A DNA stretch of 64,000 nucleotides from a virus. A program made the position numbers and the translations under genes. Position 1 is the first letter of the stretch. Each line of letters opens with the position of its first letter. The notes under the pieces were generated by a model. It made no database searches. It had not been told where the DNA came from and saw nothing but the letters and a program-made list of their open reading frames with translations. The stretch lies in the IMG/VR virus record IMGVR_UViG_3300026522_000001, positions 54,806-118,805 of that record; one strand, written 5' to 3'. Positions 1 through 64,000 of the stretch are shown here, one piece after another.

Positions 1-565
1 TCTTTAGATTTTCCCATGCTTTATATTTATTTGGAAGTAATAGTTTTATTCCATCTCTGCCTTGTGAAACTTCTGACAAAAGACTTGTATCACACTCATC
101 ACTATTCTTAAATTTAAGTCTACTTATTTTCTTAAATTTCTGATTTCCATTTTCATCTAAAACAGGACTACCATCTACGTCTGTTTCTGGTACTTCTTCT
201 GTATAGAATGACATATAATCTCCTATGTCTGCTTTTGCTATTTTTAGATTATATTCTACATATTCTAGTGGGTCTATATCTAAAGTATATGCCATTAACT
301 TCTTTGCTCTTTTTAGTGCGGCCTGTATTTTAGGCTTTTTTATTTCCATATTTCCTAAAACACCTGCTGTTTTCTTATTCTTTACATTAAAAGCACTAAA
401 ATAAGAAATTGTAGGATTTGAATTAGAAAGATATAGCATAACAAAATCTTTTTGTTTATCAGTTAAATCTGAATCACCAAAAATATCATCATATATTTTT
501 TCTCTTAATTCTTTATTTTCTTCAAAAGAATTAACAACACGCTCTTCTTCTTTTTTCTTTGCCAT
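1..565 (-). CDS. terminase small subunit, N-terminal part (3' end lies beyond the window start)
   Basis: Open frame runs off the window edge. ATG at 565-563 follows AAAGGGGA. Translation MAKKKEEERV..DLTDKQKDFVMLYLSNSNPTISYFSAFNV..KKPKIQAAL has the LTxKQxxF..Y helix-turn-helix N-terminus typical of phage TerS. Confidence 0.6.
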   Translation of the reverse strand, partial: MAKKKEEERVVNSFEENKELREKIYDDIFGDSDLTDKQKDFVMLYLSNSNPTISYFSAFNVKNKKTAGVLGNMEIKKPKIQAALKRAKKLMAYTLDIDPLEYVEYNLKIAKADIGDYMSFYTEEVPETDVDGSPVLDENGNQKFKKISRLKFKNSDECDTSLLSEVSQGRDGIKLLLPNKYKAWENLK

Positions 566-612
566 CTAAAAAGTCCCCTTTATCTAAATGATTAGCATAC
601 TGTTATATCAGT

Positions 613-641
613 ATTATAGCATATTTTTAATAAAAAATCAA
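613..641 (-). promoter_or_regulatory. sigma70-type promoter upstream of terS
   Basis: Minus strand reads TTGATT, a 17-nt spacer, then TATAAT, about 45 nt upstream of the terS ATG. Confidence 0.5.
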
Positions 642-650
642 GATATTATA

Positions 651-688
651 TACAACAAAATAGCTACTGTGGTTAATCAGTAGCTATT
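651..688 (-). terminator. intrinsic terminator after the tRNA cluster
   Basis: 10-bp perfect stem (atagctactg / cagtagctat), followed on the minus strand by TTTTGTTG. Confidence 0.5.
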
Positions 689-761
689 TGCACAAGGAGA
701 CTGAAAAATGGAAACCGAATTCATTGGCAATCTTTATGTGTTTAGCATATTGATTGCATGT

Positions 762-835
762 TGGAGCGAATAATCAGAATCGAACTGACATATTATCCTT
801 GGAGGGGATATGTTCTACCATTGAACTATATTCGC
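762..835 (-). tRNA. tRNA-Gly (anticodon UCC)
   Basis: Hand-folded cloverleaf: acceptor gcgaata/tattcgc, T arm gtcag-ttcgatt-ctgat, anticodon loop cctccaa, CCA encoded. Position 33 is C, which is unusual. Confidence 0.75.
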
Positions 836-837
836 AT

Positions 838-911
838 TGGATGCGGAAGAAAGAGTTGCACTTTCATCTCCTGCCTATGAAACAAGTATTCTTCTGTTAA
901 ACTATTCCGCT
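838..911 (-). tRNA. tRNA with CAU anticodon (Met or lysidine-Ile2), non-canonical
   Basis: Anticodon arm cttgt-ttcatag-gcagg, T arm gaaag-tgcaact-ctttc, CCA encoded. It has an A1.A72 mismatch, a G.U-rich D stem and no GG in the D loop. Confidence 0.6.
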
Positions 912-912
912 A

Positions 913-1231
913 TGGTTGAGATAGATGGGCTTGAACCATCGACCTTTGGTTTATCTTGCTACTACATATTTCTATGTCCACAAAAAATATTGTGTTGTAG
1001 TCTGGGCTATATCTTCATCATTTCAGATGGGCAACGTATAGTCTCTACGAATCCTGTGCAATCAGTTTTCTCGGTATTGTCTTTAGCATTACCTAGTAAG
1101 AGTTTCACCGATATAGTTGCCTGCACTTTATACATTAACTCATTACATTAAATCTATTGCAAGTAATGATTCTGTATAAAGGCTCATATTATGTTTAAGA
1201 CCACTGCTCTAACCTACTGAGCTATATCTCA
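913..1231 (-). tRNA. tRNA-Ile (anticodon UAU) split by a 242-nt group I intron between positions 34 and 35
   Basis: 5' exon 1231-1197: tgagata ta gctc agtaggtta gagc a gtggt ctt. 3' exon 954-913: ataa accaa aggtc gatgg ttcaagc ccatc tatctca a cca. Acceptor, D and T stems pair perfectly only when the two halves are joined. Confidence 0.8.
955..1196 (-). mobile_element. group I intron (IC3-like, no ORF) in the tRNA anticodon loop
   Basis: Follows U34 and ends in G. It starts aaacataatatGAGCCttta (compare AAAUAAUUGAGCCUUA in the cyanobacterial tRNA-Leu intron) and contains cgTAGAGACTATACGttgccc, the P7/J8-7 core as in the Azoarcus/Anabaena tRNA introns. Confidence 0.8.
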
Positions 1232-1235
1232 ATTA

Positions 1236-1310
1236 TGGTGGGCTTACTAAGAATCGAACTTAGATTGTGGGATTAGAAGTCCCATGTATTATCCTTTATA
1301 CTATAAGCCC
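1236..1310 (-). tRNA. tRNA-Arg (anticodon UCU)
   Basis: Acceptor gggctta/taagccc, anticodon arm tggga-cttctaa-tccca, T arm ctaag-ttcgatt-cttag, CCA encoded. Confidence 0.85.
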
Positions 1311-1533
1311 ATTATTACAAGTTTTTTCCTGTTTCCCCACCAAGCAGAATGGAAAACTTGAAAAACCATCTAACACACCCACATATTACTATGTATATAT
1401 CCATATGTAATGTTAGTCCCTAAGCCAGCTTACATTTTACTAGACGCATTTGATAAAGATTTATAAATCATATATGTATAACTTTTTTCAATTAATTGCT
1501 GTGTGCGTCTATTCCCTTACCGCTTATATATTT

Positions 1534-1562
1534 ATTATACCACAGGTTAAGCCCTGTGTCAA
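1534..1562 (-). promoter_or_regulatory. consensus promoter driving a ~215-nt leader plus the tRNA cluster
   Basis: Minus strand reads TTGACA, a 17-nt spacer, then TATAAT with an extended TG. Confidence 0.65.
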
Positions 1563-1647
1563 TACCTTATTTTTTTTTATTCTCCAAACTTGAAATTCTG
1601 TTCTCCCCGATGACATGTACTTATTCTAACACATATTAGCCCCAATG

Positions 1648-3204
1648 TCAACAGTATTTGAAAATTTCTTCGACAACGTCATAGCGGGACTTATTCAGCT
1701 GTCTGCAAAAGGCTTTATATGGGTCAAGTTCATTACAACAAACCATATCTACAAGCTCTTTACTAAATCCACTCAAAAGAATTACACCATTTCTTGAGCT
1801 TTGAATTGGGACTGTACCATCATTATAACAAGAGACATTCCAAAAAATGAGTTTAGGAAGTTCATACCCACAATCCTTATACTTCTTCTCAATATTCTCA
1901 AATAATGTGTCATTTTCTTGTATATTTTGATTGCGTAATGGGAATCCAAATGCATCTGTATCACACATAGCAGTATTAAACTGCATATCAGAAATGATAA
2001 GAACATTCTTTGGCATATCTGCCTGTGTCGCATTACACTTCTTTGCTGTTTTTAGGATGAGGTCAAATACAGATTCAACATTAGTTGTACTACATTCTGT
2101 ATTTTTCATTAGCTTTTCTATATTGTCCCTTAATGTATTGCAGTTTACTGTAATCATCTTTGGGTTATTAGAAAATGCCATGATTTTATCTTTGAATACA
2201 CCTGTATTATTTTTTGCACAATACAGAGCAATTGAATCCCCAATTTCCATCGCTGAAACATTTTTTGATACATATGATAACATAGAGCCACTTCCATCTC
2301 TAACAACAAGCGTATCAGCAAATGTTTTTGGTTTCTTTTGAGATTCCCAAAGACTCTCTAGGGTATTGTCAACAGGTTTCATTCCAATGCCAAAAAAATT
2401 AGCATCTTTCTCATATGCATGAACTATGTCATACAAAAACATAGAATTAGCATTTATCTTATTTTCGCCACGAGCTACATCAATAAGATATTCATTTCTT
2501 CTAGCAAAATCGTGCTTAAGAAAAGAATCCTTATACTTGATATTTGCTAAAGATGGTACATGAGAGTAATCTACTTTATCCCATTTATTTGAACTTAACT
2601 TTACCTCTAAAACATCTAGCCCTTTTCTTAGTTTAGAAAGTGTTTTTCTATACTGTGAAGGAGACATTCTAAAATATTTTCTAAGTTCATTACCAACTGC
2701 TACTGTTTTCTTTGAAGATGTATTGATACTCGGCATCCATTTTGCTAAAAGACTGTATGGCTTTCCATTGGAATAATTATATAAGTCATCATAAAGCTGT
2801 TCTTGCAAAATCCCTGCAATATATATTTTTAAGTCATCATATTTTGTATTTGCAAAAAGATAAATATAGTCGTCCCATCTGCCAAATTCAGGCAAGTCAA
2901 CCGTGTAAATAAATCTATAGAAAATAGACATATCGATTTCTGTAAGATGAAGTAGCAACTTTCTAAAAGTATCTCTTTCACCCATTCCTTCTCTGACATC
3001 TCTCAAAAAGAGAAGGAATCTTAATGTCATAGCTTTATCTTGATAATATGCTTCATCAAAAAGAGAATAATCTATTGGATTTTCCCTAAATGATGAAACT
3101 TTATAGAAAAAATCTAAAAGTTTACTGCCTGTTGTAGCATAAGCTACTGCACCATTTTCTGTTGTTGTTTTTACATTGTTTTCAAGATTTTCAATAAAAT
3201 TCAT
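1648..3204 (-). CDS. DUF2828-like protein with C-terminal vWA/MIDAS domain (Ro60-like architecture)
   Basis: N-terminus TENGAVAYATTGSKLLDFFYK..LRFLLFLRDVREGMGERDTFRKL matches the DUF2828 signature as I recall it. VVRDGSGSM is a DxSxS MIDAS motif. Confidence 0.6.
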   Translation of the reverse strand: MNFIENLENNVKTTTENGAVAYATTGSKLLDFFYKVSSFRENPIDYSLFDEAYYQDKAMTLRFLLFLRDVREGMGERDTFRKLLLHLTEIDMSIFYRFIYTVDLPEFGRWDDYIYLFANTKYDDLKIYIAGILQEQLYDDLYNYSNGKPYSLLAKWMPSINTSSKKTVAVGNELRKYFRMSPSQYRKTLSKLRKGLDVLEVKLSSNKWDKVDYSHVPSLANIKYKDSFLKHDFARRNEYLIDVARGENKINANSMFLYDIVHAYEKDANFFGIGMKPVDNTLESLWESQKKPKTFADTLVVRDGSGSMLSYVSKNVSAMEIGDSIALYCAKNNTGVFKDKIMAFSNNPKMITVNCNTLRDNIEKLMKNTECSTTNVESVFDLILKTAKKCNATQADMPKNVLIISDMQFNTAMCDTDAFGFPLRNQNIQENDTLFENIEKKYKDCGYELPKLIFWNVSCYNDGTVPIQSSRNGVILLSGFSKELVDMVCCNELDPYKAFCRQLNKSRYDVVEEIFKYC

Positions 3205-3468
3205 CTTTTTTCTTCCTTCCTAGATACAAAATAATTATCCCATATTATTATTTATTATTGATTGCTGTATGTATCTAAATAAATTAAAATTATATTATAA
3301 ATACTTTAGGTTATGAATACCAAAACAAATCAATACAATTCCTGAAATTAGAATAAGACTAACTAGCATTATATATCTCCAAAAAGCAATTTGCTTTAAC
3401 ATCTATTGGTTTCATCATTTTGACTACTTATGCTATCCACCACGTAAAGGTTGATGTTACTGGATAAC

Positions 3469-3549
3469 TGCCCCTGACAGGATTCGAACCTGCACGTCTT
3501 TCGACAACGGATTTTGAATCCGCACTGTCTTCCATTCCAGCACAAGGGC
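3469..3549 (-). tRNA. tRNA-Leu (anticodon CAA), class II
   Basis: Acceptor gcccttg/caggggc, anticodon arm gcgga-ttcaaaa-tccgt, long variable arm tgtcgaaagacgt, T arm gcagg-ttcgaat-cctgt. CCA is not encoded. Confidence 0.85.
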
Positions 3550-3640
3550 AATAATTGGTTTTTTCGTTTTTTCCTTAACGACCTAGCTTTTCAGATGCGT
3601 TTTAGTGCTGGCCAGTCACTTCAAGCATAGTCCTATCCGC

Positions 3641-3760
3641 TTGACACTCCCCATGCCTAAAGGCAGGGGATTCTTGGTTCAACGACCAGTGCACCGCTTC
3701 CAAGGAATTGGTGTCTTACATGATTTCCCCAAGCGTGAATTCCCGTGTGTCCCACGGTAT
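3641..3760 (-). ncRNA. orphan TnpB omega-RNA-like scaffold, copy A
   Basis: 120 nt, about 85% identical to 59985-60104 with compensatory changes. It shares the blocks tgtaagac / gtgca.t / gttga.accaa.a / ggagt.tgtcaa with the 3' UTR of tnpB-2. It begins at the predicted TSS of a consensus promoter and ends in hairpin + TCAA. Confidence 0.6.
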
Positions 3761-3766
3761 GTTTAT

Positions 3767-3795
3767 ATTATAACACACCCTAAAACACATGTCAA
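3767..3795 (-). promoter_or_regulatory. consensus promoter for ncRNA copy A and tRNA-Leu
   Basis: Minus strand reads TTGACA tgtgttttagggtgtgt TATAAT. The predicted TSS falls on ...ATACCGTGGG, the first conserved bases of the repeat. Confidence 0.65.
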
Positions 3796-4120
3796 CACCT
3801 TTTCTGAAAAATTTTGACGAAAATTGAAAAATATATTCTGACCTCGTAGAAGCCGTTCTGAGAGTATTTTTCCCTCTATGAGTATAAATATACCTAAAAA
3901 TGCTTGGGAGCCCCTTAGTGGGCATCCTTCGAAACGACACAGGGTTTTATATTTATATTCTTTTCTCCAACCTGCACAAAAATAAAAATATTGGCCAAAA
4001 AATGAATTTTATATATATAGTGAAATTTTTCACAAGCTATACACTATTTTTTTAGGAGAGGGAGACAGCTAAAGGTAGTTCCCCTCATGGTATACATTTT
4101 ACACATTTGTCCATTTCGTC

Positions 4121-4305
4121 TTATATTATATATTATTATATTATATATACGAACGTAGTGAGTATATTTAATATATAATATATAATATAATATATATAAA
4201 AAATAATATAATAAATATATATATATAAATAATAAAATATTATATATGCTATATATATTATATTATATATACTCACTACGTTCGTATATATAATATAATA
4301 TATAT
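4121..4305. repeat. large inverted repeat flanking a pure A/T spacer
   Basis: Perfect 25-bp arms atatatacgaacgtagtgagtatat (4143-4167) and atatactcactacgttcgtatatat (4267-4291), extended by imperfect TA-rich pairing. The ~100-bp spacer contains only A/T. Confidence 0.8.
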
Positions 4306-4635
4306 AGGGCAAAATAAGCACCTGTCTTTTAGAGAAAGACAAATTATAAAGACTACTTTTTAGCTAAAAATTAGACTAAAGTCCTATTTACTATTTAGAC
4401 AAAATACTTTATAATATATAAAATAATAAAAATAAATAAAAAATAATAATATTTTATCTAAACAGAGCATATAATATTTAGATAAAAATAAATATAAAAT
4501 AATCTTAAATAATAAATTTAATATTAATTTTTATAAATAAAATATAATAATAAATTCTAAATAATTATTATATGTTTAGATTAACATAAATATAAGAATT
4601 TAATAAAAGTTTAATAAAATAAATTAAAATTTCTA

Positions 4636-4664
4636 TTGACAGCTATATATACGTATGATATAAT
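4636..4664 (+). promoter_or_regulatory. consensus promoter of the plus-strand gene block
   Basis: TTGACA gctatatatacgtatga TATAAT (17-nt spacer), about 65 nt before the 4731 ATG. Confidence 0.65.
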
Positions 4665-4730
4665 ATATGTATAGAGAAAAAGGAAATAAGGATTTTAGAG
4701 ATAATAATAAAAAGAAGTGAAAGGAAAAAT

Positions 4731-5255
4731 ATGATTCAAAAACACATAAATATAAAAAATTTACAAGGAACAGTTTCTTTGAATAAAGATATTCTTGTAG
4801 ATTTAGCAGAATTAGTAAGAATTTCACCTATTTCATCAAGACTATTATTCTTTATTATGGGTTATGCAGATGATAATAATGAAATTATTACAAATGTAAA
4901 GACTTTATCTAAATATTTAGGAAAAAATAGAGGATTAATAGAATATGCAATTAAAAATCTAGTTAAAAATGGATATATTACTATGTCATGTGTAGATATA
5001 GATAAATCTATTGATATTATTGGTAAAGAGCATGATATGGAACTCTATTTAGCTTCAAATAAACGTATTTGGAAAGTTATAGGAAATAAATATATTGGAA
5101 CTTTTAAGATTAAGGGAAAATATATTAAACTTAAAGTTAATGAGAATATTATTAAGTGTTCAAATAATAGAACAGGAAATATTATTCTTAATATAAAAGA
5201 TAATTTATATTATGATACAAGAATTGAAGATAATGATTTAAAGTGGGAGTTATAA
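4731..5255 (+). CDS. hypothetical protein, possible winged-helix DNA-binding protein
   Basis: ORF track. First gene after the promoter. The segment SKYLGKNRGLIEYAIKNLVKNGYI looks wHTH-like. Confidence 0.55.
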   Translation: MIQKHINIKNLQGTVSLNKDILVDLAELVRISPISSRLLFFIMGYADDNNEIITNVKTLSKYLGKNRGLIEYAIKNLVKNGYITMSCVDIDKSIDIIGKEHDMELYLASNKRIWKVIGNKYIGTFKIKGKYIKLKVNENIIKCSNNRTGNIILNIKDNLYYDTRIEDNDLKWEL

Positions 5256-5258
5256 TAT

Positions 5259-5423
5259 ATGCAGTCTACAAGAATTATTTTTAATATAAATACTAGACTA
5301 AAAGAAATGTTTGAAGATATTTGTAAAGAAAAAGGACTTACAAAAACTAAAGTTATTACAATGCTAATTAAAAAATATGTTAATGATAATAATAAAATTG
5401 AAAGAGAGGAAATTAAGGTTTGA
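5259..5423 (+). CDS. ribbon-helix-helix (CopG/Arc-like) small protein
   Basis: 54-aa ORF below the track cutoff: MQSTRIIFNINTRLKEMFEDICKEKGLTKTKVITMLIKKYV. It has a beta-alpha-alpha pattern and overlaps the next start by 4 nt. Confidence 0.5.
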   Translation: MQSTRIIFNINTRLKEMFEDICKEKGLTKTKVITMLIKKYVNDNNKIEREEIKV

Positions 5424-6217
5424 TAGAAAAAGAAAAATTACTATCAGATAAACTAAATACACATACATTCTCTTTTAGAACAACTCAAGATAAAATGTTT
5501 TTAGTAGTTTTATCTGATATACACATGGGAGCTTGTAATAGAGAATATCTTAGAGAAATTATCTCTTTTATTCTTAGTATTAAAAACTGTTATGTTATCT
5601 TAGGTGGAGATGCTACAAATAGTACAACTACTACTTCTAAAGGAAATGTTTTAGAAGAACAATTATCAGGTGATAAACAGATTTATGCTATTGTAGAAGA
5701 TTTAAAGCCATTAGTAGAAAACAATAGATTAATTGCTATTGGTGAAACAGGAAATCATGGTAATAGAATTTATGATAATTCTTATATAAGCATCAATAAG
5801 ATGATTGCTGTTTTGCTAGGTGTTCCTAAACTATATAAGGGAAATGCTCTTTTTGGATTTATCAATGTAAATAATATTTGTTATACAATATCAGTAATTC
5901 ATAAAAACAGAAAAGCAAAAAATTATTATGAATATGCTAGATGTGATATTCTTTATAAAGAACATTGGCATGAACTTAGATATGAACAAAAACTTGTTTA
6001 TGAATGGAATAAATATAATAAGTCACTAAGTGTTATTCCAACATTTGAAATTTATAATGGTTCTTTTTTGAATTTTCCTGAATATAGCTTGAAAGCTAAT
6101 TATAGACCACAGTTTATTGGAACATACTTTACTCTTTTAGACGGTAAAAAGAGATATATTCAACCATTTATAGATAAAGATTTATATTACATTATCAATA
6201 ATGGGTTTAAGGCTTAA
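5420..6217 (+). CDS. calcineurin-like metallophosphoesterase
   Basis: Motifs LSDIHMG (DxH), ILGGDATN (GD) and GNHGNR (GNH). Confidence 0.65.
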   Translation: MIEKEKLLSDKLNTHTFSFRTTQDKMFLVVLSDIHMGACNREYLREIISFILSIKNCYVILGGDATNSTTTTSKGNVLEEQLSGDKQIYAIVEDLKPLVENNRLIAIGETGNHGNRIYDNSYISINKMIAVLLGVPKLYKGNALFGFINVNNICYTISVIHKNRKAKNYYEYARCDILYKEHWHELRYEQKLVYEWNKYNKSLSVIPTFEIYNGSFLNFPEYSLKANYRPQFIGTYFTLLDGKKRYIQPFIDKDLYYIINNGFKA

Positions 6218-6229
6218 AGGGGAAAATAA

Positions 6230-6514
6230 ATGAGTGAATTAAGCATATCAGATAAGTTTTTAGATTTTCTAAAAAATAAAATTAATGAACATGTAGATAT
6301 TGTAAATAATTATTCTTATAACGAAGAAAAACTAAACAAGGCTTTAGAAAAATTACAAGTAGAAACAACTATTTATGCTAATCTTGTAACAATTTATACA
6401 AATTCAAAAACAAAAGAAATTACAGATGAAATTATTAATAGTATGAAAAATGTTGACGCTGATACTATCAATAATGCAATAAGTCAGTTTAGTAATTTTA
6501 CAGATAAGAATTAA
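6230..6514 (+). CDS. hypothetical protein
   Basis: ORF track. Co-directional, tightly packed, RBS GGGGAAAA upstream. Confidence 0.55.
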   Translation: MSELSISDKFLDFLKNKINEHVDIVNNYSYNEEKLNKALEKLQVETTIYANLVTIYTNSKTKEITDEIINSMKNVDADTINNAISQFSNFTDKN

Positions 6515-6528
6515 GACGGGGTAATTAT

Positions 6529-6981
6529 ATGAAGCCAATTAGAGAATTTAAGTCAGACGAAGAATTTCAAAAGATTGCTAAAGACCTACAGCATAAACTC
6601 TTTTTAGATGATTGGTTTATCATTTTTGGGCTTACAGATGAGCCAATTAAGATTTCTGAAGGATATGCTAGTGGATTAACACATTATGATTATGATAATA
6701 GAGAAGCTACAATTCTTGTTCTAAATAAAGATAATTGGGATTATTCACCAGAAGTAGCAGAGCATAAACCTGCTGTAACTAGGAATTGTGCCTTATTGAA
6801 TCTTCTACATGAATTATTGCATCTAAAGAGAGAGTATATAGTTCCTTCTGATATTCTTGGAAATGAAGCAGATGAATTATCTGAAATGGAAAGAGAAGAA
6901 GTTCATGTAAATCTTGAAAAGATGGCAAAAACACTTTTCATGGCACTAACAGGAACTAATACAGATTATTTTCTAAAATAA
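6529..6981 (+). CDS. hypothetical protein with HExxH motif (possible metallopeptidase)
   Basis: LLHELLHLKRE contains HExxH. RBS GACGGGG upstream. Confidence 0.5.
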   Translation: MKPIREFKSDEEFQKIAKDLQHKLFLDDWFIIFGLTDEPIKISEGYASGLTHYDYDNREATILVLNKDNWDYSPEVAEHKPAVTRNCALLNLLHELLHLKREYIVPSDILGNEADELSEMEREEVHVNLEKMAKTLFMALTGTNTDYFLK

Positions 6982-7006
6982 AAAGAATAAAGGAGTTTTC
7001 TATTAT

Positions 7007-7690
7007 ATGAGAAAACAAGACAATGATTATATAGACTTAAAGAATATGAAAGAAAGAGATAGAATATTCCTAAAGTTCAATAAAGAACAAAAAGAAATGT
7101 TTAAGTCTATACAAGATAATATATTCACATTTGTAGAAGCAAAGTCAGGAACAGGAAAGACATTAGTCTCTATTTCTGCTATGATTGACCTTTTGGCAAA
7201 CGACGAAATTAATAAGATTGTGTATTTCCAAAAAGTAAGTGACAGATACCTAGAGCATGGATTTTTAGCGGGAAGTTTAGAAGAAAAAACAAATATGCTT
7301 TGGACTCCATTTTATGATGCAATGAATACTTTAGGATTTTTTGAAAGCACTATTCAACATCTTATTGATAAAGAAATTATTGTATTGACAACAGATAGTG
7401 TTCTTAGAGGAGTTAATTTAGAGAAGTGTGGTGTTATTGCAGATGAGTGTGAAAACTGTGACACAGAAACACTAAGGCTTATTTTTACAAGATGTCATGA
7501 TGATTGTCATATAGTAATGCTTGGTGATTCAATGCAAAAAGACAATGCACATAAAGATAATAAAGAGTTTGTTTACTATGGTGAATATCTTTCTAATCAA
7601 GAATTTGGTGATAGATGCAAACTAACTAAGAATTATAGAGGTAAATTCAGTAAGTGTGCAGAAGATTTTATTTATAATTTTAAAGAATGA
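7007..7690 (+). CDS. phoH: PhoH-like ATPase
   Basis: Walker A AKSGTGKTLV, GFLAGSLEEK (PhoH GFLPG-like), Walker B-like VIADECEN, and MLGDSMQKD (GDxxQ.D). Confidence 0.7.
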   Translation: MRKQDNDYIDLKNMKERDRIFLKFNKEQKEMFKSIQDNIFTFVEAKSGTGKTLVSISAMIDLLANDEINKIVYFQKVSDRYLEHGFLAGSLEEKTNMLWTPFYDAMNTLGFFESTIQHLIDKEIIVLTTDSVLRGVNLEKCGVIADECENCDTETLRLIFTRCHDDCHIVMLGDSMQKDNAHKDNKEFVYYGEYLSNQEFGDRCKLTKNYRGKFSKCAEDFIYNFKE

Positions 7691-7704
7691 GATAAATATA
7701 ATAT

Positions 7705-7875
7705 ATGACATATACTAAATTAAAAAAAAATACTATTGATTCAGTCCTTGCAAATAATGCAATAACTGATAAATCTAGCAAAATTAGTCAATATATTAAG
7801 TTAATGGAAGATTTTAGTAATAAATATGAAATTTACTTTTTAACTGTTATGGATAGTGATGGTGATACACATTGA
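7705..7875 (+). CDS. hypothetical small protein
   Basis: 56-aa ORF filling the gap between neighbours, with a 4-nt overlap onto the next start. Confidence 0.35.
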   Translation: MTYTKLKKNTIDSVLANNAITDKSSKISQYIKLMEDFSNKYEIYFLTVMDSDGDTH

Positions 7876-8423
7876 GTACTGATAGTAGAGCTTTTTTTGA
7901 GCGAGAACTAAAGATTTTGGAGGATGAATCAGAAAAAGATGATAAGGCTATTTTTGATAAAACAGGCAAATATCCTTCTCCTTCTGCTTTGTCCGTCCAA
8001 AAGAAAGTTACAAATGCTATCTTAGAATTACATGATGTATTTGCTAAACAACATCATGATAATTTTAGTGCTAGTTATGTAATGGATTTATTTTATAAAC
8101 TTGTTCATTTTACACCTCTTTCGCCGCTTACTGGTAAAGATGAAGAATGGGAACCTGTAGATGGTATGGATAATACAGAATATAATACTAGATTTACTGG
8201 TATTAGTCGTACTAATAAAGATAATAGTACTGCTATTTGGAATGATGGTATTCTATTTTGTGAACCAAATAATAATAATTGGTTTGGGGCTAAAGAATCA
8301 AGAGTAAACGTATCATTTCCTTTTTCTGATTTTGCGCGAAAGCTATATGTGTTGAAATATAAATGTGAAGATAAACCTATTGCAGACCAGCTTAAAGATG
8401 GAGATTATGAGGTTGTGAATTAA
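7872..8423 (+). CDS. hypothetical protein
   Basis: ORF track (TTG start), co-directional packing. Confidence 0.55.
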   Translation: MSTDSRAFFERELKILEDESEKDDKAIFDKTGKYPSPSALSVQKKVTNAILELHDVFAKQHHDNFSASYVMDLFYKLVHFTPLSPLTGKDEEWEPVDGMDNTEYNTRFTGISRTNKDNSTAIWNDGILFCEPNNNNWFGAKESRVNVSFPFSDFARKLYVLKYKCEDKPIADQLKDGDYEVVN

Positions 8424-8502
8424 TGTCAGTATCCCTACATAAAAACATCAAATTATTATCTATGCGTAAAAATTATCTGTGTGAACTAAGAAAGGTGGTG
8501 TA

Positions 8503-8724
8503 GTGGCGATTCCTCCCACGGGCTTGCCCGTGGGTTTCCTCGCCACAGATATTATGACTTATCGTATTACATTCACAAACGGCGAAGTAAAAGAAGTAGA
8601 GAGCGTTACAGACATTGTTTTAGACAAGGACGGTATGTGTAAGGTTTCTGTTGAATGGACTGAATCGGCATATCTTATTTTTCCTAAGTCTAAGATTGAA
8701 CTAATTGAACTTATTGAAGCGTAA
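8503..8724 (+). CDS. hypothetical small protein (start uncertain: GTG 8503 or ATG 8548)
   Basis: ORF track. RBS AAAGGTGG lies before the GTG. The first 44 nt form a GC-rich hairpin. Confidence 0.45.
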   Translation: MAIPPTGLPVGFLATDIMTYRITFTNGEVKEVESVTDIVLDKDGMCKVSVEWTESAYLIFPKSKIELIELIEA

Positions 8725-8755
8725 ATAAACGAGAGGAAAGCAATTTCCTCTTTTT

Positions 8756-9232
8756 GTGCATATATATATGAAAACAAAAAAGACAAAAGAAATAGAAAAT
8801 TATTTATATCTGTTTTTACAGAGAAAAGGAACATTTTGTTGTCCAGAAGTAAAGATGGGTATGGGGAATACAGGTAAACATGGTATAGTAGACTATCTTA
8901 GTCTAACAACTAAAGGTATAGTTACCTGTTATGAAATAAAGGTAACTAAAGAAGATTTAGTTAATAGTAGTCATGGTCATAATTTTTATGGTAATTACAA
9001 TTTCTATGTTATTCCAATAGGATTGTATTCAAAAATTAAAGACTTTGTGCCAAAATATGTTGGTGTAATAGGCTTTGATATAGATGGTCATGCTAAATAC
9101 TTAAAAGAAGCAAAATTCCTTACTATAAGAAATCTTTCTAGTATTAAATTATACTTGATACGTTCTTTATATAGGGAATTTCAAAAAACGATGAATGATA
9201 AATTACATGTTGATAAAAATATAGAATTTTAG
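8756..9232 (+). CDS. PD-(D/E)XK nuclease, MmcB-like
   Basis: GIVDYLS...CYEIKVTKEDL gives a D...E-x-K pattern. The overall resemblance to the MmcB family is from memory. Confidence 0.45.
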   Translation: MHIYMKTKKTKEIENYLYLFLQRKGTFCCPEVKMGMGNTGKHGIVDYLSLTTKGIVTCYEIKVTKEDLVNSSHGHNFYGNYNFYVIPIGLYSKIKDFVPKYVGVIGFDIDGHAKYLKEAKFLTIRNLSSIKLYLIRSLYREFQKTMNDKLHVDKNIEF

Positions 9233-9244
9233 AGGTGTTATGTA

Positions 9245-9406
9245 TTGAAATCAATAAATGAAAAATACATGTACGCTAAACCAGTAAAAGTATTAGTTAA
9301 AAAATATAAAGTAGGTGGTGCTTATATCATAGAGTATGAAAATGGCAAAAAGGAAATAATTAGTGAAGAAGAACTATTTAGAAATTTTGAAACTAGATGG
9401 GAATAA
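9245..9406 (+). CDS. hypothetical small protein
   Basis: 53-aa ORF with a TTG start, 12 nt after AGAGGTG. Confidence 0.35.
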   Translation: MKSINEKYMYAKPVKVLVKKYKVGGAYIIEYENGKKEIISEEELFRNFETRWE

Positions 9407-9432
9407 TTTTATAATAAAGGAGAAAACTTATT

Positions 9433-9678
9433 ATGACTTGGCGCGGAGTACAAGGAAGAAAAAAGAAACTAGAAAAGCTATATAAAGAGTCTAATAGGCA
9501 TTATGGTGGGGCATATAAAGATAATGATGGAAGAATTAAACAATGTAGTTTTAGTAGAAATAGTGATATGCCAAAGTTCTATAAACGTAAAAGTAATAAG
9601 AAACTTAGACAAATGAAAGATGAAGAACTTCCTGATTCATACAAAAAAGCATATGACTATTGGTGGAATTTATATTGA
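9433..9678 (+). CDS. hypothetical basic protein
   Basis: ORF track. RBS AAAGGAGAA upstream. Confidence 0.55.
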   Translation: MTWRGVQGRKKKLEKLYKESNRHYGGAYKDNDGRIKQCSFSRNSDMPKFYKRKSNKKLRQMKDEELPDSYKKAYDYWWNLY

Positions 9679-9693
9679 GAAAAGGAGAACGCT

Positions 9694-9879
9694 TTGAATA
9701 AATATATAAAAAAGAAAAGAAAAGAAGTTATAGCTAACGAGAGGTATATAAAGTTTATCATCAAGCATCAAAATAAACTGCATAGAAGATATTATTCAAG
9801 TAATGTGCCTAAAAAATATAAAGTAGTTAATGTACTTAGAGCTAGAAAGCTGATGTATAAAAACACTTATAAGGATTGA
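9694..9879 (+). CDS. hypothetical basic protein
   Basis: ORF track. RBS AAAGGAGAA upstream. Confidence 0.5.
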   Translation: MNKYIKKKRKEVIANERYIKFIIKHQNKLHRRYYSSNVPKKYKVVNVLRARKLMYKNTYKD

Positions 9880-9904
9880 CAAATATAATTTTTTGTTATA
9901 TACT
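9876..9904 (+). promoter_or_regulatory. promoter of a candidate ~70-nt sRNA
   Basis: TTGACA aatataattttttgtta TATACT (17-nt spacer). Confidence 0.5.
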
Positions 9905-9910
9905 ATATAT

Positions 9911-9982
9911 AGTGGATTAAGTGGTGAATCTGAGGACGAACCACGAAGTCCTGCCTATCTACGGAGAAGCAGGGCTTTTTTT
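9911..9982 (+). ncRNA. candidate small RNA (promoter-to-terminator unit, no ORF)
   Basis: The predicted TSS is followed by hairpin gtggt..accac, then the terminator gtcctgc-N14-gcagggc-TTTTTTT (9948-9982). The next gene has its own promoter. Confidence 0.4.
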
Positions 9983-10056
9983 AGTGCAAAAAATTATTAA
10001 TGGCAATAAAAGCAGAGGAGGGGTGGACAAGTGGGGTAAAAAAATAAAAAAATGTA

Positions 10057-10085
10057 TTGACAAGTGGTCTGTGGTGTGGTATTAT
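10057..10085 (+). promoter_or_regulatory. sigma70-type promoter
   Basis: TTGACA agtggtctgtggtgtgg TATTAT. Confidence 0.55.
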
Positions 10086-10155
10086 AATAGTTGAAATAGG
10101 ACATGTTTGTGGTATGAATAAAATAAGCTAGTATAAATAAGAGGAGACATAAAAT

Positions 10156-10596
10156 ATGATTAAGTATTTTATTAATGAAGAAAAGAAAACAGTAGTTGCA
10201 AAGTTTGAAACCACTTCTGTACTTACAGATAAGGATGTATGGAAAAAATATATTGTTAATCATATTTTCAAGACAATCAGAAAAACAAAAAGTGGCATCG
10301 ATTTATACTTGGATGATAAAGATATTTATTATAAGTTTATTGAAGATGCTATTAAACAAAATGATTCATGCTATGGTATTGCAAAGTGTGCAGACACAGA
10401 TACATTTGATATTGAAAAAGGAAAAGAAATTGCTAAAAAGCGTTTGCTAAAGAAATATTATAATACACAAAAAAGAGCACTACTTAATATTATTCATGCT
10501 ATGAATAATGTTCAGCAGGTTCTTTTTAAGGATTATCATAAGTCTAAAAATAAGGCAGGAAAGGTTGCACAGGAAATTTACTGCTTTCAAAAATAA
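10156..10596 (+). CDS. hypothetical protein (paralog of 26862-27281)
   Basis: ORF track. It shares the N-terminus MIKY.xNxExKxVVAxF and the C-terminal IAKKRL pattern with the minus-strand ORF at 26862. Confidence 0.6.
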   Translation: MIKYFINEEKKTVVAKFETTSVLTDKDVWKKYIVNHIFKTIRKTKSGIDLYLDDKDIYYKFIEDAIKQNDSCYGIAKCADTDTFDIEKGKEIAKKRLLKKYYNTQKRALLNIIHAMNNVQQVLFKDYHKSKNKAGKVAQEIYCFQK

Positions 10597-10629
10597 TTAG
10601 TATGAAATTAGTGAAAAGGAGATATCTAT

Positions 10630-10962
10630 ATGGATAACATTGGTAATAAAACAGGTTTAGAAGAAAAGTATGAGATTGCATTAAATAAAATGTATTCTAC
10701 TATAGACAAAATTATTGAGATATTAGAAGAAGAAAAAGAAACACATGAAAACAATCTTTCGATTAGAGACTATGAAACTCTATATACATCTGCGACAAAT
10801 CTGAAAGAAGAAGTTGATGCTACTATGGGTGCAATATATGAGGTACTTTCACTATATAAAGGAGAATTGGTAGTAGAAAAACAAACAATGGAACTGGAAG
10901 AAAAATATTTCAATTTCATTAAAGAGTTGACTAAAAAGATTCCTGATTGGGTATTTATGTAA
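10630..10962 (+). CDS. hypothetical protein
   Basis: ORF track. RBS AAAGGAGA upstream. Confidence 0.55.
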   Translation: MDNIGNKTGLEEKYEIALNKMYSTIDKIIEILEEEKETHENNLSIRDYETLYTSATNLKEEVDATMGAIYEVLSLYKGELVVEKQTMELEEKYFNFIKELTKKIPDWVFM

Positions 10963-10985
10963 AGAAAATAGAAAATAAATAGTAG

Positions 10986-11014
10986 AAATGCCCCAAAATT
11001 TAGGGGCATTTTTA
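10986..11014 (+). terminator. intrinsic terminator
   Basis: aaatgcccc-aaaattta-ggggcattt followed by TTT. Confidence 0.6.
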
Positions 11015-11046
11015 GTAAAAAATAGGGAATGGCCCTAAAAATGCCA

Positions 11047-11075
11047 TTGACAGGGCGGGTAGTCTGTGTTATACT
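11047..11075 (+). promoter_or_regulatory. sigma70-type promoter
   Basis: TTGACA gggcgggtagtctgtgt TATACT. Confidence 0.55.
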
Positions 11076-11137
11076 AAAACCATAGGGGAACAAGAGAGAC
11101 AATGAATAGAGAGACATGAAAAAATGGAGGGCTAAAA

Positions 11138-11494
11138 ATGTTTATTGTGGTTATGCTTATTGTTATGCTTACACCATTTCTTGTGGGAGCATTTTTTGGA
11201 ATTTCATATTTATATGAATACACTATAAAGTTAGTATATGAGTGTGGCTACAATAAAAATAGAGAAAATAAAAGAAGTTTGAATATTAGTGATTATAAAG
11301 ATTATGCGGCTTTATCAGTAATAGCACTACTTGCATATCTTACTGTACTTCTTCACATTTCAACTTTATTTTGGAATACTCTTGTGGTAACTTTACCTAT
11401 GACAGTAACAGTATTTGCAGTATGGGCTGTTATAGACTATGCAGTATTCTATAAACTAGGACGCAAAAATGGGAATAAAGAGCTGGCTGTATAA
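11138..11494 (+). CDS. membrane protein
   Basis: ORF track. About three hydrophobic segments. RBS GGAGGG upstream. Confidence 0.6.
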   Translation: MFIVVMLIVMLTPFLVGAFFGISYLYEYTIKLVYECGYNKNRENKRSLNISDYKDYAALSVIALLAYLTVLLHISTLFWNTLVVTLPMTVTVFAVWAVIDYAVFYKLGRKNGNKELAV

Positions 11495-11567
11495 AACTAT
11501 TTTATGCTTATATCAGAAGCATATATGTTGTTAAAAGAGAACATGAAGTGGTAGAAGAAGGTAAATA

Positions 11568-11912
11568 ATGATTGAAGTAATCTGTATTTTTTGTTTAGGC
11601 ATTTGCATAGGTTCAATAGGAACAAATATTTATACCACAGAAAAAATAAGACAGTTTTGGCATGAAGCCGTTTTAGGAATGACAGACTTTGATATTAAGT
11701 GTATGAATTATGAATACTCACGAAGAAAATCAAAAGGGAATATCATGACCAATGGTGAGAAATATGCAGGAGAATCACATAACCATTATGTTTTTGAACG
11801 CATGTGCCCTAAATGCAATAGCACTGTGTGCGGACGCGAACCATCAGATTTTAGAGATTGTAGAATCAAAGATAAACATGATTATGAACAATGGCTAAAG
11901 AAGTATATTTAA
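11568..11912 (+). CDS. hypothetical protein with N-terminal TM segment and CxxC pair
   Basis: ORF track. Contains CPKCNSTVCG. Confidence 0.55.
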   Translation: MIEVICIFCLGICIGSIGTNIYTTEKIRQFWHEAVLGMTDFDIKCMNYEYSRRKSKGNIMTNGEKYAGESHNHYVFERMCPKCNSTVCGREPSDFRDCRIKDKHDYEQWLKKYI

Positions 11913-11913
11913 C

Positions 11914-12093
11914 ATGATTGAGGATAATATTGACAGTGTAAAAAATAGAATTAAAGACATCACACTAAAGATTAATTTCCATGAAAATAGAATTTCAATG
12001 CATCGCTCAGCAATTAAAAAGTTACGAAATGAAAGAGCTATTTTGATGAAGGTGAAGAAAGGGCTAGAAGAAGATGGTAAAGAAATCAAATAA
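11914..12093 (+). CDS. hypothetical coiled-coil small protein
   Basis: 59-aa ORF below the track cutoff, starting 2 nt after the upstream stop. Confidence 0.35.
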   Translation: MIEDNIDSVKNRIKDITLKINFHENRISMHRSAIKKLRNERAILMKVKKGLEEDGKEIK

Positions 12094-12331
12094 AAAAGAT
12101 TTATCATGGCATGAAAAGCTAAAGTATATTTGGTGTGTTTTTAGATATTCAAAACATATGGCAAATTGGGTTGTGATGGATTGTGAGTATTGTCATCATT
12201 ATGAATTGGAAAGAACTGGGAATCCGATAATAAGCGATGTCAATGGACAAAAAGAGTTCCAGCAAAAATATAGATGCTTACATTGTGGTGCTATTGGAAT
12301 AGTTACGCAAATATGGGTTAAGGAGCATTGA
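12074..12331 (+). CDS. zinc-ribbon small protein
   Basis: ORF track. Contains CEYCHH ... CLHCG. Confidence 0.5.
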   Translation: MVKKSNKKDLSWHEKLKYIWCVFRYSKHMANWVVMDCEYCHHYELERTGNPIISDVNGQKEFQQKYRCLHCGAIGIVTQIWVKEH

Positions 12332-12520
12332 GTATGTCAGAAAATACAATGATATTCTTTGATACGTGGGAAGAATTTGAAAAACAATATGGATTTCATG
12401 ATAGTAAACAGGTATATATGTTTGGCAATACTATGCTTACACCAAGTTTTAGAATACAGTAATGGTTAGACTATATAGAAGATATGAGATATAAGAGACA
12501 GTTTAGGAGCAGGAAGAATA

Positions 12521-12715
12521 ATGAAAATCGGTGCTAAAGCAAGAGTAATTGCTCAACAGTCAGTATATTCAGAAGAGAATGTTAGTCTTATCAGAGAAGA
12601 AGATAATGAATACATATTTACTAATGAAAAACATAAATGTGGTACATTGATAGTTAATAAAAATTTAGCACATGATTTTATTGTGTGGGAGTGTAGTTCA
12701 GATGGCAAAGAATAA
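12521..12715 (+). CDS. hypothetical small protein
   Basis: ORF track. RBS AGGAGCAGGAAG upstream. Confidence 0.5.
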   Translation: MKIGAKARVIAQQSVYSEENVSLIREEDNEYIFTNEKHKCGTLIVNKNLAHDFIVWECSSDGKE

Positions 12716-13094
12716 AGCAGAGCAATATTGCAAATTACCAATTCCAATTACGGCATATCAGACAGATAAAGAGTTTGATATTGAAACGCTTGAAGGAACA
12801 CATCATGCAAGCATTGGTGATTGAATAATTACAGGAGTAAAAGGTGAGCAATATCCATGTAAGCCAGATATTTTCGCGAAGACATATATTAAATGTGGTC
12901 AAGCGAATAAGATGGAACAGGTCGTGGCGATGTTTGGAAAAAAACTAAATGAAGAGTTTACTATTAAATATGAAGGTAGACGCTATAGGGCATACTTTAA
13001 GAAAAGTGGAATTAGAGTACGTGGTTTATATTATATGGATTGGAACAATGTTCTTGTTGGACTTCTTACCGGGGAATCGACAATTATTGACTGA
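12702..13094 (+). pseudogene. PGDYG-like ORF with an in-frame TGA at 12822-12824 (3' part = track ORF 12912-13094)
   Basis: The single frame reads MAKNKAEQY..THHASIGD*IITGVKGEQYPCKPDIFAKTY... The stop sits where homologues, as I recall them, have an aromatic residue (GD[W/Y]II). Confidence 0.4.
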
Positions 13095-13254
13095 ATTAGA
13101 TTGGCTTGACTAATAAAAATGAAGTGTAATAATGGAACTAGAAAATTTCCTGTATTTACATTGTGGTGAGCACAGAAAAATTACGCATTTATTATCAGTT
13201 TAGAAAAAGCCACTTGATAAAACAGAGGAGTAAAAACAGAAGGAGGTAATTAGT

Positions 13255-13488
13255 ATGAAACCACTATATATAGGAAACAATGTTTATATTGACAGCAATA
13301 CAATTTTATGTATTATGTCAGCATGGCATTCTGAAGCAAAGAAACTTATTGCACAAGCAAAGAAAGAAAATACTCTTTTGGATTTTACGTCAGGTAATGC
13401 AAGACAATCTGTCATTATTCTTAATACAGGTAGTATCATTATTTCAACAGTATTGCCAAATGATATTGCTGATAATATAGAAAGCTGA
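13255..13488 (+). CDS. DUF370 / RemA-like DNA-binding protein
   Basis: LYIGNNVYIDSNTILCI..AKKLIAQAKKENTLLDFTSGNARQSVIILNTG follows the RemA pattern (NIGfGN..a.rI.AI...P.KR....A...g.liD.T.Gr..r.vi..ds). Confidence 0.5.
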   Translation: MKPLYIGNNVYIDSNTILCIMSAWHSEAKKLIAQAKKENTLLDFTSGNARQSVIILNTGSIIISTVLPNDIADNIES

Positions 13489-13560
13489 AATATAACATAG
13501 CAAGTAAACTATATAATTATACATCCAAATCGGCAGAGAATAAAAAAGATAAAAAGAGAA

Positions 13561-13595
13561 AGCCCTCAAGCAGAAAAGCCTTGAGGGTGTTTTTT
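13561..13595 (+). terminator. intrinsic terminator ending the plus-strand block
   Basis: ccctcaag-N9-cttgaggg followed by TGTTTTTT. Confidence 0.65.
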
Positions 13596-13823
13596 ATATA
13601 AAGCTATATAGCTTGTGGCAAAGAAAAAGAAAAGAAATGGTGGTGTATATACATATTACAAATCAAAATCTATCAAAAAATTTTATAGCTAAAAAGAATA
13701 CATAGATATAATAAAAAGAGGGGTATACTTAATAGGCAATGCTAATAAGTTAAGCAAAAACAGTTTCAAAGCAAAAGTACCCAATTCTCAATCAAAGAGA
13801 AAATAGTTTCCGATTTTCATTTG

Positions 13824-14708
13824 TTATCCTCTTTTTCTTATTAAAATTCTGGCGTATTTAGATTTACCATTGATAGCAACACGACCACCGACTAAAAATT
13901 CTTTTGGTACAGTGTATCTGTCAAGACCAACTATTTCAAATTGTTCTGGATTATATTTATCAAGAAATGTAATCGGCACACCCATTACACCATTATAATC
14001 AATAGGTATATCAGCAACGTGTCCTACTTCAATACCATCATAACCATCATATTTAGGGTATTCTTCTGTCGTATAATGTTTCCATAAAATCAGCTTTTCA
14101 TGCCGCTTTGCAACATCCAAATTTGTGAACCAACCAACATTGCCAAACTTCTTAATACTACCACCAGGCTGTAAAAACTCTTTTACATTCGTATAGCCAA
14201 GCCATACTTTGTTATCCTTTAGTAACGGAAAGAACTCTTTGTATGTGATTGCGTTTTTATTCCCGATAATCAGAAACTTCTTCTCATGCTCCATCAGAAC
14301 AGCCACATACTCACGAAACAGGCTGAAAGGCGGGTTCGTTACAACAATATCTGCCTCGTCCAAAATGTCAAGACATTCCTGATTACGGAAGTCACCATTA
14401 CCCTCTAACGTGGTCTTTACACCGACCTCAATATCATTGTCATTGCCACCTGTGTATTCCATCTTATAGGTAGGTTGAGTTTTATCATAATGAGTGGAAA
14501 TTAGCTTCTTGAGACCAAGAGCTGAGAAGTTCAGAAGGAAATATTTCCAAAATGCTGACAAAGTGGGGTCATCACAATTACAGAGTATGGTCTTATCCTT
14601 AAAATGCTGCTTATAATGCATCAGCTCCTTTGATACATCTGTGAGCTGAGTATAGAACTCATCATTCTTCGCATCTTTTGCTTTATGAAGATTTGCATTT
14701 GTTGACAT
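13824..14708 (-). CDS. N6-adenine DNA methyltransferase (EcoRI-methylase-like family)
   Basis: DEFYTQ near the N-terminus, CNCDDP, and the catalytic VTNPPFSLFREY (NPPF). Confidence 0.7.
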   Translation of the reverse strand: MSTNANLHKAKDAKNDEFYTQLTDVSKELMHYKQHFKDKTILCNCDDPTLSAFWKYFLLNFSALGLKKLISTHYDKTQPTYKMEYTGGNDNDIEVGVKTTLEGNGDFRNQECLDILDEADIVVTNPPFSLFREYVAVLMEHEKKFLIIGNKNAITYKEFFPLLKDNKVWLGYTNVKEFLQPGGSIKKFGNVGWFTNLDVAKRHEKLILWKHYTTEEYPKYDGYDGIEVGHVADIPIDYNGVMGVPITFLDKYNPEQFEIVGLDRYTVPKEFLVGGRVAINGKSKYARILIRKRG

Positions 14709-15371
14709 ATATACTATTACGTCCTTTCTTATAAAGTAACGGTATAGTGGTACTCCGAGAGTAAAGAAATATGCCTATCTTCTGACAAGCAAATCAGTAC
14801 CACTATAGTATCCCTATCCATTAGTAATTATACTACTATAAAGTTGTAAATGCAACTTTTTATATACTATAAAAGAACTGGTTATGTTTCGGCAATAAGA
14901 GAAAGAAAGAGAACATTTATATTACTAAAAATCCGGTAGTAAAAGAAAAGAAGAAAAGCGTATGTATAAATTATACTATATAGAGAGTATAGAAAGAAAG
15001 AGAGAGAGAAACAAACTATATATAAGAATACTATATAAACACTCTATAAAATTAAATAGAAAGTTTTAGGTTTTTATTATGTGATGTTATAAAATTTAGA
15101 ATATAGAATAGAGCAATGTGTATATACAGAACCAAATAGAAAATCTCAAAAAATTTTTCATCATGGGTTGTACAGCTGGCCCAATCTCAAAACTTGAATC
15201 CACGGGGCCTATATTCACTTTTAATATTTCAATAATATTTTTATAATTTTATAATATTTAATTTTTATATAATATTTTTATAATACATAGTAACATGATA
15301 GGCTATCAATAAGATAGGTTATAAAATTGATAGGCTATAAAACATAGTGAAAAGATATGTAATAAAGAGAA

Positions 15372-15408
15372 GAAAAAAAAGAGGAAGAATTTTTTTTCTT
15401 CCTCTTTG
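15372..15408 (-). terminator. intrinsic (bidirectional) terminator
   Basis: aagaggaagaa-tttttt-ttcttcctctt flanked by an A-run and a T-run. Confidence 0.65.
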
Positions 15409-15414
15409 AGATAT

Positions 15415-15681
15415 TTACTCACAGTAAACTTTTTTGTAATGCTCTTGTAACTCCCTGAAATATTCGAGAGTTTCTTTCACGGAATCGGCATAAGATTCCG
15501 ATTCAGTGGTATTTTCTGCCATGCCAGTGCCAAGCGTCTGCTCTGCCCAAATATGGAATACTTTTTTATACGGATTCCATGCATACGCGATGTTTCCTCT
15601 CCAAAAATGGGACGGTCTATCCCATGCATCATAGGCACAGCCAGCGCTAAAATGTATTGGACGAAACTTATGTTCATTCAT
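15415..15681 (-). CDS. hypothetical protein in GC-rich island
   Basis: ORF track. Trp/aromatic-rich. 4-nt overlap with the upstream gene. Confidence 0.6.
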   Translation of the reverse strand: MNEHKFRPIHFSAGCAYDAWDRPSHFWRGNIAYAWNPYKKVFHIWAEQTLGTGMAENTTESESYADSVKETLEYFRELQEHYKKVYCE

Positions 15682-16154
15682 TCTTTCTTCTCTCCCTTCT
15701 GGGCTTTGACGGCCTTGCTAGCGGCCTTGCTAGTGGCCTTCTTGACTGTTGTCTTGCTAGTGACTTTCGCCGCCTGCACGACAGGCTTATTAGATGGCGC
15801 GCTAGGGGCTTTTGCGGGCTTGTCCTCCGCTGTCTTGTCACGCCTATGGGACTTATACGGCGTGACTTCTTCCCACGCCTGCCCTACAGACTTGAAGAAG
15901 TTCGTACTCTTGAGAAGTTCGTCAAGCGCCTGCGCGAATGACATGCCATTCGCCGTGCCGTAGCGACGAATGACGGTGCTTGCCCGCCCGCTAATTCTCA
16001 CAGGCACGCTTTCACCTGTCCAGCTTTTTGCTTTTGCTTTGAGAACGGCCGCCTTCTTAGCCTCCTCTTTTGCGTTCTCTTTGCAGGCCGGGCAGATGAC
16101 TTCTCTACCCGTCGCAACGAACTCGTGACCGCACTTAACACAATACTTTTTCAT
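15678..16154 (-). CDS. zinc-ribbon protein with Lys/Ala-rich histone-H1-like tail
   Basis: CVKCGHEF..CPAC at the N-terminus. C-terminus is KPAKAPSAPSNKPVVQAAKVTSKTTVKKATSKAASKAVKAQKGEKKE. Local GC is far above the surroundings. RBS AAAGGAG upstream. Confidence 0.65.
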   Translation of the reverse strand: MKKYCVKCGHEFVATGREVICPACKENAKEEAKKAAVLKAKAKSWTGESVPVRISGRASTVIRRYGTANGMSFAQALDELLKSTNFFKSVGQAWEEVTPYKSHRRDKTAEDKPAKAPSAPSNKPVVQAAKVTSKTTVKKATSKAASKAVKAQKGEKKE

Positions 16155-16299
16155 GATAGAACTCCTTTCTGCCGTCTCTTGACGGCAACACCAATTAATT
16201 TTGTCTTGTTCCCTTGGAACAATTATATATTACTACGCCGCCACAAAAATTGCAATTATAAAAGCATTAAAAATAAAATTAGAGAAATCGCTGGTGTAG

Positions 16300-17640
16300 G
16301 CCTGTAGGCAAAATATCTTTTTCCTTCTATATATAGGAAGGAAAATGTACTGTATATACACAAGCAGGAAATATACACACTTTCTTCTATTATATAGAAA
16401 GAAAAAGCTAGCACGCTTGACTATATACTGCATATCAGGCAGGTATGTTATTATATGCTATATATATATACGCCTATATATCCTTATATATAATATTATC
16501 TATGTTTCACGTGAAACATCTATATAGCGCCCTATAATTGTATCTATAATTGTATATGATTTTGGTTTGAAATTTTTTTTGAGATAAGATTTTTTCGTTG
16601 TTGCTTTCTATATAGCTATAATTATACTATGTTGTTTATGCCGATTTTTGCCCTTTTTCACTGTTAAAATCTTGTGATAATCTTGCTAAAATCTTTATGT
16701 TTTTAGGCTATATTTTATGCTATGTTTGCTATAATTGTGTTCTCTATTTAGCTATATAGATGTATCTATAATTGTGTTTATATACTTATCCACATCTTAT
16801 CCACTTTATACACATCTATAATTGTCTATAATTGTCTGTCTGCGAATTTCAGACGATTTACCACTATCTTTTGCCATATTGTATATATATATAGCTATAA
16901 TCACATATAATTTTTCTAAAACGATTTACCACATCTTTTTGCCAATCTATATATATAAAATCTAAAAAACGATTTGCCACTATCTTTTGCCAATCTATAT
17001 ATATATAGCTATATTACATTTCTTTTTTCTATTGATAATGGTAAAACTATTTTACCATTTATATTCTTTTCTATATAGTGTATCTTTTCCTATATAGTTT
17101 TACCTCTATATAGTATATTCTTTATTACTCTTATTCTCTATATTACTATAATTGTATAATATCCTTTTCTTTTTTTGTTTACTGCCGGAAGGTGAAATGA
17201 TTTATTCTTTATGTTGTTACTACTCTTATTCTATATAGTATACTCTTTTTCTTTTTCTCTTTTGTTTACTGCCGAATAATCTATGATATATTCTCTATAT
17301 AGCTATATATGTTATAATTGTTATACATTCTTTTCTTTTTTCTTTTTTCTTTCTGCCGCGCTGAAAGTTGATATAATTGTAGATATACTGTTTATATACT
17401 GTTGATACACTGTTGATATAATTGTGTTATATTTTATACACATATCTATGTTATAATTCTTGTTATTTATTATGTGATAAATTATAACATAAATTATCGT
17501 ATTCTTATGTTACACCTTATAGTATAATTGTTATTATAATCATTGTTATATTAAGTATTTTTATTGATTTTTCATATGGATAATATATAATTGATTCTAT
17601 CTATATATTACAGACGTTTTTCCCATATATATTGTATAAA
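16300..17640. repeat. repeat-dense non-coding field (palindromic CTATATAG boxes, TATAATTGT boxes, three ~45-nt direct repeats)
   Basis: Exact CTATATAG at 16519, 16608, 16752, 17071, 17090, 17106, 17231 and 17295. CTATAATTGT at 16532, 16544, 16729, 16766, 16816, 16826 and 17146, plus variants. acgatttaccac.atctttt.gcca occurs three times between 16853 and 17005. There is no credible ORF. Confidence 0.8.
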
Positions 17641-17668
17641 AAAAATAGCTCCATTGATGGAGCTATAA
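17636..17668 (-). terminator. intrinsic terminator
   Basis: atagctccat-tgat-ggagctat followed on the minus strand by TTTTTTTT. Confidence 0.6.
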
Positions 17669-17681
17669 AACATATTATCTT

Positions 17682-17879
17682 TTATTCTGCTTTTGCCGCA
17701 AAATCACCGCAACATACAGTTTTTGCAGTAGCAGAATATCTCACTAGGGAATAATCATATTCCCATGTGTTGAAATTGTTTTTTGCATACTGATAGTATG
17801 CATTAACAACCGCCTGTTCTGGTGGAACAGTATAGATATATGCATTCCTTGTTCCGAGCTGATACACAATAGTTTTCAT
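17682..17879 (-). CDS. hypothetical small protein
   Basis: ORF track. RBS AAAGGAGAG upstream. Confidence 0.55.
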   Translation of the reverse strand: MKTIVYQLGTRNAYIYTVPPEQAVVNAYYQYAKNNFNTWEYDYSLVRYSATAKTVCCGDFAAKAE

Positions 17880-17960
17880 GATAATCTCTCCTTTAGTTCA
17901 GTTTGTTCTCTAACTCTCTATATTGTTTGAGAGTTGAGATTCTTTTTCTAACTGCTAATC

Positions 17961-18314
17961 TCATTTTTCCACTTCTTTCTTAATTTTCATAATCAGCCGC
18001 GCCGCCTGATACAGTGCGCGTGCTTGTACGTCAATCCATGTTTCCTGTTTGTTCGGGCGACGTTCTCCGCCCTTTGTTTTCTTGATTTCAGATGGCGTAC
18101 AAAGACGATGACAGATGTCAATGTTATAAATCAATGCACATCCTCCCTCGCTATACTGTTTCCAGTTATCAGCGCCGTTGAGAAGATTCTTTTCAGTGAT
18201 TTCTTCATCATCTATGCTATCCAATATATCAATAGCATAGAGAATTACTCCCTTCTTCCACGCGGAACGAGCTTTTTCTTCCATAATTGCTTTTTTGATT
18301 TCTTCTTTCGTCAT
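17961..18314 (-). CDS. hypothetical protein (start moved to MTKEEIKK)
   Basis: The internal ATG follows AAGAGAGGAAGATAAAA. The N-terminus is duplicated at 32440. Confidence 0.55.
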   Translation of the reverse strand: MTKEEIKKAIMEEKARSAWKKGVILYAIDILDSIDDEEITEKNLLNGADNWKQYSEGGCALIYNIDICHRLCTPSEIKKTKGGERRPNKQETWIDVQARALYQAARLIMKIKKEVEK

Positions 18315-18428
18315 TTTTATCTTCCTCTCTTTCCTGCCCTTATGGGCAACACTTGTTTCAACTTTCAACTATATATTAACACTTTTTGCCATCGTTGTCT
18401 TTAGAATAGCATTAAAATTTCACTAAGG

Positions 18429-18467
18429 CAAAAAAAAATAAGAGGAAAAATATCTTTCCTCTTATGG
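18429..18467 (-). terminator. intrinsic terminator
   Basis: ataagaggaaa-N5-tttcctcttat followed on the minus strand by TTTTTTTT. Confidence 0.6.
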
Positions 18468-18474
18468 TTGATAT

Positions 18475-18675
18475 TTATTTGTTGAAACTCTTTTTAAATC
18501 TTTCTAAAGATTCTCTAACTTCTTCTCTTGATTTTACACTATAACTGAATCCCATTTTAACACCAATATCTCTATCCCTGTATTCTTCTTCTACAACGAA
18601 ATTTTTATTCGTTGTACTATATGAAACAGTAATTCTATTATCACCAAAAATATAACCAGCCATTGCGATTTTCAT
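18475..18675 (-). CDS. hypothetical small protein
   Basis: ORF track. RBS AAGGAAAG upstream. Confidence 0.5.
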   Translation of the reverse strand: MKIAMAGYIFGDNRITVSYSTTNKNFVVEEEYRDRDIGVKMGFSYSVKSREEVRESLERFKKSFNK

Positions 18676-18712
18676 AATACATCTTTCCTTTCTTTGTTCT
18701 TTTTCATGATTT

Positions 18713-18907
18713 TTAATCCATACAATAGACTATGTGGTAGCTTTCAGACTGATGTGTTTTGTGTACGGCCCATCTGTAGCCCCGCCACTTTATCCACTCG
18801 ATCTCGTTGGCTACATCATAATGTAGCTGGCGGGTGATATAGATAGTTTTAAAGATGTTGCGTTCCGGTCTATCCTGCCGGATTGCTACTGTGATTTTGT
18901 CCATCAT
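18713..18907 (-). CDS. hypothetical small protein
   Basis: ORF track. RBS AAGGAGGAG upstream. Confidence 0.55.
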   Translation of the reverse strand: MMDKITVAIRQDRPERNIFKTIYITRQLHYDVANEIEWIKWRGYRWAVHKTHQSESYHIVYCMD

Positions 18908-19454
18908 TTCATTCCACTCCTCCTTTTCTTTTGGCCTTCCTTTCGGCTTATGTCAAGTATACCACATTCTCGCCGTGTCTGTACAGTTAAAATTTTATTA
19001 AAACATTCTTAACAGCTAAACGATTTCTTGTTGCTATGTATATATAGAAGAAAAGTTATAAAAATAATGCTAAAATATGTGTTCGCGCTTTATTCTACAA
19101 GGCTTTACATGCTTTTCACTATACTATGTTTAGCCAGTCTTTTTATATCTGTTAGCTACAATACATATATTCAAGGTATGTATTATATTTCTTATCTATC
19201 TTATATTTCATAATTATCATATATGTATTATCTATCTTATATGTATTGTATGATATATGTATGTGTATATGTGTATACATATGTGCATACATGCACAGGC
19301 TAAATAAATCTTAATATCTCAATGATTCTTTATTGCCTGCCCTATAATTGTATTTGTTTTTGAAAAACATTTTGGTTAAAAATAGTTAAGCACCTATCAA
19401 TATCTTATCACATTCTATAATTGTATTTGATTTCAAAAAACATTTTAGACAAAA

Positions 19455-19495
19455 AAATAGCCACTAGATATTATTTCTAGTGACTAAATATCTTA
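19455..19495 (-). terminator. intrinsic terminator
   Basis: Hairpin tcactagaaataatatctagtgg followed by CTATTTTTTT on the minus strand. Confidence 0.5.
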
Positions 19496-19497
19496 TG

Positions 19498-19857
19498 TTA
19501 ATGCCTATCTTCGTCTACATCATTGATATATTCTTTGATGCAGTCCATTTCTCCCATAACTTCTTTATACAGTTTCTTTGATATTCTCTTATTGGCGCTT
19601 GCCGATAAAAGAATACTTTCGATGTTTCTCAAACTAACTTCAATTTTATCAATGCAAGCATCAAGATTTCCTGCACTCTCTTCCAACAAATCTGTGTACC
19701 TGCTATAATCTTCAAGTCTCTTTTCTTCTTTTTCAACCTTTCTTTCTTCTTTTTCAAACACATCAAATATGTCGTTTGATATGTCATAACCTAATACTTT
19801 ATCTAGGTAATTCCGCACATCATACTTATCATCAAAATAAACATTTTGGCTATTCAT
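19498..19857 (-). CDS. hypothetical acidic coiled-coil protein
   Basis: ORF track, co-directional array. Confidence 0.55.
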   Translation of the reverse strand: MNSQNVYFDDKYDVRNYLDKVLGYDISNDIFDVFEKEERKVEKEEKRLEDYSRYTDLLEESAGNLDACIDKIEVSLRNIESILLSASANKRISKKLYKEVMGEMDCIKEYINDVDEDRH

Positions 19858-19883
19858 TTCTAATCCTTCTTTCTATCTTTTAA

Positions 19884-20120
19884 TTATTTTACTTCACGCA
19901 ATTCACAATACGGGTTGCCATCATAATCTACATAGATAACCCCCTTGTTAGTAGCATCTAAGTCAATTTTATATGGGTCATCAAGACCCAATTTTTTACA
20001 GATACTTGATTTAGATGTATCTGTATAAATGATGATGCCTGTTGGGATTACATCATTCACACTATACCCACCTTCTTCGTTTCTCCAAACGTCATAGTCA
20101 AAGATTTCGTACTTTTTCAT
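19884..20120 (-). CDS. hypothetical small protein
   Basis: ORF track. RBS GGAGGAGAA upstream. Confidence 0.55.
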   Translation of the reverse strand: MKKYEIFDYDVWRNEEGGYSVNDVIPTGIIIYTDTSKSSICKKLGLDDPYKIDLDATNKGVIYVDYDGNPYCELREVK

Positions 20121-20233
20121 ATTTTTCTCCTCCTATCGTGCCATATGGGCTTCCCTACGGCCTGCCTTGTTTTTCTTTACACCTATAATATAGCACAAAT
20201 AAGGCTATTTTACAAGTTAGAATTAAATTAAAA

Positions 20234-20449
20234 TTATTGGTCAGCACGCATACACTCATCAAGATAAATCTTGCGATTGTGTGAAACAAAATAGCTACGC
20301 TCTTTTTCATACCGTATTTTAGAATATCTTGTCTTTTCCACTTTACCACAGATATTCCATGAAAACTTGATTTTATCGTCGATGTCATAGATAACATCAT
20401 AAATGATAATACAAACGTTTTCTGTTACTGGATAATAAGCCTTAATCAT
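20234..20449 (-). CDS. hypothetical small protein
   Basis: ORF track. RBS GGAGGAAT upstream. 8-nt overlap with the upstream gene. Preferred over the overlapping ORF 20155-20400. Confidence 0.5.
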   Translation of the reverse strand: MIKAYYPVTENVCIIIYDVIYDIDDKIKFSWNICGKVEKTRYSKIRYEKERSYFVSHNRKIYLDECMRADQ

Positions 20450-20666
20450 TTTTAATTCCTCCTATCATTGCAACGTGTTCACACATCCAATTACGGAGTG
20501 CTTGATGGAAAATCAACAAATCATCACTAGATTTGTAATTCTTTTCCATCTTCTTGATAATAAGAAACATCACATAAGCCTTTTCTGAATAAGAAATCAG
20601 CTTATTTTCATTGATTTTGTTGAGTTTCTTATTCAACAAATTGATAATATTTTCATACTTTTCCAT
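20442..20666 (-). CDS. hypothetical small protein
   Basis: ORF track. RBS GGAGGAGGAG upstream. Confidence 0.55.
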   Translation of the reverse strand: MEKYENIINLLNKKLNKINENKLISYSEKAYVMFLIIKKMEKNYKSSDDLLIFHQALRNWMCEHVAMIGGIKND

Positions 20667-20736
20667 ACTTTTCTCCTCCTCCTGTTTCTGTCCTTATTAT
20701 ACAGTATGAGAACTGGAATTGCAAATTAAAATTTTA

Positions 20737-21069
20737 TTAATATAAAATTAACGTACCGTGCACTTTTAAGTATCTCAAGAATGTTTCATCATCGTCTAAA
20801 ACATATATAGATGGTACTAGCTCTGTTTCAACTCCAATCTTATTATTATATATTCCATTGGCTATCTGTACTGCTTTTTTCAAGTCTTTTTGTTCATCAT
20901 CAAAGTAATATTCTAAACAAACATTATTTTTTAAGATAATAACATAGTGCTTTTTCTTTTTATATTTTATATGATAAACAGAAAGTATCTTCTTGATGTA
21001 TTTATACTTTCTTTTAGGTACAAGCTCGTAGGCTATAATTGTATTCGTGTATCTATACAGCTGTCTCAT
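20737..21069 (-). CDS. hypothetical protein
   Basis: ORF track. Confidence 0.5.
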   Translation of the reverse strand: MRQLYRYTNTIIAYELVPKRKYKYIKKILSVYHIKYKKKKHYVIILKNNVCLEYYFDDEQKDLKKAVQIANGIYNNKIGVETELVPSIYVLDDDETFLRYLKVHGTLILY

Positions 21070-21113
21070 AAAGCATCATCCCTTAAATATATATATCTAT
21101 AATTGTAGTTGTA

Positions 21114-21368
21114 TTAACCAAAAATTATCTTAGATGGATTTACTAAGATAAGGTATTTTTCTTCAACGCCTGTATACCCATTATTTGGGTCATCATTTCC
21201 TGCTGCAGGAGTTATCATATATTCAAAATCACCCGGTTCGAAATCACCCGCTACAGAACGATACAAGCCATCACCGGTTATATTATATTCTTTACTAGGA
21301 ATTGGATGACCAGCACGCTTTTTACCTGTATATCTTACTCTATCTCCTACTTTAAATTTTGGTTTCAT
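21114..21368 (-). CDS. hypothetical protein
   Basis: ORF track. RBS AAAGGAGA upstream. Confidence 0.55.
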   Translation of the reverse strand: MKPKFKVGDRVRYTGKKRAGHPIPSKEYNITGDGLYRSVAGDFEPGDFEYMITPAAGNDDPNNGYTGVEEKYLILVNPSKIIFG

Positions 21369-21384
21369 TATTGTTATCTCCTTT

Positions 21385-21912
21385 TTATTTTGTTAGATAC
21401 ACAAACATCTTAATGCTATCTTCTACTCTTAATTGTCCTTCTAGTATTTGTGAAATAATAAATCCACTAGTCCATTTATATTTGTTATTTCCATATACAC
21501 CATAATATACAGCATACAAGAATGAAACATATTCATTCTTTTCTAGCTGTTTTAATACATCAATATCTTTTGTTTTTAGAAAATTCTTTGCTTTGGTCTT
21601 TACACTTGTATCTGCAAATTCTTCTATATATTCTAGCTTGTTTTTATAATGCTTATAGAAAGCACTCTTTTTATCTAATTGTGTCTCTACTACACAGATA
21701 ACATCATAACTTAACTTATCTACCAACTTATCAAATTCTTTTAATTCTTTTGTTGGTAGATTCATTTCTTTTGTGTATAGAAAATATACATCATCCTTTT
21801 TTGGTGAAAATAAACTGTCTGTATTGATGTAGTCAAATACGTTCTTTACGAATTTATAGTCTTTTAATACATCATTTAGACGTGTTCTATTCCCTACAAG
21901 TATCCTAAACAT
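21385..21912 (-). CDS. hypothetical protein
   Basis: ORF track. RBS AAGGATGA upstream. Confidence 0.55.
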   Translation of the reverse strand: MFRILVGNRTRLNDVLKDYKFVKNVFDYINTDSLFSPKKDDVYFLYTKEMNLPTKELKEFDKLVDKLSYDVICVVETQLDKKSAFYKHYKNKLEYIEEFADTSVKTKAKNFLKTKDIDVLKQLEKNEYVSFLYAVYYGVYGNNKYKWTSGFIISQILEGQLRVEDSIKMFVYLTK

Positions 21913-22004
21913 TGGACTATCATCCTTCTTATACGTATATCACAAACTTATACATACATCACAAATTGCCTAGCTATTAGCGTAGCTAGGCTAGGATATT
22001 TTAT

Positions 22005-22280
22005 TTACTCTTCTTCATCGTCATCGTCGTCGTCATTTTCGTCATCATCTTCATCATACAGATGCATGATGTCTGAAAGACTAAACCAAATAAAATCATT
22101 AAGCTCAGCTTCACTAGGAATATATCCTAATACGTCCTCTGACATATATTCTTCAATGATATTCATTGCTTCTTCTTCTCTACCCTGCTTCTCAATATCA
22201 TCTAATGTAGTACGTGCTCCACTCCATGCATTTCCTTTATACTCATCCCATCCGTATCTCTCTACAGTAACTTTAATCAT
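22005..22280 (-). CDS. small protein with poly-acidic C-terminal tail (start moved to MIKVTVERYGW)
   Basis: The ATG at 22280 follows AAGGAGGAA, and a promoter lies inside the longer track ORF. The tail is EDDDENDDDDDDEEE. Confidence 0.55.
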   Translation of the reverse strand: MIKVTVERYGWDEYKGNAWSGARTTLDDIEKQGREEEAMNIIEEYMSEDVLGYIPSEAELNDFIWFSLSDIMHLYDEDDDENDDDDDDEEE

Positions 22281-22343
22281 TACAAATTCCTCCTTGTGTT
22301 GTGAATACCCTGTTTTTCTGTTTTGTTCCCTTTGAACAGTTTC

Positions 22344-22372
22344 ATAATAACATACCTTGTGGGCTATGTCAA
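22344..22372 (-). promoter_or_regulatory. sigma70-type promoter
   Basis: TTGACA tagcccacaaggtatgt TATTAT. Confidence 0.55.
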
Positions 22373-22415
22373 TTAGAAATTCATTAAAAAACACTATAAT
22401 TGTATTTATTCTATT

Positions 22416-22619
22416 TCAAATTCCTTTTGATGTAAGATATAATATATAGAAGTCATACAATACATTATTTGTACATCTATTTATACCACAACATACTTTA
22501 TTTATTTCTTTTAGGTTGTTGTAGTATTTTATGTCTTTTGTTGCTATGAAATTATTTAGATTTTCTTGTAATTTTTCTTTGTAAAATTCTTCCAAGATAT
22601 TTTCACCACCATTATACAC
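22416..22619 (-). CDS. hypothetical small protein
   Basis: ORF track. Overlaps the upstream gene by 8 nt. Confidence 0.5.
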   Translation of the reverse strand: MYNGGENILEEFYKEKLQENLNNFIATKDIKYYNNLKEINKVCCGINRCTNNVLYDFYILYLTSKGI

Positions 22620-22944
22620 CTAAAAATACTGCATTATCTTTTACTGTATACTCTTTAGGAACATCACCATTACATCTAAGATTATGTGTAGTGATTACTT
22701 CTCCAGTATCTAGCATTTTAATACGAAATTTCATCCCTCCATATCCTAATCCGTATGTGTTTATTAAATCTTTTGGTTCCTTACCTATATGATAGCAAAC
22801 GCCTTTAATAATTACTGCACTATCATCTAATGCTAATTGCCAAAATCTTTTAGAAAAGCATTTTTCGTCACCACATAGCCCTGAAAATTCACTGCCTTTG
22901 TAGTAATCTTTCTTTACTTCTTTTCCACAGATAGGACATTTCAT
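22612..22944 (-). CDS. hypothetical protein with N-terminal CxxC
   Basis: ORF track. MKCPICGKEV..CGDEKC. Confidence 0.55.
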   Translation of the reverse strand: MKCPICGKEVKKDYYKGSEFSGLCGDEKCFSKRFWQLALDDSAVIIKGVCYHIGKEPKDLINTYGLGYGGMKFRIKMLDTGEVITTHNLRCNGDVPKEYTVKDNAVFLGV

Positions 22945-22969
22945 AATATCACGCTCCTATAATTGTATG

Positions 22970-23947
22970 TTATTCACAAAACATTTCTCTATATACGGTT
23001 GCAATAAATAATTCTTTTAGCATATCATTACTTGCATTTGTCTGCAGGTCATAGAAATCATTCATAATTTTTTTTGCAACACTAACATATCCTTTAATAT
23101 CATTTTCAAGAACATCAGGTATTCCTGTAAGTGTAATATCTTTTGTCTTTCCATATACACAAATACCTAGCACAAAGCTAAAGAAATTTCTTGTAAAGAT
23201 TTCTATATTTGTAACGCTATTTAGTGTCGTTACAACATCTTTAATGTTCTTTGTCATAATGCCCTCAAGAATATTAAACATATCGTCATATTTACCACAT
23301 AACATATTTGTTACTGTTGACATAGTGATATGTTTTTCACCAATTACTTTTTCAAGATTACTAATAGCTTTACGCATAGAACCATCAGAACGCCTTGCAA
23401 TTTCTTTTAGTGCTAGACTATCGTATGATGTTCCTTCACAGTCACAAATATATTTCAACCTATTTGTAATATCTACTGTTCCAATACTGTTAAATACAAG
23501 TGTTTTTACACGACTTTTAATCGTATCAATCAGCTTATCATATTCTGTTGTTGTGAGAATATAGATAACATAACTAGGTGTATTCTCTAAAGCTAAAAGT
23601 AACTTTTGTCCACCAATGCTATCTTTTCTCATAAAGATGTTATGTGCTTCTTCTAGGATAATAACAAGTTTTTCATATCCGATTGGTTTTGTCATTGTTA
23701 GATTGATGATTTCTTCTACATTTTCTGCTTTATTAAACATAGACGAATCAATCGTGTATGTATAGGCATTAATTGTTTTAGCAAAAATCTTAGCGGTATT
23801 ACTTTTTCCACATCCATATTTTCCTGCAAAACAATAACAGTTAGGAAATTTATTTGTCTTGATGTCATGTTTAAGAATATCTATAGTTGTATCCTGTCCA
23901 ACAATGTCATCTAATGTTTTACATTCATATTTATTGTAAAGTGCCAT
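22970..23947 (-). CDS. AAA+ clamp-loader subunit (DNA pol III gamma/tau or RFC-like)
   Basis: DDIVGQD, Walker A GKYGCGKSNTAK, Walker B VIILEEAH, and sensor-1 TIKSRVKTLVF. Confidence 0.7.
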   Translation of the reverse strand: MALYNKYECKTLDDIVGQDTTIDILKHDIKTNKFPNCYCFAGKYGCGKSNTAKIFAKTINAYTYTIDSSMFNKAENVEEIINLTMTKPIGYEKLVIILEEAHNIFMRKDSIGGQKLLLALENTPSYVIYILTTTEYDKLIDTIKSRVKTLVFNSIGTVDITNRLKYICDCEGTSYDSLALKEIARRSDGSMRKAISNLEKVIGEKHITMSTVTNMLCGKYDDMFNILEGIMTKNIKDVVTTLNSVTNIEIFTRNFFSFVLGICVYGKTKDITLTGIPDVLENDIKGYVSVAKKIMNDFYDLQTNASNDMLKELFIATVYREMFCE

Positions 23948-24015
23948 GATTCTACCTCACTTTTTAATTATAAATAAGCAGGAAATTCACTACACTTCCT
24001 GCTAGATAAATACAA

Positions 24016-24297
24016 TTAATTTACTTTTGCTAATCTATAAACATCCTTAATGCATTTTTTGTCAAACCAATAACTATCACCATCAATAATGATTACAAAA
24101 TCAACCATGTTTACTCGTTCTACTTTATACATCTTTGATGTCCCGAGAGCGTCTACCATTTCTGGACTAAAATATATATTATCTGCAATTAATGATTTTC
24201 CACAACCATTTACAATAAGTTCACAACCATTATATAACTTCATTACGTCTTTCAATGATTTTAATGTAATATAGTCACCAGTTTCGATGTTCATCAT
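24016..24297 (-). CDS. hypothetical protein (tandem paralog A)
   Basis: Shares MNIxxGDYxxLKS...FDKKCxKDVYRLxxV with 24318-24614. Confidence 0.6.
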   Translation of the reverse strand: MMNIETGDYITLKSLKDVMKLYNGCELIVNGCGKSLIADNIYFSPEMVDALGTSKMYKVERVNMVDFVIIIDGDSYWFDKKCIKDVYRLAKVN

Positions 24298-24317
24298 TAT
24301 GTCCTCCTGTCTATTGT

Positions 24318-24614
24318 TTATTCCACCCGTACAAGTCTATAGACATCTTTTACACACTTTTTATCAAACACATATGCATCCTTACCAATGAATACACAAA
24401 CTCTATTATCATCTGACCATGCTACTCTATACACATCGCATGCATCCATAGCATCTAACATAACCTGTGAAAAATATCTATCACCTATGTCTACATATAT
24501 CTCAACCTTTCCTGATGCATTTTTAAGTTTAAAAGTCGTTTTCCATTTTTTGTAAAGACTCTTTACTTCATCTACTGATTTTAACATAACATAATCTCCT
24601 GCATGGATATTCAT
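24318..24614 (-). CDS. hypothetical protein (tandem paralog B)
   Basis: See 24016-24297. Confidence 0.6.
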   Translation of the reverse strand: MNIHAGDYVMLKSVDEVKSLYKKWKTTFKLKNASGKVEIYVDIGDRYFSQVMLDAMDACDVYRVAWSDDNRVCVFIGKDAYVFDKKCVKDVYRLVRVE

Positions 24615-24764
24615 TGTTTATTCCTCCTGTTCATCTTTACTAATGACTTTTACCTTAGTATTCCTTTTGACCTACCTATAGTATAGCACAAGCACGACCA
24701 AAGTCAATTATAAAACCATTATAGAAACATTAAAAATGACCCTGCTCGTGCTTTTATTTATACT

Positions 24765-25046
24765 TTATCTTGTTTTATCTAATTCTCTTGTATAGTTATT
24801 TTTAGCACTACATATATCATCATATTCTGCTTCGCTAAAAATAAAATTCTCTTCATCCTCTATTGCACTATTCATTGCCAGCTTAAACCATCTATTCTTT
24901 TTATTTCTCATACATCTATTATTAGGACAATCATTACTATTGCAATATGAAAAATCATTGTCATTAAATAAAGCATAAGATGTTGGCGATTCATATAATG
25001 CAAAAGAACCAAATTTTTTTTGAGATGTATTATTATACCACCACAT
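24765..25046 (-). CDS. hypothetical Cys-containing protein
   Basis: ORF track. Confidence 0.5.
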   Translation of the reverse strand: MWWYNNTSQKKFGSFALYESPTSYALFNDNDFSYCNSNDCPNNRCMRNKKNRWFKLAMNSAIEDEENFIFSEAEYDDICSAKNNYTRELDKTR

Positions 25047-25049
25047 GTA

Positions 25050-25505
25050 TTACACCTTCTTTTTTCTTGCCGTTTTATTTTTTAGAATTTTCTTTTTCTT
25101 ATTAGAAATTATGTTTTCATCAATAATTGTTATGTTTTTTATAGAACATTTTGTGTAAAGAATTTTACCATTTCTATAATCTTTACTGTAAGCATATACA
25201 GTTCCTTTTGCTAAAAATCTTCCTTTTGGTATTCTATTAAATTCATTTTCGTGAATCCATAAATGGTTAAATGTTTCTGCCATACCCATATCTTTATCAT
25301 GCTGATTCAATGAAATATCAGTAATTAGGAGTGATTTTCCTACATAATCTAAAGAAACAACATCTGTTTCACTTACGATTACTCCTGAGAAATATACTTC
25401 TTTATCTATATATTTAATTAGTCTTTGTTTTTCTTTATTGTTTTTTCTAAAATAATTCTTTTTCCCTTTTGGCAGTCGATTTTTCTTTAGTCTTACTTTA
25501 ATCAT
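25050..25505 (-). CDS. hypothetical basic protein (start moved to MIKVRLKK)
   Basis: The ATG follows GAAGGTG and overlaps the upstream stop by 8 nt. Confidence 0.5.
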   Translation of the reverse strand: MIKVRLKKNRLPKGKKNYFRKNNKEKQRLIKYIDKEVYFSGVIVSETDVVSLDYVGKSLLITDISLNQHDKDMGMAETFNHLWIHENEFNRIPKGRFLAKGTVYAYSKDYRNGKILYTKCSIKNITIIDENIISNKKKKILKNKTARKKKV

Positions 25506-34951: not shown

Positions 34952-35470
34952 TTATTGTAGCATACGGCTTTTAAGTTCTTGTGCAGTTTTATATTCTTCA
35001 AACAATTCACAAGGCTTTTTATTTTCAATTCTAGCATCAATCATGCTATAGATTCTTTCGATGTTGTTTTCGCATTCTTCTACATTAGAAGGAATACGGA
35101 TAAACCTGTCTGCACTAATTTTAAGAATATCAGCTAACCTACCTGCATAACACAAAGGAATAGGTTGTCTATATTCTCCATTATCATCTTTCTTATCTAC
35201 AAACTGTTTTAGAACATAGCATGTAGATGTTGCTTGAATGAAGTATGGATACTCTAGGATAAGAACATGGCTAAATCTAGCTTTCTGTTCTTTTGTCCAA
35301 CTTTTCTTTTTCTTTCTAGCTTCTTGTAATGTTTTCTTGATTTTTTCTGTACTAGAGCTATAAACAATTTTTTTGATTCTTACTCTCTTTTTCTTTACAG
35401 GCATTTCCTGCGCCTGTAATTGTTCTTGTACTTTTGTCTTTTTGTTCTTTGACCCCTTTGGTCTACCCAT
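34952..35470 (-). CDS. hypothetical protein with basic N-terminus
   Basis: ORF track. RBS AAGGAGGG upstream. Confidence 0.55.
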   Translation of the reverse strand: MGRPKGSKNKKTKVQEQLQAQEMPVKKKRVRIKKIVYSSSTEKIKKTLQEARKKKKSWTKEQKARFSHVLILEYPYFIQATSTCYVLKQFVDKKDDNGEYRQPIPLCYAGRLADILKISADRFIRIPSNVEECENNIERIYSMIDARIENKKPCELFEEYKTAQELKSRMLQ

Positions 35471-35603
35471 AATTAACCCTCCTTAATGCAGGTTTCAATT
35501 ATTTCATACAAACACAGTATAACATGAAAAAAGCCTTGTGTCAATAGGAATTTCATTAAAATTTACTGACACAAAGCTAATTTATTTTTATGTAAACACA
35601 GAA

Positions 35604-36167
35604 TCACTCCTTTTGCATAAGCAATTTTCTTGCCCTTAAATCTGTTAAGCCCATAAACAAGTTTGCTATACATTCAATTGCTATAGCTGTCTCAATGTTC
35701 ATAGTTCCTAATACAAGAATGATTAAGCCACCTGCTAAAGAAGCATAGAGTTCATAACTATTCGATAGGCTTTGCCATATAGTCAATTCTTCGCCGTTAA
35801 TGATGTGGTTTATGGAATTTCTCATTACGCATACCCACAAGGTAGTAGATATTGCATTTATAAGAGCCATCCCTATAAATCTCGCCGTAGCCATTTCCAT
35901 ACCTGCACAAGATACGACCATAAATGATAGAACGTCTGTTACTACGATGAATGTAAAATGTTTGTCATACCACCTCAAAAATTTTTCTTTTGTGATGGAT
36001 GTATTTGTAATAGCTGCTATTCCTACTGCCAGCATATTAGAAATAGCTAATACAGAAGAATCTATGAGCTGCATAAAATATATTTGAATTACAGGCGAAG
36101 TCATCGCTACCGCAAAAGAAAATACAACTGGGCCAATTAAAAGCCATCTTTTTTGTTTATTATTCAT
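35604..36167 (-). CDS. integral membrane protein (5-6 TM segments)
   Basis: ORF track. Hydrophobic throughout. Confidence 0.6.
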   Translation of the reverse strand: MNNKQKRWLLIGPVVFSFAVAMTSPVIQIYFMQLIDSSVLAISNMLAVGIAAITNTSITKEKFLRWYDKHFTFIVVTDVLSFMVVSCAGMEMATARFIGMALINAISTTLWVCVMRNSINHIINGEELTIWQSLSNSYELYASLAGGLIILVLGTMNIETAIAIECIANLFMGLTDLRARKLLMQKE

Positions 36168-36180
36168 TTAAGCATCAGTT

Positions 36181-37308
36181 TTAGTCCTCTGTAATAGCTT
36201 TGTTTAGCTGTTCACTAATCTTATCAAAAATATCTTTATTTCTTTCAAGGTAATCCATCAGTTTTAGCTTACCTGCAAAAGAACAAGGCTCTCCTGATTC
36301 TGATTCAATGACTTCTCCATTTTCATTTTCATAGGAATACCATGCACCTTTTTGTTTGATAATTCCATAAGTAATTGCCATATTTACTGTGTCGATATAT
36401 CCATCTACACCTTTTGTATATGTAATAGCAAACTTACTTAATCTTCTGTTTGGCTTTGTTGCTTTATTCTTAATTACTTCAACTTCACTATAATTACCGT
36501 ATGCATCTTCTGGATGTGCTTTTAAGTCAGCATATTTATCATCAAAGAACTTACCTTTTTTTAGAAGAAGTCTAATTGAGCAAGTATGTTGCCACATTTT
36601 TCCGCCTGGTGTGATTACACGGTTATACCCACTCATATCGGCTCTAGTTTGGTTGATGCCAATAAACAAACACTTATGTTTATTACATAGTGGAAGTAGC
36701 TTACTAGAAAATACAGATAGTGGTTGAGAGATTCCTGCCATTGTTTTTTCTTCCATTGTTTTTTCCATTGTTTGTTGACTGACTAATGCAGGAATAGAAT
36801 CAAGAATAAAACAACCAATACCATCTGATGCAATAAGCTGTAGTGTAATCTCAAATAGCTGTTCTGCTGTCTGATTATCAGGTGCAATAAATACTAGGTC
36901 ATCAACGTCTACACCATTCTTTTCTAGCCAATCGTTAGAAGTAGAAAACTCACTATCAAGATATGCAACCTTTTGATAACCACGCTCTTTCAAATAAGCA
37001 AGTCTTTCTTTTTGTTCTTTATTTGGCTTTTCAATTTCTTCAAGTGCTGATACTTCTTCTTCATATTCTTTCTTTAATTGTTTTTGTGCTTGTCCACAGA
37101 TAGAATATGACAAGCTCGATTTTCCTGCTCCGGGCTGGCCCGCAAGCTCTGCAACTGTTCTAGGCATACCACCATGAAAAAGAAAAGTTAGTGATGGCGT
37201 AACAAAAGGAACTTTTTCATAATTTCTTTGCTTAACATCACTCTTACCAATAATTTTTTCTTTGTACTTTTTGTTAATATCTTTAATAACATCATCTAGT
37301 GCTGACAT
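36181..37308 (-). CDS. RecA/UvsX-family recombinase
   Basis: Walker A GQPGAGKSSLS, Walker B FILDSIPAL, and GINQTRADM (RecA NQxR). Confidence 0.8.
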   Translation of the reverse strand: MSALDDVIKDINKKYKEKIIGKSDVKQRNYEKVPFVTPSLTFLFHGGMPRTVAELAGQPGAGKSSLSYSICGQAQKQLKKEYEEEVSALEEIEKPNKEQKERLAYLKERGYQKVAYLDSEFSTSNDWLEKNGVDVDDLVFIAPDNQTAEQLFEITLQLIASDGIGCFILDSIPALVSQQTMEKTMEEKTMAGISQPLSVFSSKLLPLCNKHKCLFIGINQTRADMSGYNRVITPGGKMWQHTCSIRLLLKKGKFFDDKYADLKAHPEDAYGNYSEVEVIKNKATKPNRRLSKFAITYTKGVDGYIDTVNMAITYGIIKQKGAWYSYENENGEVIESESGEPCSFAGKLKLMDYLERNKDIFDKISEQLNKAITED

Positions 37309-37365
37309 ATAAATATTCTCCTTATATTCTTTACTAAATTTAACTTGACTTAACTTAACTTTACT

Positions 37366-37863
37366 TTACATATTGTTATTTCGTGTTAATTCCATTTCTG
37401 AAATCTTACTGCTAATAATTTTCCTGAGTGTGTCATTAAGTCTTTCTGCACTTGAATATCTATTCTTTAGGATTTTATAAGCCCTATCAAAAATAATATT
37501 TACAAGTTCTTCTTCTTTTACATCCTCTAATGCTTGTGCTTGCTTATCTGCAATCGTTCCTTTTTCAATAGAAATATAACTTTTATTATATTTCTCATCC
37601 CTAATGATGTTAGCGATGCTAGAACGTAACCCAACCTTTTCTACATGAGAGGACAAGAAGAAAAGATAACTTGCTACTCTTAGTGCCATATTATTTAGGT
37701 CATCTAAAGATACCTCCTCTGTACCATTCTCTAGGAACTTCCTGATATTATCTACATAGGCTTCTAGTGCTCCTGTTGATTCAGAAACTACCCTATCAAT
37801 AATCTTATCTAATACAGAAGAATCTTGCTCAACGTGCTCGATAATTGTATTGTTTACATTCAT
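37366..37863 (-). CDS. hypothetical protein
   Basis: ORF track. Confidence 0.55.
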   Translation of the reverse strand: MNVNNTIIEHVEQDSSVLDKIIDRVVSESTGALEAYVDNIRKFLENGTEEVSLDDLNNMALRVASYLFFLSSHVEKVGLRSSIANIIRDEKYNKSYISIEKGTIADKQAQALEDVKEEELVNIIFDRAYKILKNRYSSAERLNDTLRKIISSKISEMELTRNNNM

Positions 37864-37876
37864 GAGAGTTTTCCTT

Positions 37877-38338
37877 TCAATGCTTGTTCAAATCTTCAAC
37901 AAACTTTTTCATATTGTACTCAAAATACAGTCTTTTCTTTTTACCTTGAAGTTCTATACATACTTCATCATCATAACTTACTTTCTTCTCACCGGATTCA
38001 ATCAGCTTAACAATATAATTCATGTTAAATGCTTTTGTTACTCCTTTTTCATAAAAGAATATAACGACATAACACTCAACATTAGCTTTATTCTCACAGA
38101 TTTGTTTCATTTCATCTATCTGATGTTGTGCAAATCCACTAAAATAAAAACTCTTATTCTTTGTTGCTTTACACTCAATATAGTAACTTCCATATTGAGT
38201 AAACAAGATGTAGTCAGATGGATAATGTAAAGCAAGTTTACTCATGTTGTCGTACAGTCTTTGTATGACAATTTCATCTTGTAATTGCTCTCTAAGTTGT
38301 TTAGCAAAGTCAATCTCAAAGTTCTTTCCTATGCTCAC
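37877..38338 (-). CDS. RecU-like Holliday-junction resolvase (PD-(D/E)XK)
   Basis: PSDYILF...YYIECKATK gives D..E-x-K in a RecU-like context. Confidence 0.5.
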   Translation of the reverse strand: MSIGKNFEIDFAKQLREQLQDEIVIQRLYDNMSKLALHYPSDYILFTQYGSYYIECKATKNKSFYFSGFAQHQIDEMKQICENKANVECYVVIFFYEKGVTKAFNMNYIVKLIESGEKKVSYDDEVCIELQGKKKRLYFEYNMKKFVEDLNKH

Positions 38339-38347
38339 TTATTTATT

Positions 38348-39187
38348 TTACACCTCTGCTTCGTCTTTGTCAATAGTATATTCGTTAATACCAATATCTT
38401 TACATTTACTCTTATAAATGCAATATGCACAATCTCTTTTTGTTACAGTCATTGGTTTAGAGAGAATAACACCACTATCTACTGCTTCAATAACAGAATT
38501 GATTTTATTCTTTAGTGTTTCTTTTTCATCCCTGCTAGGTGTATAGCTATATGTCTTTACATTTGGAATATCTCTGCTGAAATACATAAACACAACCGTA
38601 GGAATATCTAAAAGTAAGCTATATGCTGTAGCCTGATTCTTGTGTTTTTCTTGTACCCCATCTTGCTTGAAAAATGCTCCTGAACCTTCTGTCTTGATTT
38701 CTAGGATATAATATTTACCTGTTTTCTTACTCTTTAGTACACCATCACATAAAAAAGACACAATAGGCTTATCATTTTTCATGTAATATAGATGGGTTTC
38801 AAACTCATCAACAAAGTTACTTTCTTTATAAACAACAATATTCTTAGGCTTAAACTTCCTAACGTAGTCAGCAACATTTACATACTCAAAGGATGAAAGA
38901 GAAAGACAATTTTTCTGAACAAATTCATGTGTTTTTGTTCCAATCTCACAGATGATGTCTAGTGTATAAGACTTCTTTACATTAGTTGGTTTTATACCAT
39001 TATATTTAAAACACATCTGTCTTACACAATTCATAGAAGAGGGGGAAACGGTTTTGCTAGGGATATGGTCAACTTCACCATTTTCTTCTACTGTTTTAAT
39101 AAAGTCATCTTTTAATATATTCGAGATGTCATTTTTCTTTACTTCTTCTTCTGCATGCTTAATCATGCTGATTAGATTTTTTCTCAT
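38348..39187 (-). CDS. Cas4/RecB-like exonuclease with Fe-S cysteine cluster
   Basis: ILEIKTEG (ExK), one N-terminal Cys (MNCVRQMC), and C-terminal CAYCIYKSKC (C-x2-C-x5-C). Confidence 0.7.
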   Translation of the reverse strand: MRKNLISMIKHAEEEVKKNDISNILKDDFIKTVEENGEVDHIPSKTVSPSSMNCVRQMCFKYNGIKPTNVKKSYTLDIICEIGTKTHEFVQKNCLSLSSFEYVNVADYVRKFKPKNIVVYKESNFVDEFETHLYYMKNDKPIVSFLCDGVLKSKKTGKYYILEIKTEGSGAFFKQDGVQEKHKNQATAYSLLLDIPTVVFMYFSRDIPNVKTYSYTPSRDEKETLKNKINSVIEAVDSGVILSKPMTVTKRDCAYCIYKSKCKDIGINEYTIDKDEAEV

Positions 39188-39452
39188 TATCTAAAAATTC
39201 CTCCATATTCCTAACATACATTTCAACAAAATTATAAACATGTGCTCTAGTTTTCTTATTTTCAATACTAATAGTTAAAAATGCTCCAGTTACATTAAGT
39301 GTAAGTGCCAATTCTTCAATCTCTTTATTTTCATAGCGTTCATACAAAGTATCAAAGATATTTCTTAAAATTATTTTATGGTTGATGTCACTTCCAATAT
39401 AGTCTACATACATCCTCTCATCGAAACCATAGTCTATAACAATGTCTCCCAT
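39159..39452 (-). CDS. hypothetical protein (start moved to MGDIVIDY)
   Basis: The ATG follows AAGAAAGGATG. Confidence 0.5.
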   Translation of the reverse strand: MGDIVIDYGFDERMYVDYIGSDINHKIILRNIFDTLYERYENKEIEELALTLNVTGAFLTISIENKKTRAHVYNFVEMYVRNMEEFLDNEKKSNQHD

Positions 39453-39466
39453 AATAACATCCTTTC

Positions 39467-40549
39467 TTATTTTTCCTCTACTTTTTCTGTTGTCTCTGAA
39501 ACAACGTAACAACCTGTCACATCTTCAAGAACAACATATTTCCCTTCATTCATATAGATATTGATTTTACCAATATCCAATAATTTCACAAACTGCATCA
39601 TTTTGTCAAGAAGGAATACACCTTTTACTGTGGCTTCTGTACTTGTTTCTGCTTCTAGTTCTTCTTTTGTCTGCCCTGTTGTGCTTTCCAAAAGTACACT
39701 ACCTTTATTCAATGTGATTCTTACCTTCGGATAGTCAACGATTGTACGAATGAAGTCACTTCTCTTTAATGCATTTAAGAAACTCATCTTATCTACACTA
39801 AAATGCGGGAAATTCTCATAATTAAAGAATGGTGTAATGATATTCTTTGGGAAAATATCTTCTGTTGTCACAACTTTTTCATACACTTCAATGTTATTTG
39901 TTGAAATCCTATACCCATCTGCTATCTTAGAGATGTTTACTAGATTTCTTGGAATCCTTGAAATGTGTTCAATGATTTCATTGTTCAATTCATTGAACGG
40001 AAGTTTTGTATTAACAATAGAGATTGTTTTAGCGTTTGTAGAAACAGTCTTACCATCAATACAAACAAATCTCTGAAATTCCGGATGTGACCATGCATCT
40101 TCTGGGATAGAGCATTTTCCTCTGCTGATAATTTCTTTTGCATTGTCTACAAAGAACTCAACAGAATCTTTATTTTCCGGCATAGAAAGAGGAAGGTCAA
40201 TTTTATCTCCATTTTCATCAAACATAGCTTCTACCTTATATTTTCCTTTACCTGAAACAATCATAAGATAGTCACTCTTATTGTAGAGATATGTATGGTC
40301 ACTATCAAGTAGTTTAACAATACTATTAAACCTGCTAAGTTGTACTGTAATGCTACTCATAGGAATGTCTTTTTCATCGTTCAATACATTCTTATAGACC
40401 ATAGCAGTCTTTTTATTTGTTGCACCAAATTGGATGAGCTTATTTTCACTCACACTTATCTCAATAAGGTCACTCATTACATTTAGCTTATCCTGCTTAA
40501 TGATGCTCTGAAACAAACTCAATGTAGCTTTTAGTGTTTTCGTATTCAT
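39467..40549 (-). CDS. probable sliding clamp (DnaN-like)
   Basis: The 360-aa size and replication-module context fit. The N-terminus KATLSLFQSIIKQDKLNVMSDLIEISVSENKL is beta-clamp-like. No strict motif. Confidence 0.45.
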   Translation of the reverse strand: MNTKTLKATLSLFQSIIKQDKLNVMSDLIEISVSENKLIQFGATNKKTAMVYKNVLNDEKDIPMSSITVQLSRFNSIVKLLDSDHTYLYNKSDYLMIVSGKGKYKVEAMFDENGDKIDLPLSMPENKDSVEFFVDNAKEIISRGKCSIPEDAWSHPEFQRFVCIDGKTVSTNAKTISIVNTKLPFNELNNEIIEHISRIPRNLVNISKIADGYRISTNNIEVYEKVVTTEDIFPKNIITPFFNYENFPHFSVDKMSFLNALKRSDFIRTIVDYPKVRITLNKGSVLLESTTGQTKEELEAETSTEATVKGVFLLDKMMQFVKLLDIGKINIYMNEGKYVVLEDVTGCYVVSETTEKVEEK

Positions 40550-40884
40550 AAATCTTCTTCTTCCTTTTCTTTTCTTGTGAATCCTTCTAAATCTGTGTTA
40601 TTTGTATTTATATACAAACCATTATTGATGAATGAATCTTTTGTCCAGCAATAGTCATTATATTTAATAAGACTACCATGTGTTAGTTCATCAAAATATA
40701 ACATGTCTACTGCTGAATAGAATCCTTGTTTTTGAGCAAATAGATTCAACCAAACATCTTTTTCCTCTCCTGTCTTTTTCCATACACCGCTATGAAATCT
40801 TTTTTCATATAATCTTTTTGTTTCTTCATACGGTAAAAAGTAACTAATCAGCCCTTCCACTACTTGTTTCTTATATATTTTCAT
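40546..40884 (-). CDS. hypothetical protein
   Basis: ORF track. RBS AAGGAGGTG upstream. Confidence 0.55.
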   Translation of the reverse strand: MKIYKKQVVEGLISYFLPYEETKRLYEKRFHSGVWKKTGEEKDVWLNLFAQKQGFYSAVDMLYFDELTHGSLIKYNDYCWTKDSFINNGLYINTNNTDLEGFTRKEKEEEDL

Positions 40885-40925
40885 AACACACTATTTCACC
40901 TCCTTTACACTCTCTGTTTAGGTTT

Positions 40926-40964
40926 AGTTTAACACAAAAGCCCCTATATGTCAATAGGGGCTTA
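40926..40964 (-). promoter_or_regulatory. overlapping terminator hairpin and promoter
   Basis: The stem aagcccctat/ataggggctt is followed by TTTTGTGTT. The loop carries TTGACA, and TAAACT lies 17 nt downstream. Confidence 0.5.
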
Positions 40965-40977
40965 CATTAAAATTATA

Positions 40978-41190
40978 TTATTTTTCCTTTTCCATGTTTG
41001 CTAAAAGATTATGGTTGACATCAAACACAAATTCTTTTCTTTTAGTATCATATGGGAAGAATGGCATTGAGTGATAATTTACGTATCTACTCTTTGCTTG
41101 TTTGTCTGAAAGCCTTTGTTCTTTAATTGTTTTACATTTACAAAGCAACTCATCAATGTTATTTCTCATTGTCATGACGTAAGCTCCCAT
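40978..41190 (-). CDS. hypothetical small protein
   Basis: ORF track. Confidence 0.5.
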   Translation of the reverse strand: MGAYVMTMRNNIDELLCKCKTIKEQRLSDKQAKSRYVNYHSMPFFPYDTKRKEFVFDVNHNLLANMEKEK

Positions 41191-42947
41191 CTGGTATTTC
41201 CACTACGATATACTTTCTTACACTTAAAACAATTTACCATAATATAATTTTCAATATTATTAGCATTATTATCAATAGCTTCTTGATAATATTGTGGAAA
41301 TTTATTTTTTAGTTTTTGTACTTGGCATTGTTCACGTTTATACCATTCATCAAGTGTTCTAAACCAATAATAGTTTGGTTCTGCTTGCTTAATATACTTA
41401 AATCCAAGCCTTTCATAAATACTGCCATCAAAATAATCATTATCGCTATATGATAAAATGTTTTTCGGCGAAAAATCTTGAATAAAATGACTCAATAATT
41501 TATTAGCTCCACCAATAATTGTATATTCACTCTTTACACAATATCTGTGTAATTCATAATATCCATTTAGTTGCTTTTTTAATCGACGTTTGCCGAAAGT
41601 CATAACAGAAAGAAGTTCATCATTATAATAAAGTCCATAACAAATACTACTTAAATTTGTATGACCTTGTAAATGATACTTATCACAAAATTCATTTGCA
41701 ATAGATTTATCAATAGATTTAATACTACAATTTCTAGCATATATTTTTTGTTTTGTGGTAAATAAATCTTTTAGATATGCTTTTACTTTATCATTCCAAT
41801 CAATATCAAAAATAGAAATTAAATGAACCCCTTGCTTTTTAGCTTGTAAAAACTTATCACGATGATAATATTTGTCTTTATTATCATATACTCCATTTAA
41901 TGACGCATGAAAAGCTGAACCATTATATTCAATTCCGATATTATATTGTGGAATATACATATCAATTTCTTGCATTACTTTTGCTTGTAGAATCCTATCT
42001 TTATAACAATTTACCCCAAGTGATTGAATATATTTTCTAACACAATCTTCTTCATAACTACCATCATCACAACCACAAGAATGTGAAACATTATTTTTTA
42101 ATTTCCATGCGTTTTTTATAGTCATGTTACCACAATCACATTTACATAACCATTTTGAATCACCAACATATTTAATTACTGTAAGTTTTCCAGAACGCAA
42201 TCCTGTTAAATCTTCTGGATGTGATAGATGGTTAATGCAACCACACGATTTTGTATTCCCTGTCAATAAATTACTATTAGGAACTATTGTGTAATTCCCA
42301 CAATCACATTTACATTTCCAATACGATATTCCATCTTCCATTCTATCTAAACAAACTACTGTTAATCTGCCATATCTTTCGCCAGTCATATCATGGTATT
42401 TACCACAACCACAACTAGTTCTTCTACCAGCAGTAAGTTCATATCCTGCAATATCTTTTATATTACCACAATCACATCTACAAGTAAAGTATGCAATTCC
42501 ATCTTTTGTATATGCTAATTTCTCAACAACTAATTTACCAAAACGTTTACCAGTTAAATCTTTAATTTTATGTACGTTACTACCACAATCATGCCAATAT
42601 TCTTTATTTGCTAGTTGGTCTGTATACCTTACACATGTATTTCCACAGGAACATTTACAATTCCAATAATTTTTACCATTTTTCTTATATGCGAATGATG
42701 TAACAGTAAGCTCACCAAATTCTTTACCAACTAAATCTACTTTACCGCCACATTTACCACATGAATGGAAGTGTCCTCCTTGTCTTAAATAAGAACCATT
42801 TACAACTTTTGTGTTACCACAGTCACATTTACATAACCAATACCTCCCTCTCTTATCACTATGGTCGTATTTAATTACTAAAAGTTTGTCAAATCTTTTC
42901 CCTGCTAAATCATACATTAAAATCACCCATATACCAATGCCGTTCAA
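41172..42947 (-). CDS. multi-zinc-ribbon repeat protein with Vsr/DUF559-like PD-(D/E)XK nuclease core (free-standing homing-endonuclease candidate)
   Basis: About six repeats of GK[RE]FG.L.V......G...W.C.CDCGN. The nuclease core is EIDMYIPQYNIGIEYNGSAFH. The C-terminal ARNCSIKSI..FCDKYHLQG module is seen in phage Hef-like proteins as I recall them. Confidence 0.55.
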   Translation of the reverse strand: MNGIGIWVILMYDLAGKRFDKLLVIKYDHSDKRGRYWLCKCDCGNTKVVNGSYLRQGGHFHSCGKCGGKVDLVGKEFGELTVTSFAYKKNGKNYWNCKCSCGNTCVRYTDQLANKEYWHDCGSNVHKIKDLTGKRFGKLVVEKLAYTKDGIAYFTCRCDCGNIKDIAGYELTAGRRTSCGCGKYHDMTGERYGRLTVVCLDRMEDGISYWKCKCDCGNYTIVPNSNLLTGNTKSCGCINHLSHPEDLTGLRSGKLTVIKYVGDSKWLCKCDCGNMTIKNAWKLKNNVSHSCGCDDGSYEEDCVRKYIQSLGVNCYKDRILQAKVMQEIDMYIPQYNIGIEYNGSAFHASLNGVYDNKDKYYHRDKFLQAKKQGVHLISIFDIDWNDKVKAYLKDLFTTKQKIYARNCSIKSIDKSIANEFCDKYHLQGHTNLSSICYGLYYNDELLSVMTFGKRRLKKQLNGYYELHRYCVKSEYTIIGGANKLLSHFIQDFSPKNILSYSDNDYFDGSIYERLGFKYIKQAEPNYYWFRTLDEWYKREQCQVQKLKNKFPQYYQEAIDNNANNIENYIMVNCFKCKKVYRSGNTRWELTS

Positions 42948-43569
42948 TAGTTACATCACAGGTAAGATTAAACGGGAGTGCGCTTGCCGCTTTTATTGCA
43001 AGATACTCTAATCTTTTAGCTACCTCATCTGCATATTGTACATCACAGATGACACCTTGTTCATCATGGATGGACATTACTAGCTTTGCATCATACTTTC
43101 TCATTACCTCATCATGGTAAATAGAATTAAGAGCAATTTTACAGATGTCAGCACTACTACCTTGAATTATGCTATTTGCTACTTCTCGTAGTGCTTTTGC
43201 TTTCTTACCTGTATTGTCGATAATTGTAATATTATGCTTTTGTGCATAATTTATGATTTGTTGTTTTTCTGTTCTTTTAGCATGAGACAACCTATTGATA
43301 AAATCTTCTTTGTAGAACACCTGACTTTCTTCGTTATATTCTTTACCAAAAATAAATTCATAGTCATCTAACAGTAATTCAGGAAGTCTCCTTCTTCTTC
43401 CGTAGAAGCCATCAATGTAACCATTCTTCTTAGCAAAGTTTTGTACATCTTGCAACCATTGATGCATATCAGGAAACGCTTTCATAACACTATCATAGAT
43501 TTCTTGTGCCTTTTCTGTTGTTACATGTAAATCTTCACCAATAGCTTTAACACCTTTTGAATATAAAAT
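42910..43569 (-). CDS. DNA polymerase I family (PolA), exon 2
   Basis: Begins ILYSKGVKAIGE, completing motif B. Motif C is MSIHDEQG. Confidence 0.8.
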   Translation of the reverse strand: MLYSKGVKAIGEDLHVTTEKAQEIYDSVMKAFPDMHQWLQDVQNFAKKNGYIDGFYGRRRRLPELLLDDYEFIFGKEYNEESQVFYKEDFINRLSHAKRTEKQQIINYAQKHNITIIDNTGKKAKALREVANSIIQGSSADICKIALNSIYHDEVMRKYDAKLVMSIHDEQGVICDVQYADEVAKRLEYLAIKAASALPFNLTCDVTIERHWYMGDFNV

Positions 43570-43931
43570 CAACTTCAATTATTATTGAAGCTAGACTATA
43601 TCTTCACCCACGTTATTACGTTTGGTCTTATAGTGTGCAAATAACTATAAGAATGATACTATATATCATGTGTGAGGCACTTCGGATATATGAATTTCAC
43701 AAATATCCTACTCCCTGCCGGGATAGTCGTTTGACTTTTCTACATATTTTATATGTAAACTTAGCACTGGATTGTAATTATATTTAGAGGGTTACTAAAC
43801 TAATCATGTCCCCAGTCAGCATCTAAATTAGTCACCATTTCCTGTGATTACTATACGTTTTAGACACACCCTAGATTTCTAGGTTCACCTCATTACAATA
43901 TACTATTTCTAGTATATGGAGCGTTTTATTC
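43570..43931 (-). mobile_element. group I intron (IA2-like, no ORF) in polA motif B
   Basis: 5' splice site after ggT, 3' end ..gaagttG. It contains acgactatcccggcagggagtagg and gaagatatagtctagc, which match the T4 td-type cores AACGACTATCCC..GGGGAGTAGG and GAGATATAGTCTG. Confidence 0.75.
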
Positions 43932-45548
43932 ACCCAATACGATTGCTTTTGCTTTACTTCTTCTTTCTTTTCCTTCTTTATTTGTTGTTCCGTCATCATT
44001 AAACTCACAACAATCTTTGTATGGAACATTAAATGCAAGACTAGCTACATGAGAATAAATGTCTATGCCATCCCTAAACGCTTGAATCATCTTCTCATCA
44101 CCGGAAACTGCCGCACATACCGCAACTTCTTGTCTTGAGTAGTCACACAGAATCAAAACCTTATTATCACCTGCATAGAACATATTTCTTATATCGCCCA
44201 TGTGCGAGGGCAGTTGCTGGATGTTAATCTCACCACTACTAGATAATCTTCCAGTCCTTGTTCTAACACTATTAAAGTCTGGTCGAACTACATGATTCTT
44301 GTCTGATTCAGCCAAGTCAATAATTTTATTGATAAATGTTCCTAGTGCTTTATCATATTTCTTTACATCTACTAGTGCTCCTGCTATTTTCTTTAGCTGT
44401 GTATTTTCATATTTAGGACTAGTTAAGATTTTATCTAGTACATGCTTTCCTGTTCCATTAGGCTCTTTTTCAAAAATCACACCTGTGTTAATAATCTCAT
44501 AGAACAAGATTTTTATTTGAACAGGGCTATTATAGTTTATTGGATATTCTAGCTGTGTTCCTGCATGTTGCTTTATATAGAATTTTATTTTATCCTCTAG
44601 GGGAGATACAGCTTCATTGAATTTCTCTAATGCTTCTTTTTGTAGCTTCTCATATTTTTCTTTTAGCTTATATGCCATTTCAATATCAATTTGTATTCCA
44701 CGCCATTTCATATCAGCAAGAACTTCAATCAGAGGAAGTTCTTCTGTATGAAATACTTTTGAAACACCCTCTAAATGACATACCTTACATTCTTCTGTTC
44801 CTACTGTTAGATATGGTTTTTGGAATAGATATAGTTGTTCTGTCATTAAACAGTCATGTGCTGAATAATAATATCCAACTTTAGGATTAATTCTATTAAA
44901 AGGAATCCCATCAAATAGCTCAACAAACTTATGAACCCCTGCTTTACCTTCCATAACATATTTATCATATAGAACCTTCAAGCTATGTGGCTCATTTTCA
45001 TTTAACATTGCCGCCGCTACTAATGTATCCCAATATACACTAGGGAAATATCCCAAAACAGCTTTCAACACAATCAAGTCGTAGTAAGCATTATGAAATA
45101 CATATCTACAATGCTTTTTATTCATGATGTCAAAGCCTTGTTTTATGCTTTCTTTACTTACTTGATTGCTTAATGGTTGTTCTGTTATGCTACTGATATG
45201 ACCAACAGGTGCATAGGCTTCTGTTTGCCCAATACTCTTGATACATACACCTGCTAGTCCTTCTGTCTGGTCTTTGAATGATAACCCGCTTGTTTCTGTA
45301 TCAAGAGAAACAATATCGTTTTCATGGATATTATTACAATATTCATTCCATTTTTCATTACTGTCTAAAAGAATTGGATGATAATCACCAAGGTTTGTTT
45401 TTACATTCAACTCAATTTCTTTTAGCTTATTGATTAGTGTTCCTTTCTTTACAGAAATCTTTGACTTGTTACATTCTTCTTCTCTAATCTTTGCAATTAT
45501 ACGTGAAACATTAGGTGATTGTCTTTCTTGTAGTTTGAATAGCTCCAA
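43932..45548 (-). CDS. DNA polymerase I family (PolA), exon 1 with 3'-5' exonuclease domain
   Basis: Exo I VSLDTETSGL, Exo II FHNAYYDL, Exo III YYSAHDCL, motif A ILCDYSRQEV, then RRSKAKAIVLG| (first half of motif B). The likely TTG start at 45548 follows AAGGAGG. The longer track ORF overlaps the upstream gene. Confidence 0.8.
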
Positions 45549-45567
45549 CAGAAAGTCCTCCTTTTTA

Positions 45568-45783
45568 TCAATTATAAAGATGGCCTTTATATTCTGTGAA
45601 CACAGATGTACCTGTAATATAATAATTATCTTTATTTTTTCTTTCTTCTGTGTTATCTTTTGCAGGCAAATTATCAATAATCTTTCCAATAAGGTCTTTT
45701 GCTTCTTGATATAATCCTGCCGCGCCAACTACTTCAAACTCATCATCATACTCAAATGTAACAACATACACAAAATCTACCAT
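45568..45783 (-). CDS. hypothetical small protein
   Basis: ORF track. RBS GGGAGG upstream. Confidence 0.55.
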   Translation of the reverse strand: MVDFVYVVTFEYDDEFEVVGAAGLYQEAKDLIGKIIDNLPAKDNTEERKNKDNYYITGTSVFTEYKGHLYN

Positions 45784-45803
45784 AATAGCATGCCTCCCTA
45801 GAT

Positions 45804-45839
45804 TTTACACTCCCCTAGCTGAAGATAGGGGTTTTACGG
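45804..45839 (-). repeat. member of the CCCC-stem-loop-GGGG(A) terminal-hairpin family
   Basis: Plus strand reads ccccta-gctgaaga-tagggg. The flanks ccgtaaaac / agtgtaaaa match the copies at 62440 and 60625. Confidence 0.5.
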
Positions 45840-45920
45840 TGGTTTGTATAATAACAACCTCACTTTCTTTCTTCCTCCCTTTCGATGATTCTACTATTGC
45901 ATATTGCATAGGATAGGACA

Positions 45921-45962
45921 AAATCGGCAAAGAAAAGAATTAGGACTTTTCTTTGCCGATTT
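45921..45962. terminator. 17-bp perfect hairpin (bidirectional terminator-like)
   Basis: aaatcggcaaagaaaag-aattagga-cttttctttgccgattt, directly after the tRNA-like gene. Confidence 0.55.
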
Positions 45963-45963
45963 T

Positions 45964-46037
45964 CAGAGGTAGCTAGACTCGAACCAACGGAAGCAGAAGT
46001 CAAAGTCCCACGCCTTAATCAACTTGACTATACCCCC
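45964..46037 (-). tRNA. degenerate tRNA-Gln (anticodon UUG) or tRNA pseudogene
   Basis: T arm gttgg-ttcgagt-ctagc and anticodon loop ctttgac. The acceptor, anticodon and T stems contain many G.U pairs. Confidence 0.4.
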
Positions 46038-46083
46038 TATTGGTGTACCAATCGCGGTTCGAACACACGCCAAATCTAATTAC

Positions 46084-47010
46084 TCAAAACGGAAGTTTTA
46101 TTCCATGCGCCGTGAAAAAATCGTGCATAACATTTTTTGTTTTTTCTGTTACTAATACACAAAGAATACTAAAGTCTATCTTTGGATTCTTGAATTTCTT
46201 TACGAAGTGCCATGCTTCTTCTGAGATAAGCTCATGATAGACACTATTAAGACATCTGCCAATACACTTATTATCCCAATTATCGGCTCCAATATCTTCT
46301 AGAATCTTAGCAAGCTCTTTTTCGATAAAAGCATCAGTACAGAATTTTTCTACGATTGATTCCTCGATTTCGTTTGAAGAAACTTCTCGATGAATCTTTT
46401 TTGACGCCATGAACTCTTTGCGTACAATCTTCGCCCATGTAGTACGACCGTACTTATTCTTCCATCCATCATAGCGTTTAATGACAAGTCCTTCACCGGG
46501 AGTTTTGTCGTCAGACTGAAGAAACGTTGTTTTATCAAGATAAGGCAAGATATCTTCTTTTGATGGATGATTTAATACGGCAATCAATGGAACATATTCA
46601 ATATTATACTTCTTAAGAAGTGGCTCGTACTCCTCATAAGATAGATATCGTGGATTCTCTGGGTTGCTGTAGTCTACTACATCGAATACATACAGCTTTC
46701 TCCAAGCAGAATCTTTATAAGTTCTGATGCTCTGCTTTACAAGAAATTCTCCATAAAGGTAGAGATTTGGGAACTCTTTGAAGAACTGCTCGAATTTAGG
46801 CTGAGACAATATGTAAGCCATACAACCAGCATTATCTTTACCTTCTGATAGCTCTCTTTTACGGCTATTTACGATGACCTTGCCATTATCGTAATGAACG
46901 CCTGCATTTGTTCCATCGAGCTTAGTATAAATATATACTTTTCCGTCAAGAATACCGTCAACTTCATCGCTACCAAGACGTTCTACATGTTGATAAAATT
47001 GGGTTTTCAA
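46084..47010 (-). CDS. ATP-dependent RNA ligase (Rnl2/RNA_ligase family)
   Basis: Nucleotidyl-transferase motif I YTKLDGTNAGV, plus YLYGEFL and GEGLVIK motifs. Confidence 0.6.
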   Translation of the reverse strand: MKTQFYQHVERLGSDEVDGILDGKVYIYTKLDGTNAGVHYDNGKVIVNSRKRELSEGKDNAGCMAYILSQPKFEQFFKEFPNLYLYGEFLVKQSIRTYKDSAWRKLYVFDVVDYSNPENPRYLSYEEYEPLLKKYNIEYVPLIAVLNHPSKEDILPYLDKTTFLQSDDKTPGEGLVIKRYDGWKNKYGRTTWAKIVRKEFMASKKIHREVSSNEIEESIVEKFCTDAFIEKELAKILEDIGADNWDNKCIGRCLNSVYHELISEEAWHFVKKFKNPKIDFSILCVLVTEKTKNVMHDFFTAHGIKLPF

Positions 47011-47047
47011 AAATATCTACCTCCTTCTTTTTATGTTAGAATCCATA

Positions 47048-47761
47048 TTAGAATCCATGTGTGTTTCTACGTACAGGAACTTCATTTCCCGATTCCGTGA
47101 ATGGCACTTCATCTCCTGCACTCCCACCAATGATGGCTGAAAGCTCATTATCTGAAAGAGATTGTACAATAGATTTAAGGTCTGATTCAATATCTGTATT
47201 ATAGACTTTGATATATTCCTCAACACTCTTTACTGGTTCAAGCGGATGACCTTCAAACTTATCCTCTACTGGATAAAGTGTATATGTTGTCTGCTTACCA
47301 CTACCATTCTTTTGGATTTCAATATACCCACCAAAGTTAAACCGTTCCGCAAATGGAAGAATCGTTGAACTGTAGAACCCTGCACTACGAGTCCAATACT
47401 CTACAGCAGGTGCTACATTACCGTCCTTATCAATCGCGGTAAAATTAACAAGCGGGATAACAACCTTATCATGTTTGAAGCTCACTGTGCCATTCGGATT
47501 ATTGATTGCATATTTGCAAAGCGGGCAATCCTCTCCCATGCAATCCACTTCCTGAAAAAACCGTTTGCCATTCTTACTAATCTTCTGAATGGTATGCGTT
47601 GTGTAAACAGGCACTTCATCTGTACTATTGAGAAGGAATTTTACAAGAGCGTTATTTCTTCCATTCTTTCTAAAATAGAAGTTACGTGCAAACTTCCTCC
47701 CACGAGTTTGTTCTGCTTCTTTTTCATGATTGAGCATTTCTGCAAGATTGATGCGAGCCAT
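47048..47761 (-). CDS. probable ssDNA-binding protein (gp32-like, zinc-containing)
   Basis: VDCMGEDCPLCKYA zinc motif, acidic C-terminal tail, position next to the primase. Start taken at MARINLAEM after AAAGGAGAG. Confidence 0.45.
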   Translation of the reverse strand: MARINLAEMLNHEKEAEQTRGRKFARNFYFRKNGRNNALVKFLLNSTDEVPVYTTHTIQKISKNGKRFFQEVDCMGEDCPLCKYAINNPNGTVSFKHDKVVIPLVNFTAIDKDGNVAPAVEYWTRSAGFYSSTILPFAERFNFGGYIEIQKNGSGKQTTYTLYPVEDKFEGHPLEPVKSVEEYIKVYNTDIESDLKSIVQSLSDNELSAIIGGSAGDEVPFTESGNEVPVRRNTHGF

Positions 47762-47909
47762 TTTTAGCTCTCCTTTCTTTGTACGTGTGTTTCTTACACA
47801 ACTTTTCATTTAACACGCCTTATTGCGTGTTCCTCTTTACAATTAATAGTATACCAAACCTCTACTGGTATGTCAACACTTTATTTCTTAAAATTAAATT
47901 AGAAATATA

Positions 47910-48923
47910 TTACATTGCCATGCAATGAGCTAACAACTCTTCTTTTGTCTTGCAAAAAGATAAGTCGTTAAAGTCTTTTGTTTTATCAAGCACCTTTAGT
48001 CTTTTTACTATTTTATTGTAACACAGCTTTTTTCTTAATTTATTACAACCTACTTCTCCTGCTTCATCACTATCCAAAGCTAAAACTACTTTTCTATATG
48101 GTAGTTTCTTTAATATATTTGCTTGCTTACTTGTTCCTGTACCTAACAATGCTACTGTTGGAAATCCTAATCTATTTAGTGTATATAAGTTAAATACACT
48201 TTCACATACATATATTTCATTGGTAGATGGAAATTGCTTTTTCATCTCATAATATCCATAAAGATAATCACCCTTACTAAAATCTTTTGGGTAATAATAA
48301 TGCTTACTATAGATAGTCCTTCTACCTAAAGAAACACATTTTCCCGCTTCATTACGAATTGGAAATACAATGCACTTTCCAAAAATATTATTGTTGTCAT
48401 AACCTAAATCGTATTTATAGATATCCTCATCTGTTAATCCACGTTTATATAGATATGGATGTGTATACCTGTACTTGTCTAGCTGTTCTTCTGTTATATA
48501 GGGTTGTTTTTCTACTTCTTTTTCTTTTACACTTGTCTTTACAGGAATACTTAATTTGTGCATCATTCCCTCTCTATTTTCTATTTCATAGTTTGAGTAT
48601 CTATTTAATAAATAGCTTTTGCCAAACTCTCCATTATCTTTTTTACCATATAGATGGCTAATAAGTTCAGGTAATGTTCCTTTTGCCTTACATCCAAAGC
48701 AATAGAAAAATCCTGCTTCATGTTTATCAGTAGTAAACTTACTAATCATTAAATCAGGTTGATTTCTATTCTCATGGAAACAGCAACTAACCATAATATA
48801 ATTGCTATTTCTGTTATTTACTTTTTCAAATATTCTTATATTGCTATTTGCAAACTCTATCTTTAAGTCGTTTATTACTTCTTCTACTGTTGTTAATATA
48901 GGAATATTATCTATAAATAACAT
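47910..48923 (-). CDS. DNA primase (DnaG-like: CHC2 zinc finger + TOPRIM)
   Basis: CCFHENRNQPDLMIS..YCFGCKAKG zinc finger. TOPRIM motifs VCESVFN and LALDSDEAG. Confidence 0.75.
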   Translation of the reverse strand: MLFIDNIPILTTVEEVINDLKIEFANSNIRIFEKVNNRNSNYIMVSCCFHENRNQPDLMISKFTTDKHEAGFFYCFGCKAKGTLPELISHLYGKKDNGEFGKSYLLNRYSNYEIENREGMMHKLSIPVKTSVKEKEVEKQPYITEEQLDKYRYTHPYLYKRGLTDEDIYKYDLGYDNNNIFGKCIVFPIRNEAGKCVSLGRRTIYSKHYYYPKDFSKGDYLYGYYEMKKQFPSTNEIYVCESVFNLYTLNRLGFPTVALLGTGTSKQANILKKLPYRKVVLALDSDEAGEVGCNKLRKKLCYNKIVKRLKVLDKTKDFNDLSFCKTKEELLAHCMAM

Positions 48924-48937
48924 TACTTCAACCCTCT

Positions 48938-49090
48938 TTAATCCAAAATTTCAAACGAAGCATCATCTAAATTTGTAGATTCTTTTACAGATTCATCTAT
49001 ATACTTGAGTATTCCCTCTCTTGTTTGATATTCCTTTGGAACTTCTAAATACAATGTTTCTTTCTTATCAACAGTTATTTTTATTTTCAA
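48938..49090 (-). CDS. hypothetical small protein
   Basis: 50-aa ORF with a TTG start after AGGGAG. Confidence 0.35.
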   Translation of the reverse strand: MKIKITVDKKETLYLEVPKEYQTREGILKYIDESVKESTNLDDASFEILD

Positions 49091-49147
49091 ATTAATCAAC
49101 TCCCTATTTTCATATTATAACATAGAAAGCAGGGAATGGCAAATTTA

Positions 49148-49885
49148 TTATTGAGTGTCTTTTTCTTTTTCTAGTAATTTCTTTTTTAGCTTTTTAACTT
49201 CTTTTATTTCATCTTTTGTTTCTTTGCGCTGGTCTACATGGCTATTATTGCTTATCCTCTCTGCCGCCGCATATCCACAAACAGGACAATAAATAAGTCT
49301 AAATTTCAGCTTCTTTTCTCTATCTGTCATTACTTTCTGTTTGCTATCTATTGACACCGTTGTATCATAGATATATCTATTCTTACAAATAGGGCAAGAG
49401 TTGTATACAATATTACGCCTATCTAAATAATACAAAAAGTCTATAGTATCTTTTAGCTTTTGTATTTCTTCTACTTCGTAATCATATACCGCCGAGATTT
49501 TTCTATAATTTATTAAGCCAGTAAGGAATTTAATTATCTTTTTTCTCTTTTTAGCAATATAATTCCAATCCCTCCTTCTTGTTTTTCTTTTAATCATAGA
49601 TTCTTTATTTCTTAAATATACTATAGATTCTTTACATTCTTTTTTACCACAATTATCTTTTCCTTCCATTAAATTTCTTGCATAGGTTTCAAATACCTTT
49701 CCGCAATTCATGCACTTTACGATTACTTTATGTTTTTTATATTTTTCTTTATAGTCTAATATATCCTCTACAACATAGAGAGTACCAAACTGTTTTCCTT
49801 TCAATAAGTAATCAAAAGTACCTGCTCTCTTATTTAATTGATTTTTAGGTTCATATTCATAATTTACTATAATCATTGTATACAC
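49148..49885 (-). CDS. zinc-ribbon protein
   Basis: CMNCGKVF, CPICKNRY and CPVCGY. The N-terminal GKQFGTLYVV..KCMNCG resembles one repeat of 41172-42947. Confidence 0.55.
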   Translation of the reverse strand: MYTMIIVNYEYEPKNQLNKRAGTFDYLLKGKQFGTLYVVEDILDYKEKYKKHKVIVKCMNCGKVFETYARNLMEGKDNCGKKECKESIVYLRNKESMIKRKTRRRDWNYIAKKRKKIIKFLTGLINYRKISAVYDYEVEEIQKLKDTIDFLYYLDRRNIVYNSCPICKNRYIYDTTVSIDSKQKVMTDREKKLKFRLIYCPVCGYAAAERISNNSHVDQRKETKDEIKEVKKLKKKLLEKEKDTQ

Positions 49886-49891
49886 CTTCTT

Positions 49892-51175
49892 TTAGAAAAT
49901 GCTCTTGAAGTTTTCTTTATTTTCTTCTGTTTCCTGTTTTGTTTCCTCATCGTTATTTATATCTTCGATATTTTGGATATATGTATATGTATTTATATCA
50001 GGATTCCAGTTATAAATACACTTTGTTTCTTTTCCGCTCTTGCCATAACGATTCTTTGTAATGGTCATTTCAAGAATAGGATTTTTATTTACAATACTAA
50101 TAAGTCTTGTGCAACTTGCACCAATCTTATCACTTCCTGTAATGTTTTCGGTTCCAATATAATCTTTATCATTTTCTACTGCTTTTCTGTTTGTTTGGAT
50201 AACAACAACTACTGGAATACTTAATTCACGAGAAAGTGAAAGTAAATCCTGTGCAATATGCCCTAACTGATTAGGAACACTATCAGATTTCTTTGCTCTC
50301 TCATCAATAAGATAATCAAAGCCATCAATAAAAAGAATATCAGCTGTTGTTGCCTTACAGAAAGTTCTGATTTTACTGATTGTACATTCATTGTCAAAAT
50401 CTTCGAGGGTACTAATACAAAATCTATTTTTGCTCTGTTTTAGTTTTGTTAAAAAATCTTTATACCCATTAACCTTACCACAATACATAAGGTTATTAAG
50501 GCTGAATCCTCCCATAGTGCTATCCACACGTTCTGCAAACTGATTTACCGTCATTTCTGGAGAAATCAATGCTACATTAAATCCTTGTTCAAATACACTT
50601 GATGCTGATTTTGTAAGCACAAAAGATTTACCTTGTCCTGTTCTTGCTGTAAAAAGAACAAGGTCATCTCGCCTTTCATATCCAATAAATCCATGTGCAT
50701 CCAATTCATCAAATCCACTTGGCATAAAATATTTTGAGAAATTATTCTGTCTTTCTAAATATTCATTATACCTAGTGTCTACATCATGTGCGATGTCTAC
50801 AAAGTGCATAGAGTATTTAGGCTTTAACTTATCAATATTTGCTAAAAGAAACTTTGCACCTTCATTTGCATCTTTCTCAAATAGTTCTGTGCTTTTATTG
50901 ATTACATAACAAGCACTTCTAAATAATGACTGCTCTCTTAAATCATCAACAATAGACTGTGAATCCTGCTGAACACTAAAAAATTCAAACTCACCAAACT
51001 TCCCTGCTATTGTTGTCTTATCAGGAACATCATTATATTTGTTATGAAATTCTTTAATAAACTCAAATACATTTCTACAAGTTGTAAAGTCATTACTTGT
51101 AATATTATTATTCTCAACTAAAGAATAATCTTTAGTTTCAAGCAATTTATTGATAAACTGTTCTTCACAAAGCAT
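49892..51175 (-). CDS. replicative DNA helicase (DnaB family)
   Basis: Walker A ARTGQGKSFVL, Walker B ILFIDGFDYL, QTNR arginine-finger region, and N-terminal DnaB-like domain. Confidence 0.8.
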   Translation of the reverse strand: MLCEEQFINKLLETKDYSLVENNNITSNDFTTCRNVFEFIKEFHNKYNDVPDKTTIAGKFGEFEFFSVQQDSQSIVDDLREQSLFRSACYVINKSTELFEKDANEGAKFLLANIDKLKPKYSMHFVDIAHDVDTRYNEYLERQNNFSKYFMPSGFDELDAHGFIGYERRDDLVLFTARTGQGKSFVLTKSASSVFEQGFNVALISPEMTVNQFAERVDSTMGGFSLNNLMYCGKVNGYKDFLTKLKQSKNRFCISTLEDFDNECTISKIRTFCKATTADILFIDGFDYLIDERAKKSDSVPNQLGHIAQDLLSLSRELSIPVVVVIQTNRKAVENDKDYIGTENITGSDKIGASCTRLISIVNKNPILEMTITKNRYGKSGKETKCIYNWNPDINTYTYIQNIEDINNDEETKQETEENKENFKSIF

Positions 51176-51178
51176 ATC

Positions 51179-51868
51179 TTATTCCCCTTTGCGCTTATAT
51201 GTATTTGTGTAGTTTCTTCTGCTATTACCAACTAACTTTATTACAATATCACTACTGATTCTATCTGCTATTCTTACACCAACAGCTTTAGCTAATTCTG
51301 ATAGACTTAAATTGCTTGTATAGATTGTTGCATAACCATTACTTGTTCTACAATCTATTACATTAGTCAAAACACTAATATCATAGTTACTATTCATTAC
51401 TGCACCAATATCGTCGATAATTACTAAGCTACTATTCATAGCTTTATCTAGCAGTTCTTTTCTGTTGTCATTGCTGAAATCTTTTTGCTGTGCTAAAAAA
51501 GTTGGTACAAACAAAAAGAAACATTTTTTATTGTTAAAGCCATTCCCACTAGCAATCATAGCCATATAGGTTAATGCCATCTTACAAGCCCAAGATGTTT
51601 TTGCACATCCTGTATTTCCATAAAGATACAACTGTCTACCTTCTTCTGTAAAAGCTAAAATATCTTTCTTAATGTCAGACAGTGTATAAAAAGACTCAAG
51701 GTCATCTTCTTCGGGGAATAATTCTTTTGGCTTTTTATACTTTTGTGGAATATTACTTTCTTCCACCAAATAGGAAAATTCTGTAATGATGTTACAACCA
51801 CCATCACAAGGTTTATGCTTTTGCCTAGCGCATACACCATTGAATGGACAATTCTTATAGGTATACAT
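51179..51868 (-). CDS. DnaC/IstB-like AAA+ helicase loader
   Basis: LYLYGNTGCAKTSWA (Walker A variant) and LVIIDDIGA (Walker B). N-terminal Cys cluster. Confidence 0.6.
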   Translation of the reverse strand: MYTYKNCPFNGVCARQKHKPCDGGCNIITEFSYLVEESNIPQKYKKPKELFPEEDDLESFYTLSDIKKDILAFTEEGRQLYLYGNTGCAKTSWACKMALTYMAMIASGNGFNNKKCFFLFVPTFLAQQKDFSNDNRKELLDKAMNSSLVIIDDIGAVMNSNYDISVLTNVIDCRTSNGYATIYTSNLSLSELAKAVGVRIADRISSDIVIKLVGNSRRNYTNTYKRKGE

Positions 51869-51954
51869 ACACGTTCAACCTCCTACTCAATAGTATAACA
51901 CAAAATGGGAGGAATTTCACCTCCCATTTGCATTAAAATTTTATTAAACTGAAA

Positions 51955-52479
51955 TTAAACGTTTGATTTATCAATTTCTCTAAACATTATCTGTTGTGGC
52001 AATACATTATGGCATATATATATGCTAGAAAATGGTGTATTAACCTTTACTTGTCTATCTGCACCAATAAATGAAACTCTTTTATCAAAATTCATTACTT
52101 CAAATTTATTTTTAGAGAAAATATTGTATCTTCTCTTACTTTCAAATACACCTACACACCCAACAAGTACAGCAAATGGCTTATCTATTTCAAACAGTCT
52201 TTCAAATATTTCTGTTTTCAAGCTAAATGGAATATTTGATACAATAGCATCACATTCAGGTACTTCTATCTTAAAGAAATCTCCTCCTGTGTCTTTATGT
52301 GTGTAAATAACTTCATGGTCTTTTGAAAGCATCTTAACATAGTTACTCCAGTCCATATCAAAAGGACACCAAATCTTTTTGAATGGTTTTAAGAATGGTA
52401 ATAATGGTTCGATTGCATATTTTGGTGTGTAGTATTCATCATTCTTCTTGTATATTTTCTTTATATTCATTAAACTCAA
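51955..52479 (-). CDS. short N6-adenine methyltransferase-like protein (paralogous pattern to 13824-14708)
   Basis: DEYYTPKYAI, WCPFDM and SNIPFSL parallel DEFYTQ / CNCDDP / TNPPFSL. Confidence 0.5.
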   Translation of the reverse strand: MSLMNIKKIYKKNDEYYTPKYAIEPLLPFLKPFKKIWCPFDMDWSNYVKMLSKDHEVIYTHKDTGGDFFKIEVPECDAIVSNIPFSLKTEIFERLFEIDKPFAVLVGCVGVFESKRRYNIFSKNKFEVMNFDKRVSFIGADRQVKVNTPFSSIYICHNVLPQQIMFREIDKSNV

Positions 52480-52486
52480 TTAGCTC

Positions 52487-53131
52487 TCACATCCGCTTTA
52501 CATATTTTGCATACAAGTCCTCAAAGAATACAGGATAATGCTTATATAATAGTGTGAGTGCTGTTGTAATTAGTGCTCTTATGTCTTGTTGTGCATGTGT
52601 ATCACATCTAAGCTCTATTACATGCCGCCACTCTCTGATATTACCACTAGCAATAATATGTGTAGCAAGAGAGGTATTCAATACACTTCTTGCTGTTTCT
52701 GGAGCACATCCCGCATCTAATAACTTAAAATAATCTTCTTCTGATTTCTTACAAGACTCTTCCCAAATCTTCTCTTGTTCTTCTGTTACAATGCCTAATG
52801 GCTTCACAAAAGAAACACTATGATTAAACTTTCCTTTTGAGTAATTACAATACCTAGCTGATTCAACTGCTAGACTGAGTAGTCTATGTCTTGATAGCTG
52901 TCCGAGAAAATTTCTGTCGCCAACAAATCTAAATGTAATATTATTCATCTCAATAGGGCTACCATGACCAATAGCAATTAGTTTTCTTGCTAGTGCTTCT
53001 GCACTTTCAATATTATCTGTTTTGTCATTCAGGCTCTGATAACAATTCCTTGCCGCTGTATTAAATGTCATTAGTACAGTTTCATAGCTTGGTGGATTAA
53101 CTAAAGAAACATCTCTTATTGTAGTTTTCAA
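52487..53131 (-). CDS. thyX: FAD-dependent thymidylate synthase ThyX
   Basis: QLSRHRLLSLAVESARY (RHR...S.RY signature). The TTG start at 53131 follows AGGAAAGGTG. An ATG at 53167 would be leaderless. Confidence 0.85.
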   Translation of the reverse strand: MKTTIRDVSLVNPPSYETVLMTFNTAARNCYQSLNDKTDNIESAEALARKLIAIGHGSPIEMNNITFRFVGDRNFLGQLSRHRLLSLAVESARYCNYSKGKFNHSVSFVKPLGIVTEEQEKIWEESCKKSEEDYFKLLDAGCAPETARSVLNTSLATHIIASGNIREWRHVIELRCDTHAQQDIRALITTALTLLYKHYPVFFEDLYAKYVKRM

Positions 53132-53174
53132 AATAAAAACACCTTTCCTTTCTAGTCTTTTCCTCATATATTTC

Positions 53175-53203
53175 AGTATACCACAAAATGAGAGCATTGT
53201 CAA
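53175..53203 (-). promoter_or_regulatory. sigma70-type promoter upstream of thyX
   Basis: TTGACA atgctctcattttgtgg TATACT. Confidence 0.55.
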
Positions 53204-53272
53204 TAGGGAAACAAAAAAAATAGCACAGGAATTTCCCCATGCTAACACAATACATCACATTATTTTGTTATG

Positions 53273-53764
53273 TTACTCTGTTGTATTTACCCAAACATTA
53301 TTTATCTTTTTCCAAATGTTTTGGTTACTACTTCCTCTAAATTCTAGTGTTAAATCTCTTAACTCATCAACGTATCTACCATCAACAATAGTATCTACAT
53401 TGTCTAGTATTTCTTTACCGTACTTTAATCGTTTTACTTCTTCAAAGGTATACCCAGTATAAACCCAAATAATTATATCAGTTACACTCTTTCTGATTTC
53501 AATAATAGTTTGTAATACATCATATATATTCTCTTTTGCTAATGGTTCCCCGCCTAAAATAGATACCCTTTTAATAAATGGTCTATTTACAAGTTTCATA
53601 AACTTATTGCAAGTTTCCCTTGTAAATTCTTTACCACCATCAAAATCCCATGTAGATTTATTAAAACAGTTTTTACAATGGAAATGACACCCTTGTGTAA
53701 ATAATGCTACACCAATACCATTTCCATTTGATATATCCATATCTCTTATACTAGCATATCTCAT
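53273..53764 (-). CDS. nrdG: anaerobic ribonucleotide reductase activating protein NrdG
   Basis: Radical-SAM cluster GCHFHCKNCFN. Size and position directly after nrdD fit. Confidence 0.85.
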   Translation of the reverse strand: MRYASIRDMDISNGNGIGVALFTQGCHFHCKNCFNKSTWDFDGGKEFTRETCNKFMKLVNRPFIKRVSILGGEPLAKENIYDVLQTIIEIRKSVTDIIIWVYTGYTFEEVKRLKYGKEILDNVDTIVDGRYVDELRDLTLEFRGSSNQNIWKKINNVWVNTTE

Positions 53765-54080
53765 GGTTGTCTAAATGCACATACCTTTCTGCTATTTCTT
53801 CTGTACGTCCTTGATTGAAAAAGTTACTACTAATGTACCCACAGACCCTGCGCCTTATAATCATTTGACTATGGTCTTGATTACCGCAATTAGGACATTC
53901 CCAATCAAGTTTACCATCTTTATCAATAATTTTTATTTCGCCATCAAAACCACACTTACAACAATGGTCGCTCTTTGTATTTAACTCTGCATATAATATG
54001 GTATTATATATGTGTTTTATTATTGATAATACTGCGTCAATATTATTATTCACATCTGCACACTCAACATAGCTTATTGC
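53751..54080 (-). CDS. nrdD: anaerobic ribonucleotide reductase NrdD, exon 4
   Basis: Begins AISYVE. Zn ribbon CCKCG..CPNCG and glycyl-radical tail RRVCGY. Confidence 0.85.
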   Translation of the reverse strand, partial: AISYVECADVNNNIDAVLSIIKHIYNTILYAELNTKSDHCCKCGFDGEIKIIDKDGKLDWECPNCGNQDHSQMIIRRRVCGYISSNFFNQGRTEEIAERYVHLDNHEIC

Positions 54081-54832
54081 CAAAGTCCTTTACTTTTTAA
54101 TTTTTCTTCAACAATAGTTCTTAATTCTTGTTTCTTTGCTTGTGGTAAATCTAAAGTATATTCATATTTCCTAACTTGCTCTTCTTTATTAGCAAATTCT
54201 TTAAATAATAATTTTTCTGCATAATATCTTTTATATACCGCATTTTTTAATTCTTTTTCATAACCTAGATGACACCTTTTTTCTTGTAATCTTATTTCAG
54301 AATCATACCTATCATGGTATTTATCATACCTTACACCAATAAAATTTGATGTATTTCTTTTCATATATGATTTATTTAATACATTTTGCCCTTGTGTACA
54401 AATACGTAAATTACATTTTCTATTATCAAAAGCATTACAATTAATATGGTCTACTACATAACCACTATCAATTTGTTCTCTCGTAATTCCAATAATAATC
54501 CATGATAAATCTTTTTGTGTTCCTTTGCTTGGTAATCCTGTTACTACATGGTCATGACTTATTCTCCATTTATGATATTTTACTTTTTCAATATCATCAA
54601 AGTCAATAATAAACTCACCATTTTTTACATTCTTTTGATTATATAAATTAAACGTAACAGTATTTGTATCATAGTTTATTGTGTAATCATTTAGGTCTGA
54701 ATTTGTTCTTTGAATATTATCTAAGAATTTACCATATTTTAATAATTGATGCATGTGTTTACTGCATAAGCAATAACCATATAAACTAATTTTCTTTTTT
54801 AATTCTCTACCACAAATATCACATTTGTACAT
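54074..54832 (-). CDS. HNH-AP2 homing endonuclease (intron-encoded)
   Basis: VVDHINCNAFDNRKCNLRICTQGQNVLN (HNH) and FIGVRYDKYHDRYDSEIRLQEKRCHLGY (AP2 domain). The stop overlaps the 3' splice site by 7 nt. Confidence 0.8.
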   Translation of the reverse strand: MYKCDICGRELKKKISLYGYCLCSKHMHQLLKYGKFLDNIQRTNSDLNDYTINYDTNTVTFNLYNQKNVKNGEFIIDFDDIEKVKYHKWRISHDHVVTGLPSKGTQKDLSWIIIGITREQIDSGYVVDHINCNAFDNRKCNLRICTQGQNVLNKSYMKRNTSNFIGVRYDKYHDRYDSEIRLQEKRCHLGYEKELKNAVYKRYYAEKLLFKEFANKEEQVRKYEYTLDLPQAKKQELRTIVEEKLKSKGLWQ

Positions 54833-55067
54833 ATTTTAACCTCCGACTATATCTTAGAGTAACGGGAAATCACCGCTTTACTCCATCTGCGCTTCAACAT
54901 AGTGCTTATCTCTATGCTTACATAATAGTCTGTACACCTTCTATATAAAATAGCTTGGCACGGTATTTCCTCATTCGTGTCTACCGTTAGCACATAAATA
55001 ATTATGCACACCCTTTAGCAAGGTTCACAGATTTTAGGGTGGCTTTTCGGCTATATTGATTGTCCAA
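54081..55067 (-). mobile_element. group I intron 3 of nrdD carrying an HNH-AP2 endonuclease gene
   Basis: 5' splice site after ggtggT, omega-G at 54081. The ribozyme core (..ctctaagatatagtcgg..) lies upstream of the ORF. Confidence 0.7.
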
Positions 55068-55755
55068 ACCACCCGGACTTAGGGATTGATATTTAGCTTC
55101 ATTTGTTAATTTTGTAAATGGGTCTACTTTATCACGTACAAAATAATGATAACTATTTGTTATATAATCTCTATCTGTTATTCCTTCTATAACACCAAAT
55201 CTACGTTTTAATGCAAGTGCAAATTTATATGTACCTGTTTCCATTGGTGTTCCATATAGTGAATAATCTATATCTTCCTCTTTCTTCCATTGACTACATT
55301 TATCATTTAGAGCTTGCATTACTTTCATGCCAAACTCTGTTCCTTCTGCACCGTCCATATGAGATTTACCTGTCATATATTTAACACATTCATATAAACC
55401 TGCATATCCTAATGAACATGTAGCATATCCACCTTTAAATAGCTTACCTATTTTCTCACCATGTTTTAGACGTGCTAATGCTCCGTCCATCCACATGATA
55501 GGTGCTTCATCTGCTACTGTATCTTTTATATGGTTTATACGTTCTTTATGTGCTTTGTGACATAACTCTGCACGTTCATCAAAAATCTTCCAAAACTGTT
55601 CAAAATCACCTTCTGATGATAATGCTATATCAACTAAGTTTAATGTGACTACACCTAAATTAAACCTACCATAATATTTCTTACCGTTCACCCAATTATT
55701 TGCGTTTGCAATATTTGTTTGTGTTCTATCTGGTGTTAGGAACGAGCGACAACCC
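55068..55755 (-). CDS. nrdD: NrdD, exon 3
   Basis: Begins (M)GCRSFLTPD and ends ..YQSLSPGG. The frame joins exons 2 and 4 exactly. Confidence 0.85.
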
Positions 55756-56063
55756 CTCTTTGTTCATAGTAGTTCGCAACACTACTACAGTTCTCTTATG
55801 AACTTCTATATATCACTATATAGAACAGACTATATCTATATGTTGATAAAAACATAGCTACTATTTCGTTTTAAGTGGTATTACGTGTCCGCAATCACAA
55901 CCACACCTCATTAGCTTAGGCACTACGATTAAAAATCTAGTCGTTTGGCATTTATCAGTTTATATAAGCTGATATTTAGCACAGGATTGACTTATAATAA
56001 GTTATCCCCTGTTTAAGTAGCTTATTCATTTAGTTCTCACAAACTAAAGGCACTAATTTGTCA
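55756..56063 (-). mobile_element. group I intron 2 of nrdD (IA2-like, no ORF)
   Basis: Contains aaacaggggataac..aatcctgtgctaaat, gccaaacgactag and agatatagtctgttc, matching the td-type P3/P7 elements. It ends ..aacaaagaG. Confidence 0.75.
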
Positions 56064-56563
56064 ATGCACGGATATACGTCACCCTTTAATTTTTTCATTA
56101 TCTTAGCTGATATATAATCTGGAACCATTCTTTTTGCAGTACATTTTGCCGCAAGCTCTGTTAGATAATAATATTTGCTATCTTCATGTATATTGTTTTC
56201 ATCTAAACAATACAGTAGCTTTGGAAATGCTTGTGTTATGTAGTGTCCATCACGATTTTTCATTCCTTGAATACGTTGTTTTAAAAATTCTTCAATTAAC
56301 ATAGCAACTTCTTCTGTATATTCTGTATCTTCATTTAAATACATAAATACACTGACAAAAGGACTCTGTCCATTGACATTACTCATGCTATTTATTTGAT
56401 AATTGAATGTTTGTACTGCATCTTCTATTTCTTTATGCAAATCTTCTTTTGCATATTTTTCACAATCTTCTTTATTAAATCCTCTATTTTTATACTTATC
56501 TAAAAATCTATTATAACTACTTCTTACAAATGGTGCTAAATGTGTTAATGTTATTGTAGTTCC
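56064..56563 (-). CDS. nrdD: NrdD, exon 2
   Basis: Begins GTTITLTHLAPFV and ends ..GDVYPC + AT. The codon ATG is completed by the first G of exon 3. Confidence 0.85.
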
Positions 56564-57728
56564 CAAATGCTATATAAGTCTGTATTCTACATATAGCTTA
56601 GACTATTTCTTATTACTATTTGTGTTTAGTAATCAGTATGTTTCAGATTTTGCTACCAAAACCTTACAATTAGTCGTTACAATTATTCTATAATTTTAAT
56701 ATCATGTTTTTCAGCTTCGTCAAGCCATCTTCTAGCTTGTGTTTCTGATTTATCAATAAATCTTGCAAATGCTGATACCGTATGAAATTCATATGTTCCT
56801 TTATATATGAAATGTTTATACTTTCTATTTTTAACTCCTACTCTTACTTTTTTCCTATGTAAAACCTCATAAGCATGTTTATTATTTTCTGACTGGCTAA
56901 CCCACTCTAAATTATTAGCATTATTATTTGTTTTATCTCCATCAATATGATTTACAGTATTTCTTTCTTCTGAATATCCATCACAAAAAGCATGTGCAAC
57001 AATTCTAGCTAATTGAAGTGTCTTACCTTTGATATATATATAATATCTCCCAGTATATTTATTATAATCATTAGTGAGTAAAATATATTTATCATATGTT
57101 TTTATATAATGTTTTACTCTACCATAATTAGATACATAATAGTCATCATAACCTAAAATTTGTTTCCAAGTTTCATTTTCAAATTCTTCAAAATCATAGT
57201 TATTACTACTATCATTAATCATTTTATTTACTGCTTCTTTGTGCTTTTTGTGAATCCTAGCTACATAATCATTTTTTGCTTTTTCTAAAACCTTATCATA
57301 ATAAAAAATAGTTCTTAATGTTTCTTTTGAACAATGTAACTCTTTAGCTATATCTGCTAATGATATATCATTGTCTAATCTACTTTTTATTAACTGCTTA
57401 TTCTTATTGTAAAACTTTTCTGTTGATGGATTCATATATCTATGTGGTTCAGCTTTTGGTAATTTCCAAATATCATTTATATACATAATCAATGTTTTTC
57501 TGTTTAATTCTAATAAACGTGCTATATACGATTTTGTTCTACCCTCTTTTGAGTATAATTGATAAATTGTATTTTTTAACATTTCATATTTATTTTCCAT
57601 TAGGCATTTCCAACCTTTCATTATAGAATAATCACGAGATTAGCTTTTCCAACCTGCCTCGTTAGCCGTGTATTTAATACGCAACCCTGTTGTGACAGTT
57701 AATACTGTTTTACTACGGCAGAATTTAG
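56564..57728 (-). mobile_element. group I intron 1 of nrdD carrying an HNH endonuclease gene
   Basis: 5' splice site after tacggT, omega-G at 56564. The 3' core is aagaaatagtctaagc. Confidence 0.7.
56683..57621 (-). CDS. HNH homing endonuclease with NUMOD4 and HTH modules (intron-encoded)
   Basis: YYVSNYGRVKH (NUMOD4), NHIDGDKTNNNANNLEWVSQSENNKHA (HNH), and N- and C-terminal HTH-like segments. Confidence 0.8.
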   Translation of the reverse strand: MKGWKCLMENKYEMLKNTIYQLYSKEGRTKSYIARLLELNRKTLIMYINDIWKLPKAEPHRYMNPSTEKFYNKNKQLIKSRLDNDISLADIAKELHCSKETLRTIFYYDKVLEKAKNDYVARIHKKHKEAVNKMINDSSNNYDFEEFENETWKQILGYDDYYVSNYGRVKHYIKTYDKYILLTNDYNKYTGRYYIYIKGKTLQLARIVAHAFCDGYSEERNTVNHIDGDKTNNNANNLEWVSQSENNKHAYEVLHRKKVRVGVKNRKYKHFIYKGTYEFHTVSAFARFIDKSETQARRWLDEAEKHDIKIIE

Positions 57729-58388
57729 ACCGTAGCTGGAAGATGTAACTGCGGTTATGATTTGTGTGACAATCGTAGTAGCAGTTGTCAACATGTGTGG
57801 TTTATCAATATGTACGCCATTTATATTTGTACCATAGTTTAACATATCTTCAAGATTAATTAATTCACAATTTGTTAAATGCTGAATTGCATAATCTAAA
57901 TCGTGTATCTTAATAATAGCTTCTTTATCTGCTTGGACTACATCTGGTGTAAATATATATTTCTTAGATAATGCTTTTGACATTACACCTGCCATATAGT
58001 CTCTTTTTGTAGTTACTAGTTCTGAATTTTTGTTTGAATTTTCTGTTGTCCAATATTCATCATCATTACCTAGCATACTCATGATTTGCTTTTCTGATTC
58101 ATTGTCTATGTTACGTTGATATTCTCTTACTGCTCTATAACCTTCATAACTTTTTGCAGTATTTTTATGACCATGCTTAACAAGCAAATTAAATACATCT
58201 GTTTCTATTTCACTTATATTTATTGGCATATTTTCATTTACATGTTTTATGTAAATTTCTTCTCCTATTTTATGTGCAACAGTTTCAGAAATTTTACCAC
58301 TCATATTCATAGCTTTTTTAATGGCATTATATATCTTATCTCTATTAAATGGAACAATACTACCATCACGTTTTTTTACAGAAAGCAT
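57729..58388 (-). CDS. nrdD: NrdD, exon 1 (ATP-cone + N-terminal core)
   Basis: MLSVKKRDGSIVPFNRDKIYNAIKKA (ATP-cone). It ends ..TQIITAVTSSSYG, joining to GTTITL (conserved SQYGG region). Confidence 0.85.
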
Positions 58389-58409
58389 TTAACCACCCCA
58401 ATATGAATA

Positions 58410-58796
58410 TTAAAAACCTATCTTTGAAATATTGTGTTTATGTGAATCTGACTTTGAAAAAGTTAGATTTTCACCTGTATTATATGTATTAGAAGTATAA
58501 AAAGATGTTGTATCAAATGCGATTTGTCTATATCCATTTAATGTACTTCTTCTTACACTATTTACCCTAAATTGTTTTGGAAGTTTTTTAAGCAATTCTA
58601 ATTGCATCTCCCAACTAACTCTAGTAGGATAATTTTTTTGTGCTTTTCTTGATTTAAGGTATTTATCTATTTCAGTAAGAAGTTCTTTATCACCAAAAAA
58701 CTTCTTCTCTGCCATCTCAAATAATGATTCTTTTGATTTTGTTTTTTTATTGTCACTATCTAAATCAGTATAATCGTTTCCTTGAAATAGCAACAC
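58410..58796 (-). CDS. hypothetical protein
   Basis: ORF track (non-ATG start). Confidence 0.5.
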   Translation of the reverse strand: MLLFQGNDYTDLDSDNKKTKSKESLFEMAEKKFFGDKELLTEIDKYLKSRKAQKNYPTRVSWEMQLELLKKLPKQFRVNSVRRSTLNGYRQIAFDTTSFYTSNTYNTGENLTFSKSDSHKHNISKIGF

Positions 58797-58827
58797 AGCA
58801 TTAACCTTCTTTCTACACTAGGTTAGC

Positions 58828-59067
58828 TTATTCTCTTTTTACAAGAACATTATTTTGTGTTCTGATAATTTTCCATGCAGGGTCAATCTCACACTCAAAA
58901 TCTGTTACGGAATCAGTTAATTCTTCTTTATTGAATCTTTTATCCCATCGTGGTACTACAATAGAACCGTCCTCCTTGTCTACATATACAATATCATCTA
59001 CTTTAATACTTCCGTCTGTGTTACATCTTGTAACCTTGTATGCAACATCGGGCTTAATATACATCAC
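58828..59067 (-). CDS. hypothetical small protein
   Basis: ORF track. 4-nt overlap with the upstream gene. Confidence 0.55.
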   Translation of the reverse strand: MMYIKPDVAYKVTRCNTDGSIKVDDIVYVDKEDGSIVVPRWDKRFNKEELTDSVTDFECEIDPAWKIIRTQNNVLVKRE

Positions 59068-59336
59068 TTACTATCCTCCTTATCTTTTTCATTCTCTTTG
59101 TCATCAGAAGTATTGTTATTATAGCACAAATTGATAAATTCTTCAACTTGTGAGTCAATCTGTGAATTAGCCCTGTCATACAGTTCTCTTGTTGCATTTC
59201 CAACATCATCCTTTTTATCTAGTGTTGCAGTATACTCTGTTTCAAAACTAACAAAAGTATCTACTGTTGTACCAACCTTAATATGCTCTGTACGCTTACT
59301 AGATACTCTTACTTCTTTAATTTCCATAATAAACAC
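59064..59336 (-). CDS. hypothetical protein
   Basis: ORF track. RBS GAGGTG upstream. Confidence 0.55.
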   Translation of the reverse strand: MFIMEIKEVRVSSKRTEHIKVGTTVDTFVSFETEYTATLDKKDDVGNATRELYDRANSQIDSQVEEFINLCYNNNTSDDKENEKDKEDSK

Positions 59337-59344
59337 CTCATGTT

Positions 59345-59695
59345 TTATTTATTCTTGTTTTTATTCTTTTTGAATGTTACTGCAAATGTATGTGTTGTTT
59401 CAATAGCATCTTGGAACAGACTAGCATCTACTGTTCCATTGTAGATGTCGTTCTCTAGCTTTTCTTCATCTACTGTTTCTTTAAGTAGCCAATTAAGTTT
59501 ATTCTTTTTGATGATGTCAACACACTTGTCTGTATTAAATGACTCTCTTACCCTATCTTTTACACAAGCAATATATTTATCTCCTGCATAGTCACCTACA
59601 CCATTAGCCTTTAATTCTTTTTTTGCTTCATCTAGCTGTTTCTTTAGTGTGTTAATCTTTTTGTTTAGTTCATATACTTCATCAATGTTAATCAT
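59345..59695 (-). CDS. hypothetical coiled-coil protein (start moved to MINIDEVYEL)
   Basis: The ATG follows GGAGGAG. Confidence 0.55.
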   Translation of the reverse strand: MINIDEVYELNKKINTLKKQLDEAKKELKANGVGDYAGDKYIACVKDRVRESFNTDKCVDIIKKNKLNWLLKETVDEEKLENDIYNGTVDASLFQDAIETTHTFAVTFKKNKNKNK

Positions 59696-59787
59696 TATAA
59701 TCTCCTCCATGTGCACCTACAAAAAATGCAATTACTAAAGAACCACAAAAACTACCTGCAAAGAATGTTAAAACATAAGATAGCAAT

Positions 59788-59970
59788 TTATACACCTCTG
59801 CTAAAGATAAATGTAATGAACATTTTTAATGTATATAAAGAAATATACATACAATTTTTTAGCATCTGCACAAAGATGTAAATATTCTTTGTACTTTCTG
59901 TCATCTCACAAAGTAAGCACATTCTATTGAGTTTACTTTTTAGAGAATTTAGAGTATTGTTAGTTTCCAT
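59788..59970 (-). CDS. hypothetical small protein
   Basis: ORF track. The strong RBS AAAGGAG lies inside the guide-like tail of ncRNA copy B. Confidence 0.45.
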   Translation of the reverse strand: METNNTLNSLKSKLNRMCLLCEMTESTKNIYIFVQMLKNCMYISLYTLKMFITFIFSRGV

Positions 59971-59984
59971 ATATTACTCCTTTT

Positions 59985-60104
59985 TTGACACTCCCCACGG
60001 CTGAAGCCGGGGGATTCTTGGTTCGACAACCACTGCACCGCCTCCGAAGAATTGGCGTCTTACACGATTTCCCCAAGCGTGAATTCCTGTGTGTCCCACG
60101 GTAC
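59985..60104 (-). ncRNA. orphan TnpB omega-RNA-like scaffold, copy B
   Basis: Homolog of 3641-3760. Compensatory stems are cggc/gccg vs tgcc/ggca, and ttc[ttcg]gag vs ttc[cttg]gaa. It ends ggggagtgTCAA. Confidence 0.6.
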
Positions 60105-60111
60105 TAGAGAT

Positions 60112-60140
60112 ATTTATGCTACTTTGGGTTTCTCTTCCAA
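60112..60140 (-). promoter_or_regulatory. possible promoter for ncRNA copy B
   Basis: TTGGAA, a 17-nt spacer, then ATAAAT. This places the TSS on GTACCGTGGG, the same position as in copy A. Confidence 0.35.
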
Positions 60141-60148
60141 AGCGTGCT

Positions 60149-60592
60149 TCATAAAATTTCAACATTCATGTATCTTTTACCAAATCTCATACATTCTTGT
60201 TTGCTGTTCATATAGATGTCAATTGTGTTTGGTACACCGCATCTATCTTTTACTGTGTACACAACACCATTGATTCTTACCTTTGTTCCTAGTGGTAAAT
60301 CGTAACTAGCTACTGCACCAACATGAGCTTTTTCACCGTTTGCCATCGTATCACCAGGTGTATATGCGTCACCTACTGTGTATGCTGTTACATGGCATGA
60401 GATTACTTGTTTTCTATTTTGCTCCTTGTTGTTAGTTTCTTGTGTCTTCTTTTCCTCCAATTCTTTTTCCATCAGTTCTTTTTCAAGTGAATTAGTTTTA
60501 TAGATTTGTTCTTCTAATTCTCTTGAAGTTTCTTTTAGTTCATCATATAACTCATCATTTAATTCATTCGAGTAGTTATAATGATTTTTCAT
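60149..60592 (-). CDS. 3D-domain (MltA/RlpA-like) protein with coiled-coil N-terminus
   Basis: VTAYTVGDAYTPGDTMANGEKAHVGAVASYDLPLGTKVRINGVVYTVKDRCG..IDIYM follows the 3D-domain pattern. There is no obvious RBS before the ATG. Confidence 0.6.
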   Translation of the reverse strand: MKNHYNYSNELNDELYDELKETSRELEEQIYKTNSLEKELMEKELEEKKTQETNNKEQNRKQVISCHVTAYTVGDAYTPGDTMANGEKAHVGAVASYDLPLGTKVRINGVVYTVKDRCGVPNTIDIYMNSKQECMRFGKRYMNVEIL

Positions 60593-60616
60593 TTCTGTGA
60601 GCTGTTGATTTGATTC

Positions 60617-60760
60617 CTGAACCTCCCCATAGCTAAAGCTAGGGGATTCGTAAGAAGTTTAGTTTTTTATAACTCTTATTCTTACTGGTGTATTCAGTTC
60701 ACCTCTACTGTATAGTCCACTTAAGGACACAACATTACTTTTTCTTAATATGTTTAATGC
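60617..60760 (-). ncRNA. predicted omega-RNA / right-end region of tnpB-1 (bounds approximate)
   Basis: The 3' end of tnpB-1 plus 42 nt reads ..cagtaagaa-[stem]-cgaaTCCCC-tagc-ttta-gcta-t-GGGGAggTTCAG, the same architecture as copies A and B. Confidence 0.45.
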
Positions 60761-61900
60761 ACCATTTACATCTGCATTAAGTAGTATACCACTAGAAGTT
60801 TTATACAAGCCGCGCTTTATACGCTTTCCGCTAAAAATATGTTGTTTAGAATCACCATATACAGGAATCTCATCTTTATCCCAAAAACTTGCTTTTGATG
60901 TATAGCTTTCTTCTTGTTCTATCATATCAATGCCATATATTTTACATTGATATTCTAGCTTTTGTTGCAACTTATAAAAAGGCATTTGAACAAATATCTG
61001 ATTGTTTACCTTCCCTAAATTACTTTTCTGCTGAAATCCTTTATTATTACCAATAACAAGATTTCCTATATTATGCTCTAAACAGTAATTTATTATCTTT
61101 TTAGCTGTCTTACCTAGATAATCCCTTACACGATTTTCTCGTTTTCTAAGTAGTCTTGCTTGTCTTTTTGTTAGTGTCTTACTTAACTTCTGTTTGTCTT
61201 TAATGCTTTGCAATCTAGCATTTTCTTTATTATACCATTGGTTATAGCTTTTCAGCTTTTTCCCATCAAGTATAAAAGAGTCACCATCTGATGTTACACA
61301 AGTACAAAGATTGTTTACTCCTAAATCAATGGCTAGTGCTTTTGTTTTATCTAAATTTATTTTTGAAACATCTTTTACTTCATAAGTATAAACAATTTCA
61401 AAAAACCTAGCATTATATTTTGGGATTATTTTTATTTCTTTGACTTTCTTATCAGATAATATCGAAGGCATTTGAATATAAAATTTTTTATGTGTTTTTG
61501 CATATTCCCTTGAATATGGCATTTGAAACTTACCATTACGAATATTAATCTGTTGAATTATTAGCTGATTATATCCCTCTTTTGGTAAGTAATGCGGAAT
61601 ATTGACTTTATGAGCTACCTTCTTACTTTTTAAGCTACCAAAGAATGACTTAAACTCTGCATCAACCTTTCTCATAATCTGTTGTGCCATACTTGCTTGC
61701 AAAAGTTTATAATTATCACTTGTCTTTAGTGTCTTGTAGACCTCATTGTAATTTAGATAACTCTTATCACTGAAAAATTTCTGTCGTATCTCGTATAAAA
61801 CTTGATTTTTAAGATTTTTTGAAATACGACACTGTTCTTTAAGGACATTATATTCTTCCTTTGACAAATGGTTAAGCTGTTGTTTTACTACTAAGTACAT
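60659..61900 (-). CDS. tnpB: TnpB-family RNA-guided nuclease, variant without zinc-finger cysteines (tnpB-1)
   Basis: RuvC-I ALAIDLGVNNL, RuvC-II MIEQEESYTSKASFWD, RuvC-III LLNADVNGALNILRK. N-terminal OrfB helical region. Confidence 0.85.
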   Translation of the reverse strand: MYLVVKQQLNHLSKEEYNVLKEQCRISKNLKNQVLYEIRQKFFSDKSYLNYNEVYKTLKTSDNYKLLQASMAQQIMRKVDAEFKSFFGSLKSKKVAHKVNIPHYLPKEGYNQLIIQQINIRNGKFQMPYSREYAKTHKKFYIQMPSILSDKKVKEIKIIPKYNARFFEIVYTYEVKDVSKINLDKTKALAIDLGVNNLCTCVTSDGDSFILDGKKLKSYNQWYNKENARLQSIKDKQKLSKTLTKRQARLLRKRENRVRDYLGKTAKKIINYCLEHNIGNLVIGNNKGFQQKSNLGKVNNQIFVQMPFYKLQQKLEYQCKIYGIDMIEQEESYTSKASFWDKDEIPVYGDSKQHIFSGKRIKRGLYKTSSGILLNADVNGALNILRKSNVVSLSGLYSRGELNTPVRIRVIKN

Positions 61901-61926
61901 TTACAATTTCACCTCCTCTAGTAATT

Positions 61927-61956
61927 ATTATAATACTAAGTTAGTGAAATTGTCAA
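61927..61956 (-). promoter_or_regulatory. promoter upstream of tnpB-1
   Basis: TTGACA, an 18-nt spacer, then TATAAT, followed by the RBS AGGAGGTG. Confidence 0.5.
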
Positions 61957-61995
61957 GAAAAAATTATGTTGTTAGTAAGGTTGAATACATGAACC

Positions 61996-62260
61996 CTCTA
62001 ACTTTAACCTTCTTTAGGAGGTCTAGTTCATTACAAGTCGCTACACTCGTAACAGTTCTCTTATGAACTTCCTATCATTTCTGATAGGCACAGACTATAT
62101 CTTATCCATATCATATCTCTATGACTTAGGCGAAACCACTTCCATAGCCAATAGCTTGCTATGTACTTCCCTCAAGAGGAATAGTCGTTGAAGTTTCCCC
62201 TATTCGGGGCTTACCTGCTGATTACCAATTTTTGAAATAGGAATTAGGATTTAACCTTGT
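61996..62260 (-). ncRNA. group I intron 3' core-like sequence (IA2 type), bounds approximate
   Basis: agatatagtctgtgcc + covarying hairpin + gaagttcataagagaactgt, identical 20-mer to nrdD intron 2. caacgactattcctcttgagggaagta lies at 62164-62190. Confidence 0.6.
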
Positions 62261-62439
62261 CCCATCTACTAGATTTTTTCTGTTTTCACCGCATATCACG
62301 TTTAGGCTTGTTTCATCCTTACGTTGTAGCTCTAGTAGCTTTATGGTATTCCAGCAATTCAGTTTCTTTGTTGCATGGCTACACAAAACCATGTCTACAC
62401 ACCAATTTATTGATATGCTTACCTACTTATTCCCTTATA

Positions 62440-62470
62440 TCCCCATAGCTAAAACTAGGTGTTTTACGGG
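62440..62470 (-). repeat. decayed copy of the tnpB-1-type terminal hairpin
   Basis: cctagttttagctatgggga differs by 1 nt from cctagctttagctatgggga at 60625-60645. The 5' arm is eroded (acacc for tcccc). Confidence 0.5.
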
Positions 62471-62648
62471 AATTAGTGATAACACATTCCTCCTAATACT
62501 AGATTACTTAATAGCAATCCAAAAATTATTGTTTTTTCTACCTTGTTTTTCTTGCTTGCTCTCTTTGTCATTCTCAACGCCCTTTCTGCTTGACCTACAT
62601 TTATATTACCACATAAAACAAAAAATGGCAAGGGAATTTTGCTCTCTT

Positions 62649-62762
62649 TTGACATACTCCAGGTTGAACCCGCTGAATTTTGGTATCAACAAAGACTGCA
62701 CATCTCGCGATGGTCTTACATCTTCTTCTCCAATGGATGATGCCCCACCCATATTTATAGAT
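62649..62762 (-). ncRNA. predicted omega RNA of tnpB-2
   Basis: Starts at the tnpB-2 stop. It contains tgtaagac-catc[gcga]gatg-tgcagt..gttgataccaaaa..ggagtatgTCAA, collinear with orphan copies A and B. Confidence 0.55.
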
Positions 62763-63878
62763 TTATGCTGATAAAATTCTTAAACCTTCGTCTAAGATAT
62801 TCTGTGCAGCATTTCTATCCCTATCACAATGATGTCCACAAGAAGGACAAGTCCACTCACGAATAGATAAATCTTTTATTTTTGGATTTTGATAACCACA
62901 TTTATTACACAACTGACTTGATGGATAAAATCTGTCTATTTTAACAATCTTTGTGTTAAATTGTGGTGCTACATATTCAAGTATTCTCAAGAATTCACCA
63001 AATCCATAATCTCCAACTTTCTTGCCATGTCCTTTCTGCATCCATTTCATATTCAAATCTTCAAAACAAATAATAGAATATTTTTTGCAAAGTTCTCTTG
63101 CCAATTTCCAATGATAAGCATTACGCTGATTGGTTACCTTTCGATGTAACCTTGCTAAAGCAAGTTGTGCTTTATGCCTGTTATTTGAACGTAATCTTTT
63201 TGTAAAGAGATTTCGATTAGCTTTTGCAATAGCTTTTTGCTGTTTCTTGAAAAAACTTGGTGCAATTATGTCATCTTCTTTGTTTGGTGCTACAAGCATT
63301 TTACCCTTGAAGCCAAAATCAAATCCGATGCTTTTACCCAGTCTAGGTTTAATATTAACTTCTGGCGTTTCACAAACAAGATAAACATAGAAGTCTCCAC
63401 AAGAATCTTTCTTGACAGTAAGCATTTTAATCTTACCCTCTACTTCTCTTGACTTGAAAAACTTATATTTGTTCTTAGCAATCTTAATAGTATTATCTTT
63501 AATAGCGTTTTTACCTACTTCATCATAAGAAAATGAACAATACTTTCTATAAGGCTTAAATTTTGGCGGGGATGTTTTCTTTTTTCGTTTTAGATTTCCC
63601 CAAAATAATTTATAGCCATTATCTATTCTACACACGACATCATGAATAGCATGAGATTGTAAATCTTTCCAATAAGCATACTTATCTAGTTTTTTGAGCT
63701 TAGTAATATGCTTTTGCAGTCTAAATTTATTCAAAGATTTATGATAAAGTTTCCAATATCGCTTATGGAGAGCAATGCAATGATTATATATCTTGCAAGC
63801 TACCCAAAGCTGATATTGTAACTTCTTATTCTTCTTGGAATTATATAGCTTAAATTTATATGTTTTCACATTGCTCAC
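62763..63878 (-). CDS. tnpB: TnpB (IS200/IS605 OrfB) RNA-guided nuclease, classical type (tnpB-2)
   Basis: RuvC-I SIGFDFGFK, RuvC-II ICFEDLNMKWM, zinc finger CNKCG..CPSCG, RuvC-III DRDRNAAQNI. Confidence 0.9.
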   Translation of the reverse strand: MSNVKTYKFKLYNSKKNKKLQYQLWVACKIYNHCIALHKRYWKLYHKSLNKFRLQKHITKLKKLDKYAYWKDLQSHAIHDVVCRIDNGYKLFWGNLKRKKKTSPPKFKPYRKYCSFSYDEVGKNAIKDNTIKIAKNKYKFFKSREVEGKIKMLTVKKDSCGDFYVYLVCETPEVNIKPRLGKSIGFDFGFKGKMLVAPNKEDDIIAPSFFKKQQKAIAKANRNLFTKRLRSNNRHKAQLALARLHRKVTNQRNAYHWKLARELCKKYSIICFEDLNMKWMQKGHGKKVGDYGFGEFLRILEYVAPQFNTKIVKIDRFYPSSQLCNKCGYQNPKIKDLSIREWTCPSCGHHCDRDRNAAQNILDEGLRILSA

Positions 63879-63955
63879 CTCTTGTTTGATATTATATCTA
63901 TTTATAAACTACATCTATCCCTGTGTCTAAAAGCAGCGGCTTGCGGTACAGAAAT
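63879..63955 (-). ncRNA. group I intron 5'-end-like sequence upstream of tnpB-2
   Basis: cataaatttctgtaccg..ttagacacaggg parallels the first 45 nt of nrdD intron 1 (ctaaattctgccg..tgtcacaacaggg). It begins at the stop of a frame entering from the window edge. Confidence 0.4.
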
Positions 63956-64000
63956 TTATGACATTAACATTTTAGTTAATGATGCAATAGATATATTATT

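What the first reader, a model, noticed from the sequence alone, without database searches (positions are those of the whole stretch)
60617..63958. tnpB sits inside group I intron sequence: an IStron-like mosaic with the ribozyme split around the nuclease gene
Seen in sequence:
1. Two divergent tnpB genes lie head-to-tail on the minus strand. tnpB-2 (62763-63878) is classical: RuvC D/E/D plus CxxC..CxxC. tnpB-1 (60659-61900) has intact RuvC D/E/D (DLGVNN, EESYTSK, NADVNGALNI) but no zinc-finger cysteines.
2. The ~150 nt upstream of tnpB-1 (61996-62130) carry the same ribozyme 3' core as the ORF-less nrdD intron 2. They share the identical 20-mer gaagttcataagagaactgt and agatatagtctgt. The hairpin between these blocks co-varies (cctatcagaaatgatagg vs ctatatagtgatatatag).
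3. 62164-62190 (caacgactattcctcttgagggaagta) is the counterpart of aacgactatcccggcagggagtagg in the polA intron.
4. The 75 nt upstream of tnpB-2 resemble the 5' end of nrdD intron 1. They start at the stop codon of a frame entering from the window edge.

Together, a ~335-nt IA2-type ribozyme appears to be split by a ~1.6-kb insert consisting of tnpB-2, its omega RNA and a decayed hairpin. TnpB therefore occupies the position where neighbouring introns in this genome carry HNH homing endonucleases.

Established knowledge: IStrons (CdISt1, C. botulinum) fuse a 5' group I intron to a 3' IS605-type tnpB.

Inference: the geometry here differs from that, with ribozyme halves flanking one tnpB and a second tnpB immediately 3'. 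It suggests RNA-guided intron homing or intron-buffered IS insertion in a phage.
Basis: partly seen in the sequence, partly recalled or inferred. Interest (0 to 1): 0.88.

Follow-up and report, generated by a model that had tools for sequence, protein, structure and literature searches.

The report
Canonical phage IStron beside separate IS
This stretch of an uncultured phage holds two independent TnpB mobile elements: a plain tnpB insertion sequence between two genes and, 170 bp further on, a standard 'IStron' (a complete self-splicing intron plus tnpB) inside a gene. It is not one ribozyme split around a nuclease gene.

Summary
Most of the sequence observations hold: two divergent tnpB genes, no zinc-finger cysteines in tnpB-1, and ribozyme motifs shared with the nrdD and polA introns. 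The proposed geometry does not hold.

The group I ribozyme is complete and contiguous at about 62422-62025 (minus strand), between the two tnpB genes. Rfam Intron_gpI matches it over the full model (64.3 bits). A profile built from other phages matches it at E 9e-64, and the fold covaries strongly. Nothing ribozyme-like lies upstream of tnpB-2.

Two related phage contigs (L013, L055) lack both inserts and fix the boundaries:
- **Element 1** (about 63950-62649) is a tnpB-only IS200/IS605-type IS in the helicase-downstream intergenic region.
- **170 bp of phage DNA** (62648-62479) follows and includes exon 1 of a 186-aa gene.
- **Element 2** (62478-60617, 1862 bp) is a canonical group A (CdISt1-type) IStron. 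It sits after GTTAT, ends in TCAG, and carries its tnpB after P9.2. Removing it restores the 186-aa ORF exactly.

The modestly new points are the zinc-finger-less TnpB clade, which is rarely linked to an intron, the phage host gene, and the natural empty target alleles. Verdict: a new member of a known kind. No RNA data exist, so splicing and cleavage are inferred.

The parts
63956..64000 (-). 3' end and stop codon (63958-63956) of a 565-aa SNF2-family helicase gene. This is the 'frame entering from the window edge'.
   Evidence: The ENA contig L003 extends past the window edge. Its gene at 6248-7945 carries ResIII/SNF2/Helicase_C. L013 1045-1087 aligns to 64000-63958.
62649..63950 (-). Element 1: a tnpB-only IS200/IS605-type insertion sequence (about 1302 bp) in the intergenic region. 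The left boundary is uncertain by about 10 nt.
   Evidence: It is absent from L013 and L055, where AAATTT(C/A)GGC|AAGAGAGC is continuous. Homologous elements L018-L021 lose similarity right after ..GGAGTATGTCAA.
63879..63950 (-). Left end of element 1, with an imperfect subterminal hairpin and the tnpB-2 RBS. It is not ribozyme.
   Evidence: It aligns to the left ends of L018 and L020 (CCGCAAGCC..TTTTAG..GGG). There is no Intron_gpI or profile hit.
62763..63878 (-). tnpB-2, 371 aa, a classical TnpB with CxxC..CxxC.
   Evidence: Pfam OrfB_IS605 and TNB. It is 33% identical over its full length to the TnpB of the Clostridioides-phage IStron.
62649..62762 (-). omega-RNA-like 3' region and right end of element 1, ending ..GGAGTATGTCAA.
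   Evidence: It is conserved past the stop codon in 5 elements. Of 30 predicted pairs, 16 show compensatory changes.
62479..62648 (-). Phage DNA between the two elements: the rest of a terminator-like hairpin, a promoter-like site, and exon 1.
   Evidence: 92% identical to L013 1123-1293. Also present in L055.
62479..62571 (-). Exon 1 of the interrupted gene (31 codons, MTKRASKKNKVEKTIIFGLLLSNLVLGGMCY), ending in the target motif GTTAT.
   Evidence: Exon 1 plus exon 2 translate to 186 aa collinear with the uninterrupted 186-aa ORF of L013.
60617..62478 (-). Element 2: a group A (IS200/IS605-type) IStron of 1862 bp.
   Evidence: L013 1293|1294 and L055 are continuous across this site (ATTAT|GAATC and GTTAT|GAATC).
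62441..62461 (-). Left-end subterminal hairpin of the IStron (cacctagttttagctatgggg), lying in the P1 loop.
   Evidence: Near-copy of the right-end hairpin at 60645-60625. Homologous to the left ends of intron-less tnpB-1-type IS (L025, L029) and to L009 and L050.
62418..62422 (-). Inferred internal guide sequence GUAAG, pairing with the exon end (G)UUAU to form P1 with U.G at the splice site.
   Evidence: Seen in sequence. It covaries with the target motif: GUCAG with TTGAT in L009; GUAAG with CTTAT in L012 and TTTAT in L050. The Rfam match starts here.
62025..62422 (-). Complete, contiguous group I (IA2) ribozyme, P2 to P9.2, with the P/Q/R/S elements and P7.1/P7.2.
   Evidence: Rfam Intron_gpI at 62422-62071: 64.3 bits, E 4.5e-16, model 1-253. 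A profile built without the window row hits 62369-62025 at E 8.8e-64. 96% of cells are paired and 40 of 78 pairs are compensatory. P3 covaries.
62017..62029 (-). GAACUA motif after P9.2, then the 5' arm (GACCUCC) of the stem that closes off the IS module.
   Evidence: The 5' arm is complementary to GGAGGUU at 60626-60620. The same pairing occurs in L050, L023 and L009. Both features are described for IStrons in PMC4227781.
61927..61956 (-). Consensus sigma-70-type promoter (TTGACA-18-TATAAT) inside the intron, upstream of tnpB-1.
   Evidence: It is the only 12/12 match in 60100-64000. Function is not tested.
60659..61900 (-). tnpB-1, 413 aa, RuvC D/E/D present, no zinc-finger cysteines.
   Evidence: Pfam OrfB_IS605 1.8e-30 and TNB 1e-10. 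The clade alignment lacks CxxC pairs throughout. Weak alignment to solved Cas12f/TnpB chains.
60617..60744 (-). omega-RNA-like region and right end: hairpin 60645-60625, 3' arm of the closing stem 60626-60620, and terminal TCAG 60620-60617 (3' splice site).
   Evidence: In the alignment of 9 elements, 23 of 34 pairs are compensatory. Right ends are compared.
60149..60616 (-). Exon 2 of the interrupted gene. Its first ~16-20 nt (GAATCAAATCAACAGC..) are the predicted TnpB-1 guide/target.
   Evidence: 96% identical to L013 1294-1350. Matches PHROG families annotated as peptidase and has a weak 3D-domain hit.

Best explanation
Two unrelated TnpB-carrying mobile elements landed next to each other in an uncultured phage of Firmicutes type.

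Element 1 (about 63950-62649) is a non-autonomous, tnpB-only IS200/IS605-type IS. It sits in the intergenic region after the SNF2 helicase gene and needs no intron.

Element 2 (62478-60617) is a canonical group A IStron inserted after GTTAT, between codons 31 and 32 of a 186-aa membrane-anchored gene that may encode a cell-wall enzyme. It works at two levels.
- RNA level (inferred): read-through transcripts fold the complete 5' IA2 ribozyme. The stem GACCUCC/GGAGGUU brings the 3' end (..UCAG) to the core, and the whole 1862 nt is spliced out, restoring the ORF.
- DNA level (inferred from the published TnpB model): TnpB-1 binds an omega RNA made from the 3' end of the element. Its guide is the first nucleotides of exon 2. 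It cuts intron-less alleles (GTTAT/ATTAT + GAATCAAATCAACAGC), so that recombination with an IStron-bearing genome copies the element in. Transposition to new sites would need a Y1 TnpA supplied in trans.

What is shown: the boundaries, the contiguity and covariation of the ribozyme, the restored ORF, and the family features. What is inferred: splicing, omega-RNA production and cleavage.
For: Empty sites:
- L013 and L055 are continuous across both insertion points, and 170 bp of host DNA separates the inserts.
- Joined exons give a 186-aa protein collinear with the L013 ORF.

Ribozyme:
- Rfam Intron_gpI matches the full model at 62422-62071, 64.3 bits.
- The profile built from six other phages hits 62369-62025 at E 8.8e-64, with no other hit except nrdD intron 2.
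- 96.1% of cells are paired, against 79% in shuffles and 32-42% when partners are slid. 40 pairs show compensatory changes.
- The P3 pseudoknot has 6 bp in all 8 sequences, with 6 different helices.

Homologous ribozyme-plus-tnpB elements split genes elsewhere:
- the terminase of a Clostridioides phage (TTGAT|..TCAG|);
- a Listeria-phage contig that has tnpA plus tnpB;
- the portal gene of a Bacillus phage;
- CbISt4 of phage D-1873, annotated as a group I intron.

Group A rules from PMC4227781 are all met: T-rich pentanucleotide target, TCAG end, IS placed after P9.2 and a GAAC motif, closing stem.

TnpB domains are present. Covarying omega-like 3' regions are found for both elements.
Against: - There are no RNA data, so splicing, omega-RNA processing and nuclease activity are untested.
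- P1 as inferred has only 4 base pairs.
- The window copy lacks one omega stem-loop that 7 of 9 relatives have.
- No tnpA is present in the window or in 10 kb beyond it.
- TnpB-1 lacks the zinc finger found in characterised TnpBs.
- The left boundary of element 1 is ambiguous by about 10 nt, and 3 nt (GGC) of the empty site are missing.
- Neither omega region matches an Rfam family.
Confidence: 0.88

Rival explanations
1. One reading: one ~335-nt IA2 ribozyme is split by a ~1.6-kb insert (tnpB-2 plus its omega RNA). Its 5' part lies at 63958-63879 and its 3' core at 62260-61996, and the whole 63958-60617 stretch is one intron.
For: The ribozyme 3' core really is upstream of tnpB-1. The sequence after the helicase stop codon contains a short taaatt(t)ctg..ccg string that is also present near nrdD intron 1.
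Against: - The 5' half of the ribozyme (P2-P6) lies at 62422-62200, directly joined to the 3' core.
- 63957-63879 scores below shuffled controls against nrdD intron 1 and gives no covariance or profile hit.
- 62648-62479 is host DNA with a coding exon, conserved in L013 and L055.
- The helicase ends at its own stop codon in the empty-site relatives too.
Confidence: 0.01
2. The IStron is a dead relic. The ribozyme no longer splices and TnpB-1 no longer cuts. The host gene is inactivated, or is expressed only as the 147-aa product from the internal ATG at 60592.
For: - There is no tnpA.
- One omega stem-loop is deleted.
- P1 is short (seen in sequence).
- The related Peptacetobacter copy (L050) has a frameshifted tnpB.
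- The zinc finger is absent.
Against: - All conserved core elements and helices are intact in the window row.
- The U before the 5' junction, the terminal G and the closing stem are retained.
- tnpB-1 is a full-length ORF with RuvC D/E/D.
- Both exons keep frame and are 92-96% identical to uninterrupted relatives.
- The internal ATG has no Shine-Dalgarno sequence (seen in sequence).
Confidence: 0.1
3. The two tnpB genes and the spacer form one composite unit that moves, or is maintained, together.
For: They are adjacent. Both have similar IS200/IS605-style subterminal hairpins (CCCC..TTTAG..GGGG type), so one TnpA might recognise both. Both available relatives lack both elements.
Against: - The spacer is ordinary phage sequence present in the empty-site genomes.
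- Each element has its own left and right ends and its own family of relatives found singly elsewhere.
- The two TnpBs are nearly unrelated.
Confidence: 0.03

Closest known systems
Group A IStrons (CdISt1 of Clostridioides difficile and relatives; Tourasse et al. 2014, PMC4227781; CdiIStrons in Zedaveinyte et al., bioRxiv 10.1101/2023.11.20.567912)
   Same: - IA2 ribozyme at the 5' end.
- IS200/IS605 module placed after P9.2 and a GAAC motif.
- Insertion after a T-rich pentanucleotide, with no target duplication.
- 3' end TCAG.
- 7-bp closing stem.
- tnpB-only (ORF A lost), as in many copies.
- Size like FnISt1 and MfISt1 (about 1.8 kb).
- The ribozyme is 76% identical to that of a Clostridioides-phage IStron.
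   Different: - The TnpB belongs to a zinc-finger-less, ~415-aa clade only ~22% identical to the classical IStron TnpB.
- Most members of that clade have no intron: only 2 of 31 genome loci carry the ribozyme.
- The omega region is very short after the stop codon (42 nt) and does not match RAGATH-18, unlike L008 and L009.
- The host is a phage gene. The 2014 survey found only group B IStrons in phages.
CbISt3/CbISt4, group B (IS607-type) IStrons of C. botulinum phages c-st and D-1873
   Same: They are phage-borne IStrons with a homologous IA2 ribozyme. L008 is in alignments A1 and A2 and is annotated 'Group I catalytic intron' followed by a transposase.
   Different: Group B elements insert after GG, end in CGG, have a G as the last exon base, a long AU-rich closing stem and a serine TnpA. 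The window element shows the group A signature for every one of these features.
Intron-less IS200/IS605 tnpB elements with omega RNA (ISDra2-type TnpB homing model; Meers et al., PMC10055086)
   Same: Element 1 (tnpB-2) and the intron-less relatives of tnpB-1 all have subterminal hairpins, a 3' omega-like structured region that ends at the right end, and a guide taken from the flank.
   Different: Element 1 has no ribozyme and sits between genes. Element 2 adds the ribozyme between the left-end hairpin and the tnpB promoter, and its last base is G instead of C or A.
Phage group I introns carrying HNH or GIY-YIG homing endonucleases (T4 td/nrdB, Twort, and the nrdD/polA introns of this window)
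   Same: They share the same ribozyme class. There are exact shared blocks with nrdD intron 2. An Enterocloster phage has the homologous ribozyme followed by an I-TevI-like gene.
   Different: Mobility comes from an RNA-guided TnpB plus transposon ends, not from a protein-only homing endonuclease.

Membership tests
Group A IStron (IS200/IS605 + IA2 intron) | Complete group I IA2 ribozyme at the 5' end (P1-P9.2, with P7.1/P7.2) | tested here: met
   Rfam Intron_gpI at 64.3 bits, above the 50-bit gathering score, over the full model. Profile hit at E 8.8e-64. Covariation. P3.
Group A IStron (IS200/IS605 + IA2 intron) | IS module located after P9.2, following a GAACGA/GAACAA-type hexamer | tested here: met
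   GAACUA at 62029-62024 aligns with GAACGA/GAACAA/GAAUAU of the relatives. The hexamer is a variant not listed in PMC4227781.
Group A IStron (IS200/IS605 + IA2 intron) | [quoted passage not shown] | tested here: met
   The window and L055 read GTTAT|; L013 reads ATTAT|. The empty sites are continuous, with no duplication.
Group A IStron (IS200/IS605 + IA2 intron) | 3' terminus TCAG | tested here: met
   ..GGTTCAG| at 60623-60617. The same end occurs in L009, L012, L050 and L023.
Group A IStron (IS200/IS605 + IA2 intron) | Short (6-10 bp), compositionally balanced stem enclosing the ORF region | tested here: met
   GACCUCC (62023-62017) pairs with GGAGGUU (60626-60620), 7 bp. It is conserved in L050, L023 and L009.
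Group A IStron (IS200/IS605 + IA2 intron) | ORF B = TnpB of the IS200/IS605 family | tested here: met
   Pfam PF01385 at 1.8e-30 and PF07282 at 1e-10. PHROG 506 transposase.
Group A IStron (IS200/IS605 + IA2 intron) | ORF A (Y1 TnpA) or a remnant of it | tested here: not met
   tblastn with the Listeria-contig TnpA finds nothing in the window or L003. 'ORF B only' copies are accepted members in PMC4227781 Table 1, so this marks the copy as non-autonomous and does not exclude it from the family.
Group A IStron (IS200/IS605 + IA2 intron) | Self-splicing that restores the host transcript | not testable with these tools
   In silico only: the joined exons reproduce the uninterrupted 186-aa ORF of L013.
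Group B IStron (IS607-type) | Insertion after GG, 3' end CGG, G as last exon base, long AU-rich closing stem | tested here: not met
   The junctions are GTTAT| and TCAG|, and the closing stem is 7 bp with 4 G-C pairs.
TnpB / OMEGA RNA-guided nuclease | RuvC D-E-D catalytic triad | tested here: met
   tnpB-1 has IDLGV, QEESYTS and NADVNGA, conserved across its clade and aligned to solved Cas12f/TnpB chains. tnpB-2 has FDFG, EDLN and DRDRNAA.
TnpB / OMEGA RNA-guided nuclease | CxxC..CxxC zinc finger in the TNB domain | tested here: not met
   It is absent from tnpB-1 and from all of its full-length relatives. It is present in tnpB-2. The TNB Pfam model still matches tnpB-1.
TnpB / OMEGA RNA-guided nuclease | Structured omega RNA at the 3' end of tnpB, ending at the right end, with the guide taken from the flank | tested here: inconclusive
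   Conserved, covarying 3' regions end at the element boundary: 23 of 34 pairs and 16 of 30 pairs. There is no Rfam match and no RNA data.
   plus the empty sites.

The most novel reading that the evidence does not exclude
The window element may represent a separate, recent fusion of a CdISt1-like IA2 ribozyme with a zinc-finger-less TnpB IS lineage that normally has no intron.

Two adaptations would go with this. First, the last base of the right end changed from C/A to G (TTCAC to TTCAG), creating the terminal G that group I splicing needs. Second, a strong internal promoter downstream of the ribozyme would let tnpB and omega transcripts be made without the ribozyme. Only host read-through transcripts would then splice, which would ease the published intron-versus-guide conflict.

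With intact empty alleles circulating in related phages, this would be a natural system for RNA-guided intron homing between phages.
Probability: 0.3. Interest if true: 0.45.

Novelty: new member of a known kind. Interest (0 to 1): 0.3.

Why it matters
The surprising part of the finding, a ribozyme split around a nuclease gene, disappears. What remains is a well-defined, apparently intact IS605-type IStron in a phage gene.

It has three features of modest value:
- Exact natural empty-site alleles exist (TAM plus a target of at least 27 nt, identical in L013 and L055). Splicing, TnpB-guided cleavage and homing during co-infection can therefore be tested with known substrates.
- It places a zinc-finger-less TnpB clade among the intron-associated clades.
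- Comparison with the intron-less relatives of that clade shows what changes when a ribozyme is acquired: its position between the left-end hairpin and the tnpB promoter, and the terminal G.

There is also a practical lesson. Window-wide Rfam scans missed every group I intron here because of the speed filters.

Tried and rejected
- **Rfam scans of the whole window and of 8 kb.** They gave no Intron_gpI hit at gathering score or at E<=10. This was a filter false negative: a 551-nt slice gave 64.3 bits.
- **Megablast of 12 kb of the window against phage records.** No match. The phage is not in that collection, and the helicase is only ~35% identical to those of Firmicutes phages.
- **My first guess for the 5' splice site.** I took the hairpin CAUAUC/GGUGUG as P1. 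I dropped this when the L009 and L012 junctions and the empty sites put the splice site 65 nt further upstream. That hairpin is P2.
- **My first idea that 'ttagctatgggga' at 62455-62441 was the right end of the tnpB-2 element.** Rejected: it is the left-end hairpin of the IStron, and the tnpB-2 element ends at 62649.
- **Rfam omega-type families for both 3' regions.** None found, although RAGATH-18 hits the classical IStrons L008 and L009.
- **Search for tnpA.** None.
- **Pattern scans for more relatives.** The viral collection returned only L013 again. The metagenome scan returned one new empty-site contig, L055.
- **Searching for relatives that carry only one of the two inserts.** None found. 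L018 has the tnpB-2 IS at the same locus but ends 72 nt after it.
- **Exact TAM and left boundary of the tnpB-2 IS.** Not resolved.

Full report
**What is in the sequence**

On the minus strand the order is as follows:
- the end of a gene running in from the window edge, with its stop codon at 63958-63956;
- tnpB-2 (63878-62763, 371 aa);
- an 862-nt gap;
- tnpB-1 (61900-60659, 413 aa);
- a 147-aa ORF (60592-60149).

Both tnpB products match Pfam OrfB_IS605 and Cas12f1-like_TNB. They are almost unrelated to each other: 32% identity over 47 aa. tnpB-2 has CNKC..CPSC. tnpB-1 has the RuvC motifs but no cysteine pairs. The same is true of all its full-length relatives at 48-65% identity, so the loss is a clade trait and not decay.

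**Is there a ribozyme, and where?**

Window-wide and 8-kb Rfam scans found no group I intron at all. That was a filter artefact. On a 551-nt slice, Intron_gpI matches 62422-62071 (minus strand) over the full model 1-253, at 64.3 bits (gathering score 50) and E 4.5e-16.

Independent of Rfam, blastn showed that window ~62362-62026 resembles non-coding DNA in phages of Clostridioides, Listeria, Bacillus, Enterocloster, Alicyclobacillus, Staphylococcus and Vibrio. One of these is the stretch annotated 'Group I catalytic intron' in C. botulinum phage D-1873.

An HMM built from six of those phages, leaving the window out, hits 62369-62025 at E 8.8e-64 over positions 4-327. The only other hit is the 3' part of nrdD intron 2. 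Nothing hits near 63958-63879.

The seven-sequence alignment (A2) supports the fold:
- It gives 78 predicted pairs, of which 40 show compensatory changes.
- 96.1% of cells are paired, against 79.2% in shuffles (0 of 500 reach it) and 32-42% when partners are slid.
- The covariation score is 0.534, against 0.189 in shuffles and at most 0.104 when slid.

The classical P, Q, R and S elements (AAUUGCUGG, AAUCAGCAG, UCAACGACUA, GAUAUAGUC) occur in canonical order. The P3 pseudoknot, which RNAalifold cannot draw, has 6 bp in all eight sequences, with six different helix sequences. P7.1, P7.2, P9, P9.1 and P9.2 are present, which fits class IA2.

The ribozyme is therefore complete and in one piece, between the two tnpB genes.

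The shared 20-mer, the shared 13-mer and the differing hairpins between them (this is P9) are exact. So is the polA-intron counterpart of the R/P7.1 block.

The claimed resemblance of the 75 nt upstream of tnpB-2 to nrdD intron 1 is not above chance: score 12 against a shuffle mean of 15.1. That stretch gives no Intron_gpI match, even in truncated mode.

**Boundaries from empty sites**

An ENA contig (L003) extends the window. It shows that the gene at the edge is a 565-aa SNF2-type helicase.

A related viral contig (L013) has the helicase followed directly by an uninterrupted 186-aa ORF. blastn aligns three blocks:
- L013 1045-1087 to window 64000-63958;
- L013 1123-1293 to window 62648-62479 (92% identity);
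- L013 1294-1350 to window 60616-60560 (96% identity). The last two blocks abut in L013.

A second contig (L055) shows the same two empty sites. At the second site it reads GTTAT|GAATCAAATC, which is identical to the window's flanks.

It follows that there are two separate inserts.
- **Element 1** (~63950-62649, ~1302 bp) replaces GGC in the intergenic sequence AAATTT(C/A)GGC|AAGAGAGC.
- **Element 2** (62478-60617, 1862 bp) lies between codons 31 and 32 of the 186-aa gene.

Exon 1 (62571-62479) plus exon 2 (60616-60149) translate to a protein collinear with the L013 ORF. The 170 bp between the elements is ordinary phage DNA.

**Element 2 is a canonical group A IStron**

Tourasse et al. (PMC4227781) define group A by these features:
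- an IA2 ribozyme;
- the IS module after P9.2 and a GAAC-type hexamer;
- insertion after TTGAT, ATTAT or TTTAT;
- a TCAG 3' end;
- no target duplication;
- a short, balanced stem enclosing the ORF region;
- IS200/IS605 ORFs.

The window element has GAACUA at 62029-62024, GTTAT| at the 5' junction, TCAG| at 60620-60617 and no duplication. It also has a 7-bp stem, GACCUCC (62023-62017) with GGAGGUU (60626-60620), which is conserved in three relatives.

Its left-end and right-end subterminal hairpins (62461-62441 and 60645-60625) are near-copies of each other, in the IS200/IS605 style.

Its closest ribozyme relatives are plain IStrons:
- one in the terminase gene of Clostridioides phage ES-S-0173-01 (..CTTGAT| ribozyme, 369-aa TnpB..GGTTCAG|);
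- one on a Listeria-phage contig that still has tnpA and tnpB.

The inferred guide sequence just 5' of P2 covaries with the target motif. It is GUCAG with TTGAT, and GUAAG with CTTAT, TTTAT and GTTAT. In the window this gives a 4-bp P1 with U.G at the splice site. This is an inference.

**What is less ordinary**

TnpB-1 is only ~22% identical to the classical IStron TnpB. tnpB-2, which has no intron, is 33% identical to it.

Of 31 genome loci that encode TnpB-1 relatives, only two carry the ribozyme: a Peptacetobacter chromosome, in the 5' end of a gene after TTTAT, and a Selenomonadaceae MAG. The intron-less relatives have the same left-end hairpin, a promoter-like site and the same omega-like 3' region.

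The three intron-bearing copies end in ..TTCAG, while six intron-less ones end in ..TTCAC or ..TTCAA. This fits the need for a terminal G, but the sample is small. Zedaveinyte et al. already report that many TnpB clades acquired introns independently, so this adds a member and not a new kind.

A 12/12 sigma-70-type promoter at 61956-61927 lies inside the intron upstream of tnpB-1. Transcripts from it would lack the ribozyme. This is an inference; I did not find the idea in the two IStron papers I searched for it.

**Element 1**

Five homologous elements share a structured 3' region from the stop codon to ..GGAGTATGTCAA and then diverge. Of its 30 predicted pairs, 16 are compensatory. The element sits in the 5' arm of a terminator-like hairpin (GGCAAG..CTTGCC plus a T-run) that is intact in L013 and L055. 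Its left boundary is uncertain by about 10 nt, and its TAM is unresolved.

No tnpA was found, so both elements are non-autonomous.

**Mechanism**

The boundaries, the ribozyme and the restored ORF are shown. The rest is inferred.

Read-through pre-mRNA of the 186-aa gene self-splices through the IA2 ribozyme. The closing stem delivers the 3' splice site to the core. The same 3' nucleotides form the omega-RNA scaffold, so the two folds compete, as published for IStrons.

TnpB-1 with its omega RNA would cut GTTAT/ATTAT + GAATCAAATCAACAGC alleles, such as those of L013 and L055. Repair from an IStron-bearing genome would then copy the element in.

**Verdict**

The observations are mostly correct, but the split-ribozyme mosaic is refuted. 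This is a new member of a known kind and of modest interest.

Noticed in passing
window 1-64000 (e.g. 55837-55760, 43731-43707, 54853-54845): Rfam scans of the whole window, at gathering score and at E<=10, report no group I intron. Yet the IStron ribozyme scores 64.3 bits on a short slice. The nrdD and polA introns are probably missed for the same reason (speed filters, large inserts).
   Followed up: partly
window 58388-53751 (L003 13513-18150): nrdD is split into at least four coding pieces, with two HNH-type ORFs between them. The ORF-less intron between 56030 and 55691 shares exact P7-P9.1 blocks with the IStron ribozyme. One HNH ORF lies upstream of the R element (aacgacta at 56678-56671), and the other starts right after an S element (gatatagtc at 54853-54845).
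   Followed up: partly
window 62649-62620; L013 1117-1150; L055 555-606: The tnpB-2 IS sits in the 5' arm of a terminator-like hairpin (GGCAAG, 13-nt loop, CTTGCC, then a T-run) downstream of the helicase gene. The hairpin is intact in both empty-site relatives. 3 nt (GGC) are missing in the window.
   Followed up: partly
window 60617; L023 1719; L050 3841 versus L024, L028, L029, L032, L033, L005 right ends: The last base of the right end is G in the three ribozyme-bearing tnpB-1-type elements. It is C or A in six intron-less relatives (TTCAG versus TTCAC/TTCAA).
   Followed up: partly
window 60650-60660 (alignment A3, columns 180-195): The window's omega-like region lacks a covarying stem-loop that 7 of 9 related elements have, between AAACUUCUUA and the right-end hairpin.
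   Followed up: no
window 61956-61927 (minus strand): There is a perfect TTGACA-18-TATAAT promoter match inside the intron, upstream of tnpB-1. Intron-less relatives have promoter-like sequences at the same relative position.
   Followed up: partly
L008 5298-5367; L009 4709-4763: Rfam RAGATH-18 matches the 3' (omega) region of the classical IStrons CbISt4 (61.7 bits) and the Clostridioides-phage IStron (30.3 bits). It does not match either tnpB 3' region of the window.
   Followed up: partly
L001 2993-4100 (Staphylococcus phage qdsa001): The ribozyme profile gives four separate hits within 1.1 kb after a CDS annotated 'truncated capsid protein'. These look like several closely spaced group I introns or intron fragments.
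   Followed up: no
L009 2881-4793 (Clostridioides phage ES-S-0173-01); L002 ~2980-4700 (Bacillus phage vB_BceH_LY2): Public phage records contain IStrons that are not annotated as such. They split the large terminase gene and the portal gene. In the Bacillus phage the tnpB is annotated as two 'transposase' CDSs.
   Followed up: partly
L003 935-2017 (about 9 kb beyond the window edge): The same phage contig has a gene with an RVT_1 reverse-transcriptase domain upstream of the helicase region.
   Followed up: no
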